From NCBI GenBank assembly GCA_041946735.1, contig JBHGAY010000017.1, forward strand, positions 56,009 through 120,008: a stretch of 64,000 bases of DNA, read 5' to 3'. The first letter of the stretch is position 1. Each line of letters starts with the position of its first letter. The translations under genes and the position numbers were made by a program. Of the stretch, positions 1 to 64,000 are shown one piece after another. Origin of the DNA: Candidatus Eiseniibacteriota bacterium (GTDB lineage Bacteria > Eisenbacteria > RBG-16-71-46 > CAIMUX01 > VGJL01). The notes under the pieces were generated by a model. The model searched no databases, had not been told where the DNA came from, and worked only from the letters and a program-made list of their open reading frames with translations.

Positions 1-1
1 G

Positions 2-742
2 GAGGTTCACGATGTTCTGTGTCGAGGGCAGATCGCGCGTGAAGCGGCGGTTCCCCTGGGCATCGAACGCCGAGATGCGGTAGTGGACGAAGGCGTTGCC
101 CAGGCTATGCGGGCCCCATGCCTCCATCGTCCCGTCGCCATCGGGGTCGGCGAGCACGAAGGGGACGTCGAGCGCGTTCGAGTAGTCATCGATCGCGTGC
201 TGCGGGAACGCGCCGATGTTGCTCCCGTTCGCCTCACGGCCGTTCCAGCACCACATCATGATCGCGCCGTAGTACCAGTCCCTCTCGGACCAGAGAACCT
301 CCACGTCGCCGTCCCCTTCGAGGTCGGCGACGGACGGGCCGGGCTTCTGATCGTTGGTCCCGTATCCCATCGCGGACTGCTCGGTCGTCGGCCAGCCCGG
401 CAGGAAGGTGCCGTCGCCGCGCAGACCGAAGGTGTCGCCGCCGGTGAGGAAGATCTCGGCCGCGCCGTCGCCGTCCACGTCGGCGAGGGTCGGGGTATAC
501 GGGAACCCCGCGCCCGGCGCATGCAGGTTCACCGGCCAGCCGCGCGCCGGTGGAGATTCGCCCGCGGGCGGCGAGCCGGCGGCTGTCAGCGTCACGGCGG
601 ACGCCCCTTCGACCGCATCGCCTGCGGGCGGGGCTGACGTGCGAAGGGAAGAAGGGGGACCGGCTGCCGCCACGGCGCAGGCGAGCGCGAGCAGGAGCGG
701 AAGCGCGAAAGCGACGCGATGGGATGGGACACGACGGTGCAT
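2..742 (-). CDS. Secreted FG-GAP/VCBS-repeat protein (runs off the window edge)
   Basis: Not in the ORF track; hand-translated from ATG 742 (RBS AAGGAGG upstream). Signal peptide MHRRVPSHRVAFALPLLLALACAVAAA, then repeats ADVDGDGAAEI, ADLEGDGDVEV, ADPDGDGTMEA and GWP motifs. Confidence 0.8.
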   Translation of the reverse strand, partial: MHRRVPSHRVAFALPLLLALACAVAAAGPPSSLRTSAPPAGDAVEGASAVTLTAAGSPPAGESPPARGWPVNLHAPGAGFPYTPTLADVDGDGAAEIFLTGGDTFGLRGDGTFLPGWPTTEQSAMGYGTNDQKPGPSVADLEGDGDVEVLWSERDWYYGAIMMWCWNGREANGSNIGAFPQHAIDDYSNALDVPFVLADPDGDGTMEAWGPHSLGNAFVHYRISAFDAQGNRRFTRDLPSTQNIVNL

Positions 743-897
743 CGGCGACCTCCTTGAAGAGCGTCCAGAGCGTCCCAGGTTGATTTCGTCCGCGGCGTAT
801 TCTAGCACATCGCGTCACAAAGAGACCGCCCCAAGCTGGAGCGGTCTCTCGTCTCTCGTCTCGCGTCTCTCGAGGCGGATGAGCAGGTCCTATTCCA

Positions 898-3800
898 CTA
901 TTCCAGTAGCAGCATCTTGCGTGTCTGCCCGTCGCTCCCCGCCTCCAGCCGGTATAGGTAGATCCCGGAGGGAAGGGAATGGCCCGCGTCGTCCCGGCCG
1001 TCCCAGGTGTAGGCATGCGAGCCGGCTTCCAGAGACCCGTCGACCAGGCGGCGAACCTCGCGGCCGGTCACGTCGAAGACAGAGAGGCGGGTTGCGCCGG
1101 CACGCTCCAGGCTGAAGCGGATCGTCGTGCGCGGGTTGAACGGGTTCGGCTGGTTCTGCGAGAGGGCGAAGGACACGCCGGCGAGCGAGGCGTCGTCCTG
1201 CGCGTCCGCGACCCCGATTCCCGTAAAGATCAGCTCCACGTCGTCGACGCCGGCTTCGACGATCGACGCCGTTCCCTCGTCCGAGGCGATGAAGCGCACG
1301 CGAACGAGCCCCGTGTAGGAGATGATCGAGGAGAGATCGAACTCCATCAGCCGCCAGCTTCGATCGCTCGTCCTCGTGTTCTCCAGGTCGTGCCACGTTT
1401 GACCGTCGTCGTCGGTGATCTGGACGATCCACGGATCCTCCCGCGGTCCGGTCCCGGTGTCGTTCGTGAACCAGCGGTGATAGCGCAGGATCGCGACCCC
1501 CTCGCCGGACAGCGGGAGGATCGGGGTCGTCAGGGTCGTCCTGCCGCCGTCCACGTCGTTGGCCGTTTGGTTGTCACCGGGCGCCGACTGGCCGGTGATC
1601 CACGCGTTCGCTCCCGGATCCGGCGTGTGATCGTCTTCGGGCTGGACCGGCATCAGGCCGCTCCATGTCCCGTTCGGATCGACGCGCTCCCAGATCCCGG
1701 TGTCCGCGTCGTCGTCCGCAGATCCGATCGTCCAGCCATGGTCCGCCTCCATGTCGTCGAGGAAGACCGTGACGGTCGGGGCGACATAGAAGGTGAACAG
1801 CTCCTGTGGGGCCTCGGGCGGATCGGTCGCTTCGTTGTCTCCCGCGTCCCGGGCGAGGACGTAGAACTCCACCTTCGTTCCCCAGCTCTGGCCGGGGATG
1901 TAGCCGCGGTAGTTCACTCCGCCCAGGCCGTTCATCGTCAGCTGGGTGAAGGCGCCGCCGTCGATGCGGTAGTAGACGCTTGCCTCGTCGAGCGGCGAGC
2001 CGTCCTGGATCGTCGCGTGCACGGCGTAGGGGCCGATCGTGTCGTTCGTGGTCGGCACTGTCACGGTGCTGATCGACGGGGCGGTGACGTCGGTGAGGGC
2101 GAAGTCGATCTGGACCGTCCCGCCCGCGGTCACCTGCACCGCCTCGACCGTGTCCGGCTCGAACCCGGAATGCGATGCGACCAGCGTGTACACCCCGGGC
2201 ATCTCGTTCGCCTGGTACGTTCCGTTGACGATCGAGTGGTACTCGTGGCCGTTCTCGAGGACGGTCACCGCCGCTCCCGAGAGCGGGATGTTGTCGGCCG
2301 AGGCGTTGCGCACCACGCCGTGGATGACTCCGTAGAGGACCTCGCGGGTGGGAACGAAGCGGATCGCCCGGTTCGCGCCCAGGTTGGCGGCCCCCGCCCC
2401 GTACCGGTTGAAGAAGGTGTAGAGCAGGCCGACCGATTGGTCCTTGTTCTCGATGCCGACCGTCGCGTAGCCGTCGACTGCATCCACGTTCGCGATCGTG
2501 TTGTAATGGAACTCGATGATTCCGTCCCCGGTTTCCGTCTCGTGGAATGCCGGATCGTACAAGATCGCCTCGAACGTCTCGATCGAGCTGTAGTTGTACA
2601 TGTTCCGCATGTGGCTCCACTCGATGATCCATCGATGGTTCGCCTGGTCGTAGCGCTGGAAGACCTTCCCACCGTTGTATTGCGAGAGATCGTCCCAGAA
2701 CGGAGCGATCATCGCTTCCGGACCTCCCGCTCCGGGGATCGTCCAGTTGCGGTACTCGTGGTTGTAGGTCGCCCCCATGGCGAGCCAGCCGTTCGAGCAG
2801 ATCGTCGCCCGCGTGTAGGTGTCCCCGTAGTACTGGAACGGGAACGGGACGTCGACGACGCGGGACTTGTCCTGGTAGTCGCCGTTGTCGCCGAGCACCA
2901 CTTCCGTCCCAGTGCCTCCGTAGGCGGGATCGAGCTCGACCCAGGAATAGACGGGCGCTTCGGGATAGGCGACATCGGTGTCGTCGAAGGCGTAGTAGCC
3001 GTACGCGTCCGGCCCGGTCGGATCGTCGGTCGATCGAGTCCCGATCGGCAGCGAAATCTCGGTCGTGTCGGTGGCCCCGCCGTTGAAGGAGAGGATCACC
3101 TGCAGGCGCGCCTCATATCCCTGGAAGCAGTCCGCGGCGGCATGGATCGCGAAGGTGTTCGAGCTGTTCATCCCGTTGCCGTCGACCGGGATCGCGGGGA
3201 ATGCGCCGTCGCCGTCCGGGACGTCGACGAACTCGCTGAGCGAGAGGAGCATCGCCGTGATCGACGAGGCGGGGAAGCCGCCCTGGTTGACGAGGCGGAT
3301 CGCGAGCTGGCCGGTTTCGCCGGGATCCATCTGGGCGTTGCCGCCGACGTTCGACAGCTCGATCGTCCCGTCCCATACGAGATCGGCGGAGACGACCGGA
3401 AGCTCGAGCATGCTGTGCCAGTGATCGCTCCCGGACGTGACGTCGATTCCGAATCGTAGCGTGACTCCGTCCTGGCAGATCGTATCGACACGGAAGTCGA
3501 AGTCGTCTGCGCACCAGGCCGAGCCGCCGCCGGGAATGTTGCCGAAGGTCTCCGAGTCGTCGATGACCTGCACGCGCGGATCGTCGCAGGTGAGCTGCGC
3601 CGTCACGTCGTTCGCCGTCTGCGGCCCGAAGTTCCGGAGCTGCACCCGCAGCTCCACGGTCTCTCCCGGCTCGATCTTCGCGTCGCCGTTGCCGTTGCTC
3701 TCGCCCGTGGCGTCGTCGTCGAGCGCCGTGGCGGCGAGCGCGACGTAACGGTTCTGGTTCACGACCGGAATCGTCTGCTCATAGGCGTGCCGGTCGTGCT

Positions 3801-5739
3801 TCGTGACGGTCAGCAGCATGTCTCCGGGAGTCGCGGTCGTGATCGGGATCTCAACGATCCCCTGGGCGTCGGTGACGCCAACCGCGTGCGTCTCGGTTCC
3901 CTTCCAGAGACACACTTGCGCCCCCTCCGACGGGAGTCCGTTCTCACGCACGGTCACGGTGACCGAGTTCGCCCCGGCGGGAATGCTCGACGGCGCGGTG
4001 ACCTGGAGAGGCTCGGGGAAGGCGGTCCAGCAGGGGACCGCGGGATCCCCCATGAGATTGTTCCAGTGCGACCAGATCGTGACGTGGTTCGGGTCGACGA
4101 GCTGGTAGTTGAGGAACATCTCCATCTTGCCGCGGGTGAGCGCGGCGCCGAGGTTGTAGGCCCCTTCGTAGAGCAGTCCGTAGTAGATGCCGTAGGTGAT
4201 GCAGTTGTTGTAGCGGGTGTGAGTGCCGGTCGTCGCCGTGCCGATCGCGCCGATCGCCGCCTTCGGGCTCGTCGCGCTGCCGGCCCGGAGGAAGGCCTCC
4301 GAGCGGCAGGAGTTCGTCGAGTAGAACGATCCCGTGTCGCAGGTGATCGTCACGACGAACGGCATCTTCCAGCCGTTGGTCAGGTTGTAGGTGTTGGTGT
4401 TGCTCCAGCCACTCATTCCCTGGATGCCGCGGTAACAGAAGATCGTGTCGCCGCGGTTCATCGCGGTGGCCATCTGGCTCACGAACGGGCTGTTGAATAC
4501 GGTGTCGATCTGGGCGTATCCCAACTGGCGCAGCCGAATCTTGATCCATTGCTGCACCTGCACGGTGCTGTAGCCGGAGTCGTACGGGTCGCCGACCAGA
4601 CAGGCGCGCGTGAACCAGCCCGGATCGCTCGTGTCCGGCGTCCTCTCGTAGCCCAAGATCTTCGCGACGATCGTCTCCAGCTCGGTCAGCGAGGAGAAGG
4701 AGAGGCGTCCCACATGCGCGTCGGCAAGGACGTCGTTCCCCTCGAGCTGCACGTAGGGGTGGTCTCCCTCACCGTGATATCCCGAAACGTCCTCGAACCA
4801 GGTCGGGACCGGGTAGCCGCCATAGGCGTCGCCCGCGATCACCACGTACTCGGGCGGGTCTTCCCAGGTGTCGTACGCTTCCTGGATGTAGCTCTTGATG
4901 GCGCTGTTGGTGCTTCCGATCTGCGCCGTCGTCACCATGACCGCCTTGTATCCCTCGCGCATGCGCCAGTCCACGAGCGGTTGCAGGCGGCTCGTGAGGT
5001 TGGTGTCGCTGCCGCACACCAGGATCCAGGAGCCGGGACGCACTTCGAGGCCGCGCAGCGCCTGCTCGTGGTTGATGACGAGCTCCTGGTACATGCGGGC
5101 GAAGCTCGGCGGGATGGAGCGATGGTGGCGCGTCTTGACGTTCTCTTCGCTCGATCCCTGGAACGACACCTCCACGCGGATGGTCGAGGCGACGGAGAGC
5201 GACTGACGGGATGGGTCGTAGCGCACCGGGCGGAAGGTGATCGGCACGAGGCGCAGCTCGCGGCTGATCGCGGGCGCGCCGACCGACACGGCAGGCTCTT
5301 CGCCGTACCCTTGCCGCCCGTAGGCCGCGCCGTCGAAGGCGAAGCCGGCCTGCTCGTCGTCCTCCTGCATCGGGACCAACGGGAATCCTTCGACCTCCAC
5401 CTCCCCTTCGCGCCGGGCACTGACGTTCACGCCGGCGCGGTCGGGAATCGCGAGGAACCGGGTGAAGGTGGGAATGGCCGGCTGGCCCGGATTCCCTTCC
5501 AGTCCACCGCCCGGAATCGCGGCCGAGAGGAAGGAGCGCTCCCCGGCGCGCAGTTCCTCCACTGAGAGAACCGGCAGCTCGAAGTCGAGGACGAGCCCGG
5601 ACTCGGTCGAAGACACCACCCGGATCGTGGGCAGATCGTCCGGGCCGACTGCGGTGGGATTCAGGAGTTCCGTCGAGGCGAGAGCAGGAATTGAGGAGAG
5701 CAGGAAAACGGACGTAAGAACGCCCAGGACGAGGCGCAT
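898..5739 (-). CDS. Gingipain-like C25 family protein with propeptide, accessory domains and C-terminal FlgD/T9SS-like domain
   Basis: Signal peptide MRLVLGVLTSVFLLSS, GRLS and NLMGDP C25 motifs, TITCDTG Cys, C-terminal QNQPNPFNPRTTIRF...WDGRDDAG..LPSGIYLYRL. Confidence 0.85.
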   Translation of the reverse strand: MRLVLGVLTSVFLLSSIPALASTELLNPTAVGPDDLPTIRVVSSTESGLVLDFELPVLSVEELRAGERSFLSAAIPGGGLEGNPGQPAIPTFTRFLAIPDRAGVNVSARREGEVEVEGFPLVPMQEDDEQAGFAFDGAAYGRQGYGEEPAVSVGAPAISRELRLVPITFRPVRYDPSRQSLSVASTIRVEVSFQGSSEENVKTRHHRSIPPSFARMYQELVINHEQALRGLEVRPGSWILVCGSDTNLTSRLQPLVDWRMREGYKAVMVTTAQIGSTNSAIKSYIQEAYDTWEDPPEYVVIAGDAYGGYPVPTWFEDVSGYHGEGDHPYVQLEGNDVLADAHVGRLSFSSLTELETIVAKILGYERTPDTSDPGWFTRACLVGDPYDSGYSTVQVQQWIKIRLRQLGYAQIDTVFNSPFVSQMATAMNRGDTIFCYRGIQGMSGWSNTNTYNLTNGWKMPFVVTITCDTGSFYSTNSCRSEAFLRAGSATSPKAAIGAIGTATTGTHTRYNNCITYGIYYGLLYEGAYNLGAALTRGKMEMFLNYQLVDPNHVTIWSHWNNLMGDPAVPCWTAFPEPLQVTAPSSIPAGANSVTVTVRENGLPSEGAQVCLWKGTETHAVGVTDAQGIVEIPITTATPGDMLLTVTKHDRHAYEQTIPVVNQNRYVALAATALDDDATGESNGNGDAKIEPGETVELRVQLRNFGPQTANDVTAQLTCDDPRVQVIDDSETFGNIPGGGSAWCADDFDFRVDTICQDGVTLRFGIDVTSGSDHWHSMLELPVVSADLVWDGTIELSNVGGNAQMDPGETGQLAIRLVNQGGFPASSITAMLLSLSEFVDVPDGDGAFPAIPVDGNGMNSSNTFAIHAAADCFQGYEARLQVILSFNGGATDTTEISLPIGTRSTDDPTGPDAYGYYAFDDTDVAYPEAPVYSWVELDPAYGGTGTEVVLGDNGDYQDKSRVVDVPFPFQYYGDTYTRATICSNGWLAMGATYNHEYRNWTIPGAGGPEAMIAPFWDDLSQYNGGKVFQRYDQANHRWIIEWSHMRNMYNYSSIETFEAILYDPAFHETETGDGIIEFHYNTIANVDAVDGYATVGIENKDQSVGLLYTFFNRYGAGAANLGANRAIRFVPTREVLYGVIHGVVRNASADNIPLSGAAVTVLENGHEYHSIVNGTYQANEMPGVYTLVASHSGFEPDTVEAVQVTAGGTVQIDFALTDVTAPSISTVTVPTTNDTIGPYAVHATIQDGSPLDEASVYYRIDGGAFTQLTMNGLGGVNYRGYIPGQSWGTKVEFYVLARDAGDNEATDPPEAPQELFTFYVAPTVTVFLDDMEADHGWTIGSADDDADTGIWERVDPNGTWSGLMPVQPEDDHTPDPGANAWITGQSAPGDNQTANDVDGGRTTLTTPILPLSGEGVAILRYHRWFTNDTGTGPREDPWIVQITDDDGQTWHDLENTRTSDRSWRLMEFDLSSIISYTGLVRVRFIASDEGTASIVEAGVDDVELIFTGIGVADAQDDASLAGVSFALSQNQPNPFNPRTTIRFSLERAGATRLSVFDVTGREVRRLVDGSLEAGSHAYTWDGRDDAGHSLPSGIYLYRLEAGSDGQTRKMLLLE

Positions 5740-5904
5740 CAGAGCTTCCTCCGGTTGCGGCACCTGGTTGTGCGGGCGGAATGGGCCGACCGCGGACGTC
5801 ACAAAGAACCGGACTCTATTCTACCGGATTGTCAGCGCCGGTGATAGAAGGTGACGGGCCGGCGCGTTCCCGGAGGTTGGGGATGCGAGGCAGGGGAGCG
5901 GAGG

Positions 5905-6711
5905 CTAGGAGACCGAAGTGGACCTGGGCAGGGAGGTCACGATCGCGACCCCGGCGCTCGTTCCGATCCGATCCGCCCCGGCGGCGATCATCCGCAGCGC
6001 GTCATGGAGCGTGCGGATCCCGCCCGAAGCTTTGACGCCGAGCGCGGTCCCCGCTTCGCGGCGAAGGAGCTGGACGTCCTCGACCGTCGCGCCGCTCGGC
6101 CCGAAGCCGGTCGAGGTCTTCAAGTAGCTCGCTCCCGCTTGCGTCGCGAGGGCGGCGGCGCGGACCTTCTCGCTATCGGTCAGCCGGGAGGTCTCGAGGA
6201 TGGCCTTGACGACCCGCCCGCCCGCCGCGCGCACGACCGCCGTGACGTCGGCCCGCACGGCCTCGTCCGACGCCGTCCCCGAGCGGACCAGGCCGGCGGG
6301 CAGCACGACGTCCAGCTCCACCGCTCCATCCTCGACCGCGCGCGCCGCCTCGAACGCCTTCGCGTCGCTTCTGTGCATCCCACTCGGGAATCCGATGACG
6401 GTGACCGCGGCGATGCCGGTCGCCTCCAGGCGGGCGGCGACCCGGGAGACGTAGACCGGTGAGACGCAGACCCCGACGAAGCGATGGCGGATCGCGCTCT
6501 CGCAGAGCGCCTCGATCTCGGAGATGGTGGCGGCGGGGGAGAGCAGCGTCTCTTCGATTCGAGAACGCAGCAGGTCCGACAAGCGGGCGAGGGCGGCTTC
6601 CGGAAGGTGCGAAGCGAGAGCGTCCCCCCGGGCAAGGATCTCGGCCGCTTCGCTCGCCAGGCGCCTCTCCTCGCCGGTGGCGATCCGGATGACGGGACGG
6701 CCTGCGCTCAC
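5905..6711 (-). CDS. deoC: Deoxyribose-phosphate aldolase
   Basis: VCVSP, TVIGFPSG, ELDVV, VKAILET, LKTSTGF and VKASGGIR motifs. GTG start overlaps the upstream stop (GTGA). Confidence 0.9.
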   Translation of the reverse strand: MSAGRPVIRIATGEERRLASEAAEILARGDALASHLPEAALARLSDLLRSRIEETLLSPAATISEIEALCESAIRHRFVGVCVSPVYVSRVAARLEATGIAAVTVIGFPSGMHRSDAKAFEAARAVEDGAVELDVVLPAGLVRSGTASDEAVRADVTAVVRAAGGRVVKAILETSRLTDSEKVRAAALATQAGASYLKTSTGFGPSGATVEDVQLLRREAGTALGVKASGGIRTLHDALRMIAAGADRIGTSAGVAIVTSLPRSTSVS

Positions 6712-7229
6712 GCCCCGCCTCTGCTCCGGCGCCGTGATTGCGGCCGGAACTCGACGAACGCCTCCGGGAGCAGATCCGAGAGCTTCCCGGCTCCTCGCTG
6801 CCGCCGGGCCGTTCCCCACCGGATCTCGAGATCCTCGCCGCCCGCCTCGAGCAGCCGTTGCAGGCAACTGCCGCAAGGAGCGGCTGCCCCGCGAGGGGGC
6901 GGACCGATCAGCACGAGGCGTCGCGCGCCTGCCTTTCCCCCGGCGAGCCGGAGGGACGCGAGAGCGCCGGTCTCCGCGCAGATCGAGCCGGCGGGCAGGT
7001 CGTCGATCGAGATGGAGACCCCAGAGAATCGCGCCCCGCTCGCGTCCTCGATGCAGGCGCTCCAGCGCGGCCGGCCCAAGGAGCGGGACAGGATCGCCGC
7101 CGCCTCCGCTACGAGGGGCAGCCAATTCGCCGGCCACCCGGCGGATGAGGAGGCCGCACCGCCTGCCGGCCCGCCGTGGGACTTCCCTTGCCCGTGCCCG
7201 TTCACGTCTCCGCTGACGCTCACGCTCAT
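6708..7229 (-). CDS. cdd: Divergent cytidine deaminase-family protein
   Basis: C-terminal part of ORF 6708..8261: zinc motifs ICAE and PCGSCLQ, terminal LSDLLPEAF. ATG overlaps the dusB stop (ATGA) and the gene lies next to deoC. Confidence 0.7.
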   Translation of the reverse strand: MSVSVSGDVNGHGQGKSHGGPAGGAASSSAGWPANWLPLVAEAAAILSRSLGRPRWSACIEDASGARFSGVSISIDDLPAGSICAETGALASLRLAGGKAGARRLVLIGPPPRGAAAPCGSCLQRLLEAGGEDLEIRWGTARRQRGAGKLSDLLPEAFVEFRPQSRRRSRGGA

Positions 7230-8350
7230 GCCCACGCCTGTGCTTGCGCTTGCGTTTGCTCCCGCTCTTGCTCTTGCTCTTGCGCCTGCGCCTGCGCCTG
7301 CTCCTGCGCCTGCACCCCCCCTTGCTTCCGCGCCAGCTCTCCCTCCTGCTCCTGCGCCTGCTCTCCCGCCTGTTCCTGCGCGGGCCACGCGAGGAATCGA
7401 TCGAGGACCGCCCGCACCCCTTCCACGCTCGTCTCCTGCATCGCCGCCGCGCGCAGCTCGGCGATGTGCGGGGCGCCGCGCAGGATCTGGCTCAGGTGCT
7501 TGCGGCTCTCCACGAGCGCCTTGCGCTCCCCCTTGTCGGGGATCGTGTCGTGCAGTTGCTCCCAGTAGACGGCGACCTGCTCCGCGCGCCCCGGCGGACC
7601 GGGGTCGACGCCGGTCTCGAGAAAGCCTCGAGCGCGGCGGAAGATCCACGGGTTGCCGATCGCCGCCCGGCCGATCATCACCCCGTCGCATCCGGTCGTC
7701 TCCAGCATCCGCTTCACGTCTTCGGGAGACCGCACGTCTCCGTTGCCGATCACCGGGATGGAGACCGCCTGCTTCACGCGCCCGATCCACTCCCATGCCG
7801 CCTCGCCCTTGAACATCTGCTGTCGCGTCCGAGCGTGCAGCGTGAGCGCCGCAATCCCCATGTCTTCCAGGCGGCGGGCGAGATCGACGATCAAGATCGA
7901 GTCGCAATCCCAGCCGAGCCGGGTCTTCACGGTAACGGGAAGACCGACGGCCTGCACGACCGCGCGCGCCAGCGAGAGCAACCGTTCCGGCTCCCTCAAG
8001 AGGCCCGACCCGGCGCCGCCCTTGCAGGCGACCTTCTTGGCCGGGCAGCCGAAGTTGATGTCGATCAGGTCGGGGCCGGCCGCTTCCGAGAGGCGAGCCG
8101 CCTCGACGAGCGCCTCCTCCCGGTTGCCGTAGATCTGGATCGCCACCGGATGCTCGTCGTCCGCGAGCCGGATCTTGCCATGGCTCTTCGCCGCCTGGCG
8201 GATGAGCGCTTCGGAGGAAACGAACTCGGTCGTGACGAGATCGGCCCCGAGCCGCCGGCAAACGCGCCGGAACGGCCTCTCGGTGACGTCCTCCATGGGA
8301 GCCAGAAGCAGCGGGGGACGGTCGAAGCTGAGCGAGCCGATCTTCACCAT
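7226..8350 (-). CDS. dusB: tRNA-dihydrouridine synthase B with Q/A/E-rich tail
   Basis: LAPMEDVT, IDINFGCP, VTVKTRLG, LHART, IGNGDV and GVMIGRAAIGNPWIF motifs. Confidence 0.92.
   Translation of the reverse strand: MVKIGSLSFDRPPLLLAPMEDVTERPFRRVCRRLGADLVTTEFVSSEALIRQAAKSHGKIRLADDEHPVAIQIYGNREEALVEAARLSEAAGPDLIDINFGCPAKKVACKGGAGSGLLREPERLLSLARAVVQAVGLPVTVKTRLGWDCDSILIVDLARRLEDMGIAALTLHARTRQQMFKGEAAWEWIGRVKQAVSIPVIGNGDVRSPEDVKRMLETTGCDGVMIGRAAIGNPWIFRRARGFLETGVDPGPPGRAEQVAVYWEQLHDTIPDKGERKALVESRKHLSQILRGAPHIAELRAAAMQETSVEGVRAVLDRFLAWPAQEQAGEQAQEQEGELARKQGGVQAQEQAQAQAQEQEQEREQTQAQAQAWA
7230..7385. repeat. Degenerate hexamer repeat encoding the QEQAQA tail of DusB
   Basis: Runs of GCTCTT, GCGCCT and GCTCCT units on the + strand. 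Confidence 0.75.
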
Positions 8351-8432
8351 AGATCGGGATCCTACCAAATCGGGCGGCTCTCGCCCCTCTTCGCCGGGCC
8401 GCCCTCGCCGGATGCTCCTCGCCGGCCGGAGC

Positions 8433-11400
8433 TCATCGGGCGATGACGACCCTCGCCTCTCGCGCTCCTCCCGGCCCGGACACACGGACGAAGTAGACGC
8501 CGCTTGCCACCGCTCCTCCGCGCGAATCCTCCCCATCCCAGCGGACGATCTGAGGCCCCGCGGCCGTGACCGTCTCGACCTCGCGCACCCTGCGTCCGGC
8601 CACGTCGAACACCTCGACGCGGGTCGGTCCCCCGGGGAGGGCCCGGAAGAGGATGTCGACGGCGGAGGCCGAGGGGTTCGGGTAGGCGGAGGGCCGGTTC
8701 AGGGTGAGGTCGGTGCCCCTGGGAAGGACTTCGCGCAGGATCCATTGATCCGGATCGAGCGCGATCGAGTCGGGGGAGAAGGGAAGCGAAGCGAGCGAGA
8801 AGACCTCCGAGCGGCGGCCGACGAAGATCGTCCTCGACAGGCTGTCGCCGGCGCCGAAGAGGCGGACCTCGAGCGGAAACGCGAAGATCTCCGGCGGCGA
8901 GGAGTCGGGGGCCCCGTGCGGGTAGGAGATCGGATCCTGCGTCTGCCGCACCACCAGGCGGACTGCCTTCGTGCCTGCGTCACCGGAGGCGTCCCAGTCC
9001 CACGCGAGGATCGGGCGGCCCGTTCCATAGAGCCACGGATCGAAGAACCAGCGGAGATCGCGTCCCGCGGTCTCCTCGACCGCGCGGACGAAGTCGGGCG
9101 TCGAAGCGTTCCCATACGCGTATTGACCGTAGTACTCGTGGAGCGACTCGAAGAAGGCGTCGCGACCGAGGACCCCGCGAAGCATGTGCAACACCCAGGC
9201 GCCCTTGTCGTAGGTCGTCGATCCGAACGGATCGTCCGGCTCGACGACGCTCCCGTCGTACTCGATGTCGACCTGCAAGCGCCTGCGGTGCATCCAGGCG
9301 CGGTAGCCGGCATCGCCTCCGCGCGACTCGGCGAGGAGCGCCTCGGCGTACACGGCGAAGCCTTCGTTGAGCCAGATATCGTCGAGCGCTGCCGGCGTGA
9401 CCGAGTCTCCCCACCACTGGTGCGCGATCTCGTGAGCGAGGGTCCAGTCGAAGCGGTTGTCGCCGGTCACGAAGCCATAGCCGTAGGAGATGCAGGTCTG
9501 ATGCTCCATCGCGCCGGATCGCCAGGAAAACTCGGCAACCCCCAGCTTCTCGGTCGCCGCTCCCGGCCGGCCTGCACGGCGGAACGGGTACGGACCGAAG
9601 AGCGTCTCGTAGAGACGGAGCACCTCGTGCGTCGCGGCAAAATCGACCCGCGCCTTCGCGGAGTCCTCGGGGAAGGCATAGAAGAGGAGTGGCAGGGAGT
9701 CGCCGTCCGCGGCTCGGAAGACCTCCTCCCAGTGGGCGTAGTCCGTCGCCGCGATCGAGACGAGATAGGGAGCGATGGGGTACGCCGTCTCCCAAGAGGT
9801 GAGCGTGCGTCCCTCGCCGCCCGCCTCGCTTCGCACTCTGTTCCCGTTCCCCGCCACCACGAATTCGTCCGGCAGATCGACCGTGACCGAGACGAGCGCC
9901 TTGTCGTCGAAGCGGTCCTTGCACGGCCAGAAGGTGTGGGCCCGATCCGGCTCGCTGAGACTCGCAACCGTCGGGAAAGCATTCCCTTCCGGTCCATGGC
10001 TCGAGAAGAACTCGAAGTTCGCGAAGTAGGGATCGCCGGGCGTCCCGTGGTAACGCAGCCAGACCTCGCCTTCCGCCCCGGGATTGACCGGTGAGGGCAG
10101 GGCGATCTCGATCCGCTCGGGATCGGGGCGCGAGAGGCCGCAGGGGGCTCCGCCGCTGGCCGCCGAATCCGCGACGAGGGTCGGCCCGAAATCCAGCACC
10201 ACGCTCTCCATCTCGGTATTCGCGAGGAACCGGAGCCGGACGGCTCCCGATAGTGAGCGGGCCTCGGGGTCGATGCGCAGCGACAGGTCGTAGCGGAGAG
10301 CGTCGTACTCGTCGGTCGGATCGGACGCGCCTTCACGGGCGACTCGGGGCCGAGTGGACGGTCCGGCGGCCGGCTTGGCGCGCCCGGGATCCTCCACGCG
10401 GGCCGCATCCCCGGTCGCATCCGAAGGGAATCGCGGCGAAGCGAACGAAGGGGAGGCCGATCCGAGCGCGAGCGCGGCGAGCAGCGCGAGAGGTAGCGTC
10501 AACGTCCGGCTCCCTCGAAAGGATCGAGTCCGTCGCGGCAGCGGGGGAGGATCCTGCGCTCGGGTCGCGGCCAGCTCCTCGCGCGCCTCGGGGAGCTTCT
10601 TCCGCAGGCTCTCCCGAAGACCGGCCAGACCGTCCGAGGCGGCGGCGATCTTCACCGCGGAGGGAGCGAGCAGCCTGCAGAGATTCCAAAGGTCGTCGCG
10701 ATGGACCACCTCGGGAGCGATGCGATTCTCCGCTCCCATGTTGTGGTAGTTGCCGAGAGGGAGCGCGAGAGCGCCGGCCGCATAGCCGAACGCCTGGAAG
10801 GCGGTCGCCTCGCACACGCCACCATCCATCAGGCCGCGCTGATAGCGGAATCCCTTCGCGGCCTTCGCGGCCTTTGCGCCCTTCGCGTCGTTCGCGTCCT
10901 TCGTCAAGGCGTCGGCCGTCTCCTGAAGCGCGCGGCTGATCCCCGGATCGAAGACCGATCGACGGTCCCCCACGCGCACGATCGGCCCCATTCCCATCCG
11001 GCCGCAGGGCAGCTCCTTGCTGGTTTCGAGCGAAACGATCGCAGTCTCCTTGGACAGCGTCCCTTCCTCGGCCAGGATGCAGGCGCCGAGAAGGCCCTCC
11101 TCTTCGGCCCTCGTGAAGACCCCCCATACCTCGACCGGCGGCCGCTCTTCGGCCAGGCGGCGGAACAGATGAAGGATCGCCGCACAACCGATCAAGTCGT
11201 CGGCGGACTTCGTTCGAATCCAGGGGCCGTCGGTCTCGAACGGGACGAGGTCCCATCCACCAATGGCGCCGGCCGGCACCTCGCGCTCCAGGAGAAGCTC
11301 CAGCGACGCGATCCGTCCCGACGGTCCCCGCAGCGCGCGACGGACCACGCCGCGTACCGGCCCTTCGGCCGTCTCGACGCGAACGGCCGCGCCTCGGAAG

Positions 11401-11699
11401 TAGGGCTCCTGCACGCCGCCCATCCAACGGGCGGTGGCGCGGCGGCCGCGGCACTGCTCGATCCTCAGTCCGGGATGATCGGTATGGGCGACGAACGCGA
11501 CTGGCCTTGCCTTGCGACGCCGGCCGGCCCGCGGCCGATACCGAGCGAGCAGGTTGCCCCAGCGGTCGCTGGCATGCGCGATGCCGAACGAATCCAGCTC
11601 GGCGCGGATTCGCGCGAGCGGTTCGTGTTCCTGAAAGCTGACGGTGGGGGCGGAGGCGAGCAGGCGAGCGAGTCGGACGGCATCACGGCGTGACGGCAC
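8433..11699 (-). CDS. In-frame fusion of an M42/M20-like metallopeptidase and an M1 aminopeptidase with FlgD-like tail
   Basis: N-half has AHTDH, SADD, AEE and NYH motifs. C-half has GAMEHQ and HEIAHQWWG...WLNEGFA. GTG 11699 has a GGAGGT RBS. No stop between the halves. Confidence 0.75.
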   Translation of the reverse strand: MPSRRDAVRLARLLASAPTVSFQEHEPLARIRAELDSFGIAHASDRWGNLLARYRPRAGRRRKARPVAFVAHTDHPGLRIEQCRGRRATARWMGGVQEPYFRGAAVRVETAEGPVRGVVRRALRGPSGRIASLELLLEREVPAGAIGGWDLVPFETDGPWIRTKSADDLIGCAAILHLFRRLAEERPPVEVWGVFTRAEEEGLLGACILAEEGTLSKETAIVSLETSKELPCGRMGMGPIVRVGDRRSVFDPGISRALQETADALTKDANDAKGAKAAKAAKGFRYQRGLMDGGVCEATAFQAFGYAAGALALPLGNYHNMGAENRIAPEVVHRDDLWNLCRLLAPSAVKIAAASDGLAGLRESLRKKLPEAREELAATRAQDPPPLPRRTRSFRGSRTLTLPLALLAALALGSASPSFASPRFPSDATGDAARVEDPGRAKPAAGPSTRPRVAREGASDPTDEYDALRYDLSLRIDPEARSLSGAVRLRFLANTEMESVVLDFGPTLVADSAASGGAPCGLSRPDPERIEIALPSPVNPGAEGEVWLRYHGTPGDPYFANFEFFSSHGPEGNAFPTVASLSEPDRAHTFWPCKDRFDDKALVSVTVDLPDEFVVAGNGNRVRSEAGGEGRTLTSWETAYPIAPYLVSIAATDYAHWEEVFRAADGDSLPLLFYAFPEDSAKARVDFAATHEVLRLYETLFGPYPFRRAGRPGAATEKLGVAEFSWRSGAMEHQTCISYGYGFVTGDNRFDWTLAHEIAHQWWGDSVTPAALDDIWLNEGFAVYAEALLAESRGGDAGYRAWMHRRRLQVDIEYDGSVVEPDDPFGSTTYDKGAWVLHMLRGVLGRDAFFESLHEYYGQYAYGNASTPDFVRAVEETAGRDLRWFFDPWLYGTGRPILAWDWDASGDAGTKAVRLVVRQTQDPISYPHGAPDSSPPEIFAFPLEVRLFGAGDSLSRTIFVGRRSEVFSLASLPFSPDSIALDPDQWILREVLPRGTDLTLNRPSAYPNPSASAVDILFRALPGGPTRVEVFDVAGRRVREVETVTAAGPQIVRWDGEDSRGGAVASGVYFVRVSGPGGAREARVVIAR

Positions 11700-11973
11700 C
11701 AAAGGACCTCCCACGACCGGAGTCGGGTGAGCGACGCGCGAGAACCGGACGGTGGCGAGCCGCGCCGTTTGCGTCTCCGGCGACCGTTCGAGCCGCGCGC
11801 GTAGCGGTAACTCGGTGGCGAGTATACGTGACGAGCGCCGGAACGCGCCACGCACCGAACCGAGATTTGCATTGAGGGGCTTTTCGAGCCGATGCTAGGC
11901 TGAAGCGTTGGAACGGGGGGGCGATGTCGGGGGTTTCAGAACCATCATCTGAAACTCGAACCGAGAGGCAGCG

Positions 11974-12840
11974 ATGTCAATCAAGTCTCTGAGCGAGCGC
12001 GAGTATCGCGCATTGGTCTCCCTTCTCGCCGACGACGACGTGAAGGTGCTGCACACCGTGTGGGAGCATCTTCTGGAGATCGGCCCCCCGGCGCTTGCCT
12101 ACCTTCGCGAGGCGTCCGAGGACCCCGATCCCCGCACACGAATTCGCGCGCGCCACATCATGGCCCGCATCGTTCTCGAGGATCTCGAGGAGCGCTTCCG
12201 CGCTCTCGCCGAGAGGGACGACGAGTCGTTCAGCCTCGAGGACGGTGTGTTCACGATCTCCCGGATCGAGTACCCGGAGCTCGATCGCGACGAGTTCCGC
12301 GATCGCCTCGATGCCTTGGCCGCCCCGCTCCGCGAGGAGCTCCAGGGGCCGCTCCCGGCGCACGAGACGATTCGCCGGGTGAATCGGTACCTCTTCGAGG
12401 ATCTCAAGTTCTCCGGGAACAACACCGAGTACTACAACCCGGACAACAGCTACATCAATCGGGTGATCGACAAGCGGACCGGTATCCCGATCACCCTGTC
12501 CGCGCTCTACCTTCTCCTCGGCGATCGGCTCGGGCTTCCCGTCAAGGGAATCGGTCTCCCCGGCCACTTCCTCGTCAAGTACGAGGACGGCGAGACGGAG
12601 ATCTTCATCGACCCGTACAACGGGGGGAAGCTGCTGACGCGGAAGGATTGCGCGCAGTATCTCACCGGCGCCGGCTACTACTTCAAAGAGGAGTACATCG
12701 CCATCTCCTCGAGCCGGGACATCGTGATCCGGATGCTCCGCAATCTCGTCCTGATTTACTCCAAGCAGCAGGACAAGCAGCGCGTCCGCAGGCTGACCCA
12801 CTACGTCGAGATCCTGCAGACCCGTGAGAAAGCGCGGTAG
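11974..12840 (+). CDS. SirB1-like transglutaminase-core protein with N-terminal HEAT-like repeat
   Basis: YYNPDNSYINRVIDKRTGIPITLS, GIGLPGHFLV, FIDPYNGG and RMLRNL motifs. Confidence 0.85.
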   Translation: MSIKSLSEREYRALVSLLADDDVKVLHTVWEHLLEIGPPALAYLREASEDPDPRTRIRARHIMARIVLEDLEERFRALAERDDESFSLEDGVFTISRIEYPELDRDEFRDRLDALAAPLREELQGPLPAHETIRRVNRYLFEDLKFSGNNTEYYNPDNSYINRVIDKRTGIPITLSALYLLLGDRLGLPVKGIGLPGHFLVKYEDGETEIFIDPYNGGKLLTRKDCAQYLTGAGYYFKEEYIAISSSRDIVIRMLRNLVLIYSKQQDKQRVRRLTHYVEILQTREKAR

Positions 12841-12852
12841 CCCAGCGGGTAG

Positions 12853-14049
12853 CTAGGCTCCTCCAGGCTCGCTTCCGCCCTTCGATCCGCCGTGACGCGT
12901 CGTCTCCTCGACGGTCACGGCGATTCCACGCCGGCCGAGATGCGACAGCATCGCCTTCGCGTCGACCGCGCTCTCGGCCGCCAGAACCCCCTTCGCCTGG
13001 ATCGTGCGGCGGGCGAGCGCGAGCGCGACGGCGGCGGTCGGAAAAGCGGTCAGCTTCATCATCGCCGAGGCGCCGGGGAACGGGTCGCCGACCTCCAGGA
13101 CGTCGAACCGCCGCGACAGGAAATGGTCGCCGTGCCTCCCGCGCGCCGTCACGCGCAGCACGACGACGTCCCGCACCTCCGGACGGTCGAGCATCGTCTG
13201 TAGGAGGCTCGCCGCGATCTCGCGCGGCGGGAGTGTGACGCGCCCGAAGCGGGCGGGCCGCGTGTCGAGCATCCCGAGGCTCTTCAGGAACCGGATCTTC
13301 GGCCAGTGACCGGGATAGCGGACGGTCTTGTAGTCCAGGCGGCGCACGCGCCCCTCGAGCGTCCACGGGAGGGTCGACGTGCCTCCCGAAGTGTGCATCG
13401 CGCGGCAGAGGCCGACCGGCTCGGGGAAGCGGATCCACTCCCCCTCGGTCAGCGTCGGAATCCGCGCGATCCGGCCTTCGCGCAGGCAAACGGACTCTCC
13501 CGAGTACTCGTTCAGCAGGCCGTGGATCGAGAAGAAGAGGGCGTAGCCGAGCGGTCCCTCCGGCTCGAGCGGAAGCCCGCCACATCGGATGCGCACTTCC
13601 TCGACCGGATCCATCCCCTCGATCGCATGGGCGGCGAGGATGTTGCCGAGGCCGGGAGCGAGGCCGAGGTCGGGGACGACGGCGATGCCGGCCTCCTTCG
13701 CCTTCTCGTCGAGCGAGCGCTGCTGGAAGACGACCTCGGTGTTCCCGCCCATATCGGTCATCGAACAACGGGCGCGGATCGCGGCCTTCGTGACGCCGAG
13801 GTTCAGGAAGTACGGGACGGCGCTTGCGACCACGTCGATCCCGGACAATCGCGCGGCGAGCGCGCTCTCGTCCGCCGCGTCGACCGTCTCGATCCGCACG
13901 CGCGCGTCGGAGCCGAACCTCTCACGCGCTCGCTCGAGCGCCGGCCCATCGGCGTCGAGCAGCAGGAGCCCTTCGACGTCCGGCTCGCGCAACAGGTCGA
14001 GAGCGCACGCCCACCCTTGCTTGCCGAGGCCCAGCACCGCGATCTTCAT
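12853..14049 (-). CDS. Saccharopine dehydrogenase / lysine 6-dehydrogenase family protein
   Basis: Rossmann GLGKQG, DLGLAPGL, CGGLP, YKTVRYPGH and AMMKLTA motifs. Confidence 0.85.
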   Translation of the reverse strand: MKIAVLGLGKQGWACALDLLREPDVEGLLLLDADGPALERARERFGSDARVRIETVDAADESALAARLSGIDVVASAVPYFLNLGVTKAAIRARCSMTDMGGNTEVVFQQRSLDEKAKEAGIAVVPDLGLAPGLGNILAAHAIEGMDPVEEVRIRCGGLPLEPEGPLGYALFFSIHGLLNEYSGESVCLREGRIARIPTLTEGEWIRFPEPVGLCRAMHTSGGTSTLPWTLEGRVRRLDYKTVRYPGHWPKIRFLKSLGMLDTRPARFGRVTLPPREIAASLLQTMLDRPEVRDVVVLRVTARGRHGDHFLSRRFDVLEVGDPFPGASAMMKLTAFPTAAVALALARRTIQAKGVLAAESAVDAKAMLSHLGRRGIAVTVEETTRHGGSKGGSEPGGA

Positions 14050-14226
14050 CTTCCCCTCCTCCTCTTCTGCGATCGGCCGTTGTGGCGGCGGGCGTGGAGT
14101 CCCGCGGCCGGCGCGCGTACGGGACGAGAGGGGAGGATAGCGGGAGTGAAGGGAGCGCGCCAGCCGGCCGGCTCACGCCGGTGCGCGTGCGCGCCGTAGC
14201 CGGCCGTCCACGCAGCCCGCTGGGGG

Positions 14227-16083
14227 TCACGAGGCGCGCGAGCCGGCCCAGTCGAACCACTCGGACAGGACGAGGATCGACCAGAGGGCGCGGGCATGGT
14301 CCGCCCTGCGCGCGCGGTGCTCGGCGAGCAGAGCGAGCGCCGCCTCGGGGGAAATCCCTGCCTCACGCAGCCGCGGATCGCCAAGCCGGGACGCCGCCCA
14401 GTCGTGGAGCGGCGCCCGAAGCCAGGCGGCGAGCGGGACCGAGAGCCCACGCTTGCGCCGGTGGATGGTGCCGCGATCGAGGTAGCGCGCCGCGTAGCGC
14501 CGCAGCAGCCTCTTCGTCTGGAACCCCTGGACGCGATCGGACGCCGGAAGCGTCGCGGCAAGCTCGAGCATGCCGAGGTCCAGGAACGGGGCGCGCAGCT
14601 CGATCGCCGAGTTCATGCTCGCGCGATCCGCCTTCGTGAGCAGACCCTCGGCGAGCGAGGTCTCGAGGTCGATCTGCTGCACGACGTCGAGCAGTTCCCC
14701 CTCCCGGGGGATCGCCTCCGGCGCCGCGAGCGCGGGGTCGAGACCGAGGCGCGCGAGGAGCGGCGGCGGGACGTTCGAGGTCCAGAGCAGGTGGCGCTCC
14801 ACTCCCTCCATTTCCGCTCCCGCTGCGAAGCGCTTCAGGAGGAACGACAGGGTGACCTTCTTGTCGCTCGGCGGGAGGCGTCCGATGAGGGTCCGGCCGA
14901 TCCTCTTCGTCCAGCCGGGAGCCGACGCGAACCGCTCCGCGAGCAGCGCGCCGATGTAGGTCGGGTAGCCGCCGAACAGCTCGTCCCCTCCTTCGCCGAC
15001 CAGCGCGAGCTTCACGTCTTCCGATGCGCGGCGAGCGAGCAGCGCGGTCGGCACCCAAGCAGGATCGGCGAGCGGCTCCCCCGAGCGCCGGACCAGCTCG
15101 GTGATCCCTGCCGGGAAGTCCCGAGCCTCGATCCATACTTCCGCCGAAGGGAGGCCGAGGCGGCGCGCCACCTTCCCCGCGAAGATCCCTTCGTCGTAGG
15201 AGGCCTCCGAGAAGCGCAGGGTGTAGGCGCGCAGCGTTTGCTCGGGATAGACGCTGCGGGCGACGGCGGCGACCAGGGAGGAGTCGATGCCGCCGCTGAG
15301 GAACACCCCGCTGTCCACCTCGGCGTCGCGCTGCCGGCGGATCGCTTCGCGGAAGACCGAGTCGAGCGTATCGATCGTGGCGGCCCTCTTGGGCGCGGAA
15401 GCGATGCGCCAGCGCCAGTACCGGCGCCGGCGCTCTCCCTTCTCGTCGAAGACGAGGATCTCCGCGGGCGAGACCTTGCGGATCTCGCGGAACGGGGTGC
15501 GAGGCGCGGTGAAGCTTCCGAACCGGAGGTAGGAGGCGAGGGCGCGGGGATCGGGGGAGAGCGACAGCCGCTTCTCGGCCGCCAGCGCCGCGATCTCGGT
15601 CGCGAAGCGGATCAACCGTCCCTCGCAGTGATAGAAGAGAGGACGTTCGCCGGTGCGGTCGCGCGCGAGCAGAAGCCGTCCGCGGCGGGGATCCCAGAGG
15701 GCGAGCGCGAAGGCGCCGACGAGCCGTTCCACGAAGCGTTCGCCCTCCTCGAGGTACAGACCGGGGAGGACGGCGACGTCGGTCTGCTGCTCGACGGGGC
15801 GGCCACGCGCGGCGAGCCAGGAGCGGATCTCCCGATGATTGTCGATCTCGCCGTTGCAGACGCAGAGGATCCCGCTGGCCGGGTCGGCGATCGGCTGCCG
15901 TCCGCTGCCGAGGCCGCGGATCGCGAGGCGGGTTGCGCCGAGCACGCCGGCCTCCGCCTCCTCGATGCCGGTGTCGTCCGGCCCGCGGTGCGCGAGCGCA
16001 TCCACCATCGCGGCCGCCGCCAGGCGGCGTGTCGCCGCATCCATGCGCGCGGCGGGATCGATGATGCCGCAGACTCCGCACAT
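14227..16083 (-). CDS. asnB: Asparagine synthase-family glutamine amidotransferase
   Basis: N-terminal MCGVCG, HRGPD, NGEI, LSGGIDSS, GEGGDELFGGY and ELRAPFLD motifs. Confidence 0.9.
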   Translation of the reverse strand: MCGVCGIIDPAARMDAATRRLAAAAMVDALAHRGPDDTGIEEAEAGVLGATRLAIRGLGSGRQPIADPASGILCVCNGEIDNHREIRSWLAARGRPVEQQTDVAVLPGLYLEEGERFVERLVGAFALALWDPRRGRLLLARDRTGERPLFYHCEGRLIRFATEIAALAAEKRLSLSPDPRALASYLRFGSFTAPRTPFREIRKVSPAEILVFDEKGERRRRYWRWRIASAPKRAATIDTLDSVFREAIRRQRDAEVDSGVFLSGGIDSSLVAAVARSVYPEQTLRAYTLRFSEASYDEGIFAGKVARRLGLPSAEVWIEARDFPAGITELVRRSGEPLADPAWVPTALLARRASEDVKLALVGEGGDELFGGYPTYIGALLAERFASAPGWTKRIGRTLIGRLPPSDKKVTLSFLLKRFAAGAEMEGVERHLLWTSNVPPPLLARLGLDPALAAPEAIPREGELLDVVQQIDLETSLAEGLLTKADRASMNSAIELRAPFLDLGMLELAATLPASDRVQGFQTKRLLRRYAARYLDRGTIHRRKRGLSVPLAAWLRAPLHDWAASRLGDPRLREAGISPEAALALLAEHRARRADHARALWSILVLSEWFDWAGSRAS

Positions 16084-16090
16084 GCCGCGC

Positions 16091-17806
16091 CTACCTCCCG
16101 CCCCCGGCTCGCGCGCCCCACCATCCCGGCAGGAGGAGGTCGAGCGTGTCGCCTCGTTGCCGCGCGATCGCGGAAAGCCTCTCGCGCCCCCTCTTGCCGC
16201 AAACGAGATAGACCGGATCCTCCCTCCCGGCGAGCCAGGTGTCCAGCCGATCGATGCGGACCGCTCCCGCCGGCCATTCGTCTCGCCGGGCGAGGAAGTA
16301 GGGGATGTAGTGGCTGGTCGACTCGCGCCCGTCCTCGCTGACGAGGACGACCGGGCGGCCGAGGTAGAAGGGGAGTCCCGGTGGGCAAGCTTCGATGACG
16401 GCGACGGTGGCGCCGCCGGCCCGCGGAGCGACCTGCTCCGCGAGGGCCTGCGAGGATCCTCGAGAGGCGTAACGTGCGAGCGTCGGGAACGCCAGCGTCA
16501 GCAGGAGGAGCGGCGGCAGCAGGAAGGTCGCGAGCGCGAGTCGGGGACGGCGCAGGACGGCGGCGGTGGCGGCGCCGGTCGCGAGCAGGGCGAAGAGGAT
16601 CGCGAGCGGCGCGAAGGAGCCGCGCAGCCGCGCGAACTCCGCGCTGCGGAGATGGAAGAGGCGCTCGAGAAGGGCCGGCGAGAGAACCTCGGCGAGCAGC
16701 AGGACTGCGAGGATGCCGCTCGCCACGGCGAGCGCGATCGAAGCGCGACGGAGAGGTCCGCCGCTGCCGCCCCCGCCACCGCCACCGGGGCGGAGCGCCG
16801 GATCGATCAGCCGGGCCGTGAGCGGCCCGAGCGCGACGACCGCCGTCAGGACGTAGCCGGGGAGCTTCGAGCGCGAGGTCGAGAAGAACAGGACGACCGC
16901 GGTCCCCCAAGCGACGAAGAGGAGGTCGGCAGGCGCGAGCCGGCGGCGTCGCGCCCGCCAGGCCCGCATGATCCCTTCCGGAAGCAGGAGGCTCCAGGGG
17001 AAGAAAACGCCGAAGAGGACCGGCACGTAGTAGTAGAAAGGCCCGCCTCGGTGAAAGCGGGCCGTGTCGGTGTAGCGGCGGAACGTCTCCTCGAGCAGCC
17101 CGTAGGCCGCGAAGTCCGGGTGGCGCGACACGAGCGACGCGAACCACGGGAGGGTGAGGGCGAGAAAGAGGGCGAGCGCCGGCAGATGGAAGATCCGGCG
17201 GAGCGCCCCACGTCGCCGCAGGACCGCGCGCCAGGCGAGCAGCACGAGAAGCGGCACGAGGAATCCCACGGGACCCTTCACGAGCGTGGCGAACGCGGCG
17301 CCCGCCGCGGACAGCAGGCTCCAGCGCATTCGATGGAGCCTGTCCTCCTCGGCCAGAAATCCGGCCAGGATCGAGCCGGTCGTGAAGAACGCGAGCGGCA
17401 TGTCGAGGATCGTCATGCGGGCGAAGATGAAGAAGAGCGGCGCCGTCGCGACCACGGCGACCGAGACGGTGGCGATCCGCGAACCGTAGGTTCGCCGGCA
17501 GAAAGCGTGCAGCATCGCGAGCGTCCCGAGCGCGAAGAGGACCGACGGGAGCCGGGCGGCGAAGGCGTTCGCGCCGAGAGCGGCGAAGCTCAAGGCGACC
17601 GTATCGAAATAGAGCGCCGGCTTGTCGAGATACGGCAGTCCCAGGTAGGACGGAACGAGCCACGACCCGGTCGCGAGCATCTCGCGCGCGACCTCCGCGT
17701 TTCTCCCTTCGTCGGGGTCGATCAGCGGCAGCTCCTGAAGACGCGCGAGGAAGAGGATCGCGGCAAGCGGCAGGACGATCCAGGGGAGGACTCGGTTCGC
17801 GGTCAC
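16091..17806 (-). CDS. ArnT-like GT39/GT83 membrane glycosyltransferase
   Basis: DPDEGRNAEVAREM, YLDKPAL, ARLPS, KGPVG and KLPGYVL motifs; many hydrophobic segments. Start position inferred. Confidence 0.85.
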   Translation of the reverse strand: MTANRVLPWIVLPLAAILFLARLQELPLIDPDEGRNAEVAREMLATGSWLVPSYLGLPYLDKPALYFDTVALSFAALGANAFAARLPSVLFALGTLAMLHAFCRRTYGSRIATVSVAVVATAPLFFIFARMTILDMPLAFFTTGSILAGFLAEEDRLHRMRWSLLSAAGAAFATLVKGPVGFLVPLLVLLAWRAVLRRRGALRRIFHLPALALFLALTLPWFASLVSRHPDFAAYGLLEETFRRYTDTARFHRGGPFYYYVPVLFGVFFPWSLLLPEGIMRAWRARRRRLAPADLLFVAWGTAVVLFFSTSRSKLPGYVLTAVVALGPLTARLIDPALRPGGGGGGGSGGPLRRASIALAVASGILAVLLLAEVLSPALLERLFHLRSAEFARLRGSFAPLAILFALLATGAATAAVLRRPRLALATFLLPPLLLLTLAFPTLARYASRGSSQALAEQVAPRAGGATVAVIEACPPGLPFYLGRPVVLVSEDGRESTSHYIPYFLARRDEWPAGAVRIDRLDTWLAGREDPVYLVCGKRGRERLSAIARQRGDTLDLLLPGWWGARAGGGR

Positions 17807-18152
17807 GGGAGAGGATCGTAACACGTCATCGCCTCGCCGGCGCGCTCCAGCCGATCGTCGACCCCGCGCCGCCGCGGCGCTTCGGGGCTGCGGAGCGTTT
17901 TGCGAGGCTGCGAGGGCGCTGCGCCGGGCGGCCGGGGGGTGCGCCGGCCACCGGCGTCGCTCTTGCCGGCTGGCGGGCGCGCGTTGACCGGCGCCGCCGT
18001 GCGGCGTAGCCTGCTGCACGAGCTTCGGCCTCGCGAGCGCCCGCGAGGCCGAGCCGTTTGACGTCGCAGCGCGCAGCGCACTTCCCGCCGCGGCCGCGCG
18101 CGGGACGCCAGGGAGAGGGAGGAAGGGAGCGAGGAAGGGAGCAAGGTAGCCC

Positions 18153-19523
18153 ATGAAGACGATCATCGAGCCGTTCAAGATCAAGATGGTGGAGCCGATC
18201 CGGATGACGACCCGCGCGGAGCGCGAAGGGTATCTCCGCGAGGCAGGCTACAACCTCTTCCGCATCCCCGCCGAGGACGTCCTGATCGATCTTCTGACCG
18301 ACAGTGGGACCTCGAGCATGAGTTCCGAGCAGTGGGCGGGAATGATGCGCGGCGACGAGTCGTACGCCGGAAGCCGCTCCTTCTTCACCTTCGAGAAGGA
18401 GGTGAAGCGGATCACCGGGATGAAGCACGTCATCCCGACCCATCAGGGCCGCGCTTCCGAGAAGATCCTCTTCACCGTGCTCCACCGTCCCGGCGCCGTC
18501 TATCTCGGCAATACGCACTTCGACACGACCCGCGCGAACATCGAGTTCGGCGGCGACGAGGCGATCGATCTTCCGATTCCCGAGGGCACGGTTCCCTCGA
18601 AGATCCATCCGTTCAAGGGCAACGTCGATCTCGAACGGCTCGAGAAGGCCCTCGTCGATCGCAAGGGCAACGTCCGCGCGGTGATCCTGACCGTGACGAA
18701 CAACTCGGGAGGGGGACAGCCGGTCAGCCTCGCGAACATCCGCGCCGCCTCCGCTCTCGCTCGCAAGCATGGGGTGCTGTTCCTCCTCGACGCCTGCCGT
18801 TTCGCAGAGAACGCCTACCTGATCAAGCGGCGCGAGCCCGGGCAGGAGAACCGCACGGTCCTCGAAATCGCTCAGGAAATGTTCTCGTACGCGGATGGCT
18901 GCACGATGTCGGCGAAGAAGGATGCATTCGCGAACATCGGCGGCTTCCTCGCGCTACAGGACGATCAGCTCGCGATGGAGGCGCGCAACCTCCTGATCCT
19001 CACCGAAGGGTTCCCCACGTACGGCGGCCTCGCCGGGCGCGACCTCGAGGCGGTCGCGCAAGGGCTCCGGGAAGTGCTCGACGAGGCGTACCTGCTCTAC
19101 CGCGTCCGTTCGGTCGAGTATCTGAGCGAGAAGCTTCAGCGGGAAGGTGTGCCGATGATCCTGCCGCCCGGCGGGCACGCCGTCTATCTCGATGCCGGCG
19201 CCTTCCTCCCGACGATCCCTCCCGAGCAGTTCCCGGGACAGGTGCTCGCCAACGAGCTCTATCTCGAGGGAGGCGTGCGAGGCGTCGAGATCGGGAGCCT
19301 GATGTTCGGCAAGACCGACCCCGAGACGGGGAAGCACGTCGCTCCGGCGATGGAGCTGGTCCGGCTCGCCATCCCGCGCCGGGTCTACACCCAGAGCCAC
19401 GTCGACTACGTGGCGGAGGTGGTGATCGCCGTCTTCCAGAAGCGCGCCTCGCTTCGCGGGATGCGCATCACATGGGAGGCGCCGTTCCTCAGGCACTTCA
19501 CCGCGCGGATGGAGCCGATCTAG
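18153..19523 (+). CDS. tnaA: Tryptophanase (beta-eliminating lyase)
   Basis: IDLLTDSGT, HQGR, MSAKKD (PLP lysine) and EGFPTYGG motifs. C-terminal LRHFTAR has His, as in tryptophanase, rather than Phe, as in tyrosine phenol-lyase. Confidence 0.85.
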   Translation: MKTIIEPFKIKMVEPIRMTTRAEREGYLREAGYNLFRIPAEDVLIDLLTDSGTSSMSSEQWAGMMRGDESYAGSRSFFTFEKEVKRITGMKHVIPTHQGRASEKILFTVLHRPGAVYLGNTHFDTTRANIEFGGDEAIDLPIPEGTVPSKIHPFKGNVDLERLEKALVDRKGNVRAVILTVTNNSGGGQPVSLANIRAASALARKHGVLFLLDACRFAENAYLIKRREPGQENRTVLEIAQEMFSYADGCTMSAKKDAFANIGGFLALQDDQLAMEARNLLILTEGFPTYGGLAGRDLEAVAQGLREVLDEAYLLYRVRSVEYLSEKLQREGVPMILPPGGHAVYLDAGAFLPTIPPEQFPGQVLANELYLEGGVRGVEIGSLMFGKTDPETGKHVAPAMELVRLAIPRRVYTQSHVDYVAEVVIAVFQKRASLRGMRITWEAPFLRHFTARMEPI

Positions 19524-19607
19524 CTTCAGGACGCGATCCGCAAGAGGAAGGAAGGCGCGGCGGACGCCTGGCCGAGTGGCGCCTGTCAGCGAGCCGAGGG
19601 GCGCCTG

Positions 19608-21365
19608 TCAGCGGGGCCGGTAGCGGTTGGTGATCGGGTAGCGGCGGTCCTTGCCGAAGGCGCGATGCGTGATCTTGATCCCGGGAGGGGCCTGCCGGCG
19701 CTTGTATTCGCTCGCGTCGACCCAGGCGTACACCTTCCTCGCGATCTCCGGATCGACTCCCGCCGCCACGAGGTCTGCGAGCGGTTCTTCGCGTTCGATC
19801 CTCGCCTCGAGGATCGGATCGAGGATCGGGTAGGGCGGCAACGTGTCGCTGTCCTTCTGATCTTCACGGAGCTCCGCCGAGGGCGGGCGCGTCAAGGTGT
19901 CTTCCGGAATCGTTTCCGTGCCATGGGCGCCGGCGTTCCGCCAGCGCGCCAGCCGGTACACCATCTGCTTCGGAACGTCTTTCAGGACGGCGAATCCGCC
20001 CGCCATGTCGCCGTACAGCGTGCAATAGCCGACGGCAAGTTCGCTCTTGTTGCCGGTCGTGAGGACGAGCCACCCGCGGTGATTCGACAGCGCCATCAGC
20101 AAGTTGCCCCGGATGCGCGCCTGCAGGTTCTCCTCCGTCAGTCCGAGTGGCCCGTCTCCGAGGATCGGAGCGAGCGCCGCCTTGTAGTCGTCGAGCACCG
20201 AATCGATCGGGATCCGCTCGAGGGAGATGTCGAGGTTCGAGGCGAGGTCTTCCGCGCCGGCGAGCGAGGAGGCGGAGGTGTAGCGGCTTGGCATGGTGAG
20301 CCCGTGCACGGCGCCCGAGCCGAGCGCGTCGCACGCGATCACCGCGGTCAACGCCGAATCGATCCCGCCGCTCAATCCCAGCACGATCTCGCGAAAGCCG
20401 TTCTTGCGGACGTAGTCGGCCGTCCCGAGCACGAGCGCGCGATAGATCTCCTCCTCGAGCGATTCGATCGGTGTCACGTTGCGTGCCGGTAGAGCCGGCC
20501 GCTCCTCGTCCGGCTCGGGCGCTCCCACGTCGACGATCTCGCTCCGCAGCTTCCCCTCGATGTCCCGGATCTCCTCGTAGCGGCCGGGACGGTAGACCGG
20601 CTCCCCGCGAGCCGGCCCGACTCTGCCCGCCTGTTCCGGGTCCACGTCGACAAGGATCAGGTCGGTCTCGAACGCCTTGCCTCTCGCCAGCAGGTTGCCT
20701 TCGGGATCGGAAACGAGGCTTCGACCGTCGAAGACCAGCTCGTCCTGACCGCCGACCAGATTGAGATACGCGAGAAAGACGCCATGCTGGCGCGCGCGCC
20801 TCCGGATCAACTCCTCGCGCTCCGCTCCCTTTCCCGCTTCGTAGGGGGAGGAGGAGATGTTGACGAGCACCTGCGCGCCGGCCCGCGCCTGGACCTCGTG
20901 GACGCCGGTCGGGGTCCAGATGTCCTCGCAGACGCTGACGCCGATCCGCCAGGGTCCGAGGACGTAGACGGGGCAGAGGCTCCCCGCCTCGAAGTAGCGC
21001 TTCTCGTCGAACACCCCGTAGTTGGGGAGGCTCGCCTTTGCGTAGACGTGGACCAGCCTGCCGCCGTGCAGCAGCACCGCGGCGTTGACCAAGCCGGTCG
21101 GACCGGAGAACGGCATCCCCACGAGGAGCCTCGGCCCCGGGCGGCGGGCGGCGAGATCGCGGATGCGCGCCTCCGTCTCCTCGACGAAGGGGCCGTAGTC
21201 GAGCAGGTCCTCGGGCGGGTAGCCGGTCACGACCAGCTCCGGGAAGGCGATCAGGTCCGGGCGGTAGGCCGCCGCCCGGTCGATCGCCTCCTCGATCCGC
21301 CGGATGTTCCCCTCGAGATCGCCGACCGTCGGATTGATCTGGGCCAGGGCAAGGCGAAGCGCCAT
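19608..21365 (-). CDS. nadE: Glutamine-dependent NAD+ synthetase
   Basis: Nitrilase domain (FPEL, VCEDIW) plus SGGIDS, ENLQARIRG, TGNKSE...GYCTLYGD and EYKRRQAP motifs. Confidence 0.95.
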   Translation of the reverse strand: MALRLALAQINPTVGDLEGNIRRIEEAIDRAAAYRPDLIAFPELVVTGYPPEDLLDYGPFVEETEARIRDLAARRPGPRLLVGMPFSGPTGLVNAAVLLHGGRLVHVYAKASLPNYGVFDEKRYFEAGSLCPVYVLGPWRIGVSVCEDIWTPTGVHEVQARAGAQVLVNISSSPYEAGKGAEREELIRRRARQHGVFLAYLNLVGGQDELVFDGRSLVSDPEGNLLARGKAFETDLILVDVDPEQAGRVGPARGEPVYRPGRYEEIRDIEGKLRSEIVDVGAPEPDEERPALPARNVTPIESLEEEIYRALVLGTADYVRKNGFREIVLGLSGGIDSALTAVIACDALGSGAVHGLTMPSRYTSASSLAGAEDLASNLDISLERIPIDSVLDDYKAALAPILGDGPLGLTEENLQARIRGNLLMALSNHRGWLVLTTGNKSELAVGYCTLYGDMAGGFAVLKDVPKQMVYRLARWRNAGAHGTETIPEDTLTRPPSAELREDQKDSDTLPPYPILDPILEARIEREEPLADLVAAGVDPEIARKVYAWVDASEYKRRQAPPGIKITHRAFGKDRRYPITNRYRPR

Positions 21366-21458
21366 TCGGATACCTCCGCCGGATCGTAGGGACCGACATC
21401 GAGGGGCGTCAAGGAGAGGGCCCGCCTCAAGGAGCGCTGTCCGCAGGCCGATAGAGGG

Positions 21459-23225
21459 GTGATGCTTCCGACTCCTTCCACGTGGCGCGGCGGCGTTGCC
21501 GGGGCCTTGCTCCTGCTGCCGCCGCTCCTGCTCCTTTGCGGTCCGGCCGGATGCGGGCGACGGCAGCAGACGATCGCCGAGTCGCCCCCGCCTCTTCCCG
21601 GCGGGACGGTGCGCGTGCTGAGCGAGCCGATCGAGGAGTTCGATCCGATCGCCGTCGACGAGGTGTACGAGTCGGTCGTGCTCCGCCAGATCTACGAAGG
21701 GCTCGTGCGTTTCGACCCGAACCTTCGCATCCACCCTTCGCTCGCAACGTCCTGGACGATCTCTCCGGACGGGCTGATCTACACGTTCCGCATCCGCACC
21801 GACGCGTTGTTCCACGACGGGCGCCCGCTGCGCGTCGAGGACGTCGCGTTCTCGCTCCGGAGAGCGATCCGGGGGAACGACGGCGATCCGGGTGTTGCGG
21901 GAAGCTACCTGCGCGGGATCCTTGGCGCCAGTCCCTTCGCGCAAGGACGAAGCGAGGATCTCGCCGGTCTCCGGATCCTGGATGAACGGACGCTCGAGAT
22001 CGAGCTGGAGCGCCCGCTCTCGATCCTCTTGAAGGTCCTCGCCATGGACCAGGCGGCGATCGTGCGCGCGCCGGAGGCCATGGCCGCCGCGGATGCCGCG
22101 ACGCCTTCCGCTGAGGCCCTTGCTGCGGCTTCTGCTGAGGCCCCCGCCGCGACCCCCGCCGCGCATCCCGCCGCGGATCCCGGCGCGGCTCCCGCGATCG
22201 TCGGAACCGGCCCCTTCCATCTCGTTCGCGAGGAGGAGGGAGGCCGCCTCGTCCTCGCGCGCAACGAGCGGTACTGGGGGGAGCCGGCCCTCATCGACAC
22301 CCTCGTGTTCGTTCCCGCCCCGAGTCTTGGCGTCGAGGCCGGCCGCGCGATCCTCGAAGGGTGGGTGGACTTCGCCTCGGTCGGACGCGACGAGATCCAT
22401 CTGCTCCAAACCGCCGGCTACCCGGTCTATCGTTTCCCGGAGCTCTCCTTCGCTTTCCTCGGACTGCGCAACGACCTGCCCCCTTTCGACATCCCGCAGG
22501 TCCGCCGCGCCGTCCTGCTCTCGATCGACCGCGAGGCGCTGCGGCGTCTGAATCCCGAGGCCATCGTGCCGGTCTCGGGGCTTCTCCCGTCGGGAATCTC
22601 GGGACGCGACCCGATCGATCGGATGCCTCGCCTCGACCGCGGAGAGGCGATGCGCCTGCTCGAGCAGGCGGGATATCCCGGCGGGCGCGGGCTGCCGAAG
22701 ATCGTGTTGGGCAGCTCGACCGGCGGCTCGTCGATCCGGACGGCCGAGGCGGTACGGGGGGATCTCCAGAGCGTCGGGTTCGATGTGGAGATCCGGCCTC
22801 TCCGCTGGAGGGCGCTCGACAGCCTCGCCACCGGCGGCGCGCTGCATGGCTTCTTCATGACCTGGGTGGCGGACATTCCCGATCCGGACTCCTTCCTGTA
22901 TGCGCTCTTCCACAGCACGGGAGACGGCAACCTGTTCCGATACCGCTCGGCCCTCGTCGACAGCCTTCTCGAGGCGGGACGCGAGCTGCCCGCCGGAGCC
23001 CCCCGCTCCGACCTCTACCTGCGCATCCAGGAGGGAATCCTTCGCGACGCGCCGATGGTGCCGCTCTTCCAGTCGCTCGAGGCGTACTCGTGGCGGCCGG
23101 AGATCCAGGGGGTCGACATCGGCCCCTGCGGCTTCTCGCTCGTTCCGTTCTCGCGCGTCCATCTACGACAGGCGCCGCAGGAACGGGAAGGACTGTCCGC
23201 GGCACGGGAGGAGAGCGAGCCGTGA
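21459..23225 (+). CDS. Family 5 (OppA/DppA-like) extracellular solute-binding lipoprotein
   Basis: Lipobox-like GPAGC, QIYEGLV...LATSWTISPDGLIYTF, GTGPF and VRRAV..IDRE motifs. Confidence 0.85.
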   Translation: MMLPTPSTWRGGVAGALLLLPPLLLLCGPAGCGRRQQTIAESPPPLPGGTVRVLSEPIEEFDPIAVDEVYESVVLRQIYEGLVRFDPNLRIHPSLATSWTISPDGLIYTFRIRTDALFHDGRPLRVEDVAFSLRRAIRGNDGDPGVAGSYLRGILGASPFAQGRSEDLAGLRILDERTLEIELERPLSILLKVLAMDQAAIVRAPEAMAAADAATPSAEALAAASAEAPAATPAAHPAADPGAAPAIVGTGPFHLVREEEGGRLVLARNERYWGEPALIDTLVFVPAPSLGVEAGRAILEGWVDFASVGRDEIHLLQTAGYPVYRFPELSFAFLGLRNDLPPFDIPQVRRAVLLSIDREALRRLNPEAIVPVSGLLPSGISGRDPIDRMPRLDRGEAMRLLEQAGYPGGRGLPKIVLGSSTGGSSIRTAEAVRGDLQSVGFDVEIRPLRWRALDSLATGGALHGFFMTWVADIPDPDSFLYALFHSTGDGNLFRYRSALVDSLLEAGRELPAGAPRSDLYLRIQEGILRDAPMVPLFQSLEAYSWRPEIQGVDIGPCGFSLVPFSRVHLRQAPQEREGLSAAREESEP

Positions 23226-25267
23226 GCCGAAGAGGATTCGTCATGCCGCTTGCGCGGAGGTTCACGCTCACCTTCGGGGCGTTGATCCTCGTCCTGTTCC
23301 TGGTCGCGAGCCTCCTGCTCGAGCGCCACTTGTCTTCCATGGCGACCAAGCAGACGGAAGCTCGCGTGTGCGGGCTCGCGCGCAGCTTCCTTGCCGTCTG
23401 CACCCCTTCGCTCCTCACCTACGACTACATCACGCTCCAGCAGATCGCCGACGATGCGATGAAGGAGCCGGACGTCGTCCAGGTGGTCATCCTCGACAAG
23501 GAGGGGATGATCGCCGGAATGACCAAGCGCCGGGACCTCCAAGGACGGCGTGCGGACGATCCGATCAGCCTGAGAGGCGCGATCGCGTCGGAAGGGTTCT
23601 TCATCGAGGGGACCGAAGCGGGAGGGAACAGCCTCGAGCGCGTCGAGCCGGTCGTGGGCGAGGACGGCACCCGCTGGGGGACGATCCGCGTCAGTCTCTC
23701 CAATGAATGGGATCGCCGCCAGGCGCGCGAGGCCCGCTTCCTGATCCTCGCGATCGGCCTGGGGGGCGCGCTTCTGGTCGTCGCCGCGTCGCACTTCCTC
23801 GCGCGGCGGATCACGCGCCCGCTCTCCATCCTCCTGGATCAGGCGCAGGGGCTCGCGAACGGCCACTGGGATCCCGAAGCGCGGATCGAGACGGGAGACG
23901 AGATCGAGGTGCTCGCGGCTCGCTTCCGGCAAACCGCCGAGAGCCTCGAGCGGCAGAAGCAGGAGCTGATCCGGGCGCACGACGACCTCGCGGCGTTGAA
24001 CGCGACTCTCGAGGAGAAGGTCCTGCAGCGCACGGCCGAGCTTCGCGATTCGCAAGAGAAGTACCGGCTGCTCGTCGAGGCCTCGCCCGATCCGATCAGC
24101 CTCGTTCAGAAGGGCCGCTTCCGCTACGTCAACCGGGCGTTTCTCGCGACCTTCGGCTACACCGAAGCCCAGGTGACGGCCGATCCTGCGTTCTCCCTCG
24201 AGAAGGTGCTCCATCCCGACTTCGTCCGCGTGGCTGGGGAGGTGGTCGCGCAGGGCGAGCACAGCGGCGAGCCGGTCGACACCGAATGGGTCGGTATCGG
24301 ACGCGGGGGACGCAGCCTCGATCTCCAGGTGCGGGGCCGCCGGATCGTCTACGAGGCGGAGCCGGCGCTCGAGCTGATCTGGTTCGACATGACCGACAAG
24401 AAGCGGCTCCTGCGCCAGGTCGTCCAGAGCGAACGCCTGCGGGCGATCGGCGAGATGACCGGCATGGTCGCTCACAACTTCAACAATCTCCTCTCGGTCA
24501 TCCTTGGTCGGGCGCAGCTGCTCGAGTCGCGAGTCTCGGATCCGGCGCAGAAGAAAGGGCTCGAGATGATCCGCAACGCCGCCACCCAGGGGGCGGAGAT
24601 CGTGAAGCGGATCCAGGAGTACTCCGGCGAAACCAGCGAGGCTCCGTACCGCTCGGTCCAGATCGGCTCTCTGCTGAAGGACGTGATCCTCTACCTCGAG
24701 AACCTCTGGCGGACGGCGGGCGAGGGGCGGATCGGGCCGATCCAGTTCGAGGTCCAGGCGGAGAACGTCCCGCCGGTGCTCGGGTCGGAGGCGCTTCTGT
24801 CCGACGTGCTGAAGCACGTGCTGACCAACGCTGCCGAGGCGATGCCGAAGGGAGGGACGATCCGCGTGCTCGTCCACGAGCTGCGCGACTCGCTCCAGAT
24901 CACCGTAGAGGACTCCGGGGTCGGCATGACGCCGGAAGTGCGGCGCCGCGCTTTCGATCCGTTCTACACCACCAAGGGATCGCGCACGCGCGGGCTCGGG
25001 TTGTCGGCGAGTTACGGGATCATCCAGCGCCATCGCGGTCGCATCGACCTGCGCCCGCTCCAACAGGGCGGCACCGCGGTCGACATCTTCCTGCCGATCC
25101 TGAAGGCCGCGCGCCCCGGGCACGAAGAGGACGTCGATTCCCCCGCTCTCTTCCATACCGAAGAGCAGGAAGCGGCCCGGCGCGCCCTGCGCAAGCTCCG
25201 GCGGCGGCCGGCGGGCGATGCGGAGGAGGAAGGGCCGGCTCCGGACCGTCCCGCCGCTGCGGCCTGA
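23222..25267 (+). CDS. Membrane sensor histidine kinase (HAMP-PAS-HisKA-HATPase)
   Basis: Two TM segments, HAMP DEIEVL, H-box VAHNFNNLL, NAAEAM, DSGVGM, FDPFYTTK and GLGL. GTG overlaps the SBP stop. Confidence 0.9.
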   Translation: MSRRGFVMPLARRFTLTFGALILVLFLVASLLLERHLSSMATKQTEARVCGLARSFLAVCTPSLLTYDYITLQQIADDAMKEPDVVQVVILDKEGMIAGMTKRRDLQGRRADDPISLRGAIASEGFFIEGTEAGGNSLERVEPVVGEDGTRWGTIRVSLSNEWDRRQAREARFLILAIGLGGALLVVAASHFLARRITRPLSILLDQAQGLANGHWDPEARIETGDEIEVLAARFRQTAESLERQKQELIRAHDDLAALNATLEEKVLQRTAELRDSQEKYRLLVEASPDPISLVQKGRFRYVNRAFLATFGYTEAQVTADPAFSLEKVLHPDFVRVAGEVVAQGEHSGEPVDTEWVGIGRGGRSLDLQVRGRRIVYEAEPALELIWFDMTDKKRLLRQVVQSERLRAIGEMTGMVAHNFNNLLSVILGRAQLLESRVSDPAQKKGLEMIRNAATQGAEIVKRIQEYSGETSEAPYRSVQIGSLLKDVILYLENLWRTAGEGRIGPIQFEVQAENVPPVLGSEALLSDVLKHVLTNAAEAMPKGGTIRVLVHELRDSLQITVEDSGVGMTPEVRRRAFDPFYTTKGSRTRGLGLSASYGIIQRHRGRIDLRPLQQGGTAVDIFLPILKAARPGHEEDVDSPALFHTEEQEAARRALRKLRRRPAGDAEEEGPAPDRPAAAA

Positions 25268-25475
25268 GCGCCGCTCCCCCGATCGCCCCGGCGCGCAGCG
25301 CACGCGAAGCGCTCCGGCGGAACAGGACGCGCTTCCGACACCCCCCCGCCAGTTGCGGCCGCGGAAGACCGGATGCTAGCCTGACCTCTCTTGATGCCCG
25401 GCCCGCGTTCATGGTCTGCGGTCCGCGGCGTTCGAGGGGAGGCCGAGACTGTCGATCCACGACAGACACCGGGCG

Positions 25476-26552
25476 GTGTCGCCGGTGCCGGAACTCCAGG
25501 AGCTGGAGGACGGTTGCCTGCGGGCGGACAGAGGTCGCCTGGAGCGGCTCGAACGCGCCATCCACCCGTTCCGGCGGTTCCTCGTGCTGACCCACGACAA
25601 CCCCGATCCCGATTCGATGGCGTCCGCCTGGCTGCTGGGGAAGGTGCTCGGCAAGCTCGGCCGCTCCGTCGCTCTCGCCTATGGCGGGATGGTGGGGCGA
25701 ACCGAGAACCGGGCGATGATCGATGTCCTTCGCCTCCCACTCCGTCCTCTCGCCTCGTTCGATCTCGACTCCTTCGATGCGTTCGGGATCGTGGACGCCC
25801 AGCCGGGGACCGGGAACAACAGCCTTCCTCCAGCGCGTCCCACGATCGTCTTCGATCACCATCCGAGGAGACGCCGCAGGCGCGGCGTCGTGTACGAGGA
25901 CATCCGAGAGGAGTACGGCGCGACGACGACGATCCTCTTCGAATATCTCCTCGCCGCCGGGATCCATCCCGATCGCCGACTGGCGACCGCCGTCTTCCAC
26001 GCGATCCGATCCGAAACGCAGAACCTCGGCCGCGAGGCGGGGCGCGCCGATGCGCGCGCCTTCCTCGCCTGCTTCCCTCTCGTCAACAACCAGGCGCTCT
26101 CGCGGATCGAGAACTCGCGGCTGCCCCGCAACTGGTTCGAGATGATCGACCAGGCGATCGACGGCACTCGCATCTACGGCGATGTCGCCGTCACGCTCCT
26201 CGGACAGATCCCGGTCCCCGACATGGTCGCCGAGTTCGCCGACCTGATCGTCCGCCTCGAGGGGATCGCCTGGGCGCTCTCGATCGGCCGTTACGGCTCC
26301 GACCTGCTCCTCTCGATCCGAACCAACGAGACGGACGAAAACGCGGGCCGGGTCATCCGCAAGATCGTCGCCGGCCAGGGGACCGCCGGCGGCCACGAGA
26401 TGATCGCGGGCGGCAAGCTGACCGGCGCGGCGTCGACCGACGCGCAATCCCGCCGGACGGAGCAGCTCCTCGTGCGCCGGCTCCTCGAGGCGCTTCACAA
26501 GAGAGGGGTCCGGCCGCGGCATCTCAGCCGGGTTCCCGGCCCCGGCCGGTAG
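25476..26552 (+). CDS. DHH/DHHA1 family phosphoesterase (NrnA-like)
   Basis: HDNPDPD, IVDA, FDHH and AGGH motifs. Confidence 0.85.
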   Translation: MSPVPELQELEDGCLRADRGRLERLERAIHPFRRFLVLTHDNPDPDSMASAWLLGKVLGKLGRSVALAYGGMVGRTENRAMIDVLRLPLRPLASFDLDSFDAFGIVDAQPGTGNNSLPPARPTIVFDHHPRRRRRRGVVYEDIREEYGATTTILFEYLLAAGIHPDRRLATAVFHAIRSETQNLGREAGRADARAFLACFPLVNNQALSRIENSRLPRNWFEMIDQAIDGTRIYGDVAVTLLGQIPVPDMVAEFADLIVRLEGIAWALSIGRYGSDLLLSIRTNETDENAGRVIRKIVAGQGTAGGHEMIAGGKLTGAASTDAQSRRTEQLLVRRLLEALHKRGVRPRHLSRVPGPGR

Positions 26553-26729
26553 AGCCCCGCGACCGGCCGGGATCGAAACGATCGCATCGCATAGCGCGCG
26601 GAGGCGCTATGATCGCTCTTCGCAGCCGCACGCCACCACGCGGCCTGCATGCCCGCAGAAGGGCACCCGTGAAGCAGGAGAAGCAGCAGAGCAGCGGGGC
26701 CGCAAGGCCGCAGAGCCAGCGATACGGCC

Positions 26730-26836
26730 GGAAACAGGAAGCAGAAGAAGCAGAAGAAGCAGAAGAATCAGAAGAAGCGAAGAAAAGGCAGAAGAACAAG
26801 CAGCAGCAGAAGAAGTAGAAAAAGAAGAAGGAGAAT
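26730..26836 (+). repeat. Purine-rich simple repeat, (GAAGCAGAA)n-like, upstream of rubrerythrin
   Basis: gaagcagaagaagcagaagaagcagaagaatcagaagaagcg..., ending in the AAGGAG RBS. Confidence 0.8.
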
Positions 26837-26840
26837 CGGA

Positions 26841-27266
26841 ATGGGAAAGGAATTGAAGGGGACGAAGACCCACGAGAATCTCAAGCACGCTTTCTCGGGG
26901 GAGTCGGGGGCGAACCGCCGCTACCTGTTCTTCGCCCGCCAGGCGGACATCGAGGGATATACCGACATCGCCGGGCAGTTTCGCGACACCGCCGAGGGGG
27001 AGACCGGGCATGCGTTCGGCCACCTCGAGTATCTGAAGACGGCGGGCGATCCCGCGACCGATCTACCGATCGGCAAGACGGAGCACAACCTGAAGGCGGC
27101 CGTCGCGGGCGAGACGTACGAGTACACCGACATGTACCCGGCCTTCGCGAAGACCGCGCGCGAGGAGGGGTTCGAGGAGGTCGCCGACTGGTTCGAGACG
27201 CTGGCGCGCGCGGAGCGCTCGCACGCGGGACGCTTCCAGAAGGCGCTGGATGGTCTAGGGAAGTGA
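26841..27266 (+). CDS. Short rubrerythrin (no rubredoxin domain)
   Basis: [22 protein letters not shown] and AERSHA di-iron motifs; 141 aa. Confidence 0.92.
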
Positions 27267-27369
27267 CCGGGACCGAGTGGGAGCCGGCCGCTCGGCGGAG
27301 GCGCGGCGCGATCCACGCGCTGCGTTCCGGAGCGGCCGGCCTCCGGCCAGGGAGGGAGGCGCGGGTAGG

Positions 27370-28725
27370 GTGAGTGCGAATCCGGTGAGCGCGACGGCCG
27401 ACGTTCGTGATGCGGGGTTCTGGGATCCGGCGGAGCTGCGCAAGGAGTTCGACCGCGTGGCGGACGTGTGCAACAGCTGCCGCCTTTGCTTCAAGTTCTG
27501 CCCCTCCTTTCCGCGTCTCTTCGATCTTCTCGACGAGAAGGACGGGACGGCGGCCGGCCTCCCCGAATCGGCCGTGCGCGAGGTGGTCGATCTCTGCTTC
27601 CAGTGCAAGCTGTGCAACGTCCACTGTCCCTACACGCCCGACCAGGGCCACCCGTTCGCGATCGACTTCCCGCGGCTGATGCTCCGCGAGCGTCTCGTGC
27701 GCGCGCGGCGCGCTGGGGTGACGTTCCAGGACCGGGTGCTCGGAAATCCGGACCTGATCGGCGCTGTCGGCTCCCTGACCGCGCCGATCTCGAACTTCGC
27801 GATCCGCAGCCGTCCCGTCCGCCTCCTCATGGAGCGAACGGCCGGGATCCACCGCGACCGTGTCCTTCCCTCCTTCGCGAAAGAGACGTTCGACCGATGG
27901 TTCCGGCGCCGCGAGAAGAAACTGCGCAAGCGCGTGTCCGGCTCGGGGGGGAAGGTCGCGCTGTTCGCCACCTGCTCGGTCAACTATCAGGAGCCGTCGA
28001 TCGGCAAGAGCGCGGTCGCGGTCCTCTCGCATCACGACATCCGGGTCGCCGTGCCGGAGCAGCGATGCTGCGGGATGGCCTACCTCGACGGCGGGGACTA
28101 CAACAACGTGATCGAGAACATCCGGTTCAATCTCCGCAGCTTTCGTCGTTTCGTCGAGGAGGGCTGGACCATCCTGGCCCTCCAGCCGACCTGCGGCTAC
28201 GTGCTGAAGAACGACTACCCTTGGCTCGATCCGGGAGACGCGTCGCGAGAGATGGCGTCGGCGACGCAGGACGTGGTCGAGTTCCTGATGCAGCGACATG
28301 CCGAGGGGAAGCTCGACACGAGCTTCCGCCGACCGGCCGGGCGGGTGCTCTACCACCTGCCCTGCCACCTCAAGGCGCAGAACATCGGGTACAAGAGCCG
28401 CGAGCTTTGCGAGCTGATTTCCGGGGAGCCGGTCGAGATGGTCGAGCGCTGCTCGGGGATGGACGGCACCTGGGGGATGAAGCGCGAGTACTTCGACGCT
28501 TCCCGAAAGGTGGCCGCGCCGATCTTCCGCAAGATCCAGGAGGAGCAGCCGGAGCATGTCTGCTCCGACTGCGTCCTGGCAGGACTGCAGATCCGGCAGG
28601 GAAGCGGCAAGACGGTGCGCCATCCGGTCGAGCTGCTGCGCGAGGCGTACGGTCTCCCGCTGGAGATTCCCACGCCCTCGCGCGGAGACCGGACGGAGCC
28701 CGCGCCGTGCGGGGAGGAGCGATGA
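27370..28725 (+). CDS. Rubrerythrin-associated Fe-S oxidoreductase (GlpC/HdrD-like, CCG domains)
   Basis: [27 protein letters not shown] and CSGMDGTWG motifs. Start position uncertain. Confidence 0.85.
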
Positions 28726-29309
28726 AGCCGATCGTCCGGGAGGAGATCCTCGACCTGACCGCTTACGAGCGGATCCGGCCCGAGATGCGGCGCGCGGCGA
28801 TCGCCGAGCGGCAGAAGCGGCGAGTCCTGGTCGGGGACAAGATGAGCCTGGTCTTCGAGAACCGCGAGACGGTGCGCTACCAGATCCAGGAGATGATTCG
28901 CGCGGAGCGGATCGTCGAGGCCGCGGCGGTCGATCACGAGATCGAGACGTACAACGAGCTTCTGCCGCGGCCGAACCAGCTCGCTGCGACCCTCTTCATC
29001 GAGGCGGACCCCGACACGATCCGCGAGGACGTCGATCTCTTCCTCGGTCTCGATCGCGGAGAGCACGTCTGGTTCGACTTGGGGGAGGGCATGAGGATCC
29101 TGGCGAGCTTCGCGCCCGGCCAGAGCGAGGAAGGGAAGATCTCCAGCGTCCAGTACATCCGGTTCCCGTTCTCGCCCGAGCAGAAGGAGAGCTTCGCGGC
29201 GGGACAGAACCCGGTCGGCCTGGTCGTCGACCATCCGAACTATCAGGCGCGGACGGTTCTCGATCCGGCGCTTCGCCGCGCTCTCGCGGCCGACCTGGGA
29301 GAGGAGTGA
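28722..29309 (+). CDS. DUF3501 family protein
   Basis: LVFENRETVRYQIQEMIRAE, YNELLP and DHPNY motifs; ATGA-coupled to the Fe-S gene; expected synteny with rubrerythrin. Confidence 0.85.
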   Translation: MKPIVREEILDLTAYERIRPEMRRAAIAERQKRRVLVGDKMSLVFENRETVRYQIQEMIRAERIVEAAAVDHEIETYNELLPRPNQLAATLFIEADPDTIREDVDLFLGLDRGEHVWFDLGEGMRILASFAPGQSEEGKISSVQYIRFPFSPEQKESFAAGQNPVGLVVDHPNYQARTVLDPALRRALAADLGEE

Positions 29310-29641
29310 TCGTGGAGGTTCGCTCCGCCCCCTACGCGAAGCTCGTCCTGGTCTGCGTCAACCTCCGCCCGGCGGACGATCCGCGCGGATCGTGCGCCGC
29401 TCGCGGCGGCCAGGAGGTCTACCAGGAGCTGAAGATGCGGGTGAAGGAGCGCCGGCTCCCGTTCCGCGTGCGCGTCAGCCACACCGGATGCCTCGATCTC
29501 TGCGCCCACGGTCCGATCGTCCAGGTCTGGCCGGCCGGCCGCGTCTATACCGGAGTCCAGGTCTCGGACGTCGAGACGATCCTCGACGCCATCGCCGCCG
29601 ACGACGATCCGATCCTTCCCCCGGAGCCGCCTTTGGCCTGA
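29306..29641 (+). CDS. Thioredoxin-like [2Fe-2S] ferredoxin
   Basis: VCVN...SCA...GCLDLCAHGP...VWP..VY pattern. Confidence 0.85.
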   Translation: MIVEVRSAPYAKLVLVCVNLRPADDPRGSCAARGGQEVYQELKMRVKERRLPFRVRVSHTGCLDLCAHGPIVQVWPAGRVYTGVQVSDVETILDAIAADDDPILPPEPPLA

Positions 29642-29774
29642 GTGCCCGCTCGAGCCGCCTCCTGCCTCAAGCGCGTGCTGGCCCGCCGGAGGACCGGCGA
29701 GCCAGCGCGACAGGGAAGTCATCCGAGCAAGCCAGCCGAGCGCGACGCGCCCGGCTGGACCGTTGCGCGGACTC

Positions 29775-32700
29775 CTAGCGTCCGAGCAGGATCAGCTTCC
29801 CGCTCGCCTCTCGCTCCTGCGACTGCAAGCGAACGAAGTAGATGCCGCCGGCGAGCGGATGGCCGCGGCGATCACGCCCATCGAAGAGGATGCGCCGCAC
29901 GCCGGCCGGCTGCGCCGCCCCCTCGTACGCGCGCACCAGCGCTCCGGTCACGTCGTAGACGCCCACCCGGTACGGCGCCGCCTCCTCCAGCGCGAACTCG
30001 ATCGCGATCGTCTGCCCCGCGGCCGGCACGCCGGCCGCCGGATTGGGCGCGATCGAGCGGATGCCGAAGCGAACGGGCTCCAGCGCGGGACTCTCAGCGC
30101 CGGCCGGTCCGAGAACGCTCTCGATCGAGAAGTCGTCCACCCCGGCCTCGACGATCGAGTCGTATCCTTCGTCGCTTGCCATGAAGCGAACCTGGACGTG
30201 TGCCGCCGGATCGACGTAGTCGGCGAGCCGGAATTCCATCCGCCGCCAGGCGGTCTCCGATTCGGTCGTGTTCTCGAGGCTGACCCAGCTCGCGCCGCCG
30301 TCATCGGTGATCTCCACGACCCACCAATCCTGGTTGCCGTTGAACCCCTCGTTGTTCGTGTACCACCGCCAGTAAACGAGGCGGGGATCGATGGCGCCCG
30401 ACAGATCGTAGACGGGAGAGAGGAGTGTCGTGCGTCCGCCGTCGATGTCGCTGACCGGCGCCTGGTCGCCCGGGTTCCCGTTACCCGTGACGAAGCAGAA
30501 CGTCCCCTCGGGAGTGTGGTCGTCCTCGGTCTGGACGATGCGGCCGTTGCGCCAGGTCCCGACCGGATCGACGCGGACCCAGAAGCCACGAAGGGCGTCG
30601 TCGCCGGGGGCGCCGGCGGTCCAACCCGACTCGGTCTCGAAAAGGTCCTCGACGTAGGAGTCGATCCTCGCGTCGAACGCCGCCTGGAACGGTTGGCCGC
30701 ACCAGGTGGTCATCGCGATCTCGAAGTGGACGAACCCCTCGGTCGGGATGCTGGCCGAGACGCTTCCGGCGAACGGCGGATCGAGTTCGGCCGAGCCGGA
30801 CGCGGGAAGGGAAGCGAGCCCGCTCTCCGCGACCGGGAGGGCGACGTCGCTCGTGTTCGCTGTCAGGGTCGCGGAGATCTCTCGCGCCCCATCGCTGCCG
30901 CTGTTGTGCAGGACGACGTGGAGGAGGAACGGCTCGTTCGGATCGATGTCCCCCTCGCCGTCGCCGTTCGCCTGGTCCTCGATCGACCAGGAGGCGAGAG
31001 AAAGGATCGGCGCGTGCAGCGTGAGGTCGAACTCTTCGATCCAGATCCGCTGTCCGCCGTCCGTGATCTCGGCCGTCCAGCGCGTCGATTCTCCGTCGAT
31101 CGCGTCCGGCGCGATCCGCACGAGGAACGGCGTGAGGTTCTCGCCCGACTGGCCCCCCGCGATCGGATCGTACCCCGCCTGCCCCTGCTCGATCGTCACG
31201 TGCGGGTTGTCGCAGGAGACGGTGACAGTGAGCGCGGTCGACGCGATATGGCCGATGTTCTCGAGCGACAGGTACATCTCGATCCGCTCGCCCGCGTCCG
31301 CCTCGCCGTCGCCGTCTCCGATGGAGGCGCCTGCGCCGTCGTCGTCGAGCGACGTCGCGCCCCACACGATCCAAGGTTGCTGGCCCGGATCGACGGCGAT
31401 CGTCCCCTCGCCGGGGAGATAGTCGAGCTTGACGGCCTTGACGTGAAGCGGAGCGGGATAGTTCGGGGTGGGAGAGAGGAGCACCACTCCCTGCGCATTC
31501 GTCTGCCCCGTCACCGCCGTCGAGAGATCGTCCGCCCAGATCGTCACGGCCGCTTGCGCGACCGGCAGGCCGTTGCAGAGCACGCGGACCGAGTAGGCCT
31601 CCTGCCCCATCGTGAACGCGCCGGTGTGCAGGAGCGAGAGCGTTCCCCGCGATGATCCCCACTGAGGCAGGGCCGGATCGCCGAGCAGGCACAGCTCGTA
31701 ATGGCACCAGAGATTCCAGGCGTCGAGGATGGCGACGTTGTCCACCTTCGAATCGACGTTGCAGTCGCCGATCAGGCCGATCCCCTCGCCATAGCGCGCG
31801 TCGACGAACTGGCGGTCGTAGTGCTGCGACGGACCGGTCGCCCAGCCGGGGCAATACCATCCGTACCGGGTGTTCCCGAGGTAGGCCGAAGCCGCGTGTT
31901 CCTCGAGCGTCGCGACTTCGGAGAAGGCCTGCGTCCAGTTCGCGTCGAAGTTGTTGGCGTAGCATCCCTGCGACGAGATGAACGCGTAGCTGTGCGAGAC
32001 GCCGTCGTTCGTCAGCGCCGCGAGATCGGCATTGTACATCTTCATGTTGTAGTCGGTCCCCGAGTGGCCGAGATGATGGCTCGTCGGGAATCCCTGGTTG
32101 TAGAGCGCGATCAGCTCCGCGGACGTCCACGAGTACCCGTTCTCGTCACAGAGCATCTCCTTCTGGAACGCGTCGGGATAGCCGTACGTGCAGTAGCCGA
32201 ACTCGCATGTGTAGTAGGTCAGCCGGTCCATGTAGATGCAGCTGTAGGTCGGGACGTCGTCCATTCGCTCGCCGATGAAGAGCGCCTTCGTCAGCTCGGA
32301 GACGACCGGGTGCTCCGCGTACATCCGGTTCTTGTGCATCCAGCGCGAGAGTTCCAGAGGATCGTGAGCGGTGACACGACCCGCGGCGACCTCGCCGACC
32401 AGGTCGAACTCGTCCCACTCTCCCCAGCGGTCGTCGCCGTCTGCGTTCCACGTGCCGTCGAGCCCCTCGTAGTAGCAGTCGCCGGGGAAGGCGTCGATCG
32501 TGCCCCCCGCGTCGACGTAGAGATTCCGCACCGGGACGGCGTCGTAGTCGCCGCCGAGGAGCAGGTAGCGCGTCTGCCAGCTCTGGTAGGCGTCGAGCAC
32601 GAAGGCGCGGAGCTTCTGCGCGGCGTCGATCCCTTCGTACTGCTGCTCGATCCACGACATGAGCACGATGGTCGCCGGCAGACCGCGGCTTGTTTCGTAG

Positions 32701-33551
32701 ACGGCCAGCTCCTGGTACGCCTCTGCGAGCGGCTCCGTCGTCACGATCACGTACGGGAAGAACCCAGGATCGACGCGCCCCGCGGCCGTCGGCGCCGTCT
32801 CGCACGTCTCGTAGAGGGCGAGATCGTCCGGATTGGCGACGAGCGACCCCAGGCGCTCGAGGGCCTCCGGGGTCCGTCGCAGGTTCTCGATCCGCCGCGC
32901 GTCGACGCCCGCGATCGGGGCGGTTTCGATCTCGAGCCTGATCGTGGGATACCAGGCGAGCGACCGGGACGCGGGCCTGTAGACGACAGGGCAGACGCGA
33001 AGGAAGGCGAGGCGATGCCCGAAGCCGGTCTGCTCCGTCACCAGATGCGCCGGATCGGATGGAAACGGCGCGTCGGAGCCGTAGACCGCCGCGTCGGGTG
33101 GCGTTGGCGGGAACGGGCCCGCGGCGCTGATCGGACGCGGAGGCTGCCCGGGCGCCAAGTCGACCGGCCCGGCGACGACCTGCTCCTGCGCCGGGATCGC
33201 CCGCACCCGGATCACCTGCTCCCCGGGCGCCAGGACGATCGCCTGCGGGCTGTAGGGGAGGACCGGCTTGCCGGGATCGAAGACCGGCTCGCATCCGGGC
33301 ACCGCAACCCGTGAGCCTCCCGCAGGATCTTGCGTCACGACCGGCGCCTCGAAGGACAGATCGAGCCGGATCATCGAGGCCTGCGCGGAGCCGGACGCCG
33401 CCAGAACGGCCGCGACGCCGAGCAAGGCGAGAACCGGCAGCAGCAGGCTGCCGCGCGCGGCGGAACGGCCGGCGGGGCGGCGGGAGCCGGGTCCCGCGAA
33501 GGTGCGATGAAGTCGAAATGGGTTGCAGCCGGTCGGGCTCCGGAATGCCAT
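29775..33551 (-). CDS. Gingipain-like C25 peptidase with FlgD-like tail
   Basis: LLGGD, HLGHS (His), SQGCY (Cys) and LLGDP motifs; C-terminal FDGRDRRG..LAGGIYFVRL. Start position uncertain. Confidence 0.85.
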   Translation of the reverse strand: MAFRSPTGCNPFRLHRTFAGPGSRRPAGRSAARGSLLLPVLALLGVAAVLAASGSAQASMIRLDLSFEAPVVTQDPAGGSRVAVPGCEPVFDPGKPVLPYSPQAIVLAPGEQVIRVRAIPAQEQVVAGPVDLAPGQPPRPISAAGPFPPTPPDAAVYGSDAPFPSDPAHLVTEQTGFGHRLAFLRVCPVVYRPASRSLAWYPTIRLEIETAPIAGVDARRIENLRRTPEALERLGSLVANPDDLALYETCETAPTAAGRVDPGFFPYVIVTTEPLAEAYQELAVYETSRGLPATIVLMSWIEQQYEGIDAAQKLRAFVLDAYQSWQTRYLLLGGDYDAVPVRNLYVDAGGTIDAFPGDCYYEGLDGTWNADGDDRWGEWDEFDLVGEVAAGRVTAHDPLELSRWMHKNRMYAEHPVVSELTKALFIGERMDDVPTYSCIYMDRLTYYTCEFGYCTYGYPDAFQKEMLCDENGYSWTSAELIALYNQGFPTSHHLGHSGTDYNMKMYNADLAALTNDGVSHSYAFISSQGCYANNFDANWTQAFSEVATLEEHAASAYLGNTRYGWYCPGWATGPSQHYDRQFVDARYGEGIGLIGDCNVDSKVDNVAILDAWNLWCHYELCLLGDPALPQWGSSRGTLSLLHTGAFTMGQEAYSVRVLCNGLPVAQAAVTIWADDLSTAVTGQTNAQGVVLLSPTPNYPAPLHVKAVKLDYLPGEGTIAVDPGQQPWIVWGATSLDDDGAGASIGDGDGEADAGERIEMYLSLENIGHIASTALTVTVSCDNPHVTIEQGQAGYDPIAGGQSGENLTPFLVRIAPDAIDGESTRWTAEITDGGQRIWIEEFDLTLHAPILSLASWSIEDQANGDGEGDIDPNEPFLLHVVLHNSGSDGAREISATLTANTSDVALPVAESGLASLPASGSAELDPPFAGSVSASIPTEGFVHFEIAMTTWCGQPFQAAFDARIDSYVEDLFETESGWTAGAPGDDALRGFWVRVDPVGTWRNGRIVQTEDDHTPEGTFCFVTGNGNPGDQAPVSDIDGGRTTLLSPVYDLSGAIDPRLVYWRWYTNNEGFNGNQDWWVVEITDDGGASWVSLENTTESETAWRRMEFRLADYVDPAAHVQVRFMASDEGYDSIVEAGVDDFSIESVLGPAGAESPALEPVRFGIRSIAPNPAAGVPAAGQTIAIEFALEEAAPYRVGVYDVTGALVRAYEGAAQPAGVRRILFDGRDRRGHPLAGGIYFVRLQSQEREASGKLILLGR

Positions 33552-33679
33552 CGAACGCTCCCCTCTGCCGCCGTGGCGCCACGACGCCACGGCACGCGAA
33601 TGCCCCCCCGGGTGCGGCGCGGACCGGATCGGAGCAGCGGCCCCGGGAGCTGGAAAGAACCCGAAACGATTGTACAGGC

Positions 33680-35845
33680 TTAGCGGACTCGAAGGATCGG
33701 GCTTTTCTCCGTCCTTCCACCCGATTCGAGCCACGCCTCGTAGCGCCCCGCGGCGGCGGGTCGTCCCCGCGCGTCGCGGCCGTCCCATTCGACGCGATGG
33801 GGACCCGCGCCAATCTCCGCATCGAGGAGGCGCGCCACGAGCCGCCCGTCGGGGCCGACGATGCGTAGGAGAGCCCTGCCCGGGGCCGCGAGTTCGAAGG
33901 CGAGCGCGACCAGCCCACGGGACGGATTGGGGAAGATGCGGAGGGTGGAAAGGTCGAGCGCGGCCGGCAAGGCGGCGCGCACGCCGCAAGCGGCCTGGGG
34001 TTCCGCGAGGATCTCGAAGTCGTCGATCGCCGCCTCCACGCAAGAGGGCTCGCCGAGGTCGGAAGCTACGAACCGGATTTGGACGATGCCGAGATCGCGA
34101 CCGAGGAGCTGATGGAGGTCGGCATCGATCGGGATCCACCTCTCGTCGGACGCTGTGGTGTTCTCGATGTCGACCCAGGGACCGCCGTCGTTGCTCGCCT
34201 GCACGATCCAGGGATCGCGCCCGGGATCGCCTCCCTGGGAGTTCGAGAACCAACGCCAGTAGCGAACGCGCGCCGTTCCGGCGCCGCCAAGGTTGTAGCC
34301 GGGAGTGAGGAGCGTCGTCGGGCCTCCGTCGACGTCGTTCCAGCCGCTGCCCTGCGTGGAATCCTGCTGGCCGGTGACCCAGCACGCGCGACCGCGCGGG
34401 GAGTGGTCGTCGCCCGGCTGCGCTGCGCTCGGCACCGGATCGACGCGCTCCCAGATTCCCGATTGCGCGGCGTCCCCCGGCAAGCCGGCCTGGAAGCCGC
34501 CATCGCTCGCCTCGAAGTCCTCCCACTCGCGCGCCACGTCGAAGACGAAGAGCTCTTGCCCCTCGGGCACGCGCGCCGCGTGCCCCTCGAGGTCGCATGC
34601 CCGGAGGAAGTACTCGACACGCGCCGGCATCGCGGGAGCTTGGATCTCCGCGATCCATGTCTCGCCGTCGGACTGAGGGCGGAGCGTCTGGCTCCGCCAC
34701 TCCCCGCCGTCGACACGGTGGAAGCAGCGGACGGAGTCGGCGAGGATCGGTGTGCCGTTCTTCGATCGGACCCGCGCCTCGATCTGCAAGGGCATCCACG
34801 GGTTGGTCGTCGTCGCGAGCGGGACGGTCTCGATGCGCACGCGCGGCGCAGGCTCCGGCACGAACAGGCAGGCCCCTTCTCCGATCGAGCAGTCCCCGTA
34901 GCGAATCTGGAACCAGCCCAGATCTCCCCAGCCGGTGCCCCAGCTGTTCTTGCAGATCCACGCCCCTTGACCGCCGCACGCGTCGTCGTCCCACCCGACG
35001 ATCACGACCGCGTGGTTGATGTCGCCGTGGCGGATCGTCGAATAGCAGCCGCCGCGGTAGTAATCGAAGTCTGGCAGGACGGCCATCGCGACGCTGATCG
35101 GCCCATGCAGGTAGACGGCTGCCTTGATGGACGGGACCGTCGGCTCGATCAGCAGGAACTCGCGCGTGCGAGTGAGCGGCTCGCATCCGTCGATGGCGCA
35201 GACGACGTTGTCGCTCGCCTGATACGGCATGCATTCCTCCGAAACCGCTCCAAGCCGGCGAAACACCTCCTCGCACCCTTCGAACCAACCGCCGCCGCAT
35301 CCGTAGCCGCTCCAGTTGCACGAGAGGAGCTGCTGCTCGCTCAGGTCGTACTCCTCCCCGTCCACGATCCGCGCGCACGCTTCGAGCGCTCCGCATGCGG
35401 AGAAGGCCCAGCAGCTCCCGCATCGCCCCTGGTTCTTCACCGGCGTCCATCCGTCGTGCTCGCGCCAGTCCCATCGGGCCGGAAGCTGGTCCTTCCCCAT
35501 CTGCTCCGACAAATCGACCTTGGGAAGGCTTTCGTAGTCCGGCGGCAGGCGGAACGTGAGGGTCGCCTCGAGCGCCGCCCATCCGCCCTCCGACACGGAG
35601 GTGGGGCCCGCGATCCAGTCCGCCCCGGTCGCATCGATCTGGCGGCGGATCTCCTCCAGCCGTGGATCCGAAGCGCCGGGGGAGGCCGCGGTGACAGGGA
35701 CGGCTGTGGCGGCGGGGGCGGCCGCCGCCACGCGGGGGGAGGACGAGCCGAGCCAGATGGAGAGGAGCCAGATCGGGGGCCAGGCGAGGAATACGGCGGC
35801 CGCCGGCGCGGCGATTCGGGTCCGGGGAAGGGAGCGATGCCGCAT
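33680..35845 (-). CDS. Papain-family C1A cysteine protease with FlgD-like tail
   Basis: WDWRE, NQGRCGSCWAF, LSEQQL, NHAV and KNSWG motifs; GGAGGT RBS. Confidence 0.9.
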   Translation of the reverse strand: MRHRSLPRTRIAAPAAAVFLAWPPIWLLSIWLGSSSPRVAAAAPAATAVPVTAASPGASDPRLEEIRRQIDATGADWIAGPTSVSEGGWAALEATLTFRLPPDYESLPKVDLSEQMGKDQLPARWDWREHDGWTPVKNQGRCGSCWAFSACGALEACARIVDGEEYDLSEQQLLSCNWSGYGCGGGWFEGCEEVFRRLGAVSEECMPYQASDNVVCAIDGCEPLTRTREFLLIEPTVPSIKAAVYLHGPISVAMAVLPDFDYYRGGCYSTIRHGDINHAVVIVGWDDDACGGQGAWICKNSWGTGWGDLGWFQIRYGDCSIGEGACLFVPEPAPRVRIETVPLATTTNPWMPLQIEARVRSKNGTPILADSVRCFHRVDGGEWRSQTLRPQSDGETWIAEIQAPAMPARVEYFLRACDLEGHAARVPEGQELFVFDVAREWEDFEASDGGFQAGLPGDAAQSGIWERVDPVPSAAQPGDDHSPRGRACWVTGQQDSTQGSGWNDVDGGPTTLLTPGYNLGGAGTARVRYWRWFSNSQGGDPGRDPWIVQASNDGGPWVDIENTTASDERWIPIDADLHQLLGRDLGIVQIRFVASDLGEPSCVEAAIDDFEILAEPQAACGVRAALPAALDLSTLRIFPNPSRGLVALAFELAAPGRALLRIVGPDGRLVARLLDAEIGAGPHRVEWDGRDARGRPAAAGRYEAWLESGGRTEKSPILRVR

Positions 35846-36097
35846 GACGAAGCACCTCCAGCGCGATGATTGTGCGCCCGCGGTGGGTGTCCGTCCAGAG
35901 GAACGCATCCGCCGACTATTCGCCGCCGTTGTTCAATCGATCATGAATGCGAATCCATGCCGTTCCCGGAGCTTCTTCTCGCAGCGACGAAGGTTTGGTG
36001 GTAGAATCAACGCGGTCGCAAAACGACCCAAGAGTTGGGAACTCAAGCCGTTCCGGGTCGGCGACACATCACCAGATCGTTCTCCTTGGGGGGTGAA

Positions 36098-39000
36098 ATG
36101 ATCCACAGCCGTTGTCCGAGGCGCTTCTCCGGCGCACTCTCGATCGGCCTCCTCTTCGTCGTCCTTCTCGCCGCCACTTCCAGCATCGCTTCCGCTTCTT
36201 GGGTCTCGCTGGGCGGCGCCGAGGGGAGCCCGGTCGATGTCCGAGTCCTGGAATCGGGACCGGACCGCATCGTCCTCGACTACACGATCCCCGGTTTCTA
36301 CGCCGAACCGGTCACGATCTCCGGGCAGACCTACTACCGGATCTCCCTCCCGGGGGAGGGCCTTCTGCTTCAGGAAGGCCTGGCGGAGCTGCCGCACGTC
36401 GCGCGCAGCGTGCTGATCTCGGACCGGGCGAAGATGGAGGTCCATTTGCTCGACGAAGAGTCGCAGGACTTCCCGCTCGCCGTCGTTCCTTCGAAGGGGA
36501 ACCTGCCGAGGACGGTGGATCCCGCGGACGTTCCGTTCCGCTTCGACCCCGCGTACGGCAGCGACCGTTTCTATCCGGAGATCGAAGCGCGCGGCGGCGC
36601 CCCGTACATCCTGCGTGATTACCGCGGGATGGTCGTCGACGCGATGCCGTTGCGCGCGCGCGGGATCGACGGGACCCTGCGTGCTGCCCGGCACATGCAG
36701 ATCGAAGTCGTGGCGACCGGCGTGGACGAAGAGAACGTGATCCACCGCGCGGGTCCGCCTGAGTCGATCGTCTCCGACTTTGCCCAGGTCTACGAGGACC
36801 GGTTCGTCAACTGGGCGATGGACCGCTACACGCCCGTCGTCGAGCGCGGCAAGATGCTCATCATCACCGACGACGCCTTCCACGCGAACGTGGCCCCGCT
36901 GGCCGAGTGGAAGAAGCAGTCGGGCATTTCCACGCGGATCGTCGACGTCTCGACGATCGGCAACACGTGGACCGCCATCAAGGCGTACATCCAATCGACC
37001 TACGACACCGAGGGAGTCGCCTTCGTGCTGCTCGTCGGCGACAACGCTCAGGTGGCGACCCCGCATGCGGGCGGGGGAGCGTCGGACCCGACCTACTCCC
37101 TCGTCCGCGGCGGGGACAACTACCCCGATCTCTTCGTCGGGCGGCTCTCCGCCGGCACTCCCGCGGAGGTCGACATCCAGGTCCTCAAGACGATCGGCTA
37201 CGAGAAGACCCCGCAGATCGGCGCGTCCTGGTATGCGAAGGGGACCGGCATCGGCTCGGACCAGGGTCCCGGCGACGACGGGGAGTACGATTACCAGCAC
37301 ATCGACAACATCCGGACGGATCTCCTGAACTACGGCTACACCCTAGTCGATCGGATCTACGATCCGGGCGCCACCGCGGCCATGGTGACCACCGCCCTCA
37401 ACGAGGGACGGAGCATCGTCAACTACTGCGGACACGGTTCGCAGAACGCCTGGTCGACGACCGGCTTCTCGAGCTCCAACGTCAGCGCTCTTCACAACGA
37501 GTGGATGCTGCCGTTCATCTGGAGCGTCGCCTGCGTCAACGGGCAGTTCGAGAACGCGACCTGCTTCGCCGAGACGTGGCTTCGCGCGAACCAGGCGGGC
37601 GTGCCGACGGGCGCGGTCGCCACCTACATGTCGTCGATCAATCAGACCTGGAACCCGCCGATGGCGGCCGAGGACGAGTTCGTCGATCTGCTGACGCAGG
37701 ATCAAATGCATACCTTCGGGGGATGCAGCTACAACGGCTCCTGCAAGATGATCGATCAGTACGGCAGCGGCGGCGTCGACATGTTCCTTACCTGGCACAT
37801 CTTCGGCGATCCTTCGCTTCTCCTGAGGACGAAGACTCCCATCGCCATGACGGCCCAGCACAGCGGTGGGATGATCATCGGGCAGACCGACTACCCGGTC
37901 GTCGTCCCCGGAGTCGCCAACGCCCTCTGCGCTCTCTATGCCGACGGCGTTCTCTACGGCGCCGCCTACACGGACGGCGGCGGAATGGCGACGGTCCACA
38001 TCGACAACCCGCCGGGCGAGGCGATGACGTTGACCCTCACCGTTTGCGCCTACAACCACATCCCGGTCATCGAGCCGGTCGAGGTGCTTCCTCCGAGCGG
38101 TCCGTTCGTCGTCTTCGCCGGCTCTTCGGTCGACGATCAGGAAGGCGGCAACGGCGACCTCGATTGCGACGCGGGCGAGATCGTCGATCTCTTCGTGACC
38201 TTGGAGAACATCGGAACCTCCCCGGCCACGAACGTGACCGCCGTCCTGAGCGCCGGGGACGATCCCTACGTCGAGATCCAAATCGACACGCTGCCGTTCG
38301 GCGACATCAACCCCGGCGGAGAGGCCATCTCCCAGGGCGGCTATCGCATCCGGTTCACGGGCGACGCGCCCGACGGCTACTCGATCCCGTTCACCCTCGC
38401 CGTCCACTGCGATCAGGGCGACTGGGATCGCAGCTTCTCCTGCCCGGTGGCGGCCGCCGTGCTCGCCTACCAGTCGCACCTCGTGGACGACACGATCCCC
38501 GGCGGGAACTCCTCCGGATGGATCGACGCCGGCGAGCTGGTGAACGTCGCGCTGCGCCTCGGCAACACCGGCCACAGCACGGCGACGAACGTGGTCGCCA
38601 CCCTCATGCCGATGAACCCGCTCGTGGAGATCGTGGACGGGACGGGGGAGGCGGCGATCCTCGAGGCGGGAGGCGAAGCGGTTCTGACGCCGTTCCAGAT
38701 CCGGATCCTGCCGGAGTGCCCGCAGCCGACGATCCTCACGCTCCGCGCGACGGTCGAGGCGGACTACGGCTACACCACCGGGTTGCAGTTCACGATCTCG
38801 GTCGGCGGTTTTGCGGACGACTTCGAAGCGCCGCACGGCTGGACCATCGGCGCTCCGGGCGACAACGCGACGAGCGGAATCTGGGTCCAGGCCGATCCGG
38901 TCGGGACGACCTACAACGGGCAGATCGCGCAGCCGGAAGACGACCATACCCTGACGCCCGGGACCGTCTGCTTCGTCACCGGCAACGGGTCGGTCGGCGG

Positions 39001-39667
39001 AGCGGCGGGCGAAGCGGACGTCGACGGCGGCAAGACCACCTTGCTCTCGCCGGTGTTCGATCTGAGTCACGTCGAGTCGGCGACGGTTCAGTACTGGCTC
39101 TACTTCACGAATCACCTCGGCAACAACCCGTCCCAGGACTATTGGGACGTCGAGGCGACCTCCAACGGCGTCGACTGGGTCCCGCTGGAGCACACCCTCA
39201 CGCACACCAACGGGTGGGAGCAGAGGACCTTCGTCCTCGAGCAGTTCGTGGGACTGACCAGCCAGGTGCAGCTGCGCTTCGTCGCGAGCGACACGGGAGC
39301 CGGCAGCCTGGTCGAGGCGCTCGTGGACGACTTCGTGCTGATCGCGACGACGCCCGTCATGGACGCGCCCGCCGCAGAGGCCTCTCTCTCGTACGCGATC
39401 CGCAACGTCAGCCCGAATCCGGCTCCCGGATCGACCGAGATCCGCTTCGAGGTCCCGGTCGAGGGTAGGGTGAGCCTGCGCGTCTACGACGTGCAGGGAC
39501 GTCTCGTGCGCGGCCTGCACGACGGGCAGGTGGCGGCAGGCGTCCACCAGCTCCAGTGGGACCGGCGCAACGACGGGGGGCACCTCGTCGGCTCCGGGGT
39601 ATACTTCGTCCAGATGCGGGCCGACGGATTCTCGCAGGTGCGCCCGGTGACGCTGATCGGGCGCTAG
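36098..39667 (+). CDS. Gingipain-like C25 peptidase with FlgD-like tail
   Basis: VVPSKGNL, LRDYRG, NYCGHG (His), SVACVNG (Cys) and FGDPS motifs; signal peptide. Confidence 0.9.
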   Translation: MIHSRCPRRFSGALSIGLLFVVLLAATSSIASASWVSLGGAEGSPVDVRVLESGPDRIVLDYTIPGFYAEPVTISGQTYYRISLPGEGLLLQEGLAELPHVARSVLISDRAKMEVHLLDEESQDFPLAVVPSKGNLPRTVDPADVPFRFDPAYGSDRFYPEIEARGGAPYILRDYRGMVVDAMPLRARGIDGTLRAARHMQIEVVATGVDEENVIHRAGPPESIVSDFAQVYEDRFVNWAMDRYTPVVERGKMLIITDDAFHANVAPLAEWKKQSGISTRIVDVSTIGNTWTAIKAYIQSTYDTEGVAFVLLVGDNAQVATPHAGGGASDPTYSLVRGGDNYPDLFVGRLSAGTPAEVDIQVLKTIGYEKTPQIGASWYAKGTGIGSDQGPGDDGEYDYQHIDNIRTDLLNYGYTLVDRIYDPGATAAMVTTALNEGRSIVNYCGHGSQNAWSTTGFSSSNVSALHNEWMLPFIWSVACVNGQFENATCFAETWLRANQAGVPTGAVATYMSSINQTWNPPMAAEDEFVDLLTQDQMHTFGGCSYNGSCKMIDQYGSGGVDMFLTWHIFGDPSLLLRTKTPIAMTAQHSGGMIIGQTDYPVVVPGVANALCALYADGVLYGAAYTDGGGMATVHIDNPPGEAMTLTLTVCAYNHIPVIEPVEVLPPSGPFVVFAGSSVDDQEGGNGDLDCDAGEIVDLFVTLENIGTSPATNVTAVLSAGDDPYVEIQIDTLPFGDINPGGEAISQGGYRIRFTGDAPDGYSIPFTLAVHCDQGDWDRSFSCPVAAAVLAYQSHLVDDTIPGGNSSGWIDAGELVNVALRLGNTGHSTATNVVATLMPMNPLVEIVDGTGEAAILEAGGEAVLTPFQIRILPECPQPTILTLRATVEADYGYTTGLQFTISVGGFADDFEAPHGWTIGAPGDNATSGIWVQADPVGTTYNGQIAQPEDDHTLTPGTVCFVTGNGSVGGAAGEADVDGGKTTLLSPVFDLSHVESATVQYWLYFTNHLGNNPSQDYWDVEATSNGVDWVPLEHTLTHTNGWEQRTFVLEQFVGLTSQVQLRFVASDTGAGSLVEALVDDFVLIATTPVMDAPAAEASLSYAIRNVSPNPAPGSTEIRFEVPVEGRVSLRVYDVQGRLVRGLHDGQVAAGVHQLQWDRRNDGGHLVGSGVYFVQMRADGFSQVRPVTLIGR

Positions 39668-39731
39668 ATCGAGCGGCGATCGCGCGGACGATCCGCGCTT
39701 TCGACCGACGCCGGCGGCAAGGGCCGGCTGC

Positions 39732-39762
39732 AGTGGGGCACGCCCGGGCGGCGTGCCCCACT
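39732..39762. terminator. 13-bp perfect hairpin downstream of the C25 gene (no U-tract)
   Basis: AGTGGGGCACGCC-CGGGC-GGCGTGCCCCACT. Confidence 0.5.
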
Positions 39763-39802
39763 CGCACAGTGGCAGGAGTCGGACGGCAGGAGGGAGGCTT
39801 GG

Positions 39803-40120
39803 ATGCGGACGAGCGCGATCGTCTTTCTCGCCTACGGGATCCTCGTGATCCTGGGCGGGCTGATGGGATACCAGAAGGCGAGGAGCATGCCGTCGCTCCT
39901 GAGCGGCGGGATCGCGGGCGTCCTGCTCGTGATCGGGGCCCTCGTCATGCTGCAGGGACGCCCGCAGGTCGTCTTCTTCGAGATGGCGGTCGCGATTCTG
40001 CTGATCCTCTTCTTCCTCTACCGGCTCCTCAGCACCGGCAAGCTGATGCCGGCCCTGCCCGCGATCGTGCTGTCGGCGATCGCGATCGTGGTCGCGCTCC
40101 TCGAGATCCGAAGACCCTGA
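39803..40120 (+). CDS. TMEM14 family small membrane protein
   Basis: YG.LV..GG.MGY.KARS.PSL..G and TGKLMPA motifs; hydrophobic helices. Confidence 0.85.
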   Translation: MRTSAIVFLAYGILVILGGLMGYQKARSMPSLLSGGIAGVLLVIGALVMLQGRPQVVFFEMAVAILLILFFLYRLLSTGKLMPALPAIVLSAIAIVVALLEIRRP

Positions 40121-40151
40121 TCCCGAGGCTGGGCCGATTCGAGTTCTGCGC

Positions 40152-41705
40152 TCAACGGATCCGCTGAGCGCGCACCGACGCGATCTCGCCGTCCGCCTCC
40201 ACCTGTAGGAAGTAGACCCCCGCCGGCACCGTCCGGCCGCCATCATCGCGCCCGTCCCACTCGAGGACATGCTCGCCCGCCGCCATCGACGCGTTCGCTC
40301 CGCTCAGAAGCGTGCGGACGAGGCGTCCCGCCGGGTCGACGACGGAGGCGCGCACCGCCGCCGGGCGCGGCAGGCCGAGCCGGAAGGCGGTGGCGGCGCG
40401 GAACGGGTTCTTCCCGGCGAGCGAGACGGAGAGGCGCGGGGAGGAGGCGGCATGGTCGAAGGCCCCGGCCGTGTCGGCGACGATCTTGTACACCTCGCCG
40501 TCCGTTCCGCTACCCCGGTCGACAATGTACATTTCGCCCGCGGAGTCCTCGGCGAAAGCGGAGATGCTGCCGATCGACTGCCCGCCGCCCGGCGCCAGCT
40601 CCGCCGTTCGCTCCGTCACCTCGGTCACGGTTTGTCCATCGTAGCGGAGCGTCCAGATCCGGTTGCTGCAGTAGTCGGCGAAGAAGTAGGCGCCGCGCAG
40701 CGAAGGGATGGCGACTCCGCGATAGACGACGCCCCCCGTGATCGAGCACCCGTCGGAGTGGCTGTACTCGTAGATCGGCCAGGTGATGCCGGTCGTGTCG
40801 CAGTCCTGGGAGGGCTCGTAGCAGTGGTGGCCCTCCGTGTTGTCCCAGCCATAGTTGACACCCCCGGTAGATCCGGCCGGCTCGAAGTCGATCTCCTCCC
40901 ATCTGTTCTGGCCGACGTCGGCGATCCAGAGATCGCCCGTCTCGCGGTCGAACGACCAGCGATACGGATTGCGCACGCCCAGATCCCAGATCTCGTCGAG
41001 AGGGAGTCCCGGCCCGGCGAACGGATTGTCCGGCGGGATCGAGTACGGAGGCTCACCGTCGACGTCGATGCGAAGGATCTTGCCGAGCAGGGAGCCGGGA
41101 TCCTGCGCGTTCTCCTCCGGGTCGCCGGCGCCCCCACCGTCCCCCATGCCGATGTACAGCATGCCGTCGGGACCGAAGAGGAGGGTGCCGCCGTTGTGGT
41201 TCGCATACGGCTGATCGATGGTCAGGATCGGCGTCCAGCTCAGCGGATCGGCGGCGTTCGGATCGGAGGAGACCGTGTAGCGCGCGATCACGGTGTCGCC
41301 GGAGAGGTTGATGTAGTCGACGAAGAACCAGCCGTTCGTCGCGTAGTCCGGATGGAAGGCAAGGCCGAGGAGGCCTCGCTCGTCGTTGCCCGAGATGTCC
41401 GGCACGAGGTCGTCGATATCGAGGAACGGGCTCGGGAGCAGCTGGCCGTTCTCGAGGATCCGGATGACTCCGCGCTGCTCGACGATGAAGAGCCGGCCGT
41501 CCCCCGGAGGAGAGATCGCGAAGACCGGGCGCGCGAGCCCCGAGGCGACCCGCACGGTTGTCGCCGCGCGGGCGGGGGCGGCGAAGCCGGCTGCGAGGGA
41601 GAGGGCGAGGGCGACGGCGACGGCGAGGACGAGGGTGGCGGCGGCGCTGACGCCGCCGAAGAAGCGGAGTGCCAGGCTGAGGGCGCGACTGTGGGTACGG
41701 TGCAT
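40152..41705 (-). CDS. PQQ-dependent sugar dehydrogenase (glucose/sorbosone family) with FlgD-like tail
   Basis: ERGLLGLAFHP, NHNGG, GKILRID, GVRNPYR and DVGQ motifs. Confidence 0.9.
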   Translation of the reverse strand: MHRTHSRALSLALRFFGGVSAAATLVLAVAVALALSLAAGFAAPARAATTVRVASGLARPVFAISPPGDGRLFIVEQRGVIRILENGQLLPSPFLDIDDLVPDISGNDERGLLGLAFHPDYATNGWFFVDYINLSGDTVIARYTVSSDPNAADPLSWTPILTIDQPYANHNGGTLLFGPDGMLYIGMGDGGGAGDPEENAQDPGSLLGKILRIDVDGEPPYSIPPDNPFAGPGLPLDEIWDLGVRNPYRWSFDRETGDLWIADVGQNRWEEIDFEPAGSTGGVNYGWDNTEGHHCYEPSQDCDTTGITWPIYEYSHSDGCSITGGVVYRGVAIPSLRGAYFFADYCSNRIWTLRYDGQTVTEVTERTAELAPGGGQSIGSISAFAEDSAGEMYIVDRGSGTDGEVYKIVADTAGAFDHAASSPRLSVSLAGKNPFRAATAFRLGLPRPAAVRASVVDPAGRLVRTLLSGANASMAAGEHVLEWDGRDDGGRTVPAGVYFLQVEADGEIASVRAQRIR

Positions 41706-41918
41706 CTCTCGGTCCTCCTGTGCGCGGCGACCCGAGAGCGTAGCAGAGGGATCGCGCTTTCCGGCCCCCGGTCGAAGTGCTACGATCTCCCGTTTCGCGA
41801 ACGACGCCGTCGCGCGACCGCGCCCACCGCGGCGACGCTCCCTCGACCGGCTCCACGGCACCCCGAGGAACCGATCGGTCCTTATATAGGACGAATCACC
41901 AGGAAGGAGTCGAAGACG

Positions 41919-44870
41919 ATGAAGCTTCTCTTGACGCGCCTCTCGATCGGGGCGGCGCTGTTGGCCGGCCTGCTCGGTCCTGCAGGCGCTTTCGCGCCGC
42001 CGGAAGCGCGCACGGTCGCTCCCATTCCGCGGCCCGGGTCGCAGGCGGCCCCGCAATGGCGGACGGAGAGCCTGAGCGCCGCGCGCCACCCGGCCGCCGC
42101 ACTGTTCGAGGAGCGCTCGGGTGGCCGCTGGCGCTACCAGTGGAACACCCTCACCGGCACGCCGCACGCCGTGTACGGGCCGGGGTATGCGAGCGGCCTC
42201 TCCTCGATCGGGACCGCCGAGGAGGCGGAGGCGGCCGCGCGCCGGTTCCTCGCGGAGAACCAGGACCTGCTGCGGGTCGATCCCACCCAGATGGAGCTGT
42301 TCTCGGCGCGGGGCGGCCTCGGCAAATACGGTGTCGTGTTCCGGCAGCGCTACCACGGAGTCGAGGTCGAAGAAGCCCGCGCGAAGGTCCTCCTGACCGA
42401 GAAGGGGATCGTCTCGTTCTTCGGCAGCGACTGGTATCCGGACATCGCGATCTCGACCTCTCCGTCGCTCGGCGAAGGGGTGGCGCGAGACATCGCGGGG
42501 CGGGCGATCGGCTTCGTCCCCGGGCGCGACAAGGACGAGGGCGCCGAGCTGCGGATTCTTCCGGTGCCCGCCGGGGAGGCGTCGCTGGACTACCGGCTGG
42601 TCTGGAAGGTCCGCCAGGAGATCGCCGATCCCTATGCGATCTGGGTCTCCTACGTCGACGCCCGCGACGGCCGGATTCTCTGGCGCTACGACGACGTCCA
42701 CTACGTCAACGTGGTCGGCACGACCGACGGCGACGTCGAGGACTTCGGGTACTGCTACGGCGAGCAGCCGCGCGTGCTCCCCCACATGAAGGTGAACGTC
42801 ACGGGCGGCGGAAACGGCTACTCCGACGCGAACGGCAACTTCACGATCGCCAACGCGGGGTCCGACCCGGTCACCGTCACCGCGCAACTCGACGGCCGGT
42901 GGATCAACGTCAACGACGTGCTCGACGGCGATGGAACGTACAGCGGGACGGCGATCCCGGGCGTGCCGTTCGATTTCCACTGGACCGACAACGACGAGAA
43001 CGACGCGGCGCGGGACATCTATCTCCACGGCAACCGGATCCATGACATCATGAAGCTCTATGATCCTGGATTCACGGGACCGGACTACCGGATGAGCGCG
43101 AACGCGAACATCGCCTCCACCTGCAACGCCTTCTGGAACGGCAGCTCGATCAACTTCTACCGCGCGGGCGGCGGCTGCGCGAACACCGGCCAGATGGGAG
43201 ACGTGATCTATCACGAATACGGCCACGGGATCACGCAGTGGATCTACGGCTACAACCCCGACGACGTCGGAGAGGGCAACTCCGATATCGCCGCCCTGTT
43301 GATCGACGGCAATCCGATCGTCGGCGAAGGGTTCTACCAGGACAACTGCGTCACCGGGATCCGGACCGCCGACAACGACATGCGCTACCCGGACGATTAC
43401 GCGCCGGGAGACATTCACGGCAACGGGCAGATCGTCTCCGGGTTCTGGTGGGATGCGCGCGAGAGGCTCGTTCCCCAGATCGGCGAGGAGGCGACGCGCG
43501 ACCTGCTCTGGACGAATTGGCATTTCGGGCGCGTGGCTCTCCAGCCCCTCTCGATGCCGGATCAGATCCTCACGGCGTTCCTGATGGACGACGACGACGG
43601 AGACCTCACCAACGGGACGCCGAACTATTACGCCTACTGCCCGGCCGCCGAGCATCACGGCTTCGACACCCCGGCGCCGGCGGGCGTCGTGCAGATCGAT
43701 CACCTGCCGCTGCACAATCAGGTGTACGACGGCAATCCGGAGACCGTGGTCGCCATCGTGACGGCGTCGGGCAACCCGATCGATCCGTCGAGCGTGCAGC
43801 TGCAGTACAGGGTCGACGATGGCGGTCCGGTGCTGGTGGCGATGCTTCCGACCGGCAACCCCGATGAATACGCGGCGCAGATCCCCGCGCTGCCGGTCGG
43901 ACGTCACGTCGACTACACGATGACCGCGTCCGACGTGCTCGGAAACGGCGGGGCGTATCCGCCGTCCTCCTGCACTCCCGACGAGCCGAACGGGGCGGTG
44001 CGCTACTACGTCGCCACGTCGGTCGAGGAGATGGAGGCCGATTCGGGCTGGACGGTCGGCTCCCCGCAGGACGACGCGACGACCGGAATCTGGACGCGCG
44101 TCGATCCCAACGGCACCCCCGCGCAGCCGGAAGACGACGTCACTGCCGCTCCCGGCGTCATGGCGTGGGTGACGGGCCAGGGATCTCCGGGCGGACAGGT
44201 CGGCGAACAGGACATCGACGGCGGACTGACGACGCTGACGAGCCCGGCGTACGACCTAAGCGGGGCGACGAGCGCCAAGGTCGTCTACTACCGCTGGTAT
44301 TCCAACGACAAGGGGGCCGACCCCGGCAACGACTTCTGGGTCGTCGACGCCTCCAACGACAACGGCGCGAACTGGACGAACGTCGAGAACACCCGCGTCT
44401 CCTTCACCTGGACGCCGAACGAGGTCGACCTCAACGCTCTCTTCGGGCAGACCGGGACCGTCCGGTTCCGATTCCTTGCGAGCGACGAGGGAGCCGGTTC
44501 CGTCGTCGAAGCGGCGCTCGATGAGTTCCTGGTGTTCGTCGATTACGCGCTCGACGCGCCCGAGCCCACCGCCGGCGGCGTCTCCTCGTTGCGCTTCGCC
44601 TTCCCGCCGGCGCATCCGAACCCCTCGGCCGGCGCGACGGAGGTCTCCTTCGAGATCCCGGCCGCCGCTCCGGTCACCGTCCGGATCCACGACGTCTCGG
44701 GCAAGCTCGTCCGTTCGCTGAGCGACGGCGCGTCGTTCTCCGCGGGCCAGAACGTCCTCTCCTGGGATGGCAAGGACGGATCGGGACGCGATCTCCCGTC
44801 CGGGGTCTACTACGCGAAGCTCGTGACGCGAGGATTCCAGGCGAGCCGGCCGATCATCTTGACTCGCTAG
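41919..44870 (+). CDS. Secreted M4/M36-like zinc metalloprotease (FTP/PepSY propeptide) with FlgD-like tail
   Basis: Signal peptide, FRQRYHGVEV, YVDARDGRIL, CNAFWNG and HEYGH...EGNSD motifs; AAGGAG RBS. Confidence 0.85.
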   Translation: MKLLLTRLSIGAALLAGLLGPAGAFAPPEARTVAPIPRPGSQAAPQWRTESLSAARHPAAALFEERSGGRWRYQWNTLTGTPHAVYGPGYASGLSSIGTAEEAEAAARRFLAENQDLLRVDPTQMELFSARGGLGKYGVVFRQRYHGVEVEEARAKVLLTEKGIVSFFGSDWYPDIAISTSPSLGEGVARDIAGRAIGFVPGRDKDEGAELRILPVPAGEASLDYRLVWKVRQEIADPYAIWVSYVDARDGRILWRYDDVHYVNVVGTTDGDVEDFGYCYGEQPRVLPHMKVNVTGGGNGYSDANGNFTIANAGSDPVTVTAQLDGRWINVNDVLDGDGTYSGTAIPGVPFDFHWTDNDENDAARDIYLHGNRIHDIMKLYDPGFTGPDYRMSANANIASTCNAFWNGSSINFYRAGGGCANTGQMGDVIYHEYGHGITQWIYGYNPDDVGEGNSDIAALLIDGNPIVGEGFYQDNCVTGIRTADNDMRYPDDYAPGDIHGNGQIVSGFWWDARERLVPQIGEEATRDLLWTNWHFGRVALQPLSMPDQILTAFLMDDDDGDLTNGTPNYYAYCPAAEHHGFDTPAPAGVVQIDHLPLHNQVYDGNPETVVAIVTASGNPIDPSSVQLQYRVDDGGPVLVAMLPTGNPDEYAAQIPALPVGRHVDYTMTASDVLGNGGAYPPSSCTPDEPNGAVRYYVATSVEEMEADSGWTVGSPQDDATTGIWTRVDPNGTPAQPEDDVTAAPGVMAWVTGQGSPGGQVGEQDIDGGLTTLTSPAYDLSGATSAKVVYYRWYSNDKGADPGNDFWVVDASNDNGANWTNVENTRVSFTWTPNEVDLNALFGQTGTVRFRFLASDEGAGSVVEAALDEFLVFVDYALDAPEPTAGGVSSLRFAFPPAHPNPSAGATEVSFEIPAAAPVTVRIHDVSGKLVRSLSDGASFSAGQNVLSWDGKDGSGRDLPSGVYYAKLVTRGFQASRPIILTR

Positions 44871-45020
44871 ACGACACGGGCGCCGCGGCCGGTTGCCCGG
44901 ACCGATCGGCGCTGCTACGATCCAATGTTCTCGGGATGGGGCCCGCCGGAATCGACGGGCCCTATCCATGAAGGGGCGCTCTCGAAGGAGCGCGCATCCG
45001 GAAACGGGAGGGGAGGGCTC

Positions 45021-46412
45021 ATGGCCGCCAGCGTGGAGAAGTCGTACGACCTGATCGTGATCGGGAGCGGACCGGGCGGGTACTCCGCCGCGATCCGCGC
45101 CTCGCAGCTCGGCATGAAGACCGCGATCGTCGAGGAGGCCGAGCTGGGCGGGATCTGCCTCAACTGGGGCTGCATCCCAACGAAGGCGCTTCTCCGTTCG
45201 GCGGAGCTGTACCAGGTCCTCCGGCACGCGAAGGATTATGGGCTGTCGGCGCCCGAGGCCGGCTTCGACTGGGGCCGCGTCATCCAGCGCAGTCGCGACG
45301 TCGCGTCTCGCATGAACAAGGGCGTCTCCTTCCTCATGAAGAAGAACGGCATCGACGTCCACCCGGTGCGCGGGAAGCTCGGCGACGCGCAAGGCACCGT
45401 CCTTGCGGGAGAGCAGACGCTGCGCGGGAAGCAGGTGATGGTGGCGACCGGCGGCCGCGCGCGCGGGATCCCCGGCGTGACGATCGACGGTGAGCGGATC
45501 CTGACGTACCGGCAGGCGATGACCCTCTCCGCACGTCCGGAGAGGATCGTCATCATCGGGGCCGGAGCGATCGGGGTCGAGTTCGCCTACTTCTTCAATT
45601 CGTTCGGGACGCGCGTGACCTTGATCGAGATGCTGCCGCACCTCCTTCCGATCGAGGACGAGGAGATCTCGAAAGAGCTCGAGCGTTCCTTCTCGAAGCA
45701 GGGGATCGCGATTCGCACCGCCACCCGCGTGCAGTCGCTCGCTCGGGACGGCGATATTGTTCGCGCGGCGGTCGCCGGCCCGAAGGGGGAGGAGACGATC
45801 GAGGCGGACGTGGCTCTCGTCGCGATCGGCGTCCAGGGAAACGTCGAGGAGATCGGGCTCGAGAAGGCGGGGGTACACGCGGAGCGGGGGAGGATTCTCG
45901 TCGACGCGCATCTGCGGACCAACGTGCCGGGGATCGTCGCGATCGGGGACGTGATCGGACCTCCGCTGCTCGCGCACGTCGCCGTCGCCGAGGGGATCCA
46001 CGCGGTGGAGACGATCGCCGGGATCGAGCGCAAGCCGATCGACTACCGCAAGGTGCCCGGTTGCACCTACTGCCAGCCGCAGGTCGCGAGCATCGGCCTG
46101 ACCGAGAAGGCGGCGCAGGAGAGGGGCTACGAATTCAAGGTGGGGCGATTCCCCGTCCGGGCGAGCGGCAAGGCGGTCGCGCTCGGCGAGACGGAGGGGA
46201 TCGGCAAGGTCCTCGTCGGGCCGTACGGGGAACTGCTCGGGGTCCACATGATCGGGCCCGAGGCGACGGAAGTGATCGCCGAGGCTTCGCTGGCGATGGC
46301 GAGCGAAGCGACGGCAGGAACGATCCTCGAAACGATCCACGCGCACCCCACGATGGCAGAGACGATTCTCGAGGCGACGGCGAATGCCCTTGGCGAAGCG
46401 ATCAACATCTGA
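45021..46412 (+). CDS. lpdA: Dihydrolipoyl dehydrogenase (E3)
   Basis: GSGPGG, GGICLNWGCIPTK, GAGAIG and HAHPT motifs. Confidence 0.95.
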   Translation: MAASVEKSYDLIVIGSGPGGYSAAIRASQLGMKTAIVEEAELGGICLNWGCIPTKALLRSAELYQVLRHAKDYGLSAPEAGFDWGRVIQRSRDVASRMNKGVSFLMKKNGIDVHPVRGKLGDAQGTVLAGEQTLRGKQVMVATGGRARGIPGVTIDGERILTYRQAMTLSARPERIVIIGAGAIGVEFAYFFNSFGTRVTLIEMLPHLLPIEDEEISKELERSFSKQGIAIRTATRVQSLARDGDIVRAAVAGPKGEETIEADVALVAIGVQGNVEEIGLEKAGVHAERGRILVDAHLRTNVPGIVAIGDVIGPPLLAHVAVAEGIHAVETIAGIERKPIDYRKVPGCTYCQPQVASIGLTEKAAQERGYEFKVGRFPVRASGKAVALGETEGIGKVLVGPYGELLGVHMIGPEATEVIAEASLAMASEATAGTILETIHAHPTMAETILEATANALGEAINI

Positions 46413-47100
46413 CGCGTCCCGGAAGCTCGCTCCGGTCCGCTGGAGCTGGCTTCCCGGCCATCCATCCTATGAGCCGGTGTGGCGACTGCAGGAGGATCTG
46501 CAGCGCCGGCGGATCGATGGCGAGATCGACGATACGATCCTGCTTCTCGAGCACGCGCCGGTCGTGACGGTCGGGCGCAATGGAAGCGAGGGAAACCTGC
46601 TTGCCCCGGAGCCGCTCCTGCGGGCCCGGGGGATCGAGCTGGTGCACACCGACCGGGGAGGAGACGTCACCTACCACGGTCCAGGCCAGCTCGTCGGCTA
46701 CCTGATCGTCGACCTGCGGCGGCTCCATCACGACGTCCATCGCTTCCTGCGCGAGATCGAGGAAGGGCTGATCCGCACGCTGGCGCGTTGGGGAATCGAG
46801 TCGGGACGGATCGCGGGGAAGACGGGGGTCTGGATCGGCGAGGAGAAGATCGCGTCGATCGGACTGCGCGCGAGCCATTGGGTGACGATGCACGGCTTCG
46901 CGCTGAACGTCGCGCGCGACGTCTCGGGGTTCGACGTGATCGTGCCATGCGGTATCCCCGGCTGCAGGATGACGTCGATGGAGCGGATCCTCGACCGTCC
47001 CGTCGACATCGACGAGGTCGGCGAGGCGGCGATCGAGGAGCTGGCGAAGCTCTGGGGGCGGCGGCCGGTCCGAGAGGAGAGGGATCGATGGCCCAGCTGA
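46384..47100 (+). CDS. lipB: Octanoyltransferase
   Basis: LLEHAPV, RGGDVTYHGPGQ, KIASIG, HGFALN and PCG motifs. Start position uncertain. Confidence 0.92.
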   Translation: MPLAKRSTSDASRKLAPVRWSWLPGHPSYEPVWRLQEDLQRRRIDGEIDDTILLLEHAPVVTVGRNGSEGNLLAPEPLLRARGIELVHTDRGGDVTYHGPGQLVGYLIVDLRRLHHDVHRFLREIEEGLIRTLARWGIESGRIAGKTGVWIGEEKIASIGLRASHWVTMHGFALNVARDVSGFDVIVPCGIPGCRMTSMERILDRPVDIDEVGEAAIEELAKLWGRRPVREERDRWPS

Positions 47101-49193
47101 GGAGCGGCAAGTCCGGCAAGGGCGCGCCGAAGCGGACGAAGAAGGTCGAGCGCGAAGCCGCTGCCGTCGAGCCGTCCGGATCGGGCAACGGGATCGCGCC
47201 GGGAATCGACCTCCTGTCGGCGTACCGGACGATGCTCCTGACCCGCCGGCTCGACGAGAAGATGCTGATCCTCCTGAAGCAGGGGAAGAGCTTCTTCCAC
47301 ATCGGGGCCAGCGGTCACGAAGCGTCGCAAATCGCGGCTGCGGCGCACATGGTCCCCGAGAAGGACTGGTCCTACCCGTACTATCGCGACCTCGCCTTCT
47401 GCCTGCAGATCGGGATGACCGCCGAGGAGGTGCTGCTCTCCTTCCTGGCGCGCGAGGAGGATCCCAACAGCGGAGGCCGGCAGATGCCGGCGCACTACGG
47501 CCACCGCCGCCTGCGGATCGTCTCGCAGTCGAGTCCGACCGGCTCGCAGTTCCTGCAAGCGGTCGGCTGCGCGCTCGGGTCGAAGCTCGAAGGGACCGAC
47601 GAGGTCGTCTACGTCTCGGCGGGCGAGGGGACGACGAGCCAGGGGGATTTCCACGAGGCGCTGAACTGGGCGAGCCGCGAGAAGCTTCCGGTCCTCTTCC
47701 ACGTCGAGGACAACAAGTACGCGATCAGCGTCCACATCTCGCAGCAGACGACCGCAACGATCTACGACCTCTGTGGCGGATACGTGGGCCTGCGCCGCTA
47801 CGCGGTCGACGGAACCGACCTGCTCGCCTGCGACCGGGTGATGCAGGAGGCGATCGCCGGATGCCGGGCGGGCGCGGGGCCTGCCTTGGTCGTCGCCGAC
47901 GTCGTCCGCCTGCTTCCCCACTCCTCGAGCGACAACCAGGCGAAGTACCGCTCGAAGGAGGAGCTGGAGGCGGACCGCTCCCGCGATCCGCTCCCGCGCC
48001 TCGAGTCGCTTCTGCTCGAGCGAGGCCTCGCGACGGCCGGCGATCTCGAGCGCCTCCGCGACGAGACGCGGCGGAAGGTCGACGAAGCGGCCGACTGGGC
48101 CGACTCGCGCCCGCATCCCGATCCCCGGACGGCCACGCTGCACGTCTGGTCGCATCCGGTCTACGAGCCTCCCGAAGGGGCGCGCGAGACGCCGCACGGC
48201 ACCGGGGACACGATCGTCCTCGTCGATGCGATCAACCACGCCCTCGTCGAGGAGATGGCGCGCAACCCGAAGATCGTCGTTTACGGGGAGGACGTCGAGG
48301 ACTACAAGGGGGGCGTCTTCACGGCGACCACCGGCCTCTCGGTCCGCTACGGGCGCGACCGGGTCTTCAACTCTCCGCTCGCTGAGTCGAGCATCGTCGG
48401 CACGGCGGTCGGGCTCGCGTCTCGCGGCTTCCGCCCGGTCGTCGAGATCCAGTTCGGCGACTACATCTGGCCGGCGATGAACCAGCTTCGCAACGAGCTG
48501 GCGACCATGCGCTACCGCTCCGCCGGCCACTGGAGCGCCCCGGTCGTCGTCCGCGTCCCGGTCGGCGGCTACATCCACGGCGCCTTGTACCATTCGCAGA
48601 ACATAGAGGCGACGTTCGCGCATTTCCCGGGCCTGTACGTTACCTATCCCTCGAACGCGTCCGACGCGAAGGGGCTGCTGAAGAGCGCGATTCGCGGCGA
48701 CGATCCGGTCCTCTTCCTGGAACACAAGGGACTGTACCGGCAGGTCTACGCGGCGGCGCCCGAGCCGGACGCCGAGTTCCTCCTCCCGTTCGGGAAGGCG
48801 CGCGTGGCGCGGCAGGGGAGCGACATTACGATCGTCACCTACGGCGCGCTCGTGAAGCGCTCGCTGGACGCCGCCTCCAAGATGGAGGCGCAGGGGGTCT
48901 CGGTCGAGGTGATCGACCTGCGGACACTGATCCCCTGGGATCGCGAAACGGTCCTCGCCAGCGTCCGCAAGACCGGGCGCCTGCTGGTCGCCCATGAGGA
49001 CATCGTGACCGGTGGGTTCGGAGCGGAAGTGGCGGCGGCGGTGGCGCGCGAGGGCTTCGAGTTCCTCGATGCTCCGATCCTCCGCGTGGGCGCGGCCGAT
49101 TCCCCGATCCCGTTCAACTGGTTCCTCGAAGCGGAGGTGCTCCCGCAGGAATCGCACCTCCTCGCCGCGCTTCAGGATCTGGCGGAGTACTGA
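47088..49193 (+). CDS. Fused E1 alpha/beta 2-oxoacid dehydrogenase (probably branched-chain type)
   Basis: GEG...N TPP motif, HSSSD, GEDV...GGVF, EIQFGDY and HSQ motifs. Confidence 0.9.
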   Translation: MAQLRSGKSGKGAPKRTKKVEREAAAVEPSGSGNGIAPGIDLLSAYRTMLLTRRLDEKMLILLKQGKSFFHIGASGHEASQIAAAAHMVPEKDWSYPYYRDLAFCLQIGMTAEEVLLSFLAREEDPNSGGRQMPAHYGHRRLRIVSQSSPTGSQFLQAVGCALGSKLEGTDEVVYVSAGEGTTSQGDFHEALNWASREKLPVLFHVEDNKYAISVHISQQTTATIYDLCGGYVGLRRYAVDGTDLLACDRVMQEAIAGCRAGAGPALVVADVVRLLPHSSSDNQAKYRSKEELEADRSRDPLPRLESLLLERGLATAGDLERLRDETRRKVDEAADWADSRPHPDPRTATLHVWSHPVYEPPEGARETPHGTGDTIVLVDAINHALVEEMARNPKIVVYGEDVEDYKGGVFTATTGLSVRYGRDRVFNSPLAESSIVGTAVGLASRGFRPVVEIQFGDYIWPAMNQLRNELATMRYRSAGHWSAPVVVRVPVGGYIHGALYHSQNIEATFAHFPGLYVTYPSNASDAKGLLKSAIRGDDPVLFLEHKGLYRQVYAAAPEPDAEFLLPFGKARVARQGSDITIVTYGALVKRSLDAASKMEAQGVSVEVIDLRTLIPWDRETVLASVRKTGRLLVAHEDIVTGGFGAEVAAAVAREGFEFLDAPILRVGAADSPIPFNWFLEAEVLPQESHLLAALQDLAEY

Positions 49194-50212
49194 TGGCGGC
49201 CCCGGCGTCCTCTTCCTCTTCGGGCCGGACGCTCGCCACCTACGACCGCCCCTTCCTCGAACGGATCGCCGCGCTCCTGGCGTTGAACCGCGCTTTCGAT
49301 GACCGCGTCACCGCGCTCTACCGCCGCGGGCTCATCCCGGGCGGGGCCTACGGCAGCCGGGGCCAGGAGGCGACGAGCGTCGGCAGCACGCTCGCTCTCG
49401 AGCCGGGCGACGTGATCGGCCCGATGATCCGCAACTCCGGCGCGATCCTCGCGCGCGGCGTCCCACCCGGCCCCTTCCTCGCGAACTTCCTCGGCCGCGT
49501 CGGCGGCATGACCCGGGGCCGCGACGGCAACACGCATTTCGCCGACCTCTCCCGCGGGATCCTGGGGCCGATCAGCATGCTCGGCGCGCTGGTGTCCGCC
49601 TGCGCGGGGGTCGCCCTCGCGTTCCGCATGCGCGGGGAGAAGCGGGTCGCGCTGACCTGGATCGGAGACGGCGGATCGAGCACCGGGGACTTCCACGAAG
49701 GGCTGAACTTCGCCGCCGTGCTCGATCTCCCGCTCGTCGTGATCGTGGAGAACAACGGCTACGCCTACTCGACCCCGGTCGAGCGCCAGTGCCGCGTCGC
49801 CTCGTTCGCCGACAAGGCGGCCGGCTACGGGATCCCGGGCACGAGCGTCGACGGCAACGATCCGCTCGCAGTCTACGAGGCGACGCGGGAGGCGGTCGCG
49901 CGAGCCCGCGAGGGGGGCGGACCGAGCTTGATCGAGGCGGTCACCTTCCGCATGCGAGGCCACGCGGAGCACGACGACGCCTGGTACGTCCCACGTGAGT
50001 TGCGCGAGGCATGGGAGGCTCGCGATCCGCTCCGCCTGTTCCGGGCCCGCCTGATCGAGGAGGGGATCCTGGACGAAGCGCAGTACGCGGCGATCGAGGC
50101 GCAGGCGGAGGAGCAGATGCGGGAGGCGGAGGCCTTCGCGCTCGCTTCTCCCGAGCCGGATCCGGCCGATGCGCTACGCGGGCTCTACGCGGGCGAGGAG
50201 GATCGCCCGTGA
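49193..50212 (+). CDS. 2-oxoacid dehydrogenase E1 alpha subunit
   Basis: GQEA, GDGGSSTGDFHEGLNFA...ENN and RMRGHAEHD motifs. Confidence 0.9.
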   Translation: MAAPASSSSSGRTLATYDRPFLERIAALLALNRAFDDRVTALYRRGLIPGGAYGSRGQEATSVGSTLALEPGDVIGPMIRNSGAILARGVPPGPFLANFLGRVGGMTRGRDGNTHFADLSRGILGPISMLGALVSACAGVALAFRMRGEKRVALTWIGDGGSSTGDFHEGLNFAAVLDLPLVVIVENNGYAYSTPVERQCRVASFADKAAGYGIPGTSVDGNDPLAVYEATREAVARAREGGGPSLIEAVTFRMRGHAEHDDAWYVPRELREAWEARDPLRLFRARLIEEGILDEAQYAAIEAQAEEQMREAEAFALASPEPDPADALRGLYAGEEDRP

Positions 50213-51192
50213 GCGCCGGCGGCGGGACGATCACCTACCTCGAGGCGATCACCGATGGCCTGCGTGAGGAGATGCGCCTCGATTCTTCCGTCTACCTCCT
50301 CGGCGAGGACATCGGCGCCTACGGCGGAGCGTTCAAGGTGACGAAGGGTCTGATCGAGGAGTTCGGACCGTGGCGGGTGATCGACACGATCGTCGCGGAG
50401 TCCGCGATCCTGGGAGCGGCGATTGGATCGGCGATCGCCGGCATGCGCCCCGTCGCCGAGATGCAGTTCGCCGACTTCGTCGCTTGCGGCTTCAACCAGC
50501 TTGTGAATCTGGCCGCAAAAGCGCACTACAGGTGGGGGCAGGCCGTGCCGCTCGTCGTCCGCCTCCCGTCCGGCGGCTATGTGCATGGCGGGCCGTTTCA
50601 CTCGCAGAATCCGGAGGCATGGTTCTGTTCCGTTCCCGGATTGAAGGTCGTCGCGCCTTCGATGCCGGCCGACGCATATGGACTGATCCGCTCGTCGATT
50701 CGAGATGACAATCCTGTAGTCTTTCTCGAACACAAATTCCTCTATCGGAGGATCAAATCCGCAATCGTGAACGAACCGAAAGTTCCTTTGGGCCGGTCGA
50801 TCGTGTACCGTCCGGGCCGTGACGCGGGAATCGTGACCTACGGTTCGGGAGTGCACCTCGCGCTCGCGGCAGCCGAGGCCCTGGCCCAAGAAGGAATCGA
50901 AGTGGAAGTCCACGATCTCCGTACGCTCGTCCCTTACGATCGCGAGTCTCTCAGCGAGACGGTGCGGCGGACGCATCGCGTCCTCGTCTTGCACGAGGCC
51001 TCGATGACGGGGGGATTCGGAGCCGAGATCGCCGCCTGGATCGGCGAGGCGCTCTTCGAGCACCTCGATGCGCCGGTGCGCAGGCTCGCCGGAGAGGACG
51101 TGCCGGTTCCTTATCATCCGGTCCTCGAGGACCGGGTTCTCCCGAATACCGAGAAGGTCACACGAGCGCTCCGCGAGCTGATCGCGTATTGA
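50209..51192 (+). CDS. 2-oxoacid dehydrogenase E1 beta subunit
   Basis: GEDIG.YGG.FKVT, EMQFADF and GPFHSQ motifs. Confidence 0.92.
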   Translation: MSAGGGTITYLEAITDGLREEMRLDSSVYLLGEDIGAYGGAFKVTKGLIEEFGPWRVIDTIVAESAILGAAIGSAIAGMRPVAEMQFADFVACGFNQLVNLAAKAHYRWGQAVPLVVRLPSGGYVHGGPFHSQNPEAWFCSVPGLKVVAPSMPADAYGLIRSSIRDDNPVVFLEHKFLYRRIKSAIVNEPKVPLGRSIVYRPGRDAGIVTYGSGVHLALAAAEALAQEGIEVEVHDLRTLVPYDRESLSETVRRTHRVLVLHEASMTGGFGAEIAAWIGEALFEHLDAPVRRLAGEDVPVPYHPVLEDRVLPNTEKVTRALRELIAY

Positions 51193-51218
51193 GCGCCGGC
51201 GGAGGAGGAAAGAAGCCG

Positions 51219-52784
51219 ATGAAAGTCGACATGGTGATGCCGCAGATGGGGGAGTCGATCGCCGAAGGAACGATCCTGCGCTGGCTGAAGAAGGAAGGGG
51301 ATGTCGTCGCCAAGGATGAGAACATCCTCGAGATCTCCACCGACAAGGTCGACTCCGAGATTCCCGCTCCCGCCGCCGGCAAGATCGTCGCGCTGCTGGC
51401 TGCCGAAGGGGAGACCGTCCCCGTCGGCAAGGTGATCGCCCACATCGAGACCGACGTCTCGGCCGCCCCCGAAACCCCGCAGCAGAAGGCGCCGGAAGCG
51501 GAGCAGAAGGCGCCGGCAAACCCCGAGGAAGCGCAGAAGAAGCACGCGGCTCCGGCGGGACGTCTCGTGCAGGAGCCCGGCGCGGCTGCCGAAGCGAAGC
51601 CGCCGGCGGAGTCCCGCCCGACGCCGACTCCCGCGCCTGCGCCCGCCCAACCGCAGCCGCAGCCTGTGGCGGCGTCGAGCGGGCCTCGTGCGGAGTCGCC
51701 GGACGGCAACGGCGGCGCAGGTCGCTTCTACTCTCCGCTCGTGCGCTCCATCGCCCAGTCCGAAGGGATCTCGCTCGAGGAGCTTTCGCGGATCGAAGGC
51801 TCGGGTCGCGGGGGACGGGTGACGAAGGAGGACTTGCTCGCCTACGTCGAGCGTCGCGGCGGATCGCGCGCCCAGCCGGCTCCGGCTCCCTCGCAGGCTT
51901 CTGCCGCCGGCGCTCCGTCGGCCGCTTCCGCGCCCGGGGCTGCCGCTCCGCAGGGCGCTCCCGTCACGCCGCAGCCCTCTCCCGTCGAGAGACCGTCGCC
52001 GGAGGCGCCGCAACCGCGCACCGCTCCGGCCCCGGCCGGGCGAGGCGTCACGGTTCCGTCGATCGGCCAGCCGGTCGAGAGCCGGGAGAGCCCCGACGGG
52101 CGGATCGACGTCGTCCCGATGGACCATGTGCGCCAGCGGATCGCGGAGCACATGGTCCGCTCCAAGGCGACCTCCCCGCATGTCGCCTCCGTGACCGAGG
52201 CGGACATGACGCGGATCGTGCAATATCGTGAGTCGCACAAAGAAGCGTTCGAGCAGCAAGAAGGCTTCAAGCTCACGTATACACCGTTCTTCGTGCAAGC
52301 GATCGTCCGGGCGCTGAAGGATTTCCCGGTCGTCAACGCCTCCGTCGAAGGGACAAACATTCTGCTCAAGCGCTTCATCCATGTCGGCGTCGCGGTGTCG
52401 GTCGACTACGGCTTGATCGTTCCGGTGATCAAGCATGCCGACACGCTCTCCTTCCTCGGCATCGCCCGGGCCGTCAACGATCTCGCGGCGCGAGCCCGCT
52501 CGAAGGCGCTCAAGCCGGACGAGGTGGCGGGGGGCACGTTCTCCATCACGAACATGGGAACCGTCGGCACGCTCTTCGGCGTTCCGATCATCGCGCAGCC
52601 CCAGGTCGGGATCCTCGGGATCGGGGCGATTCAGAAGCGCCCCGTCGTGAGGGACGACGCGATCGCGATCCGCTCGATGATGTACATGTGCCTCTCCTAC
52701 GACCATCGGGTCATCGATGGCGCCACGGGCGGCTCGTTCGTGGAGCGGGTGCGGCATTATCTGGAGACGATGGAGCTGGCGTGA
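51219..52784 (+). CDS. Dihydrolipoamide acyltransferase (E2)
   Basis: Lipoyl domain STDKVD, E3-binding GSGRGGRVTKED, Pro/Ala linkers and catalytic YDHRVIDG. Confidence 0.92.
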   Translation: MKVDMVMPQMGESIAEGTILRWLKKEGDVVAKDENILEISTDKVDSEIPAPAAGKIVALLAAEGETVPVGKVIAHIETDVSAAPETPQQKAPEAEQKAPANPEEAQKKHAAPAGRLVQEPGAAAEAKPPAESRPTPTPAPAPAQPQPQPVAASSGPRAESPDGNGGAGRFYSPLVRSIAQSEGISLEELSRIEGSGRGGRVTKEDLLAYVERRGGSRAQPAPAPSQASAAGAPSAASAPGAAAPQGAPVTPQPSPVERPSPEAPQPRTAPAPAGRGVTVPSIGQPVESRESPDGRIDVVPMDHVRQRIAEHMVRSKATSPHVASVTEADMTRIVQYRESHKEAFEQQEGFKLTYTPFFVQAIVRALKDFPVVNASVEGTNILLKRFIHVGVAVSVDYGLIVPVIKHADTLSFLGIARAVNDLAARARSKALKPDEVAGGTFSITNMGTVGTLFGVPIIAQPQVGILGIGAIQKRPVVRDDAIAIRSMMYMCLSYDHRVIDGATGGSFVERVRHYLETMELA

Positions 52785-53716
52785 TGGCGGCGGCGACGAC
52801 GACAGCGGGACGGCGTCCCGAGTGGTTGAAGGTCCGGCTCCCCCAGCACGGAACGTTCCAGACGACGCGGAAGATCGTGGAAGGGCAGAAGCTCCACACG
52901 GTCTGCGAAAGCGCTCGGTGTCCCAACATCGGGGAGTGCTGGGGAGCGGGCACGGCGACGTTCATGATTCTCGGCAACATCTGCACACGCGGCTGCCGGT
53001 TCTGCGCGGTCATCACCGGGCGGCCGACCGAGCTCGATCGGGAGGAGCCGGAACGGGTGGCGCAGGCGATCGCCTCGATGCCGGTGCGCCACGCCGTGAT
53101 CACCTCCGTCGACCGGGACGAGCTGCCCGACGGCGGCGCCTCGGTCTTCGCCGCGACGATCCGGGCGATCCGCCGCCGAACGCCGCAGGTGACCGTCGAG
53201 GTGCTGATCCCCGATTTCCTCGGCGACCGGGCGGCGCTCGACGTCGTCCTCGACGAGCGCCCCGAAGTCCTCAATCACAACGTCGAGACGGTGCCCCGTC
53301 TCTATCGAAAGGTCCGGCCCCAGGCCCGCTACGAGCGATCCCTTTGGGTGCTCCAGCGGGCGCGGAGCCGCGGCCTCGTGACGAAGAGCAGCCTGATGGT
53401 CGGCCTGGGCGAGGAGGAGGCGGAGATCGTGCAGGTTCTCCGCGACCTTCGCTCGGTCGACTGCGGTATCGCGACGATCGGCCAATACCTCCAGCCGACC
53501 GCGCAGCACCTGCCGGTGCGGCGATGGGTCACGCTGGAGGAGTTCGACCGCTATCGGCAGGCCGGGCAAGAGCTTGGCTTCGAGCACATCGAGAGCGGCC
53601 CATTGGTCCGGTCGTCCTATCACGCGGAGCGGGCGGTCTCGGGCATGGGAAGGCCCAAAACCGCCCGATCCTCGGAAGGCCTGGCAGGGATCCCCGGCAG
53701 TGGAATCCCCGTCTAG
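52784..53716 (+). CDS. lipA: Lipoyl synthase
   Basis: CESARCPNIGEC, CTRGCRFC and VRSSY motifs. Confidence 0.95.
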   Translation: MAAATTTAGRRPEWLKVRLPQHGTFQTTRKIVEGQKLHTVCESARCPNIGECWGAGTATFMILGNICTRGCRFCAVITGRPTELDREEPERVAQAIASMPVRHAVITSVDRDELPDGGASVFAATIRAIRRRTPQVTVEVLIPDFLGDRAALDVVLDERPEVLNHNVETVPRLYRKVRPQARYERSLWVLQRARSRGLVTKSSLMVGLGEEEAEIVQVLRDLRSVDCGIATIGQYLQPTAQHLPVRRWVTLEEFDRYRQAGQELGFEHIESGPLVRSSYHAERAVSGMGRPKTARSSEGLAGIPGSGIPV

Positions 53717-53799
53717 GCCTGTGTCTGCCCGGATCCCGGTCGGGAGCTCGTGAGCCGCGCGGGCGCCGGGTTTGAAAACGGGAACCGGACGAATGAATC

Positions 53800-53829
53800 T
53801 TGACGTCTCGAACGTGCGTTCGGTAATCT
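53800..53829 (+). promoter_or_regulatory. lexA promoter with an embedded GAAC-N4-GTTC SOS box
   Basis: TTGACG (53800-05), CGAACGTGCGTTCG (53809-22), TAATCT (53824-29). Confidence 0.75.
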
Positions 53830-53918
53830 GGAACAGGCAATCAGGGAACCGGACGGGGTGCGGCCCATCGAAGTCCCCAAGCCGGCTTCGCTCCGTCCGG
53901 TCCATACAGGAGGTTCCC

Positions 53919-54509
53919 ATGCGGTCCTTGACAAAACGGCAGCGCGAGATTCTCGACTACATCCTCGACACGATCGCGCAGGATGGACGCTTCCCCTCCT
54001 ACCGGGAAATCGGGGCGCACTTCGGGTTGACGTCGCCGGCGACGGTGAGCCAGCACCTGGAGGCGCTCGCCGCGAAGGGGGCGCTCAAGCGCAACGGCCG
54101 CTACTACACGCCGCATGATTCCCTCCGGCGCGACCTGGGCGTTCCCATCGTCGGTCGGGTCGCCGCGGGGAGTCCGATCACCGCCGTCGAGAACATCGAG
54201 GATCACGTGCGCTGGGAGCAGCTCGGCGGCGAGGGTCGCTTCGCGGTACGAGTGGTCGGCGACAGCATGATCGACGACGGCATCTGGGATGGAGATCTCG
54301 TGATCGTCGAGCCGCGGGACAACTTCCACTCGGGAGACCTCGTCGTCGCCTACGTTGGCGACGAGCACGAGGCGACCGTGAAGCGGTTCTACCCGCAGTC
54401 GAGCGAGATCGAGCTTCGCCCGGCGAACGCCGCCTACGAGCCGATGCGTTTCGATCCGAGCCAGGTGCATCTTGCGGGGAAGGTGACCGCCGTTCTCCGC
54501 CGGTACTAG
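53919..54509 (+). CDS. lexA: SOS repressor LexA
   Basis: LTKRQREIL wHTH, VAAG cleavage site, GDSM Ser and TVKR Lys; AGGAGG RBS. Confidence 0.93.
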   Translation: MRSLTKRQREILDYILDTIAQDGRFPSYREIGAHFGLTSPATVSQHLEALAAKGALKRNGRYYTPHDSLRRDLGVPIVGRVAAGSPITAVENIEDHVRWEQLGGEGRFAVRVVGDSMIDDGIWDGDLVIVEPRDNFHSGDLVVAYVGDEHEATVKRFYPQSSEIELRPANAAYEPMRFDPSQVHLAGKVTAVLRRY

Positions 54510-54549
54510 GAGAATCCTCCAACGATCCACGGCTCGTGAGGCTGGCCCG

Positions 54550-54804
54550 ATGCGCTGGGAGTCGATCGACGAAGCCGTGAAGGTCCGCGCGGACTTCCAG
54601 GGGGGGAGCATCACTCCCTTGCTCTTCCGCCGCGGGGAACGAGTGCACAAGGTGCAGGCGGTCAACACGCGCTGGCAGGACAGCCGCGGGCGGCACCGCC
54701 TGTGCTATTTCTCGGTGACGTCGGATTCGGGCGACATCTATCAGCTCTGTTTCGATACGGGCGACCTGGTCTGGAAGCTCGAGTACGTGATGTTCGAAGG
54801 ATAG
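54550..54804 (+). CDS. Small conserved beta-rich protein (DUF6504-like)
   Basis: 84 aa with a P..F...G....V.....RW..........YF.V......YQL......W pattern; directly downstream of lexA. Confidence 0.55.
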   Translation: MRWESIDEAVKVRADFQGGSITPLLFRRGERVHKVQAVNTRWQDSRGRHRLCYFSVTSDSGDIYQLCFDTGDLVWKLEYVMFEG

Positions 54805-54880
54805 GCGCGCCGGTGTGACCTCGGTCATCGCCCCCCTTCCCCTCCGGGATCGATCCTGGAGCGGGAAAGGGGGCTTTTGC

Positions 54881-55627
54881 ATGTCGCTTCGCAAGGTCAT
54901 CCGGATCGACGAGGAGAAGTGCGACGGCTGCGGGGAGTGCGTCCCCGCCTGCGTCGAAGGGGCGATTCGCGTCATCGATGGAAAGGCCCGGCTGCTCCGG
55001 GAAGATTACTGCGACGGCCTGGGCGCCTGCCTGGGCCACTGCCCGCAAGGGGCGATCACGATCGAGGAGAGGGAAGCCGACGCGTTCGACGAGGAGGCGG
55101 TGCGGGCGCATCTCGCCTCGATCGCCGCGGTGCATCCCGGCCTCTCCTGTCCCGGGTCGCAGCCTCGCACCTTCGACCGGCCGGTCCCGGTTGCCGCCGC
55201 TCCGGTCGCGCCAAGTGTCGTTGCTGAGGGGGAGGCGATGGGGGAGCTGTCGCACTGGCCGGTGCAGCTCCACCTGATCTCGCCCCACTCTCCCGTCTAC
55301 CGCGGCGCGGATCTCCTGCTTGCCGCCGACTGCGCGGCCTTCGCCCGCGGGGACTTCCACCGCCGGTTCCTTGCCGGGCACGCCCTCGCCATCGCCTGCC
55401 CGAAGCTCGACGACCCAGCCGGCTATGTCGAGAAGCTGTCGGCCCTGCTGGCCCCCGGCATGGCGCGCTCGCTCACGATCGTCCGGATGCAGGTGCCTTG
55501 CTGCGGCGGCCTCGAGCGGCTCGCGGCGATCGCGGCGGAGCGGGCGGGCAGCCGCGTCCCGATCCGCTGCGTCGTGCTCGCTCCCGACGGGCGGATCTTG
55601 TCGGATACGAGCGAGAGCGAGAACTAG
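54881..55627 (+). CDS. 4Fe-4S dicluster domain protein
   Basis: CDGCGECVPAC, CDGLGACLGHCP, WPVQL, ACPKLD and MQVPCC motifs. Confidence 0.85.
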   Translation: MSLRKVIRIDEEKCDGCGECVPACVEGAIRVIDGKARLLREDYCDGLGACLGHCPQGAITIEEREADAFDEEAVRAHLASIAAVHPGLSCPGSQPRTFDRPVPVAAAPVAPSVVAEGEAMGELSHWPVQLHLISPHSPVYRGADLLLAADCAAFARGDFHRRFLAGHALAIACPKLDDPAGYVEKLSALLAPGMARSLTIVRMQVPCCGGLERLAAIAAERAGSRVPIRCVVLAPDGRILSDTSESEN

Positions 55628-55778
55628 AGGCCCGACAGCCGCCGCACGAGACGCAGCGCCTCCGAGGCGCAACGCTTCGACTTTCGGCGCCCGGAGAGAA
55701 AGAGAACTCCGCCGGAGGGAAGCATCCGGCGGAGTGACATCGAGGTCGAATCCGAAAGATCGGTTGCCGGGAAGCAGG

Positions 55779-56636
55779 CTATCGATACAGTCCCCGCACC
55801 TGGCCCCAGCTCACGTGGGACGTTGCAGTGGGCGAGCAGGGATTCGGATCGCAGTCATATTCCCACGGATTAGGCTCACCGCCCATAGCGATGCAGGTAT
55901 AGTCGTACAGCACCTGGCAGGAGCCGTCGTCGAAGCAACAAGCAACATCCTCATCCTGCGGGGGTATGCCACACCCATCTTCCCCGTTCAGGACGAAGAT
56001 CGTCTGCGAGTCGGGGAATCCGATGTCGCTCACGCCTACCGGTTCCGAGATGCCACAGTCCGGCGCGGCGATGTAAGCATCCTGGAAGGCGCCGGCATCG
56101 TTGGCGCCCGGGTAGAAGGAAACGAGGTCTGCCTCACCGGACGGGGCGTCGATAGCGACGACGAGGTCCGTCGCCTCACCGTCTTGGACGCAGAGGTAGC
56201 CGACCTGAACGTTGATCGTCGAGCCGACGTCGTTCGGGGTGAGGTCGATGCTGGTACGCCACACTTCTCTCAGGTTGGCGAAGAGGAACGGCGCGCCGTT
56301 GTCGATCTCGAAGAGGAAAAGGGTAACGCTCATGTTGCCCGAGAGGTACGAGACGCCGAAGTCCACGCTCTCCACCTGGAAGCTTTCGAGCCCGTGGTCG
56401 TCGTAGAGAAAGAAGCGGCGGAGAAACCAGTTCTGAGTCGTGTACGACCCGGCAACGCCGCAGGCGACCTGCGTGTCGCCGATCGTCGTGATGTCGTAGT
56501 TCTGGTAGACCTGCAGTCTGTCCTGCGGCGTCGTTTCGACCGAATACGACGGGTGATCCACCGTCAGAAACTCCGCGGCGCTTGCCCCGGACACGAGGAA
56601 CAGGATCCCCAGGGCAAGCAGGAACAGCGGCCTCAT
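55779..56636 (-). CDS. Secreted hypothetical protein (paralog A) with a Cys-rich module and SWGQVRGLYR tail
   Basis: Signal peptide; core nearly colinear with 56978..57715. Confidence 0.8.
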   Translation of the reverse strand: MRPLFLLALGILFLVSGASAAEFLTVDHPSYSVETTPQDRLQVYQNYDITTIGDTQVACGVAGSYTTQNWFLRRFFLYDDHGLESFQVESVDFGVSYLSGNMSVTLFLFEIDNGAPFLFANLREVWRTSIDLTPNDVGSTINVQVGYLCVQDGEATDLVVAIDAPSGEADLVSFYPGANDAGAFQDAYIAAPDCGISEPVGVSDIGFPDSQTIFVLNGEDGCGIPPQDEDVACCFDDGSCQVLYDYTCIAMGGEPNPWEYDCDPNPCSPTATSHVSWGQVRGLYR

Positions 56637-56977
56637 GGGCGGCTCCTGATTCTCGGGTCTCCGATCGGTCTGGACCGCTCGCCGTCGCACCCGGGGTACA
56701 CATTCGGTGAGGCGTCTTTGGCGCTCGATCGGAGAATCCCGGACCGGAAATGAAGGAACAGGATCGCGGCGAAGACCTCTCGGCCTCCGTCCTCTCCTTG
56801 GGAACGCTGACATTCTACGCGCTTCGCCGGGCCTTGTCTCTTCCGCTGGGGCGAGGGCGCTCGTTGGCGACGGCGGAGAGATGCGAAGAGGGGACCGGTC
56901 GCCCGGTCCCCTCGCAACTCGGTTTGGCTCCGCCGGCTGGGAAGTAAGGCCGGCCTTGCCGATTGCCGATCGGTTCC

Positions 56978-57715
56978 CTACCGGAACAGCCCCCGGACGG
57001 CCCCCCACGTCGTGGGCGTCGTCGCGACCGGCGGCGGCGGTGGGCCTCCTATGCCCGACTCTCCATTGACGACGAAGATGGTCTGAGAGTCAGGAAAGCC
57101 GATGTCGCTAACTGCCATCGGCTCGGGGACGTCGCAGTTCGCGGCCGCGATGTACGCATCCTGGAAGGCGCCCGCGTCATTAGCAGCCGGGTAGAAGGAG
57201 ACCAAGTTCGGTTCCCCGGACGGCGCCTCGATCGCGACGACCAGATCCTGGCCGATGCCATCGTACATCTCCGCCGAGAGCGGGACGTTGACGAGGAAGC
57301 CCACATCGTTCGGAGTCAGGTCTACCGACTCCCTGGTGATCTCCGTCATGTTGTCGAATCGGAACTCGGATCCGTTCGGGATCTGGAAGACGACGATGTC
57401 GACCGTCATGTCCCCGGTCAGAAAGGAGACGCCGAAGTCGATGCTCTGGACGATGATTCCGGGGTCCAGACCGTGATCCTCGTGGAGGTAGAAGCGTCGA
57501 AGGAACCAGTTCTGGGTCGTGTACGATCCGGCAACGCCGCAGGCGACCTGCGTGTCGCCGATCGTCGTGATGTCGTAGTTCTGATAGACCTGTACTGGTT
57601 CGCGCTGTGGCGGGTCGACCGCATAGCTCGGATGGTCGACCGTCAGTAACTCCGCGGCGCTCGCCCCGGAGGTTACCAGCAGCACTCCGAGGGCGAGAAG
57701 TACATACGGCCTCAT
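56978..57715 (-). CDS. Secreted hypothetical protein (paralog B) with a Pro linker and TWGAVRGLFR tail
   Basis: Signal peptide; shares VYQNYDITTIGDTQVACGVAGSYTTQNWFLRRF with paralog A; AGGAG RBS. Confidence 0.8.
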   Translation of the reverse strand: MRPYVLLALGVLLVTSGASAAELLTVDHPSYAVDPPQREPVQVYQNYDITTIGDTQVACGVAGSYTTQNWFLRRFYLHEDHGLDPGIIVQSIDFGVSFLTGDMTVDIVVFQIPNGSEFRFDNMTEITRESVDLTPNDVGFLVNVPLSAEMYDGIGQDLVVAIEAPSGEPNLVSFYPAANDAGAFQDAYIAAANCDVPEPMAVSDIGFPDSQTIFVVNGESGIGGPPPPPVATTPTTWGAVRGLFR

Positions 57716-57969
57716 GGCATCACTCCTGTGGTCGGGTCGCATGCGAGGATGTGGAGGTCCGGTCGGATGCTCGAGCTGCGCTCTCCTTCTGCCTCACTGC
57801 TCCAGGCACGACCCGCATTCGCACGTCGGAGAACTCGACCGGGTGGGCCCAGCGCCACGTCAATCCCGGTCGGATGGACGCCACCCATTCTACTCCTCCG
57901 CCCGAAACCCGTCGACGAGTGCAGGCCGGCTCCTTCCCGCCCCGCCGACCGTGACCGCAACACGGGTGA

Positions 57970-57998
57970 TTGACGCCGCCGGGGGATCGGAATACCAT
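57970..57998 (+). promoter_or_regulatory. Sigma70-type promoter for the tRNA/aaRS cluster
   Basis: TTGACG-17 nt-TACCAT. Confidence 0.6.
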
Positions 57999-58120
57999 TC
58001 TGTTGCTCGGTCTTCGATGACTTGCGAGGGCAAAGCGACAGCATGCGGCGGACGCACCGGGCTTTCCGCTGTTCGTTTCGTGCGCCTTCCCTGGGCCATC
58101 GCCCGAGTTCGAGTTTCGAT

Positions 58121-58370
58121 GCGCCCGTAGTTCAATGGTCAAGTCGTGGCGGTTTCGTCGCAAATGGTTCCGTTTGGGGCTCCCGTCCGCGTTGCGCACG
58201 GCGGAAGACGCCGGCGCTGAATAGCATCCTAGGTCGCTATTCAAACAAGAGCTGTGTGCCGCAAGGACGGATGGCTCCTGGGAAGTACGGCGCCGAGCGA
58301 TAAGCCTCCAGGCAAAGAACAGTGGACCTATAATCCACGAATGCGGGTTCGATTCCCGTCGGGCGTACCA
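58121..58370 (+). tRNA. tRNA with anticodon UAU (nominally Ile/AUA), interrupted in the D-loop by ~175 nt
   Basis: Acceptor GCGCCCG/CGGGCGT, discriminator A and encoded CCA; U8A9; D-stem GTTC (58130)/GAAC (58317); anticodon arm GTGGA-CCTATAA-TCCAC; 4-nt variable loop; T-arm GCGGG-TTCGATT-CCCGT; A15-U48 compatible. Confidence 0.85.
58140..58315 (+). ncRNA. Structured intervening sequence in the tRNA D-loop (possible intron, class uncertain)
   Basis: Hairpins 58194-58217 and 58218-58243; long-range pairings CCGTCC/GGACGG and GCTGTG/TACGGC. Boundaries are ambiguous by a few nt. Confidence 0.6.
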
Positions 58371-58414
58371 GGTTCCGCGGCCACCTCAAGAGTGCGGAGG
58401 CGCGCGACGACGTC

Positions 58415-59482
58415 ATGGACGACCCGGCCGCCATCGAGACATCGCAGGACGCTTATGTCGACGTGTCCGAGAGCTACGGACGAATCGCCTGCCTCCAGCG
58501 CCTCGTCCCGCTGATCCTCAGAACGAACGAGCACACCTACCTCTCCACCCCGGAACGCGACGATCCGCTGGGCGCCACGTGGCTGGAACTGGGATTGCGC
58601 GGTCTCGAGAATCTGCACGAGCGCTTCCGCCCGAAGGTCCGAAGAGCCGCCGTCATCGGCACCGGCAGTGGCCTCGACGCGATCGGGATCGCGGAGATCT
58701 TCTCGCCCGAATCGATCGTCGCCTCGGACATCCATCCCCGGGCCCTGGAGGCGGCACGCTGGAACGTCGCGGGCTACCTGCGTCCCGAGGTCCGGTGCGA
58801 GCTGCTCCGAAGTGATCTCTTCCGCGGGTACTCTTCAGACACCACCTTCGATCTCGTCTTCGAGAACCTTCCGAACGTTCCGGAGGACGAGGCGACGGGC
58901 GCGAGCCTCCTCGAAGGGATTCGCAGCTCGAGCTGCTACAACGCGTCGGCCTACGTGGCGGATCCGCTCGTCGATCGTCATCTCCTGACGCTGCACTACA
59001 ACTGCCTTCTCGAGGCGCGCGACCATCTGACTCCCGATGGCTGGGTCGTCTCGCTGATCGGCGGCCGGATCCCGTGGGCGGTCGTCGTGGAGACATTCCG
59101 CAAGGCGGGCTTCGGCGCGCGCGTCCTCGAGTTCGGGATCAAGACGCAGACCGAGCCCGGCATCGTCCTGGAAGGCTACGCGCGCGCGGAGGAGGATGGC
59201 TCTCCGCCGTTCCTGTACTACTACCCGCCCGAGTCCTGCCTGAATGCTCTCCCACGCGGGCGGGATGGACGCGGCGATGGCGCCGACCCAGCCGGCACGG
59301 TCGAGGAGGGGAACGCCGCCCTCGATGCGTTTCGCGTCAGCGCCCGCGAAGCGCTCGCGCTCCACCGCAGAGGAAAGAAGGTCTGCCACACCGTCTACGT
59401 CGTGGGGGGGCACGCCCTGGGGGGCCGCGTCGCTGGAGGGACGCCGGCAGCACGCGCGACACAGGCGCCGCCTGCGCAATGA
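58415..59482 (+). CDS. SAM methyltransferase resembling methionine S-methyltransferase (MmtN/MMT-like)
   Basis: Motif I VIGTGSG, SDIHP, SDL, ENLPNV, IGGRIP and C-terminal VSAREAL...CHTVYV. Family assignment is from recalled motif order. Confidence 0.65.
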   Translation: MDDPAAIETSQDAYVDVSESYGRIACLQRLVPLILRTNEHTYLSTPERDDPLGATWLELGLRGLENLHERFRPKVRRAAVIGTGSGLDAIGIAEIFSPESIVASDIHPRALEAARWNVAGYLRPEVRCELLRSDLFRGYSSDTTFDLVFENLPNVPEDEATGASLLEGIRSSSCYNASAYVADPLVDRHLLTLHYNCLLEARDHLTPDGWVVSLIGGRIPWAVVVETFRKAGFGARVLEFGIKTQTEPGIVLEGYARAEEDGSPPFLYYYPPESCLNALPRGRDGRGDGADPAGTVEEGNAALDAFRVSAREALALHRRGKKVCHTVYVVGGHALGGRVAGGTPAARATQAPPAQ

Positions 59483-60207
59483 CCGCGCCCGAACCGTTCA
59501 CCGATCCCGAAGCGATCGACCGGATGGAGGCGGAGCACAGGCCGCTCTGGTCGGCGTTCGTCCGCAGCTTCTCCCCCCTACTCTTTCCCGGCGCCCGTGT
59601 GCTGGATTTCGGCTGCAGCGGAGGGGGACTGCTCCGCCTGCTGTTCGAACGGCAGACGGAAGGGGCCATCCCGGAGATCGCGCTCGCCGCCGGCATCGAC
59701 GTCGACGAGCCGGCGATGAGAACCGTCCTTGCCCGCGCTGCCGGTCGTCCTCCACGGGATCTCCCGATCGTCTTCACAACGGGGCGCCTCGCCGCCTTCC
59801 CGGAGCAGTTCGACCTGGTCGTCTCGCACGAGGTGGTCTATCTCCTTCCGGATCTCCGCGAGACATTTGCGGAGATCCGAGCGGCGCTCCGCGATCAAGG
59901 GCACTTCTGCTTCACGACCGGGTGCCACACGGACAATCCGCTCTTCGCGCGATGGAGGCGCTCGCTCGAGGCCGAAGGCGTCGCCGTCCATGCGCGTGCC
60001 GCGGACGCGTACGAGCGGGCGTTGCGCGATGCCGGATTCATCGAGATCCGAGACGACCGGCTGCGCCTGCGCGAAGAGGAGTATGCCGCCTGGGCCGCAG
60101 CCCGTGGCACGGCGCAACCGAATCCCGCCTGGTTCGCGAGCTCGGCCGAGGAGCGCGACTATTACGTCCGAACCGGCAAGCTGCTTCTCACCGCGCAGAG
60201 GGGGTGA
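59479..60207 (+). CDS. Class I SAM-dependent methyltransferase
   Basis: VLDFGCSGG, GIDV and FDLVVSHEVVYLL motifs; ATGA-coupled to the upstream gene. Confidence 0.85.
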   Translation: MTAPEPFTDPEAIDRMEAEHRPLWSAFVRSFSPLLFPGARVLDFGCSGGGLLRLLFERQTEGAIPEIALAAGIDVDEPAMRTVLARAAGRPPRDLPIVFTTGRLAAFPEQFDLVVSHEVVYLLPDLRETFAEIRAALRDQGHFCFTTGCHTDNPLFARWRRSLEAEGVAVHARAADAYERALRDAGFIEIRDDRLRLREEEYAAWAAARGTAQPNPAWFASSAEERDYYVRTGKLLLTAQRG

Positions 60208-62393
60208 TGAGGATGGGCGGGTACGATCCGGCGGCGATCGAGCCCAAGTGGCAGGAGCGCTGGCGGGAGAGACGCACCTTCGAGAGCCGGCGCGACCCGG
60301 CGCGCCCGAAATACTACGTGTACAATCCAGCGCCTTACGTCACCGGCGCGCTGCACATGGGACATGTCCGCAACTACGCCTGCGGGGACTTCGTGGCGAA
60401 GGTCCACCGTCTGAAGGGGGACGCGGTCCTCTACACGATCGGCTTCGACGCGTTCGGCCTGCCGACGGAGATGGCGGCGATCCGCAACTCCGTCGCGCCG
60501 GAGCAGTGGACCGCGGACTGCCTCGAGCAAATGCGGCGGCAGCTCTCCGCTCTCGGATGCGGCTTCGACTGGTCGCGCTCCTTCCTGACCTGCGAGCCGA
60601 AGTACTACCGGTGGACGCAATGGATCTTCCTGCAGCTCCATGAGAGAGGGCTGATCTACAGCACGGTCGGGACGACCCTATGGTGTCCGGAGTGCGACAC
60701 CTCGCTCGCGCGCGCGCAGGCGGAGGAGGGGCGCTGCTGGATCTGCGGCTCGACGGTCGAGCGCCGCCGGGTGCGCGAGTGGATGCTGCGCGTCTCCCCT
60801 TACCTGGGGCGCCTGCTGCGCGGCCTCGAGAAGACCACCGACCGCAGCGGTCTCGCAGAGCAGGGACAGGGCAACCTGATCGGCCGCCAGGACGGTTTCG
60901 CCGTGCAGCTCCGCGTCGAGGGGGTGAGGGAGCCGCTCACTGCGTTTCTCCCCGACGGCGCCTCGTGGGCGGCGCCGTGCGTGATCGCCGTCGACGCGCG
61001 GGACGAGGAAACGCTGGCCGCTCTCGCCGCGGGCGGGGGCGGGGGTGAGGAGGGAGCGCCGATCGCCCCGGCGCTCGCCGATGCGGTGCTCGCCGCCCTG
61101 CCGGGCGCCCGGCTGACCGGCTGGATCGCGGTCGAGGAGCGGACGGGGAGGCGTCTGCCCGTCGTCGTCGCCCCGCTCTCCGATCCGGCCTTTCTCGATC
61201 AGCCGCTCGTCGTGCCCCTCGCGCAGGCGGCCGGCGAGGGCGCCGCGCCACGGTCGCCAGCGCCGGGCTTCCCGCCCATGACCGTCTACCGGCAGAAGGA
61301 CTTCTCGATCTCGCGCCAGCGGCTCTGGGGCACGCCGATCCCGATCGTCCTTTGCGAGACGTGCGGCGAGGTGCCGGTGCCGGTCGAGGAGCTTCCGGTC
61401 GTGGCGCCCGGGCTCACGATCGATCCGGGCACCGGCCGCCTGCGCCGCGAAGGGGATTCCTGGGACCTCCGGCGATGCCCGCGCTGCGGAGCGCCGGCGC
61501 GGCTCGACCCGCAGGTGATGGACTGCCACATGGACTCCATCTGGCATCCGTTCCGCCCATGCGCGCTCGAATCGACCGAGTTCCTCTTCGATCCCGACGA
61601 GGTCCTCTACTGGATGCCGGCGGACATCATCCAGTTCGGCCGCGACGTGATTCCCTTCATGCTCGATCTGCGCTTCTTCTCCTACTTCCTGCACGATCTC
61701 GGGCTCGTTCCGTTCGAGGAGTTCTGCACGGAGGTGCTGGCGCACGGGCTGATCCTTCACGAGGGACGGAAGATGAGCAAGCACCTCGGGAACGCCGTCA
61801 CGCCCGAGGAGGCGATCGAGCGGTTCGGCGCCGACGCGCTGCGCTTCTACGCCCTCGCGCACGAGGAGCCGAAGAGCGACTGCCGCTGGTCGGAGGAGGG
61901 GATCGATCGCTACCGCGCGCTCCTCGCAACCTTCCATGGCCTCGTCGCATCGGCTCCGGCGGTGGAACGACCGGCCCCGCCACCCGCGACGAGGGACCGG
62001 GAGCCGGGGGCGCGCCGCAGCAAATACGCGAACGTATTCCTGAAGAAAGTCGCCCGAGAGATCGAGGGGCTCGCTTCGTACGTGGAGGAGACGCGGTACG
62101 ACCGCTACGCGAGCGGCGTCGCCCGGATGATCTCCTCGATGGAGTTCTTCGCGACGAACCATCTCGCCCGCGAGCGCGATCCTCACGTTTCGCGCCTGTG
62201 GCGATCGATCCTCGAAGACGCCGTGGCGTATCTCGCTCCCATCGCCCCGCACCTGGCCGAGGAGTGCTGGGAGATGCTGGGGAAGGAGGACTCGATCTTC
62301 TCCGCCGCGCGCCCGCCGGCGGTCACCGCACAGGCGATCCGGGACTTGCTCGAGGACTCGCGCCACATCACGACCCAGGGAAGGGACGCATGA
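60207..62393 (+). CDS. Divergent leucyl-tRNA synthetase paralog (class Ia)
   Basis: IEPKWQERW, LHMGH, FDAFGLP, YYRWTQWIF, SRQRLWGTPIP, KMSK and PIAPHLAEE motifs; ~728 aa. Confidence 0.9.
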   Translation: MRMGGYDPAAIEPKWQERWRERRTFESRRDPARPKYYVYNPAPYVTGALHMGHVRNYACGDFVAKVHRLKGDAVLYTIGFDAFGLPTEMAAIRNSVAPEQWTADCLEQMRRQLSALGCGFDWSRSFLTCEPKYYRWTQWIFLQLHERGLIYSTVGTTLWCPECDTSLARAQAEEGRCWICGSTVERRRVREWMLRVSPYLGRLLRGLEKTTDRSGLAEQGQGNLIGRQDGFAVQLRVEGVREPLTAFLPDGASWAAPCVIAVDARDEETLAALAAGGGGGEEGAPIAPALADAVLAALPGARLTGWIAVEERTGRRLPVVVAPLSDPAFLDQPLVVPLAQAAGEGAAPRSPAPGFPPMTVYRQKDFSISRQRLWGTPIPIVLCETCGEVPVPVEELPVVAPGLTIDPGTGRLRREGDSWDLRRCPRCGAPARLDPQVMDCHMDSIWHPFRPCALESTEFLFDPDEVLYWMPADIIQFGRDVIPFMLDLRFFSYFLHDLGLVPFEEFCTEVLAHGLILHEGRKMSKHLGNAVTPEEAIERFGADALRFYALAHEEPKSDCRWSEEGIDRYRALLATFHGLVASAPAVERPAPPPATRDREPGARRSKYANVFLKKVAREIEGLASYVEETRYDRYASGVARMISSMEFFATNHLARERDPHVSRLWRSILEDAVAYLAPIAPHLAEECWEMLGKEDSIFSAARPPAVTAQAIRDLLEDSRHITTQGRDA

Positions 62394-62409
62394 CTGGGAG
62401 AAGGGACGC

Positions 62410-63222
62410 ATGACGCAGACCGTATTCGATCGATTTCGATCCGCCTTGGCGTCCGGAATCGAACGGCTGGAACGCGCCCGTCGGAGCGGCGAGCCGCGCG
62501 CGCTCTGGCGGGAGGCTCTCGCGCTCGAGCACGTGATCCAGTGCGACCTCCTCTCCCTTCGAGAGGAAGAGGAGGTGATCGGCACGCTCGAGCCCGAGCG
62601 AGTCGCCCTCTGTCGCGACATCTTCTGCGTCCTCGAGACGCAGATCGAGAGCAGCTTCGCCGCGATGGCGCTGTCCGGCGGCGACGCGGTCCTCGCGCGG
62701 ATCGACGGGATCACCGAGAACTACCTGGTCCGCTACGAGGAGCTGGCGCGAAAGGAGATCGCGCTCGCCGGGATGACGGGGCGCGATCGCGTTCTGTTCA
62801 TCGGGAGCGGCCCGCTGCCGATCACCGCGATCGAGTATCACCGTCAGACGGGGTGCGAGGTGGACTGCGTGGACTTCTCGCCGCAGGCGATCGACACCTC
62901 GCACGAAGTGCTAGGGCGCCTGCGGCTCGATTCGGCCATCCACCCGCAACTTCTCCGCGGCGAGAACGTCCCCGCCGGCGGCTGGACGGTCGTCCTGGTC
63001 GGTGTGCTCGCCCGTCCGAAGAGGGAGATCTTCGAGAATCTCGCGAGGGTGTGCCCGGACGGCTGCCGCGTTCTCGCGCGGACCACGTTCGGCCTCCGCG
63101 GCCTGATCTACGAACCGATGGGGTGGGATCCCGCGAGCCTCGGCGGCTTCCGGATGACCGGCACGAACGAGGCGCGAGCGGACCAGATCATCTCGGCGAT
63201 CGGCTACGTGCTGGGGCGTTGA
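62410..63222 (+). CDS. Nicotianamine synthase-like aminocarboxypropyl transferase
   Basis: Y..RYEELARKE, VLFIGSGPLPITAI and RTTFGLRGLIYEP motifs. Confidence 0.8.
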   Translation: MTQTVFDRFRSALASGIERLERARRSGEPRALWREALALEHVIQCDLLSLREEEEVIGTLEPERVALCRDIFCVLETQIESSFAAMALSGGDAVLARIDGITENYLVRYEELARKEIALAGMTGRDRVLFIGSGPLPITAIEYHRQTGCEVDCVDFSPQAIDTSHEVLGRLRLDSAIHPQLLRGENVPAGGWTVVLVGVLARPKREIFENLARVCPDGCRVLARTTFGLRGLIYEPMGWDPASLGGFRMTGTNEARADQIISAIGYVLGR

Positions 63223-63235
63223 GGCGGGCGGGGCG

Positions 63236-63802
63236 TCAGAGGTCCAGCTCGTCGCTGACCCCCTGCATCGCGACCAGCGCAATCCCCGCGAACTCGGCCG
63301 TATCGATGCCGATCTCCTCGCACTCCCGGATCGTCTCCCGGTTCACGCTCGAGGCGAACCGGTCGTCCTTGATCCGCTTCGCGACCGACTTCGCTTTCAC
63401 GGAGGCGAGCTTCTTGTCCGGCAGGATCAAGGCGGTCGAGACGATGAGGCCCGTGATCGTCTCCCCGGCGGCGAGGGCGTGATCGAGACGGCTCTGGCGC
63501 GGTTCGGTCGTCGATAGCCGGTTGTGCCGGCGGATGGCGGCAACGACCTCCGGCTCCACCCCGTTCGCCTCGAGGATCGGCGCGCTCCGGCTGCCGTGAA
63601 CGGCAGGATCGGCCTGCGTGATCTCGATGTCGATGTCGTGCAGGAGTCCGGCGATTCCCCACACGTCCGGGTCCTCGCCGAGGCGCGCCGCGAGAGCGCG
63701 GAGCACCGCCTCGGACGCGAGGCTGTGTTTGAGGATTCTCGGGTCGGCGACGTGCTGCCGGAGTAGCGCCAGCGCCTTCTCACGATCGATGCCCGCGGAC
63801 AT
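63236..63802 (-). CDS. HDIG/HD-domain hydrolase
   Basis: KHSLASE, GLLHDID, RRHN and FASSVNRE motifs. Confidence 0.85.
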   Translation of the reverse strand: MSAGIDREKALALLRQHVADPRILKHSLASEAVLRALAARLGEDPDVWGIAGLLHDIDIEITQADPAVHGSRSAPILEANGVEPEVVAAIRRHNRLSTTEPRQSRLDHALAAGETITGLIVSTALILPDKKLASVKAKSVAKRIKDDRFASSVNRETIRECEEIGIDTAEFAGIALVAMQGVSDELDL

Positions 63803-64000
63803 GCGTTCCTCCCGGCTGGAAAATCGTCCGCGAAGGATCGTACCAGACGGGCAGCCGTCGCGGAAGCGGGCGGGCGAACCGCATGGCTATCGCTGCGCGA
63901 CGATTCGCATCCCGAGAGTGCGCAGCAGTCCGCCGCCCAAATCCCAGCGAAGCTCGTCGGGGGCTTGCCCACTGACCCGCAGGCGACCCTCGTGGATCAG

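Follow-up and report, generated by a model that had tools for sequence, protein, structure and literature searches.

A candidate pyrrolysine-style cassette linking an interrupted tRNA(UAU), a LeuRS-derived synthetase and ATA codons in secreted protein genes

To our knowledge, selenocysteine and pyrrolysine are the only natural additions to the genetic code, and both use stop codons. The pyrrolysine system consists of pylT, pylS and pylBCD, together with in-frame UAG codons in methylamine methyltransferase genes. Its private tRNA, synthetase and accessory genes share one locus, nearby clients each carry a single special codon whose position is fixed, and this codon can also be read with its normal meaning. 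The sense codon AUA is read in bacteria by tRNA-Ile2(CAU) with lysidine (TilS), and the UAU anticodon is natural in a few bacteria, such as Mycoplasma mobile, whose tRNA-Ile(UAU) is charged with Ile by IleRS and replaces TilS. Streptomyces possesses tRNA-ProX/ProRSx pairs of “deliberate mistranslation” as well as bldA-dependent (UUA) rare-codon control, in which an anomalous tRNA accompanies a synthetase paralog, or a rare codon depends on a single special tRNA, and selected genes are affected. Mycoplasma mobile has a LeuRS of bacterial type that lacks a functional CP1 editing domain (PDB 3ziu, 637 aa); it is a housekeeping enzyme with a normal Leu pocket. Structured RNAs inside tRNA genes, whose exons form a normal cloverleaf, occur as bacterial group I introns in anticodon loops and as archaeal BHB introns, which can sit at non-canonical sites such as the D-loop.

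In this work, we describe a cassette found in a 64,000-nucleotide stretch of a Candidatus Eiseniibacteriota contig (the window); no published description of such a cassette was found. Two features are of the pyrrolysine kind, namely a private tRNA/synthetase/accessory locus and a fixed client codon present in cassette genomes only. In contrast to the pyrrolysine system, the codon is the sense codon AUA instead of a stop, the synthetase is a class Ia, LeuRS-derived enzyme and not PylRS, the accessory enzymes are SAM-dependent (one nicotianamine synthase (NAS)-like protein and two methyltransferases) and not PylBCD, and the tRNA gene is interrupted in its D-loop. The cassette's clients, secreted beta-sandwich proteins, carry the special codon at a domain/tail junction and not in an active site. 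Profile searches revealed no homology of the cassette genes to any pyl gene. Unlike known AUA decoders, the cassette tRNA has a LeuRS paralog as its partner and resembles tRNA-Lys/Arg, and TilS, tRNA-CAU and IleRS are all present in the host. The Streptomyces systems differ in using standard residues, in having no linked set of SAM enzymes and in lacking a single conserved client codon position. The paralog is distinguished from Mycoplasma mobile LeuRS by the rewriting of both pocket motifs and by its coexistence with a canonical LeuRS in a genome of another genus (G004). As for tRNA introns, the insert lies in the D-loop in a bacterium, matches no Rfam group I model and is not conserved in sequence between genera. 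With moderate confidence, we propose that the cassette is a pyrrolysine-style system that uses AUA to place a special residue, probably derived from SAM. The pyl-like logic of the original prediction (own tRNA, own synthetase, accessory enzymes, AUA use) held in each of the originally proposed computational checks that was run.

Table 1. Features of the cassette and flanking client genes (positions in the window)
Feature	Position	Strand	Description
Client secB, secA paralog	55779-56636	minus	Cys-rich module after ATA, then SWGQVRGLYR
Client secA	56978-57715	minus	signal peptide, ~200-aa beta-sandwich, Pro-rich linker, C-terminal TTWGAVRGLFR
Second promoter-like site	57915-57887	minus	divergent, toward client genes
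Promoter-like site TTGACG-17-TACCAT	57970-57998	+	~120 nt upstream of tRNA; 9/12 consensus matches
tRNA(UAU), 5' piece	58121-58142	+	acceptor 5' strand GCGCCCG; U8 A9; D-stem 5' strand GUUC; D-loop start AAUGGUCAA
tRNA D-loop insert, 174 nt	58143-58316	+	~position 20/21
tRNA(UAU), 3' piece	58317-58371	+	D-stem 3' strand GAAC; anticodon arm GUGGA/CCUAUAA (loop)/UCCAC; T arm with UUCGAUU; acceptor 3' strand; A73; encoded CCA
MTase1, 355 aa	58415-59482	+	class-I SAM methyltransferase, HemK/PrmA/MTS type, motif ENLPNVP
MTase2, 242 aa	59479-60207	+	class-I SAM methyltransferase; PF13489
LeuRS-derived synthetase (aaRS), 728 aa	60207-62393	+	HMGH and KMSKH kept
NAS-like gene, 270 aa	62410-63222	+	nicotianamine synthase family PF03059

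The cassette runs along the + strand from a promoter-like site through the interrupted tRNA(UAU), MTase1, MTase2 and the LeuRS paralog to the NAS-like gene, with overlapping junctions (ATGA between MTase1 and MTase2, TGATG between MTase2 and aaRS). The promoter search returned 2 sites against 0.1 expected in shuffles, and TTGAC(G/A) boxes, read by eye, also lie upstream of the tRNA in G004 and in a metagenome contig (L110). Identical gene order is observed in 3/3 loci with visible DNA (the window, G004 and L110); all three come from related organisms, so that these counts are not independent. The aaRS and the NAS-like gene share one contig in 9/13 family members, of which 3 were seen directly and 6 inferred from contigs of the same size, and the MTase1 lists share three contig sizes (377476, 8519 and 7766) with the aaRS or members of its cluster. 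All elements noted originally (promoter, interrupted tRNA(UAU), methyltransferases, aaRS, NAS-like gene, ATA-containing neighbours) are present, with some corrections. One of the listed ORFs, of 1049 aa from 59244, is artefactual, because the frame stays open upstream of the gene.

The tRNA is concealed by its insert. ARAGORN called 0 tRNAs in the window, L029 and L110, and Rfam tRNA RF00005 scored the window copy at 20.1 bits (threshold 29), over the 3' piece only; the G004 3' piece alone reached 35.0 bits, but with a mispaired acceptor. When the insert was taken out in silico, ARAGORN called tRNA(tat) in 3/3 loci. The joined molecule is a cloverleaf with a 7-bp acceptor, D, anticodon and T arms, G18G19, a UUCGAxx T-loop, a discriminator and CCA. 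Folding of the unjoined RNA, by MFE and by consensus, yields these arms as well, and the 5' piece pairs with the 3' piece in the MFE fold. The UAU anticodon is unchanged in 3/3 loci while nearby loop and stem bases vary. The tRNA body is nearest to tRNA-Lys/Arg (75-78% identity), not to tRNA-Ile or tRNA-Leu. U33 is near-universal in tRNAs; position 33 of the window copy is C.

The insert folds into a long basal stem with a branched top (z = -2.9), and a repeat of AAG at its two ends leaves the junction ambiguous by ~3 nt. G004 and L110 carry inserts of 229 and 231 nt at this position; these two show compensatory changes at 6 pairs, with 0/84 predicted pairs broken. The window insert, single-copy in its genome, has no sequence similarity to them (best E 1.3) and matched no Rfam family. 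Group I models gave no match at E up to 10 (window 57700-58500) or up to 5 (G004 locus). We know of no bacterial precedent for the maturation of a tRNA with a D-loop insert of 174-231 nt. The host genome carries an RtcB ligase.

The best family match of the synthetase is leuS_bact (TIGR00396 equivalog), and the protein is therefore LeuRS-derived; the score, 418.8 bits, falls under the 548.4 cut-off. Its remodelling is directly visible. The class I motifs HMGH and KMSKH show little or no variation across 13/13 aligned sequences. The CP1 editing region is degenerate or absent, being short, variable and without TTRPDT, and the editing-domain family PF13603, carried by the canonical rows, was not detected in any family member (12 full-length clusters, one fragment). 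All aligned paralogs have both pocket motifs rewritten: NMFPYPSG became YNPAPYVTG (core MFPYPSG to NPAPYVTG), and DQYIGGVEHAILHLLY (pattern GGxEHAxLHLLY) became DxIQFGRDxIPFxL. MFPYPSG and GGxEHAxLHLLY are leucine-pocket signature motifs, with this role taken from the T. thermophilus structure; canonical LeuRS of the same class keep both, and the rewritten pocket motif is MetRS-like. In a sequence-profile alignment to 1h3n (878 residues), the match ends at ~814-824, in the region of the C-terminal tRNA-binding domain, where the paralogs stop. The clade is small: among 5.8 billion proteins, its 12 full-length clusters and one fragment score 535-1001 bits, and all other proteins stay at or below 450 bits. 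In G004, the paralog lies adjacent to a canonical LeuRS (857-aa frame). Separate housekeeping genes had been expected: ileS and tilS were located elsewhere in the window's genome, but no canonical leuS was found in its 94.8% complete assembly (G000), although G004 has one. Given this result, the paralog may charge Leu in the window's genome.

Among the SAM enzymes, MTase1 yielded HemK/PrmA/MTS profile matches, all sub-threshold, and a plant methionine S-methyltransferase-like cluster is among its neighbours in the ESM Atlas (feature score 0.97, TM 0.69). It occurs in just 2/206 genomes of the phylum and has orthologs in G004 and L110. MTase2 matches PF13489 at 53.2 bits (cut-off 27) and is 44-46% identical to its orthologs in the same two loci. 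The NAS-like protein, also with orthologs in both, matches PF03059, a SAM-dependent 3-amino-3-carboxypropyl transferase family, at 53.7 bits (cut-off 27.1) over model positions 17-259 of 276; its Atlas structure matches NAS clusters at TM 0.87. The CntL equivalog (NCBIfam) reached 29.7 bits (E 3.8e-7), far from its cut-off of 350. HemK/MTS-type and acp-transferase folds have RNA-modifying members too, and the three enzymes may build an amino acid or could instead tailor the tRNA.

In 3/3 loci the cassette is flanked by a homologous family of secreted beta-sandwich proteins, whose frames are open under table 11, where ATA is Ile. Both clients in the window have a single ATA, codon 222 in secA (+ strand 57050-57052) and codon 224 in secB (+ strand 55965-55967). 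The codon falls in one aligned column in 7/7 complete adjacent copies, 6/7 of which have no other ATA. This column is the last residue of the fold, ahead of a linker and the C-terminal motif TWGxxKxxYR, in its wider form (S/T)WGx(I/V)(K/R)xx(Y/F)R, which is of sorting type. In a modelled G004 copy (pLDDT 93), the ATA residue 222 lies at the fold end, and structural matches end at residues 217-225. Pro/Gly-rich stretches often come after the ATA. No SECIS/PYLIS-like element was seen downstream of the ATA sites, and the cassette contains no dedicated elongation factor.

AUA is the rarest sense codon of the window's genome (68% GC), with 563 of ~1.28 million codons, or 0.44 per 1000, and 2398/2822 ORFs have none. 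Its normal reading persists, since a TilS gene (169 bits), which adjoins the tRNA-CAU gene, and a canonical IleRS (715 bits) are present. Ile thus remains one reading of AUA, which would make decoding ambiguous at the client sites and at ~550 other ATA codons. The use of ATA at the client site tracks the cassette. It was found in 14/25 aligned family ORFs of cassette genomes, the remaining 11/25 rows having no ATA there, and in 0/32 from 14 cassette-free genomes of the phylum, which include close homologs in the same family (G005, G001). Beyond the client family, 10/69 motif-ending ORFs of the window's genome have an ATA 12-70 codons before the stop, compared with 54/3007 others (odds ratio 9.3, p = 1e-6). 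In this stretch of the motif-ending ORFs, ATA makes up 5.8% of Ile codons, compared with 0.7% elsewhere, and other A-ending codons change only 1.0-1.4-fold. The tail pattern was counted in 15/63 cases in G004 and 2/34 in the window's genome, and in the cassette-free G005, G003, G001 and G002 in 0/22, 0/25, 0/13 and 1/7, the last having one ATA at a comparable place; pooled over these related organisms, this gives 17/97 with the cassette and 1/67 without it (p = 7.5e-4). What had been a passing remark on ATA-containing neighbours has thereby become the strongest evidence, a site-specific ATA that co-occurs with the cassette.

From these observations, we infer that the tRNA is matured and charged, that the residue is non-standard and that it has a role at the junction. 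In the proposed mechanism, the dedicated tRNA(UAU) would be transcribed together with the operon from its own promoter, and the D-loop insert would be either removed, with the host RtcB ligase, or retained as an extra arm. The synthetase, with its editing lost and its amino-acid pocket rebuilt, would load this tRNA with a residue other than leucine. The NAS-like aminocarboxypropyl transferase and the two methyltransferases would most likely make or finish the residue from SAM, free or on the tRNA, and one of these enzymes may instead tailor the tRNA. The charged tRNA would then read AUA in secreted clients with one ATA at the last residue of the folded domain, followed by a linker and the sorting-type motif. 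As the ATA is located precisely at the end of the fold, before linker and tail, the special residue would mark this junction, the presumed place of tail processing or protein attachment.

A more specific version, which we regard as doubtful, is that a further amino acid is naturally encoded: derived from SAM by the NAS-like enzyme and the two methyltransferases, loaded by the rebuilt LeuRS on the D-loop-expanded tRNA(UAU) and placed as the last residue of secreted lectin-like domains, where the reactivity of its side chain would bring about either removal of the tail or covalent anchoring, without sortase. Speculatively, it might be a sulfonium or quaternary-ammonium analogue of Met or Leu, for example an S-methylmethionine-like residue, and CNBr-like lactone-forming cleavage might be an example of its chemistry. 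This speculation is made only because of the likeness of MTase1 to methionine S-methyltransferase, the MetRS-like pocket motif and the position of the site.

If the pyrrolysine-style reading is true, nature would have a third way of adding to the code, and a new principle, in the site-selective re-reading of a rare sense codon. Synthetic biologists, who have attempted to engineer AUA-based code expansion, would gain an orthogonal pair ready for use. There would also be a bacterial tRNA with a ~200-nt D-loop insertion for study, and a handle on the processing of the secreted protein class with the TWGxxKxxYR tail. Even with a standard amino acid, codon-specific private decoding tied to one client position would be unusual.

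Such a decoder of AUA with Leu, Met or Ile is possible, if rather unlikely. The SAM enzymes would then tailor the tRNA (e.g., U34 or A37), and the conserved ATA would be a kinetic or regulatory device, a pause or gate at the domain boundary ahead of the sorting tail, similar to bldA/UUA of Streptomyces. The HemK/MTS methyltransferases, of which MTase1 gives weak MTS/PrmA/HemK matches, and the class-I-fold acp transferases include RNA-modifying enzymes, and a UAU anticodon needs restriction against AUG. The frequent Pro/Gly-rich stretches after ATA also speak for this reading, and ATA at the I/V position within the C-terminal motif itself, as in two G004 genes, suits an Ile/Leu-like residue. 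However, TilS and tRNA-CAU occur in cassette and cassette-free genomes alike, so AUA would be decoded anyway and a simple gate would not work. The rare codon is equally available to cassette-free relatives, which do not use it at the site (0/32; 1/67), and a standard residue leaves the rewritten pocket motifs and the private synthetase unexplained.

It was also predicted that the charged tRNA might serve natural-product synthesis. On this view it would be a mere activated carrier for a small molecule (for example an opine/nicotianamine-like metallophore or a betaine), and the ATA link would be coincidental. NAS/CntL-family enzymes make metallophores, although the CntL match is below its cut-off, and aaRS paralogs occur in natural-product clusters. 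We consider this alternative very improbable, because such synthesis does not explain the codon pattern, that is, a site-specific and cassette-linked ATA; a carrier tRNA would also have no need of a conserved UAU anticodon. None of the three loci contains a transferase, NRPS, CDPS, Fem-like gene or exporter, in agreement with the absence of an NRPS, tRNA-dependent transferase or transporter noted originally. Least credible of all is an ordinary or decaying locus, in which the synthetase would be the housekeeping LeuRS and the interrupted tRNA a disrupted pseudogene. The failure of tRNA finders to detect the gene and of the search to find another LeuRS in the window's assembly would fit, but this assembly is just 94.8% complete and G004 has both the paralog and a canonical LeuRS. 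The paralog also scores under the leuS cut-off, lacks the editing domain and appears to lack the C-terminal one, and across three loci the interrupted tRNA keeps its arms intact and shows compensatory changes in its insert. An assembly artefact was ruled out by a contig from an independent study, which spans 57900-58972 with 0 differences.

The window forms the final 64 kb of contig C9 in a 4.9-Mb assembly (G000; 68% GC, 94.8% complete). Its cassette comprises an interrupted tRNA(UAU) gene, two methyltransferase genes (MTase1 and MTase2), a gene for a LeuRS-like aminoacyl-tRNA synthetase and an NAS-family gene, and lies beside a pair of genes for secreted proteins, here called clients. The same five genes occur in unchanged order in G004, a relative from the same family and another genus, and in L110, a metagenome contig. 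A contig of an independent study contains the entire interrupted tRNA gene without changes. The unit is flanked by genes for LexA, a 4Fe-4S dicluster protein and an HDIG-domain protein, none of which is kept beside the cassette in G004 or L110; window and contig both end just past the HDIG gene.

Positions of the cassette, the client genes and the flanking genes in the window
Feature	Position	Strand	Remark
LexA gene	53772-54509		flanking
4Fe-4S dicluster protein gene	54815-55627		flanking
Client pair (paralogous secreted proteins)	56978-57715 and 55779-56636	-	divergent from a second promoter-like site
Cassette unit	57970-63222	+	from promoter-like site to NAS-family gene
Promoter-like site TTGACG-17-TACCAT	starts 57970	+	
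tRNA(UAU) gene, two pieces	58121-58142 and 58317-58371	+	split by 174 nt
MTase1	58415-59482	+	
MTase2	59479-60207	+	ATGA overlap with MTase1
Synthetase	60207-62393	+	TGATG overlap with MTase2
NAS-family gene	62410-63222	+	
HDIG-domain protein gene	63236-63802	-	flanking

The 728-aa synthetase, judged by its sequence, is derived from bacterial LeuRS: its best relative in the PDB is the Thermus thermophilus enzyme (E 9e-133), and it scores 418.8 bits on TIGR00396, below the cut-off of 548.4. A 1049-aa ORF starting at 59244 was rejected as its reading frame, since the upstream part is merely open and LeuRS homology begins at residue 327 (nt 60222). Among 5.8 billion proteins, the clade of this synthetase consists of 12 full-length clusters and one fragment, with 45-62% identity and 535-1001 bits, and every other LeuRS reaches at most 450 bits. 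The HMGH and KMSKH motifs and the zinc cysteines are kept in the clade, and the editing-domain family PF13603 was found in none of its members; their CP1 region varies and is short, and their chain appears to stop ahead of the C-terminal domain. Two motifs have been rewritten in every paralog, NMFPYPSG to YNPAPYVTG and DQYIGGVEHAILHLLY to DxIQFGRDxIPFxL, the latter resembling the MetRS motif of G000 more closely. Both are intact in the canonical LeuRS of the same class, and in the T. thermophilus LeuRS structure they line the leucine pocket.

Only one of 40 relatives, G004, carries the paralog (47-49% identity). Of the separate canonical genes that the original prediction presupposed alongside the cassette, ileS and tilS are present in G000, and G004 has a canonical LeuRS whose frame spans 857 aa; leuS of G000 was found neither by two NCBIfam models nor by tblastn with the LeuRS of two relatives. 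We read this as a probable assembly gap. The ARAGORN list of G000 also has no tRNA-Ile(GAU), tRNA-Ala(UGC) or tRNA-Cys, a gap probably due to incomplete assembly of rRNA operons and other regions. A search of genome contigs for related loci by synthetase alignment was discarded, as its patterns also fit canonical LeuRS and all 80 retained loci proved to be ordinary leuS. Another set of short LeuRS-like proteins (731-758 aa; P0018, P0020, P0036, P0042, P0063, P0107, P0113) retains PF13603 and is a LeuRS paralog family separate from the cassette synthetase; its member from Pseudolabrys taiwanensis is annotated as 'class I tRNA ligase family protein'.

On the window, ARAGORN called no tRNA, and with Rfam the 3' piece alone scored, at 20.1 bits against a threshold of 29. 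The pieces identified by eye give a 7-bp acceptor stem with G1-U72, U8, a D stem GUUC/GAAC, a D loop AAUGG..., an anticodon arm GUGGA-CCUAUAA-UCCAC with anticodon UAU and C33, a T arm with UUCGAUU, A73 and CCA, and the minimum-free-energy fold of the complete 251-nt RNA contains the same arms (z = -2.9). When the insert was deleted in silico, ARAGORN called tRNA(tat) in all three loci (window, G004 and L110). The closest tRNAs of the same genome are tRNA-Lys/Arg (75-78% identity), and there is no likeness to tRNA-Leu or the CAU tRNAs. The inserts, of 174, 229 and 231 nt, occupy an identical position in the D loop. Those of G004 and L110 fold into a common branched structure in which, of 84 predicted pairs, six are compensatory and none is broken, a comparison of two sequences only. 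The G000 insert has a long basal stem resembling theirs, and BLAST detected no sequence similarity between it and them (best E 1.3). It is a single copy in its genome, and the insert fitted no Rfam family at permissive thresholds at the window and G004 loci. The insert may be retained, cut out or spliced; the ligase RtcB occurs in cassette-bearing and cassette-free genomes and therefore does not discriminate between them. A gapless pattern for the 3' half of the tRNA matched only G004 among 206 genomes, a weak negative, since the variable loop of G000 is 1 nt shorter and the pattern misses that copy.

The original prediction's link of the synthetase to tRNA(UAU), the methyltransferases and NAS held in the window, G004 and L110, and the synthetase and NAS-like genes are linked in 9 of 13 family members, three seen directly and six through matching contig sizes (30086, 377476, 1295897, 8519, 72097 and 93194). 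The remaining four synthetase clusters lie on 5-15-kb contigs, where nothing contradicts linkage. A back-translated YNPAPYxTGxLHxGH pattern found a single locus in metagenome contigs, L110. Within the phylum, 2 of 206 genomes carry MTase1, and its lists match the synthetase-side contig sizes 377476, 8519 and 7766.

As for the SAM enzymes, the NAS assignment is firm, and MTase2 is a generic class-I methyltransferase. MTase1 is HemK/PrmA/MTS-like, with no Pfam match above threshold. In the Atlas it lies near bacterial clusters that are uncharacterised and mostly from Pseudomonadota, near one fungal cluster, and near one from plants that is methionine S-methyltransferase-like; this last (feature score 0.97, TM 0.69) serves as a lead only. 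Distant relatives of MTase1 (P0140-P0148; 28-35% identity, about 320 aa, contigs up to 210 kb) may be part of another, related system.

The client pair is homologous to genes located after NAS in G004, where there are seven tandem copies, and in L110. The adjacent ATA-containing genes of the original prediction proved more regular than a mere presence of the codon: in all seven complete cassette-adjacent copies examined first, ATA stands in one alignment column. NCBIfam and Pfam gave no matches to these proteins. A model from a 58-sequence alignment (pLDDT 93) predicts a beta-sandwich; the first AlphaFold model, from 7 sequences, was set aside (pLDDT 48.8). The model resembles lectin-like and carbohydrate-binding modules, the best being the Cwp84 lectin-like domain (Z 12.5); VIA-align pointed to general beta-sandwich, lectin and CBM likeness only, and Foldseek against the PDB gave no match at E up to 0.001. 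In this model the fold ends at residues 217-225, with the ATA residue at 222. There follow a Pro-rich linker or a Cys-rich CC...CDPNPC module, the motif (S/T)WGx(I/V)(K/R)xx(Y/F)R and the stop. The Cys-rich module (approximately GACCxxDGxCxxxxxxxCxxxGGxxxGxGxxCDPNPC) occurs in one to many copies between folded domain and motif at many loci, e.g., the tail of the downstream client (55779-56000), the L110 client and L158 of the cassette-free genome G001.

About 69 G000 ORFs from many families end in this motif, in most cases after P(V/T)(A/P)T; examples outside the window are C23:140923-142351, C8:50995-52585 and a minus-strand ORF on C34. In relatives, the motif is independent of the cassette (63 pattern matches in G004, 22 in G005, 25 in G003, 13 in G001 and 7 in G002), and it appears to be a C-terminal signal for sorting or processing that is typical of the phylum.

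ATA is rare in G000: it makes up 563 of some 1.28 million codons, or 0.44 per 1000, and about 1% of those for Ile; it is absent from 2398 of 2822 ORFs and from all four cassette genes. For the client family, an HMM was built from 7 sequences and all matches were aligned, the cassette-free rows including close homologs from G005 and G001. Pre-stop ATA was compared across genomes with one DNA pattern for the motif, which misses CGN-encoded Arg.

ATA at the client fold/tail junction and 12-70 codons before the stop of motif-ending ORFs
Genome	Cassette	Junction ATA (rows)	Pre-stop ATA (ORFs)
G000	yes	4/10	2/34
G004	yes	9/14	15/63
L110	yes	1/1	
14 cassette-free genomes	no	0/32	
G005	no		0/22
G003	no		0/25
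G001	no		0/13
G002	no		1/7

Pooled, pre-stop ATA occurs in 17 of 97 ORFs with the cassette vs 1 of 67 without (p = 7.5e-4, p-values here overstating independence because the genomes are kin). Within G000, ATA lies 12-70 codons before the stop in 10 of 69 motif-ending ORFs vs 54 of 3007 others (odds ratio 9.3, p = 1e-6), and the ten span several unrelated families. It accounts for 10 of the 173 Ile codons in motif ORFs vs 0.7% of 8444 elsewhere (p = 6e-7); the shares of ACA, CCA, GTA, GGA and CTA shift just 1.0-1.4-fold, so the excess does not reflect relaxed codon bias. As background, ATA accounts for 6 of 301 Ile codons in the ORF bodies of G004, 4 of 60 in those of G005 and 2 of 137 in those of L110. 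No common hairpin or shared RNA element was seen downstream of the ATA sites.

Four facts jointly make a pyrrolysine-style system on the sense codon AUA the simplest account: the cassette has a tRNA of its own whose anticodon is conserved; its synthetase, likewise private, has a remodelled pocket and lacks editing; it includes three SAM enzymes; and nearby genes use the matching rare codon in a position-specific way that is linked to the cassette. We lean towards this account, in which the inserted residue would probably be non-standard. The private decoder could instead insert a standard residue, the SAM enzymes acting on the tRNA, which strikes us as rather unlikely. Natural-product and housekeeping readings account for neither the codon pattern nor the G004 data.

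Any such decoder would act beside normal AUA reading. G000 encodes a canonical IleRS (715 bits) and three CAU tRNAs, one of them adjoining TilS (169 bits), and TilS was likewise identified in G004, G005 and G001. The tilS gene lies directly downstream of one tRNA-CAU gene (G000:C6:8395-9281), probably tRNA-Ile2 beside its modifying enzyme. Thus, the standard route reads AUA as Ile with or without the cassette, which argues against a simple bldA-like gate and means that the private tRNA must compete at AUA. Full-text literature searching, judged by titles and the starts of abstracts and with subscription journals outside its scope, gave no account of a pyrrolysine-style system of this kind, and a term search of the Codetta screen paper (PMC8629427) returned no mention of AUA or a UAU anticodon.

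ARAGORN also called a tRNA-Sec(TCA) in G000 (C10:26695-26790), so the organism probably uses selenocysteine too. In the cassette-free G002, one motif ORF (L288, G002:C282:1696-1985) has ATA 20 codons before the stop, in the context QVV[ATA]EGTTGTDRTTWG, which could be coincidental or could be left over from a cassette since lost. In G004, ATA stands at the I/V position within the motif itself at L216 and L251 (WGD[ATA]RALYR and WGA[ATA]RARYR), which hints that the AUA-encoded residue is tolerated at an aliphatic position.

Follow-up and report, generated by a model that had tools for sequence, protein, structure and literature searches.

Single ATA codons in the linkers of secreted Eisenbacteria paralogs and a neighbouring cassette with an interrupted tRNA(UAU) gene

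Is the single ATA codon carried by each of two neighbouring genes for secreted proteins connected with the tRNA gene of matching UAU anticodon encoded next to them? This question is raised by a locus of a Candidatus Eiseniibacteriota genome (G000), analysed here within a stretch of 64,000 nucleotides (the window). Paralog A (winA; 55779–56636, minus strand), identified from its ORF, translation, and family alignment, encodes a secreted jelly-roll (lectin-like) protein of 285 aa, which starts with a signal peptide, carries a Cys-rich insert, and ends in the C-terminal tail ...SWGQVRGLYR. Paralog B (winB; 56978–57715, minus strand) encodes a secreted jelly-roll protein of 245 aa with the C-terminal tail ...TWGAVRGLFR. 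A terminator-like hairpin (55706–55735) lies past the end of paralog A. Promoter-like sites are located upstream of paralog A (56812–56840, minus strand), paralog B (57887–57915, minus strand), and tRNA(UAU) (57970–57998, plus strand), the last two standing back to back; three such sites, which are consensus matches only, were found in the region against 0.3 expected.

Minus-strand reading and codon counting gave 12 ATC, one ATA, and no ATT in paralog A and 13 ATC, one ATA, and no ATT in paralog B, in agreement with an earlier note on this DNA. The ATA is codon 224 in paralog A (GGC ATA CCC; 55965–55967, minus strand) and codon 222 in paralog B (GGC ATA GGA; 57050–57052, minus strand), and in both genes GGC-ATA follows, as had been reported, a few codons past FV[VL]NG, the end of the shared domain. 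The "equivalent position" ascribed to the two codons holds as the same spot in the linker, but the linker contains indels, and MAFFT sets the ATA codons in adjacent columns. Both are in the linker that joins the lectin-like domain to the C-terminal sorting tail. The model of paralog B (pLDDT 91.8) consists of a beta-sandwich (residues 22–220), a flexible linker (221–236), and then a C-terminal helix; in this predicted structure, the ATA is immediately past the last beta-strand, at the domain/linker boundary. The in-frame ATA at 48603 in an E1-like gene of the window was also confirmed.

Neither ARAGORN nor Rfam at the gathering score detected a tRNA in the window. The UAU tRNA that had been placed divergently upstream of the paralogs is nevertheless there, once an insert of 177 nt is allowed for. 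Its 5′ part (58121–58139, plus strand) holds the acceptor 5′ strand, positions 8–9, the D-stem 5′ strand, and the start of the D-loop. The D-loop insert (58140–58316, plus strand; ~177 nt), which folds as a long irregular hairpin, is followed by the 3′ part (58317–58370, plus strand) with the D-stem 3′ strand, the anticodon arm (anticodon TAT, 58329–58331, plus strand), the T arm, the acceptor 3′ strand, A73, and CCA. The Rfam tRNA model (RF00005) scored 20.1 bits on this gene against a gathering cutoff of 29. When the insert was removed, ARAGORN called tRNA-Ile(tat) both in G000 and in G004, a second genome of the phylum, whose D-loop insert is ~240 nt. Pairing holds in 41 of 42 cloverleaf cells, four pairs having changed in a compensatory way between G000 and G004; slid controls gave 33–48%. 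Judged from these sequences, the gene appears to be under selection as a tRNA. In G000, it has C33 in place of the near-universal U33. The 3′ half of tRNA(UAU) was found in two of the 206 genomes of the phylum. No Rfam family was found for the insert, a permissive search of 57900–58500 giving a sub-threshold tRNA and two chance-level matches; likewise, no intron or ribozyme family of Rfam matched the insert at permissive thresholds. The z-scores for the fold of the tRNA with its insert (−2.0 in G000 and −1.2 in G004) are not decisive, and the ends of the fold are a few bases off the tRNA termini.

The genes behind tRNA(UAU), all on the plus strand, apparently form one operon. MTase1 (58415–59482) is a SAM-dependent methyltransferase whose HemK/PrmC-like matches are weak and do not reach the curated cutoffs; its stop is overlapped by the start of MTase2 (59479–60207), a class I SAM methyltransferase (Methyltransf_23). 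They are followed by a gene for a LeuRS-like synthetase (60207–62393; ~728 aa) and by one for a nicotianamine-synthase (NAS)-like enzyme (62410–63222; 270 aa), a CntL-like SAM aminobutyryl-transferase conserved in G004. The order tRNA(UAU), MTase1, MTase2, LeuRS-like, NAS-like is the same in G000 and G004, the only two of the 206 genomes of the phylum with this cassette; MTase1 is likewise restricted to these two, and its family is rare (24 clusters at E ≤ 1e-5 in 5.8 billion proteins). Homologs of the LeuRS-like synthetase and MTase1 occurred on contigs of equal size three more times (30086, 377476, and 8519 nt), which is indirect evidence that the two are linked elsewhere. Two SAM methyltransferases and a NAS/CntL-like enzyme could make a special amino acid, and could equally modify the tRNA. 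Searches of open-access literature turned up no account of the cassette, of a D-loop insert in a bacterial tRNA gene, or of control specific to ATA.

The LeuRS-like synthetase has the class Ia catalytic core of canonical bacterial LeuRS, with HIGH and KMSK kept, and its best PDB matches are LeuRS structures (1h3n and 3zgz) over the N-terminal 245–304 residues. It differs from canonical LeuRS in its sub-cutoff score (TIGR00396, 404 bits against a cutoff of 548), the absence of the editing motifs, of the PF13603 editing domain, and of the C-terminal domain, and its altered pocket motifs. Its clade comprises 13 clusters among 5.8 billion proteins, in which Pfam PF13603 is absent and substitutions in LeuRS-conserved motifs of the pocket, editing, and C-terminal regions are invariant; in LeuRS, the changed residues presumably serve the amino-acid pocket and editing, and the C-terminal domain tRNA binding. 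A canonical LeuRS is encoded elsewhere in the genome in G004, G005, G003, and G002; a canonical leuS is missing from the G000 assembly. On these sequence features, the cassette enzyme does not appear to be the housekeeping LeuRS.

For G000, codons were counted in self-trained ORF predictions, which take up 78% of the genome. ATA is the rarest Ile codon genome-wide, with 551 of 1,269,626 codons (0.43 per 1000; 0.98% of Ile codons). The rarity expected in the earlier note was thus borne out, but ATA is not confined to particular genes, since it occurs in 417 of 2760 predicted genes. Because 21.5% of the genes in the GC3 class of the two paralogs contain ATA, a single ATA in a gene is unremarkable. 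Its occurrence at one linker spot across several deep paralogs exceeds chance. In a comparison of three genomes, the share of ATA among Ile codons is 0.92% in G000, 1.19% in G005, which has no cassette, and 2.0% in G004; a link between ATA usage and presence of the cassette was rejected, usage following GC3 across the three genomes. The cassette genes themselves contain no ATA. G000 has tilS (TIGR02432, 169 bits, above cutoff), which adjoins a tRNA(CAU) gene on contig C6; we infer from this adjacency and by elimination that this tRNA is tRNA-Ile2. tilS was found in G004 and G005, too. The residues opposite ATA in orthologs (n = 14) were eight Ile, two Val, one Leu, two Arg, and one Gln. With TilS and tRNA(CAU) present and the aligned residues mostly Ile, bulk ATA is read as ordinary Ile.

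Among five deep paralogs of the family in G000, the linker ATA is kept in three (winA, winB, and a paralog termed C25). Synonymous codon identity between them is near random (winA–C25, 79 against 73.7 expected; winA–winB, 89 against 81.4), and synonymous sites between the deep paralogs are near saturation. C25 is basal in the tree; therefore, ATA is ancestral to the clade. Other rare codons were retained in 28 of 254 comparisons at relative use <0.10, two of 42 at <0.05, and none of nine at <0.03, and no rare codon other than ATA is common to winA, winB, and C25 in 25 eligible columns. As an ortholog baseline, none of eight Ile-aligned ATA codons of G000 is still ATA in the G004 or G005 orthologs. 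From these codon comparisons, the linker ATA looks selected. C25 retains it though far from the cassette. This gene is ~390 nt from an ordinary tRNA-Arg(CCG) gene; nearness to any tRNA was considered and treated as coincidence. L168, a distant family member in G000, has ATC for its linker Ile, twice. DNA contigs of four runs compared with the locus gave mostly identical or paralogous pieces. A diverged homolog in one of them, run X4, has the linker GGC TGC ATA GTA; since this run also has pieces identical to the window, the homolog is not independent support.

In G004, seven tandem secreted paralogs lie directly after the cassette, the array starting ~290 nt past the last cassette gene, and all seven have ATA in the same linker. 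There, the codon stands 8–11 codons before the tail Trp within a hypervariable linker. It is the sole ATA of the last 240 codons in six of the seven genes (one array gene has two further ATA codons) and the sole rare codon in 7/7, while 35 of 52 rare-codon columns are private to one gene. The six family members of G004 that are not adjacent to the cassette lack a linker ATA; one of them has ATC. In genomes that lack the cassette, the family members have no linker ATA; the linker has ATC (G034, G014, G028, and G011), ATT (G001), or no Ile. Among tail genes more broadly, none of 20 linker Ile codons in G004 outside the array is ATA, and in cassette-free genomes, the codon was found in one of 95 tail genes, in G002. 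ATA enrichment as a general property of the tail was rejected, with the G004 signal coming entirely from the array and nearly none in four cassette-free genomes. Searches of genome and metagenome contigs for close orthologs of the window's paralogs gave two loci each, distant (42% and 32% identity) and without a linker Ile. The G004 array and the cassette-free family members support a tie between the linker ATA and the cassette; C25, three unrelated tail-bearing genes of G000 with a linker ATA, and the G002 gene speak against it. The cassette-adjacent ATA groups of G000 and G004 are different subfamilies. The paralogs within a group are non-independent, leaving only about two cassette-adjacent groups at the lineage level; if an ancestral locus held both the cassette and the ATA genes, the adjacency in G000 and that in G004 are not independent either.

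The ATA codons, their unusual conservation, the conserved cloverleaf, the content and narrow distribution of the cassette, and its adjacency to the ATA genes in both genomes are observed. We consider it rather probable that the linker ATA codons of the adjacent secreted paralogs are serviced by the cassette tRNA and kept by selection as its cognate codon. A dedicated tRNA/synthetase pair fits this reading, as the cassette has its own remodelled LeuRS-like synthetase. The LeuRS-like enzyme would charge tRNA(UAU) alone, probably using the D-loop insert as a handle. Once charged, tRNA(UAU) would read the ATA codon where the lectin-like domain of the adjacent proteins passes into their sorting tail, in competition there with the ordinary lysidine tRNA-Ile2. 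The outcome might be a special residue at the junction or a step of tail synthesis that needs tRNA(UAU); given the link, the two are about equally likely. A fuller version, in which the NAS-like enzyme and the methyltransferases build a SAM-derived amino acid, the LeuRS-like enzyme loads it onto tRNA(UAU), and it is inserted at the linker ATA while ATA elsewhere mostly remains Ile, we hold only tentatively as an expansion of a sense codon. The idea, already raised in the earlier note, that the two paralogs are targets of recoding or control by the UAU tRNA thus gains comparative support from the G004 array and the private synthetase. A strict switch or a global recoding is opposed by the spread of ATA through hundreds of genes, by TilS and tRNA(CAU), by the Ile opposite ATA in eight of the 14 aligned orthologs, and by the linker ATA in G002.

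The codon might instead be an ordinary Ile codon in a coincidental neighbourhood, having arisen once per paralog group and persisted by chance in a slightly AT-richer linker of low constraint; lysidine tRNA-Ile2 would read it, and the cassette, near the paralogs by inherited synteny, would have an unrelated role in a tRNA-dependent or metallophore-type pathway. TilS and tRNA(CAU) are present as this requires, ATA is dispersed through the genome, the GC3 of the paralogs is 0.81–0.83 (17th–24th percentile), and local GC3 around ATA sites is below the gene mean (0.773 and 0.813, respectively). ATA can be changed synonymously by transversion only, the paralogs are of common ancestry, C25 keeps its ATA at a distance from the cassette, a cassette-free genome also has one linker ATA, and metallophore pathways are known to include NAS-like enzymes (CntL match). 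However, the remaining Ile codons of these genes are ATC, apart from a few ATT in the array and the two extra ATA in one array gene; because nearly all are ATC, general AT-richness is no explanation. Retention of ATA is above every rare-codon control and above the ortholog baseline, ATA is constant where the flanking linker is hypervariable, and the odd neighbouring tRNA has the exact cognate anticodon in both genomes. With the two adjacent groups in different subfamilies, a codon inherited from a shared ancestor would have to have been kept for a very long time. We regard an ordinary Ile codon in a coincidental neighbourhood as unlikely.

Less probable still is a pause independent of the cassette, in which slow decoding of ATA by scarce tRNA-Ile2 before the sorting tail times folding or targeting and the UAU tRNA is uninvolved. 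Rare codons conserved at specific positions are a known phenomenon, and in the model the codon is at the domain/linker boundary. In 69 tail-bearing ORFs of G000, Ile codons in the interval from −16 to −9 before the tail Trp, which was picked post hoc after inspection of the data, are ATA in five cases out of 30, compared with 14 out of 799 in the region farther upstream (Fisher p ~4e-4); linker ATA codons of three tail-bearing genes outside the family are included. This enrichment near the tail is limited to ATA among rare codons. Rare codons generally are not enriched there (0.092 in the preceding 30 codons against 0.114 elsewhere), the tail genes of cassette-free genomes and those of G004 outside the array have next to no linker ATA, and a pause leaves unexplained why the ATA groups adjoin the only tRNA(UAU) genes of the phylum. 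It is very improbable that the letters form part of a nucleotide-level signal, such as a recombination site, an RNA structure, or a nuclease site. Several cases do read ATAG (ATA GGA, ATA GAG, ATA GTA/GTT), but there is no extended motif: the preceding codons are GGC, TGC, GGG, ACC, and CAC, the following ones start with G, C, or T, and the in-frame triplet alone is constant. Nor is any codon preferred before ATA genome-wide (GGC, 3.4% against 3.1% before ATC).

Servicing of the linker ATA by the cassette tRNA can be compared with several known systems. The pyrrolysine system (pylT–pylS–pylBCD) is a compact cassette with an unusual dedicated tRNA, its own synthetase, and accessory enzymes. The present locus resembles it in having tRNA and synthetase genes, taken to be a dedicated pair, in one block, where charging of tRNA(UAU) by the LeuRS-like enzyme would be the counterpart, and in having the cognate codon at one position each in a small set of particular genes. 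It differs in that the codon is a sense codon whose ordinary decoder is still present rather than a stop codon, that the synthetase is class Ia and LeuRS-derived, that the accessory genes encode two methyltransferases and a NAS-like enzyme, and that the tRNA gene has a long D-loop insert. To our knowledge, private tRNA/synthetase pairs have so far been found for stop codons only (selenocysteine and pyrrolysine). In archaea and some eukaryotes, a splicing endonuclease cuts the introns of interrupted tRNA genes at bulge-helix-bulge motifs. As in such interrupted genes, the intervening sequence here is outside the anticodon loop; unlike them, the gene is in a bacterial host, and its insert may be retained.

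The bldA tRNA-Leu(UAA) and its codon TTA in Streptomyces (PMC2000904) are a model for tRNA-dependent translational control. As in that system, the genome of G000 is rich in GC and keeps the rarest codon of a family in certain non-housekeeping genes, with a specific tRNA gene to match; the fixed-position retention of ATA in the G000 paralogs (3/5) and the G004 array (7/7) adds to the likeness. bldA is the sole TTA decoder, with scattered targets and no private synthetase, whereas here TilS with tRNA(CAU) reads ATA too and the targets are adjacent to the tRNA. In Mycoplasma mobile (PMC3575796), AUA is decoded independently of TilS by tRNA-Ile(UAU); tilS is absent, and the housekeeping IleRS charges an ordinary tRNA. 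The present case shares with it a bacterial tRNA with a UAU anticodon for AUA and differs in the presence of tilS, a type-2 IleRS, the interrupted tRNA gene, and the LeuRS-like partner. The M. mobile-type adaptation described in the same paper is an Arg in a type-1 IleRS where that of E. coli has W905. Since the IleRS of G000 is type 2 (MupA/MupB-like; best PDB match, 8c8w), this Trp/Arg position is not comparable.

If the link between the linker ATA and the cassette is true, a private tRNA/synthetase pair would serve a bacterial rare sense codon at a fixed position in a few neighbouring genes. The long D-loop insert in a bacterial tRNA gene and the LeuRS-derived synthetase clade would then both be new. 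On the conservative reading, in which ATA is a codon for tRNA-dependent control, the locus would represent a new occurrence of bldA-like logic outside actinomycetes. The link may also provide a handle on the synthesis or control of the C-terminal sorting tail, an undescribed feature of Eisenbacteria.

Paralogs A (window positions 55779-56636, 285 aa) and B (56978-57715, 245 aa) are tandem genes for secreted proteins on the (-) strand, and in each product a signal peptide is followed by a ~200-residue domain and then by a short linker, which leads into a tail terminating in WGxVRGL[YF]R. The Ile codon counts of the earlier note were exact (12 ATC and one ATA in A; 13 ATC and one ATA in B), and neither gene contains ATT. 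By codon count, the ATA is codon 224 of A (+ strand 55965-55967) and codon 222 of B (+ strand 57050-57052), in both genes as GGC ATA a few codons past the conserved domain end FV[VL]NG. The two codons, described in that note as equivalent in position, do occupy the same spot of the linker, but they coincide only within 2-3 alignment columns because of linker indels. The model of paralog B (pLDDT 91.8) showed a beta-sandwich followed by a linker of low confidence and a short helix at the C terminus, with the ATA codon predicted to fall after the last strand; it weakly matched lectin-like or ligand-binding jelly-rolls (Cwp84 lectin-like domain and EphA2 LBD). Pfam and NCBIfam searches gave no hits for the proteins. 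Paralog A has a Cys-rich insert (...CDPNPC...) between the linker ATA and the tail (window 55800-55960), and this module is also found ahead of the tail in numerous unrelated tail-bearing ORFs of this genome (G000) and G004, the only other genome of the phylum set with the cassette, and in a G023 homolog. Four of the five paralogs share AGG, a rare Arg codon, as their second codon (ATG AGG; window 56630-56636 and 57709-57715; C71 paralogs), possibly because translation initiation is constrained.

We measured ATA usage across the G000 assembly (4.89 Mb, 72 contigs; the window is C9:56009-120008) in 2760 genes obtained with a self-trained ORF scorer, which covered 78% of the DNA and makes the counts approximate. 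As the earlier note expected, ATA was rare, with 551 of 1,269,626 codons (0.43 per 1000), or 0.98% of Ile codons. These were dispersed over 417 genes and had no preferred codon neighbour; ATA frequency rose as the GC3 of the gene fell, and local GC3 was lower at ATA codons. At least one ATA occurred in 21.5% of genes with GC3 of 0.81-0.83, the class of these paralogs, so a single ATA per gene is ordinary. The ATA at 48603 in the E1-like gene was confirmed to be in frame. ATA made up 0.92%, 1.19%, and 2.0% of Ile codons in G000, the cassette-free G005, and G004, respectively, tracking GC3 and not the cassette. The assembly holds 47 tRNA genes, three with anticodon CAU, one of which lies immediately upstream of tilS; G004 and G005 likewise carry tilS. 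When G000 was compared with two relatives over 199 ortholog-like pairs, its ATA codons stood opposite I in eight cases, V in two, L in one, R in two, and Q in one. Since the aligned residues are mostly Ile and tilS and tRNA(CAU) are present, bulk ATA is Ile, decoded via the standard lysidine route, in which we infer the role of the CAU tRNA. The IleRS of G000 (C56:80921-84457; L068 1051-4587) is a eukaryote-like type 2, MupA/MupB-like enzyme with 8c8w as its best PDB match, and that of G005 has the same type 2 form. G000 also carries a tRNA-SeC(tca) gene. The assembly lacks tRNA-Ile(GAU), tRNA-Ala(UGC), tRNA-Cys, and tRNA-Thr(GGU), of which the first two are probably located in an unassembled rRNA operon.

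The family of A and B has five members in G000. The linker ATA is the sole ATA of the gene in A, B, and the copy on contig C25, where it reads TGC ATA, while in the two C71 copies either an ATT is found at a displaced position or Ile is missing there. In the maximum-likelihood tree, C25 was basal and the (A, B) pair grouped as the sister of the C71 copies, with clade support of 100/100 and a weakly supported A-B pairing; one ancestral ATA and one loss is the simplest history. Synonymous sites were near saturation, identical codons numbering 79 against 73.7 expected at random for A-C25, 89 against 81.4 for A-B, and 90 against 74.5 for B-C25. Other rare codons were seldom kept between the deep lineages: 28/254 at relative use <0.10, 2/42 at <0.05, and 0/9 at <0.03. 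No rare codon was common to A, B, and C25 in the 25 columns with a shared amino acid and at least one rare codon, and none of eight Ile-aligned ATA codons was still ATA in orthologs of similar divergence. The linker ATA is thus kept beyond all controls. A diverged homolog with the linker GGC TGC ATA GTA was found on a contig of another run, which also contains pieces identical to the window and is not independent support. The C25 paralog (C25:23893-24624) is divergent from an ordinary tRNA-Arg(CCG) gene (C25:23435-23508) ~390 nt away.

G000 has 69 tail-bearing ORFs, in which ATA accounted for 5/30 Ile codons at -16 to -9 before the tail Trp versus 14/799 farther upstream (Fisher p ~4e-4, for a position window picked after the data were seen). 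Rare codons in general were not enriched before the tail in G000. Three tail-bearing genes outside the family have ATA 10-14 codons before the tail: a 476-aa ORF (tail Trp codon at C23:142325; GGC ATA CCC), one of 336 aa (C23:154481; GGG ATA GGA), and one of 279 aa (C34:23725; ACC ATA TAC); these may be additional targets or coincidental.

G004 has an array of seven tandem genes (~238 aa each) that starts ~290 nt past the nicotianamine-synthase-like (NAS-like) gene of the cassette. All seven have ATA 8-11 codons before the Trp, including a copy with near-saturated synonymous sites, and linker length and sequence differ in every copy (TGC ATA CTA, GGC ATA GTT, TGC ATA GTT twice, GGC ATA TGC, CAC ATA GTC, and TGC ATA GAC). 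This was the sole ATA of the last 240 codons in six of the seven and the only rare codon found in all seven; among 52 rare-codon columns, 35 were private and just two reached five genes. The array genes are remotely homologous to the G000 family, and the two belong to different subfamilies (hhalign 92%, E 5e-7, 25% identity, shared tail included). The linker ATA was absent from the six other G004 members of the array family, one of which has ATC, and from the 20 linker Ile codons of the remaining G004 tail genes. Relatives of the array in the cassette-free G005, G001, G002, G003, G034, G014, G012, and G028, and of the G000 family in G013, G023, G046, G027, G105, and G011, have ATC, ATT, or no Ile at the linker. 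A specific DNA pattern for the tail (0-1 control hits) identified 92 tail genes in G004, 44 in G005, 40 in G003, 24 in G001, and 20 in G002. Linker ATA occurred in 12/160 tail genes of the two cassette genomes versus 1/95 in four cassette-free genomes (Fisher p 0.035, the genes not being independent). The idea that orthologs keep ATA only beside the cassette held for the G004 array and the family homologs elsewhere, but not for C25, whose linker ATA is off-cassette, or for the one cassette-free genome with a linker ATA.

The cassette genes lie on the (+) strand: the tRNA(UAU) gene; MTase1 (58415-59482), 44 nt after the tRNA and with weak HemK-like matches; MTase2 (59479-60207; Methyltransf_23), whose start overlaps the MTase1 stop; the LeuRS-like "leuS" (60207-62393), whose start overlaps the preceding gene; and the NAS-like gene (62410-63222; PF03059, 53.7 bits). 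The NAS-like protein matched thermonicotianamine synthase (E 3e-18) and the aminobutanoyltransferase CntL (E 3e-7). G004 has the same five genes in unchanged order. MTase1 and the tRNA(UAU) 3' half were each found in 2/206 genomes of the phylum (the class set is the same), and MTase1 had 24 relatives among 5.8 billion proteins. An HD-domain-like gene (63236-63802, (-) strand) follows the cassette before the contig ends at window position 64000; the corresponding side in G004 holds the ATA-bearing array. P0049, a family member with the linker ...GGIIPTE..., and P0008, an MTase1 homolog, come from a Logan contig 24392 nt long, possibly a third instance of co-location.

Neither ARAGORN nor Rfam at its gathering score found a tRNA in the window. 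Visual inspection and permissive Rfam settings (20.1 bits) revealed a tRNA interrupted in the D-loop, with a 5' part at 58121-58139, a 177-nt insert at 58140-58316, and a 3' part at 58317-58370 (all (+) strand; anticodon TAT at 58329-58331). It has A73 and an encoded CCA, and position 33 is C, not U. In the counterpart from G004, a member of the same family but another genus, the loop is a normal CUUAUAA and the insert measures ~240 nt. Once the insert was deleted by script, ARAGORN called tRNA-Ile(tat) in both genomes. In the two-sequence alignment, 41/42 cloverleaf cells were paired, compared with 33-48% in slid controls, and four pairs had substitutions in both partners (acceptor 4-69, D-stem 11-24, and anticodon stem 27-43 and 28-42). 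This conserved and compensatory pairing indicates, at the sequence level, that selection maintains the gene as a tRNA in spite of its insert. The insert matched no Rfam family and folded into a long hairpin with unremarkable z-scores. The two inserts (58140-58316; L013 ~1270-1502 in G004) share scant sequence beyond a short TCG[CG][AT]AATG, and the ends of each pair into a long stem; hypothetically, RNase III-type excision could leave a two-piece tRNA. Back-to-back promoter-like sites, as consensus matches only, lie between paralog B and the tRNA.

Among five family relatives, the cassette "leuS" matched only G004 at E<=1e-60. Canonical LeuRS genes above the TIGR00396 cutoff were present away from the cassette in G002, G003, G005, and G004, whereas the cassette copies scored under it (404 vs 548 bits in G000), and the editing-domain part of this model had no match in the G000 copy. 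In a large protein database, the LeuRS-like clade was sharply separated: 13 clusters (12 of 688-762 aa and one 411-aa fragment) at 45-61% identity and 535-977 bits, none with the Pfam editing domain PF13603, which occurred in every canonical LeuRS listed below them (<=431 bits). Relative to five canonical LeuRS, one of them from E. coli, the clade retains HIGH and carries KMSKH, but the editing motifs TTRPDT and GTG...HDQRD are missing, as is the entire C-terminal domain, which presumably grips the tRNA elbow. Clade-invariant substitutions affect four LeuRS-conserved motifs: SMLPYPSG (E. coli 39-46) to NPAPY[VIL]TG, W-Y499 to W-H, DIY527IGG to D[QI]IQFG, and EHAIMH537LLY to RD-xIPF[LM]L; we take positions 40, 41, 499, 527, and 537 to line the leucine pocket. 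As judged from its sequence, the cassette "leuS" is not the housekeeping LeuRS. A search of the G000 assembly (94.8% complete) turned up no canonical leuS over the TIGR00396 cutoff, and the cassette copy was the sole LeuRS-like gene; either the housekeeping leuS is in the unassembled part or the situation is stranger. Three clade members and MTase1 homologs occur on contigs of identical size (30086, 377476, and 8519 nt), which suggests that the cassette block recurs elsewhere.

Hundreds of other ATA genes look like plain Ile and the standard ATA decoder is present, which argues against a functional link between the linker ATA and the cassette. Paralogy and synteny make the samples non-independent, and linker ATA codons occur off-cassette in C25 and three unrelated G000 genes, and once in a cassette-free genome. 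A study of M. mobile (PMC3575796) describes UAU tRNAs that can read AUA, and notes a tRNA-Ile(TAT) gene also in some tilS-bearing bacteria. Related literature covers bldA (PMC2000904), an AGA example (PMC4836200), alternative-code screens (PMC8629427), and a preprint on ACA reassignment; searches of an open-access library found no account of this cassette. A functional link is the best explanation, and a somewhat probable one, because the ATA is retained beyond all controls, the pattern repeats in a different subfamily in the only other cassette genome, homologs elsewhere lack it, and an odd tRNA with exactly the cognate anticodon lies adjacent, alongside a private remodelled synthetase.

To our knowledge, the anticodon is not read by bacterial LeuRS, so a LeuRS derivative could serve a tRNA of any anticodon. 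In the mechanism we propose, the LeuRS-derived cassette enzyme would serve tRNA(UAU), and the D-loop insert could substitute for contacts lost with the synthetase C-terminal domain. Synthesis of the amino acid and modification of the tRNA are both possible roles for the three SAM-using enzymes.

Follow-up and report, generated by a model that had tools for sequence, protein, structure and literature searches.

The window analysed here is a 64,000-nt stretch of DNA from a Candidatus Eiseniibacteriota bacterium, an organism with a GC content of 68% and a tmRNA, whose genome (G000) is 94.8% complete. On its plus strand, within a 670-nt non-coding gap, lies a tRNA gene with a large structured insert in the D-loop, followed by four protein-coding genes:

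57970..57998, plus strand: sigma-70-like promoter match, TTGACG-17-TACCAT (a consensus match only), ~120 nt upstream of the tRNA 5' end
58121..58139, plus strand: 5' part of the tRNA, assigned by reading, comprising the acceptor 5' strand (58121-58127), U8, A9, the D-stem (58130-58133), A14, A15, U16, G18, G19 and U20
58140..58316, plus strand: structured RNA insert within the D-loop (beta region), assigned from constrained and unconstrained folds and homologous inserts
58317..58370, plus strand: 3' part of the tRNA, assigned by reading, comprising the D-stem 3' strand, A26, the anticodon arm, a 4-nt variable region, the T-arm, the acceptor 3' strand, A73 (58367) and CCA (58368-58370)
58415..59482, plus strand: MT1, a 355-aa SAM methyltransferase with a HemK/MTS-like fold, assigned from its family profile and GC3 phase
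59479..60207, plus strand: MT2, a class I SAM methyltransferase whose ATG overlaps the MT1 stop (ATGA)
60207..62393, plus strand: minimal LeuRS paralog (start at 60207 or 60213), with HMGH and KMSKH kept and domains absent
62410..63222, plus strand: nicotianamine-synthase-like enzyme of the 3-amino-3-carboxypropyl (aminobutanoyl) transferase type, assigned from PF03059 and PDB matches

The whole tRNA gene spans 58121-58370 (250 nt). Its acceptor stem, GCGCCCG/CGGGCGT, includes a G1-U72 pair; the D-stem is GTTC/GAAC, the anticodon arm GTGGA-CCTATAA-TCCAC with a UAU anticodon (TAT, 58329-58331), the variable region GAAT and the T-arm GCGGG-TTCGATT-CCCGT. All tertiary positions are present (U8, A14, G18G19, A21, A15:U48, T54T55C56, A58 and G53:C61), and the cloverleaf is canonical in its stems (acceptor 7 bp, D 4 bp, anticodon and T 5 bp each) and 7-nt loops. 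It departs from an ordinary elongator tRNA in the D-loop, which normally has ~7-11 nt: the loop, which opens with AATGGT and closes with A21, measures 183 nt in the window (58134-58316), and its counterparts in the relatives described below measure 238 nt (G004) and 241 nt (L017/L018). About 177 nt of the window loop, following G18G19-U20, constitute the insert, which enters between G19/U20 and A21 (position 20/21) and leaves A14, A15, G18, G19 and A21 in place.

A first-pass annotation of this DNA had described a complete cloverleaf with intact tertiary positions that is split in the D-loop, a description confirmed both by our reading and by removal of the insert in silico. With the insert deleted, a tRNA-Ile(tat) of 76 nt is called by ARAGORN at its defaults, and at 95% thresholds the program calls the shortened tRNA at 20 of 20 combinations of insert boundaries. 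With the insert present, ARAGORN calls zero tRNAs in the window, and it likewise recognises none with an expanded D-loop in the relatives. At gathering scores Rfam has no match anywhere in the 64 kb; at E<=10, within 58000-58500, the 3' part alone matches the tRNA model (20.1 bits) and no other relevant family appears. In the relatives, too, the Rfam tRNA model aligns the 3' part only. Standard tRNA scanners miss genes of this expanded-D-loop type, and the fallback offered by the first-pass annotation, a permanently extended tRNA-like RNA overlooked by such scanners, fits this evidence. As a control against chance we used a strict split-tRNA scan (acceptor 7/7, D-stem 4/4, anticodon stem >=4/5, T-stem 5/5, a TTCRANN T-loop and a D-loop of <=400 nt), which over both strands of the 4.89-Mb genome (9.8 Mb) returned 29 normal tRNAs and a single gene with a D-loop longer than 12 nt, the window gene. 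ARAGORN also made five over-long calls (80-93 nt) at other places in the genome, which on inspection looked like poor GC-rich folds and were dismissed.

The 250-nt sequence, insert included, is single-copy in the genome, and the insert is therefore not a multi-copy MITE, the origin that the first-pass annotation had named as fatal to its reading. Short contigs from three other sequencing runs agree with it: those from X3 and X4 span the 5' junction and an X5 contig reaches 58316, all with 0 differences. A comparison with runs X3-X6 at 80% likeness, meant to supply variants for covariation, yielded short pieces identical to the gene and nothing from X6.

The same gene occurs in three lineages: the window, G004 (a genome from another genus of the family) and the metagenome contigs L017/L018. 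BLAST of the 250 nt against 61 genomes (60 relatives and G000) returned, besides its own copy, only the 3' half of the G004 gene and unrelated tRNA-Arg and tRNA-Asp ends; the G004 5' half, GCGTCCG-TA-GCTC-AATCGG, was found by reading upstream. Among the metagenome loci scanned, which were the best 80 of 206 relatives obtained with MT1 (L001, L002 and L014-L016 being left out of the split-tRNA scan as duplicate places), the split tRNA is present in L017 and L018 only. L018 ends within MT1, and L017 alone among these loci holds the full operon; the remaining loci contain distant MT1 homologs (28-38% identity) in other contexts. MT1 itself is found in 2 of 206 phylum genomes and has 24 relatives in the protein collection, and a profile search of genome contigs with a two-sequence MT1 alignment returned only G004's own contig. 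The operon proteins of the window are 41-48% identical to those of the other lineages, and those of G004 and L017 are 64-70% identical to each other. Across the copies the tRNA variable region is 4-5 nt long. The anticodon loop of G004, L017 and L018 is CUUAUAA, from which the window differs by a C at position 33 (58328). U33 is near-universal in tRNAs, and the C33 of the window copy fits a relaxed ribosomal constraint.

The insert is predicted to fold into a branched rod. In the window, a basal rod pairs 58143-58191 with 58260-58313 and is accompanied by A-rich linkers; beyond it the prediction places hairpin A (58194-58217, loop GGAAG) and hairpin B (58218-58243), the loop of which carries the palindrome CCUAGG. 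The 3' end of the insert holds a conserved CAA(A) just before the D-stem 3' strand. Enforcing the cloverleaf costs 0.6 kcal/mol (-104.5 versus -105.1), and a constraint this cheap implies that the insert folds as a separate domain. The stability of the fold is modest, with z = -2.29 in the window (4 of 200 shuffles as stable) and another z of -1.53, values unexceptional for such GC-rich sequence. The window insert has no alignable similarity to the insert type of G004, L017 and L018. By eye, the two types nonetheless appear to share an architecture, in which 6-11-nt A-rich single-stranded linkers lead into a long imperfect rod, then a junction with two or three hairpins, and finally CAA.

The insert is conserved and covarying. 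Between G004 and L017 it is 77% identical (178/230, with 6 gap columns) and the tRNA halves are 96-100% identical; the 200 nt of intergenic sequence upstream are 58% identical, against a shuffled level of 59%, and third codon positions of the synthetase are 49% identical. A consensus fold was fitted with the cloverleaf enforced to three sequences, effectively two lineages for covariation, and pairs 95.7% of cells. Seven base pairs are changed on both sides. Six slid controls gave 0-2 such pairs and shuffles 2.6 +/- 1.2, with 1 in 500 shuffles reaching seven, although related sequences can beat shuffles even without structure. These compensatory pairs are spread over the basal helices (3, 4) and the distal helices (5, 6, 7), so that the absence of covariation by which the first-pass annotation would have abandoned its reading is not what we see. 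A protein-coding insert was ruled out: substitutions within it show no three-base periodicity (22/22/19) and the GC3 phase signal is absent at 57700-58400, and hence the insert is not coding.

These observations bear directly on whether the gene is a decaying tRNA pseudogene, the scar of a mobile element or an artefact of assembly. Rejection by standard scanners, together with C33 and G1-U72 in the window copy, would be expected of such a relic. The gene is single-copy, however, and recurs in three lineages with conserved synteny; its insert is far more conserved than neutral sites and carries compensatory changes, and the agreement of contigs from three other runs speaks against misassembly. 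We give this explanation a negligible share of the probability, and regard the window gene as a real, selected RNA gene.

The first-pass annotation favoured a self-splicing intron, and a structured, conserved and covarying insert is what a ribozyme of any kind, whether a reduced group I intron, what remains of a group II intron or a new class, would look like. Group I introns are known from bacterial tRNA genes, according to the part of PMC4033280 consulted, and the window has a U before and a G at the end of the proposed intron. The letters that the annotation quoted are correct (U at 58139, G at 58312, CCGTCC at 58183-58188, GGACGG at 58265-58270, GCTGTG at 58251-58256 and TACGGC at 58286-58291), but the structures drawn from them do not hold up. 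The P1-like pairing AUGGU/GUCGU, with three wobble pairs and a loop of 3 nt, is confined to the window: in the other lineages G19 is followed by A or U and no complementary guide is present. The conserved CAA is preceded by G in the window but by U in the relatives, so that the terminal G is likewise unconserved. The supposed interleaving of P3- and P7-like pairs dissolves in the minimum-energy fold, where CCGTCC/GGACGG is predicted to be part of the nested basal rod rather than half of a pseudoknot, and the covariation-supported fold of the relatives is a nested branched rod without a P3-P7 pseudoknot. The segment likened to a group II domain V, 58249-58277, is an imperfect hairpin, and 177 nt cannot hold six domains. 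Known group I introns are longer than this, and group II introns (several hundred nt or more) much longer. Rfam, which the annotation had recommended for group I and II models, gave no hit to any intron or ribozyme family, either in the window (E<=10) or in G004, listed also as L002, and L018 (both at E<=5). The known bacterial tRNA introns described in the consulted part of PMC4033280 are group I introns of the anticodon loop, mostly at 37/38. We thus consider self-splicing very improbable, and the interpretation of the first-pass annotation is partly supported, in its tRNA rather than in its intron.

Removal of the insert by host enzymes deserves more weight. An RNase III-type cut of the basal rod would leave either a tRNA in two pieces, joined by base pairing in the acceptor and D stems, or, after rejoining by RtcB, an ordinary-sized tRNA(UAU) for the LeuRS paralog. 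The ends of the insert are predicted to form an imperfect ~40-bp helix in the window, and helices H3 and H4 in the relatives; extended imperfect pairing of this sort would also be a target for a host RNase specific for double strands. Both G000 and G004 have an RtcB gene, and the D-loop residues on which folding depends are not part of the inserted segment. Yet the distal hairpins and loops are conserved, with compensatory changes in helices 5-7 and high identity over the whole insert, and this argues against excision because a discarded spacer would not need it. RtcB is also unlinked, on another contig in G000 and ~170 kb away in G004, and common, being present in 6 of 10 bacterial control genomes and 10 of 14 of all; the operon contains no dedicated nuclease. 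Excision by host enzymes strikes us as unlikely, though as the likeliest of the alternatives. A protein-spliced intron of the archaeal type was considered separately and rejected, as EndA (PF01974) has 0 matches in G000 (94.8% complete) in a search whose control matched 4 archaea. The predicted base of the rod shows no 3-4-3 bulge-helix-bulge, only single-nucleotide bulges and long single-stranded linkers. Should the insert be excised after all, bacterial tRNAs would have their first example of an intervening sequence in the D-loop.

The gene order tRNA, MT1, MT2, LeuRS paralog and nicotianamine-synthase-like gene is identical in 3 of 3 lineages with readable DNA (window, G004 and L017), a conserved synteny. 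In the window the genes are tightly packed: MT1 and MT2 overlap by ATGA, and MT2 and the paralog either overlap by TGATG or are separated by 5 nt. The tRNA lies on the same strand as MT1, 44 nt upstream of it in the window and 44-150 nt upstream over the three lineages, with no terminator-like site on the plus strand between the two. This arrangement, along with the promoter-like site upstream of the tRNA, would also suit a cis-acting operon leader, in which a tRNA mimic is bound by the LeuRS paralog for autoregulation instead of being released as a chargeable tRNA. Against such a leader, the features that only a processed, chargeable tRNA needs have been kept (7-bp acceptor, A73, CCA, TTCGA T-loop and G18G19), and the tRNA halves of G004 and L017 are nearly identical. 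To our knowledge, the synthetase operators described so far imitate a tRNA in part only. We see only a small chance that the RNA acts as a leader of this kind.

The proteins encoded downstream point to amino acid and SAM chemistry. The best PDB match of the MT1 family profile is 7vvv (E=5.5e-8, 35 bits), which the consulted part of PMC9135737 identifies as MmtN, a methionine S-methyltransferase; MT1 is a candidate MmtN-like enzyme on the strength of this distant match. An Atlas lead agrees with this likeness. The nicotianamine-synthase-like protein belongs to the PF03059 family by its sequence score, at 53.7 bits against a gathering score of 27.1 over profile positions 17-259 of 276, with PDB matches to thermonicotianamine synthase (E=3e-18) and CntL (E=3e-7). 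The enzyme is kept in all three lineages.

The synthetase has lost whole domains. Translation and alignment to 1h3n show that the HIGH and KMSKS motifs are kept as HMGH and KMSKH, whereas the TTRPDT editing motif of T. thermophilus LeuRS is replaced by AFLPDG in an editing region ~55 residues shorter; the leucine-specific domain (T. thermophilus residues 578-634) has no counterpart, and nothing in the paralog matches the C-terminal domain (T. thermophilus residues 819-878). Against TIGR00396 the paralog scores 421.4 bits, below the cut-off of 548.4, as compared with 663-908 bits for the canonical LeuRS of five family genomes. Among 5.8 billion protein clusters the paralog clade has 13 members with 45-61% identity, 688-762 aa long plus one fragment, and 0 of them carry PF13603, the CP1 editing domain; beyond the clade, scores fall to canonical LeuRS at 34% identity, and among the matches listed PF13603 is present in 107 of 107 others. 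G004 encodes both a canonical LeuRS and the paralog, and the other four family genomes have a canonical LeuRS. None was found in G000 (94.8% complete), an absence that probably reflects the incompleteness of the genome; less probably, the paralog itself does the housekeeping work in this bacterium. A self-resistance LeuRS directed against a LeuRS-targeting antibiotic was set aside, since the domains needed for a housekeeping LeuRS are absent and the paralog has its own tRNA alongside.

Which synthetase could charge the window tRNA can be gauged from its identity elements. Its body is closest to the genome's own tRNA-Arg(UCU). Bacterial Arg identity depends on A20, C35 and U/G36, and Leu identity on A73 and tertiary features rather than the anticodon, as given in the part of PMC9976931 that we consulted. 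In the window tRNA the loop is interrupted right after U20, position 35 is A, and A73 is kept, and the D-loop domain together with A35 would abolish Arg identity. U12-A23, A35, U36, A37, A38 and A73 are also listed among bacterial Ile identity elements in that part of PMC9976931; because the window tRNA shares Ile identity elements, IleRS might charge it. The anticodon loop (C-Y-U-A-U-A-A) has been kept even though the anticodon stem has changed completely, and this conservation may mean real decoding, not synthetase identity.

Taken together, and with AUA among the rarest codons and TilS encoded for its normal reading (see below), the tRNA and the synthetase fit a dedicated, mutually adapted pair that stands apart from normal translation and is tied to methionine/SAM-type chemistry. 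The C-terminal domain of ordinary bacterial LeuRS clamps the tRNA elbow, the place from which the RNA domain would emerge. We propose a dedicated, permanently expanded tRNA for the LeuRS paralog, a proposal to which we assign even confidence. In this model, a class I tRNA body (UAU, A73, CCA encoded) would carry an independently folding domain of 170-240 nt in the solvent-exposed beta region of the D-loop. One transcript would cover this RNA and the genes downstream, normal maturation of tRNA ends would free the RNA, and we infer that the domain is retained in the mature molecule. This RNA would then serve as the dedicated substrate of the co-encoded minimal LeuRS paralog, which keeps the adenylation and transfer motifs and has lost the editing site, the leucine-specific domain and the elbow-clamping C-terminal domain, the last at precisely the place where the RNA domain would emerge. 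We envision that through the domain the paralog and the three SAM-dependent enzymes would recognise or dock onto the RNA. At the same time it would be an anti-determinant, removing A20 as an identity element from a body that resembles tRNA-Arg and probably keeping the RNA off the ribosome. The amino acid carried would probably be Leu- or Met-like; MT1 (MmtN-like), MT2 and the nicotianamine-synthase-like aminobutanoyl transferase would synthesise or modify it, with the tRNA acting as a non-translational carrier.

The combination of a tRNA with a giant D-loop domain, a stripped LeuRS and three SAM enzymes is apparently undescribed: neither a bacterial tRNA with an expanded D-loop nor this operon turned up in the full-text literature searched, and articles beyond that search may hold one. 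tRNAs are among the most size-constrained RNAs, and a retained, covarying elbow domain would, if confirmed, represent a new structural class. The paralog has shed its modules for proofreading and for gripping the elbow. With its tRNA it looks like a natural orthogonal tRNA/synthetase pair, here tied to SAM chemistry of the sulfonium and aminobutanoyl kinds. Should the RNA indeed carry aminoacyl groups for a small-molecule pathway, tRNA-dependent biosynthesis would extend to a dedicated non-translational tRNA.

Several known RNAs resemble the proposed expanded tRNA in part. As in the class II tRNAs (Leu, Ser, bacterial Tyr and Sec), an extra helix leaves the core and would be retained and used or tolerated by the cognate synthetase; there, however, the extra arm lies in the variable region and has at most ~20-25 nt, whereas here it is a branched structure of 170-240 nt in the D-loop. 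tmRNA and YrlA also join a tRNA-like module and a large structured RNA in one molecule, but in both the anticodon arm is replaced, whereas here the whole cloverleaf is intact and Rfam gives no match to either. The bacterial 23S rRNAs with RNase III intervening sequences share the long helix formed by both insert ends in a loop of a stable RNA. Those sequences are, as we understand them, sporadic and poorly conserved, in contrast to an insert that is kept in three lineages with covarying distal hairpins, and we know of no tRNA with an intervening sequence of the 23S type. Archaeal non-canonical introns and split tRNAs include interruptions beyond 37/38, among them some in the D-arm region; the present case differs in coming from a bacterium with tmRNA, with no EndA found and no bulge-helix-bulge, and in an insert much longer than most. 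The tRNAs with group I introns (cyanobacterial tRNA-Leu(UAA), tRNA-fMet and Azoarcus tRNA-Ile) likewise hold a structured insert of ~200 nt, but with a group I core and an anticodon-loop site (as stated in the consulted part of PMC4033280), as opposed to a nested rod in the D-loop that matches no model.

The closest parallel at the level of the whole cluster is pylTSBCD, in which, as we understand it, one transferable cluster with a patchy distribution (here 2 of 206 phylum genomes) places an atypical tRNA first, followed by its own synthetase and three enzymes of amino acid chemistry. The pyl system, to the same understanding, relies on a class II PylRS, a CUA anticodon and a reduced D-loop, unlike the class I LeuRS derivative, the sense anticodon UAU and the giant D-loop domain found here. 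This likeness raises the thought of a portable code cassette, in which the three SAM-dependent enzymes would produce a non-standard amino acid derived from methionine or SAM and an editing-less paralog would charge it to the UAU tRNA, its domain tolerated or removed, for insertion at AUA in competition with tRNA-Ile2; as a sub-variant, the insert would be a new self-splicing or self-processing class of RNA. AUA is among the rarest codons, at ~0.4-0.6 per 1000 in crude ORF sets, and the four operon genes contain it in 0 of 1,596 codons. It is scattered, with at least one in 821 of 5,307 crude ORFs and no clustering near the operon; a search for AUA-rich target genes was dropped, as AUA is scattered through the genome. 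The genome also encodes TilS, for normal AUA reading. We regard a cassette of this kind as highly unlikely, although AUA decoding, if real, would be a new natural expansion of the genetic code. DNA of this organism occurs in soil, industrial waste and landfill metagenomes.

A protein family of approximately 250–410 residues lies beside the operon in all three lineages that carry it together with the split tRNA, as represented by the following copies, with additional ones on contigs C71 and C25:

window 56978–57742, (-) strand: flanking-family protein
window 55779–57008, (-) strand: flanking-family protein
L013 (locus of an MT1 relative) 13164–18001: five tandem flanking-family copies
L017 (metagenome contig) 9777–10649: flanking-family protein

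The family has no Pfam match; its members carry a signal-like hydrophobic segment at the N-terminus and end in an invariant C-terminal motif, TTWGxVKGLYR. This ending may represent a new C-terminal sorting signal, or the family may be linked to the product of the operon. The end of the operon is met by a convergent gene:

window 63236–63802, (-) strand: HD-domain protein gene

Its position beside the operon is not conserved in G004 (another genus of the same family) or in L017.

More distant homologs of the MmtN-like methyltransferase MT1 (28–33% identity) occur in other gene settings, in metagenome loci L054, L063, L071, L075, L076 and L088. In all six, a DMSP-lyase-like cupin (PF16867) follows directly, and in four a PLP enzyme precedes the homolog, this being of the Cys/Met-metabolism type in L054, L076 and L088 and a class I/II aminotransferase in L071. 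The arrangement resembles a gene cluster for a small molecule of sulfonium or methionine-derived type. One further locus pairs both methyltransferases:

L031 (2.7-kb metagenome contig) 1067–2666: MT1 homolog (32%) with an MT2 homolog (34%) immediately downstream

A strict scan of the 1 kb upstream of this MT1 homolog found no split tRNA; the pair could represent a more remote version of the module.

The genome of the window (94.8% complete) yielded no canonical bacterial LeuRS that passes the NCBIfam cut-off; the other five genomes in the family each have one, and the missing gene probably reflects an assembly gap. In the same genome, ARAGORN called five over-long tRNAs (80–93 nt), most likely false positives, with poor stems and 75–82% GC:

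C1:54538–54630
C27:23834–23925
C25:34884–34969
C4:120706–120785
C5:54894–54973

Within the split tRNA itself, C33 replaces the near-universal U33 at window 58328; this substitution and a G1–U72 pair are both confined to the window's copy. Common to both insert types is a 6-nt palindrome in a predicted terminal loop:

window 58228–58233: CCTAGG, loop of hairpin B
L013/L017 alignment A5, columns ~192–197: GGCGCC, loop of helix 8

Such loops could mediate kissing-loop dimerisation of the RNA, a candidate role.
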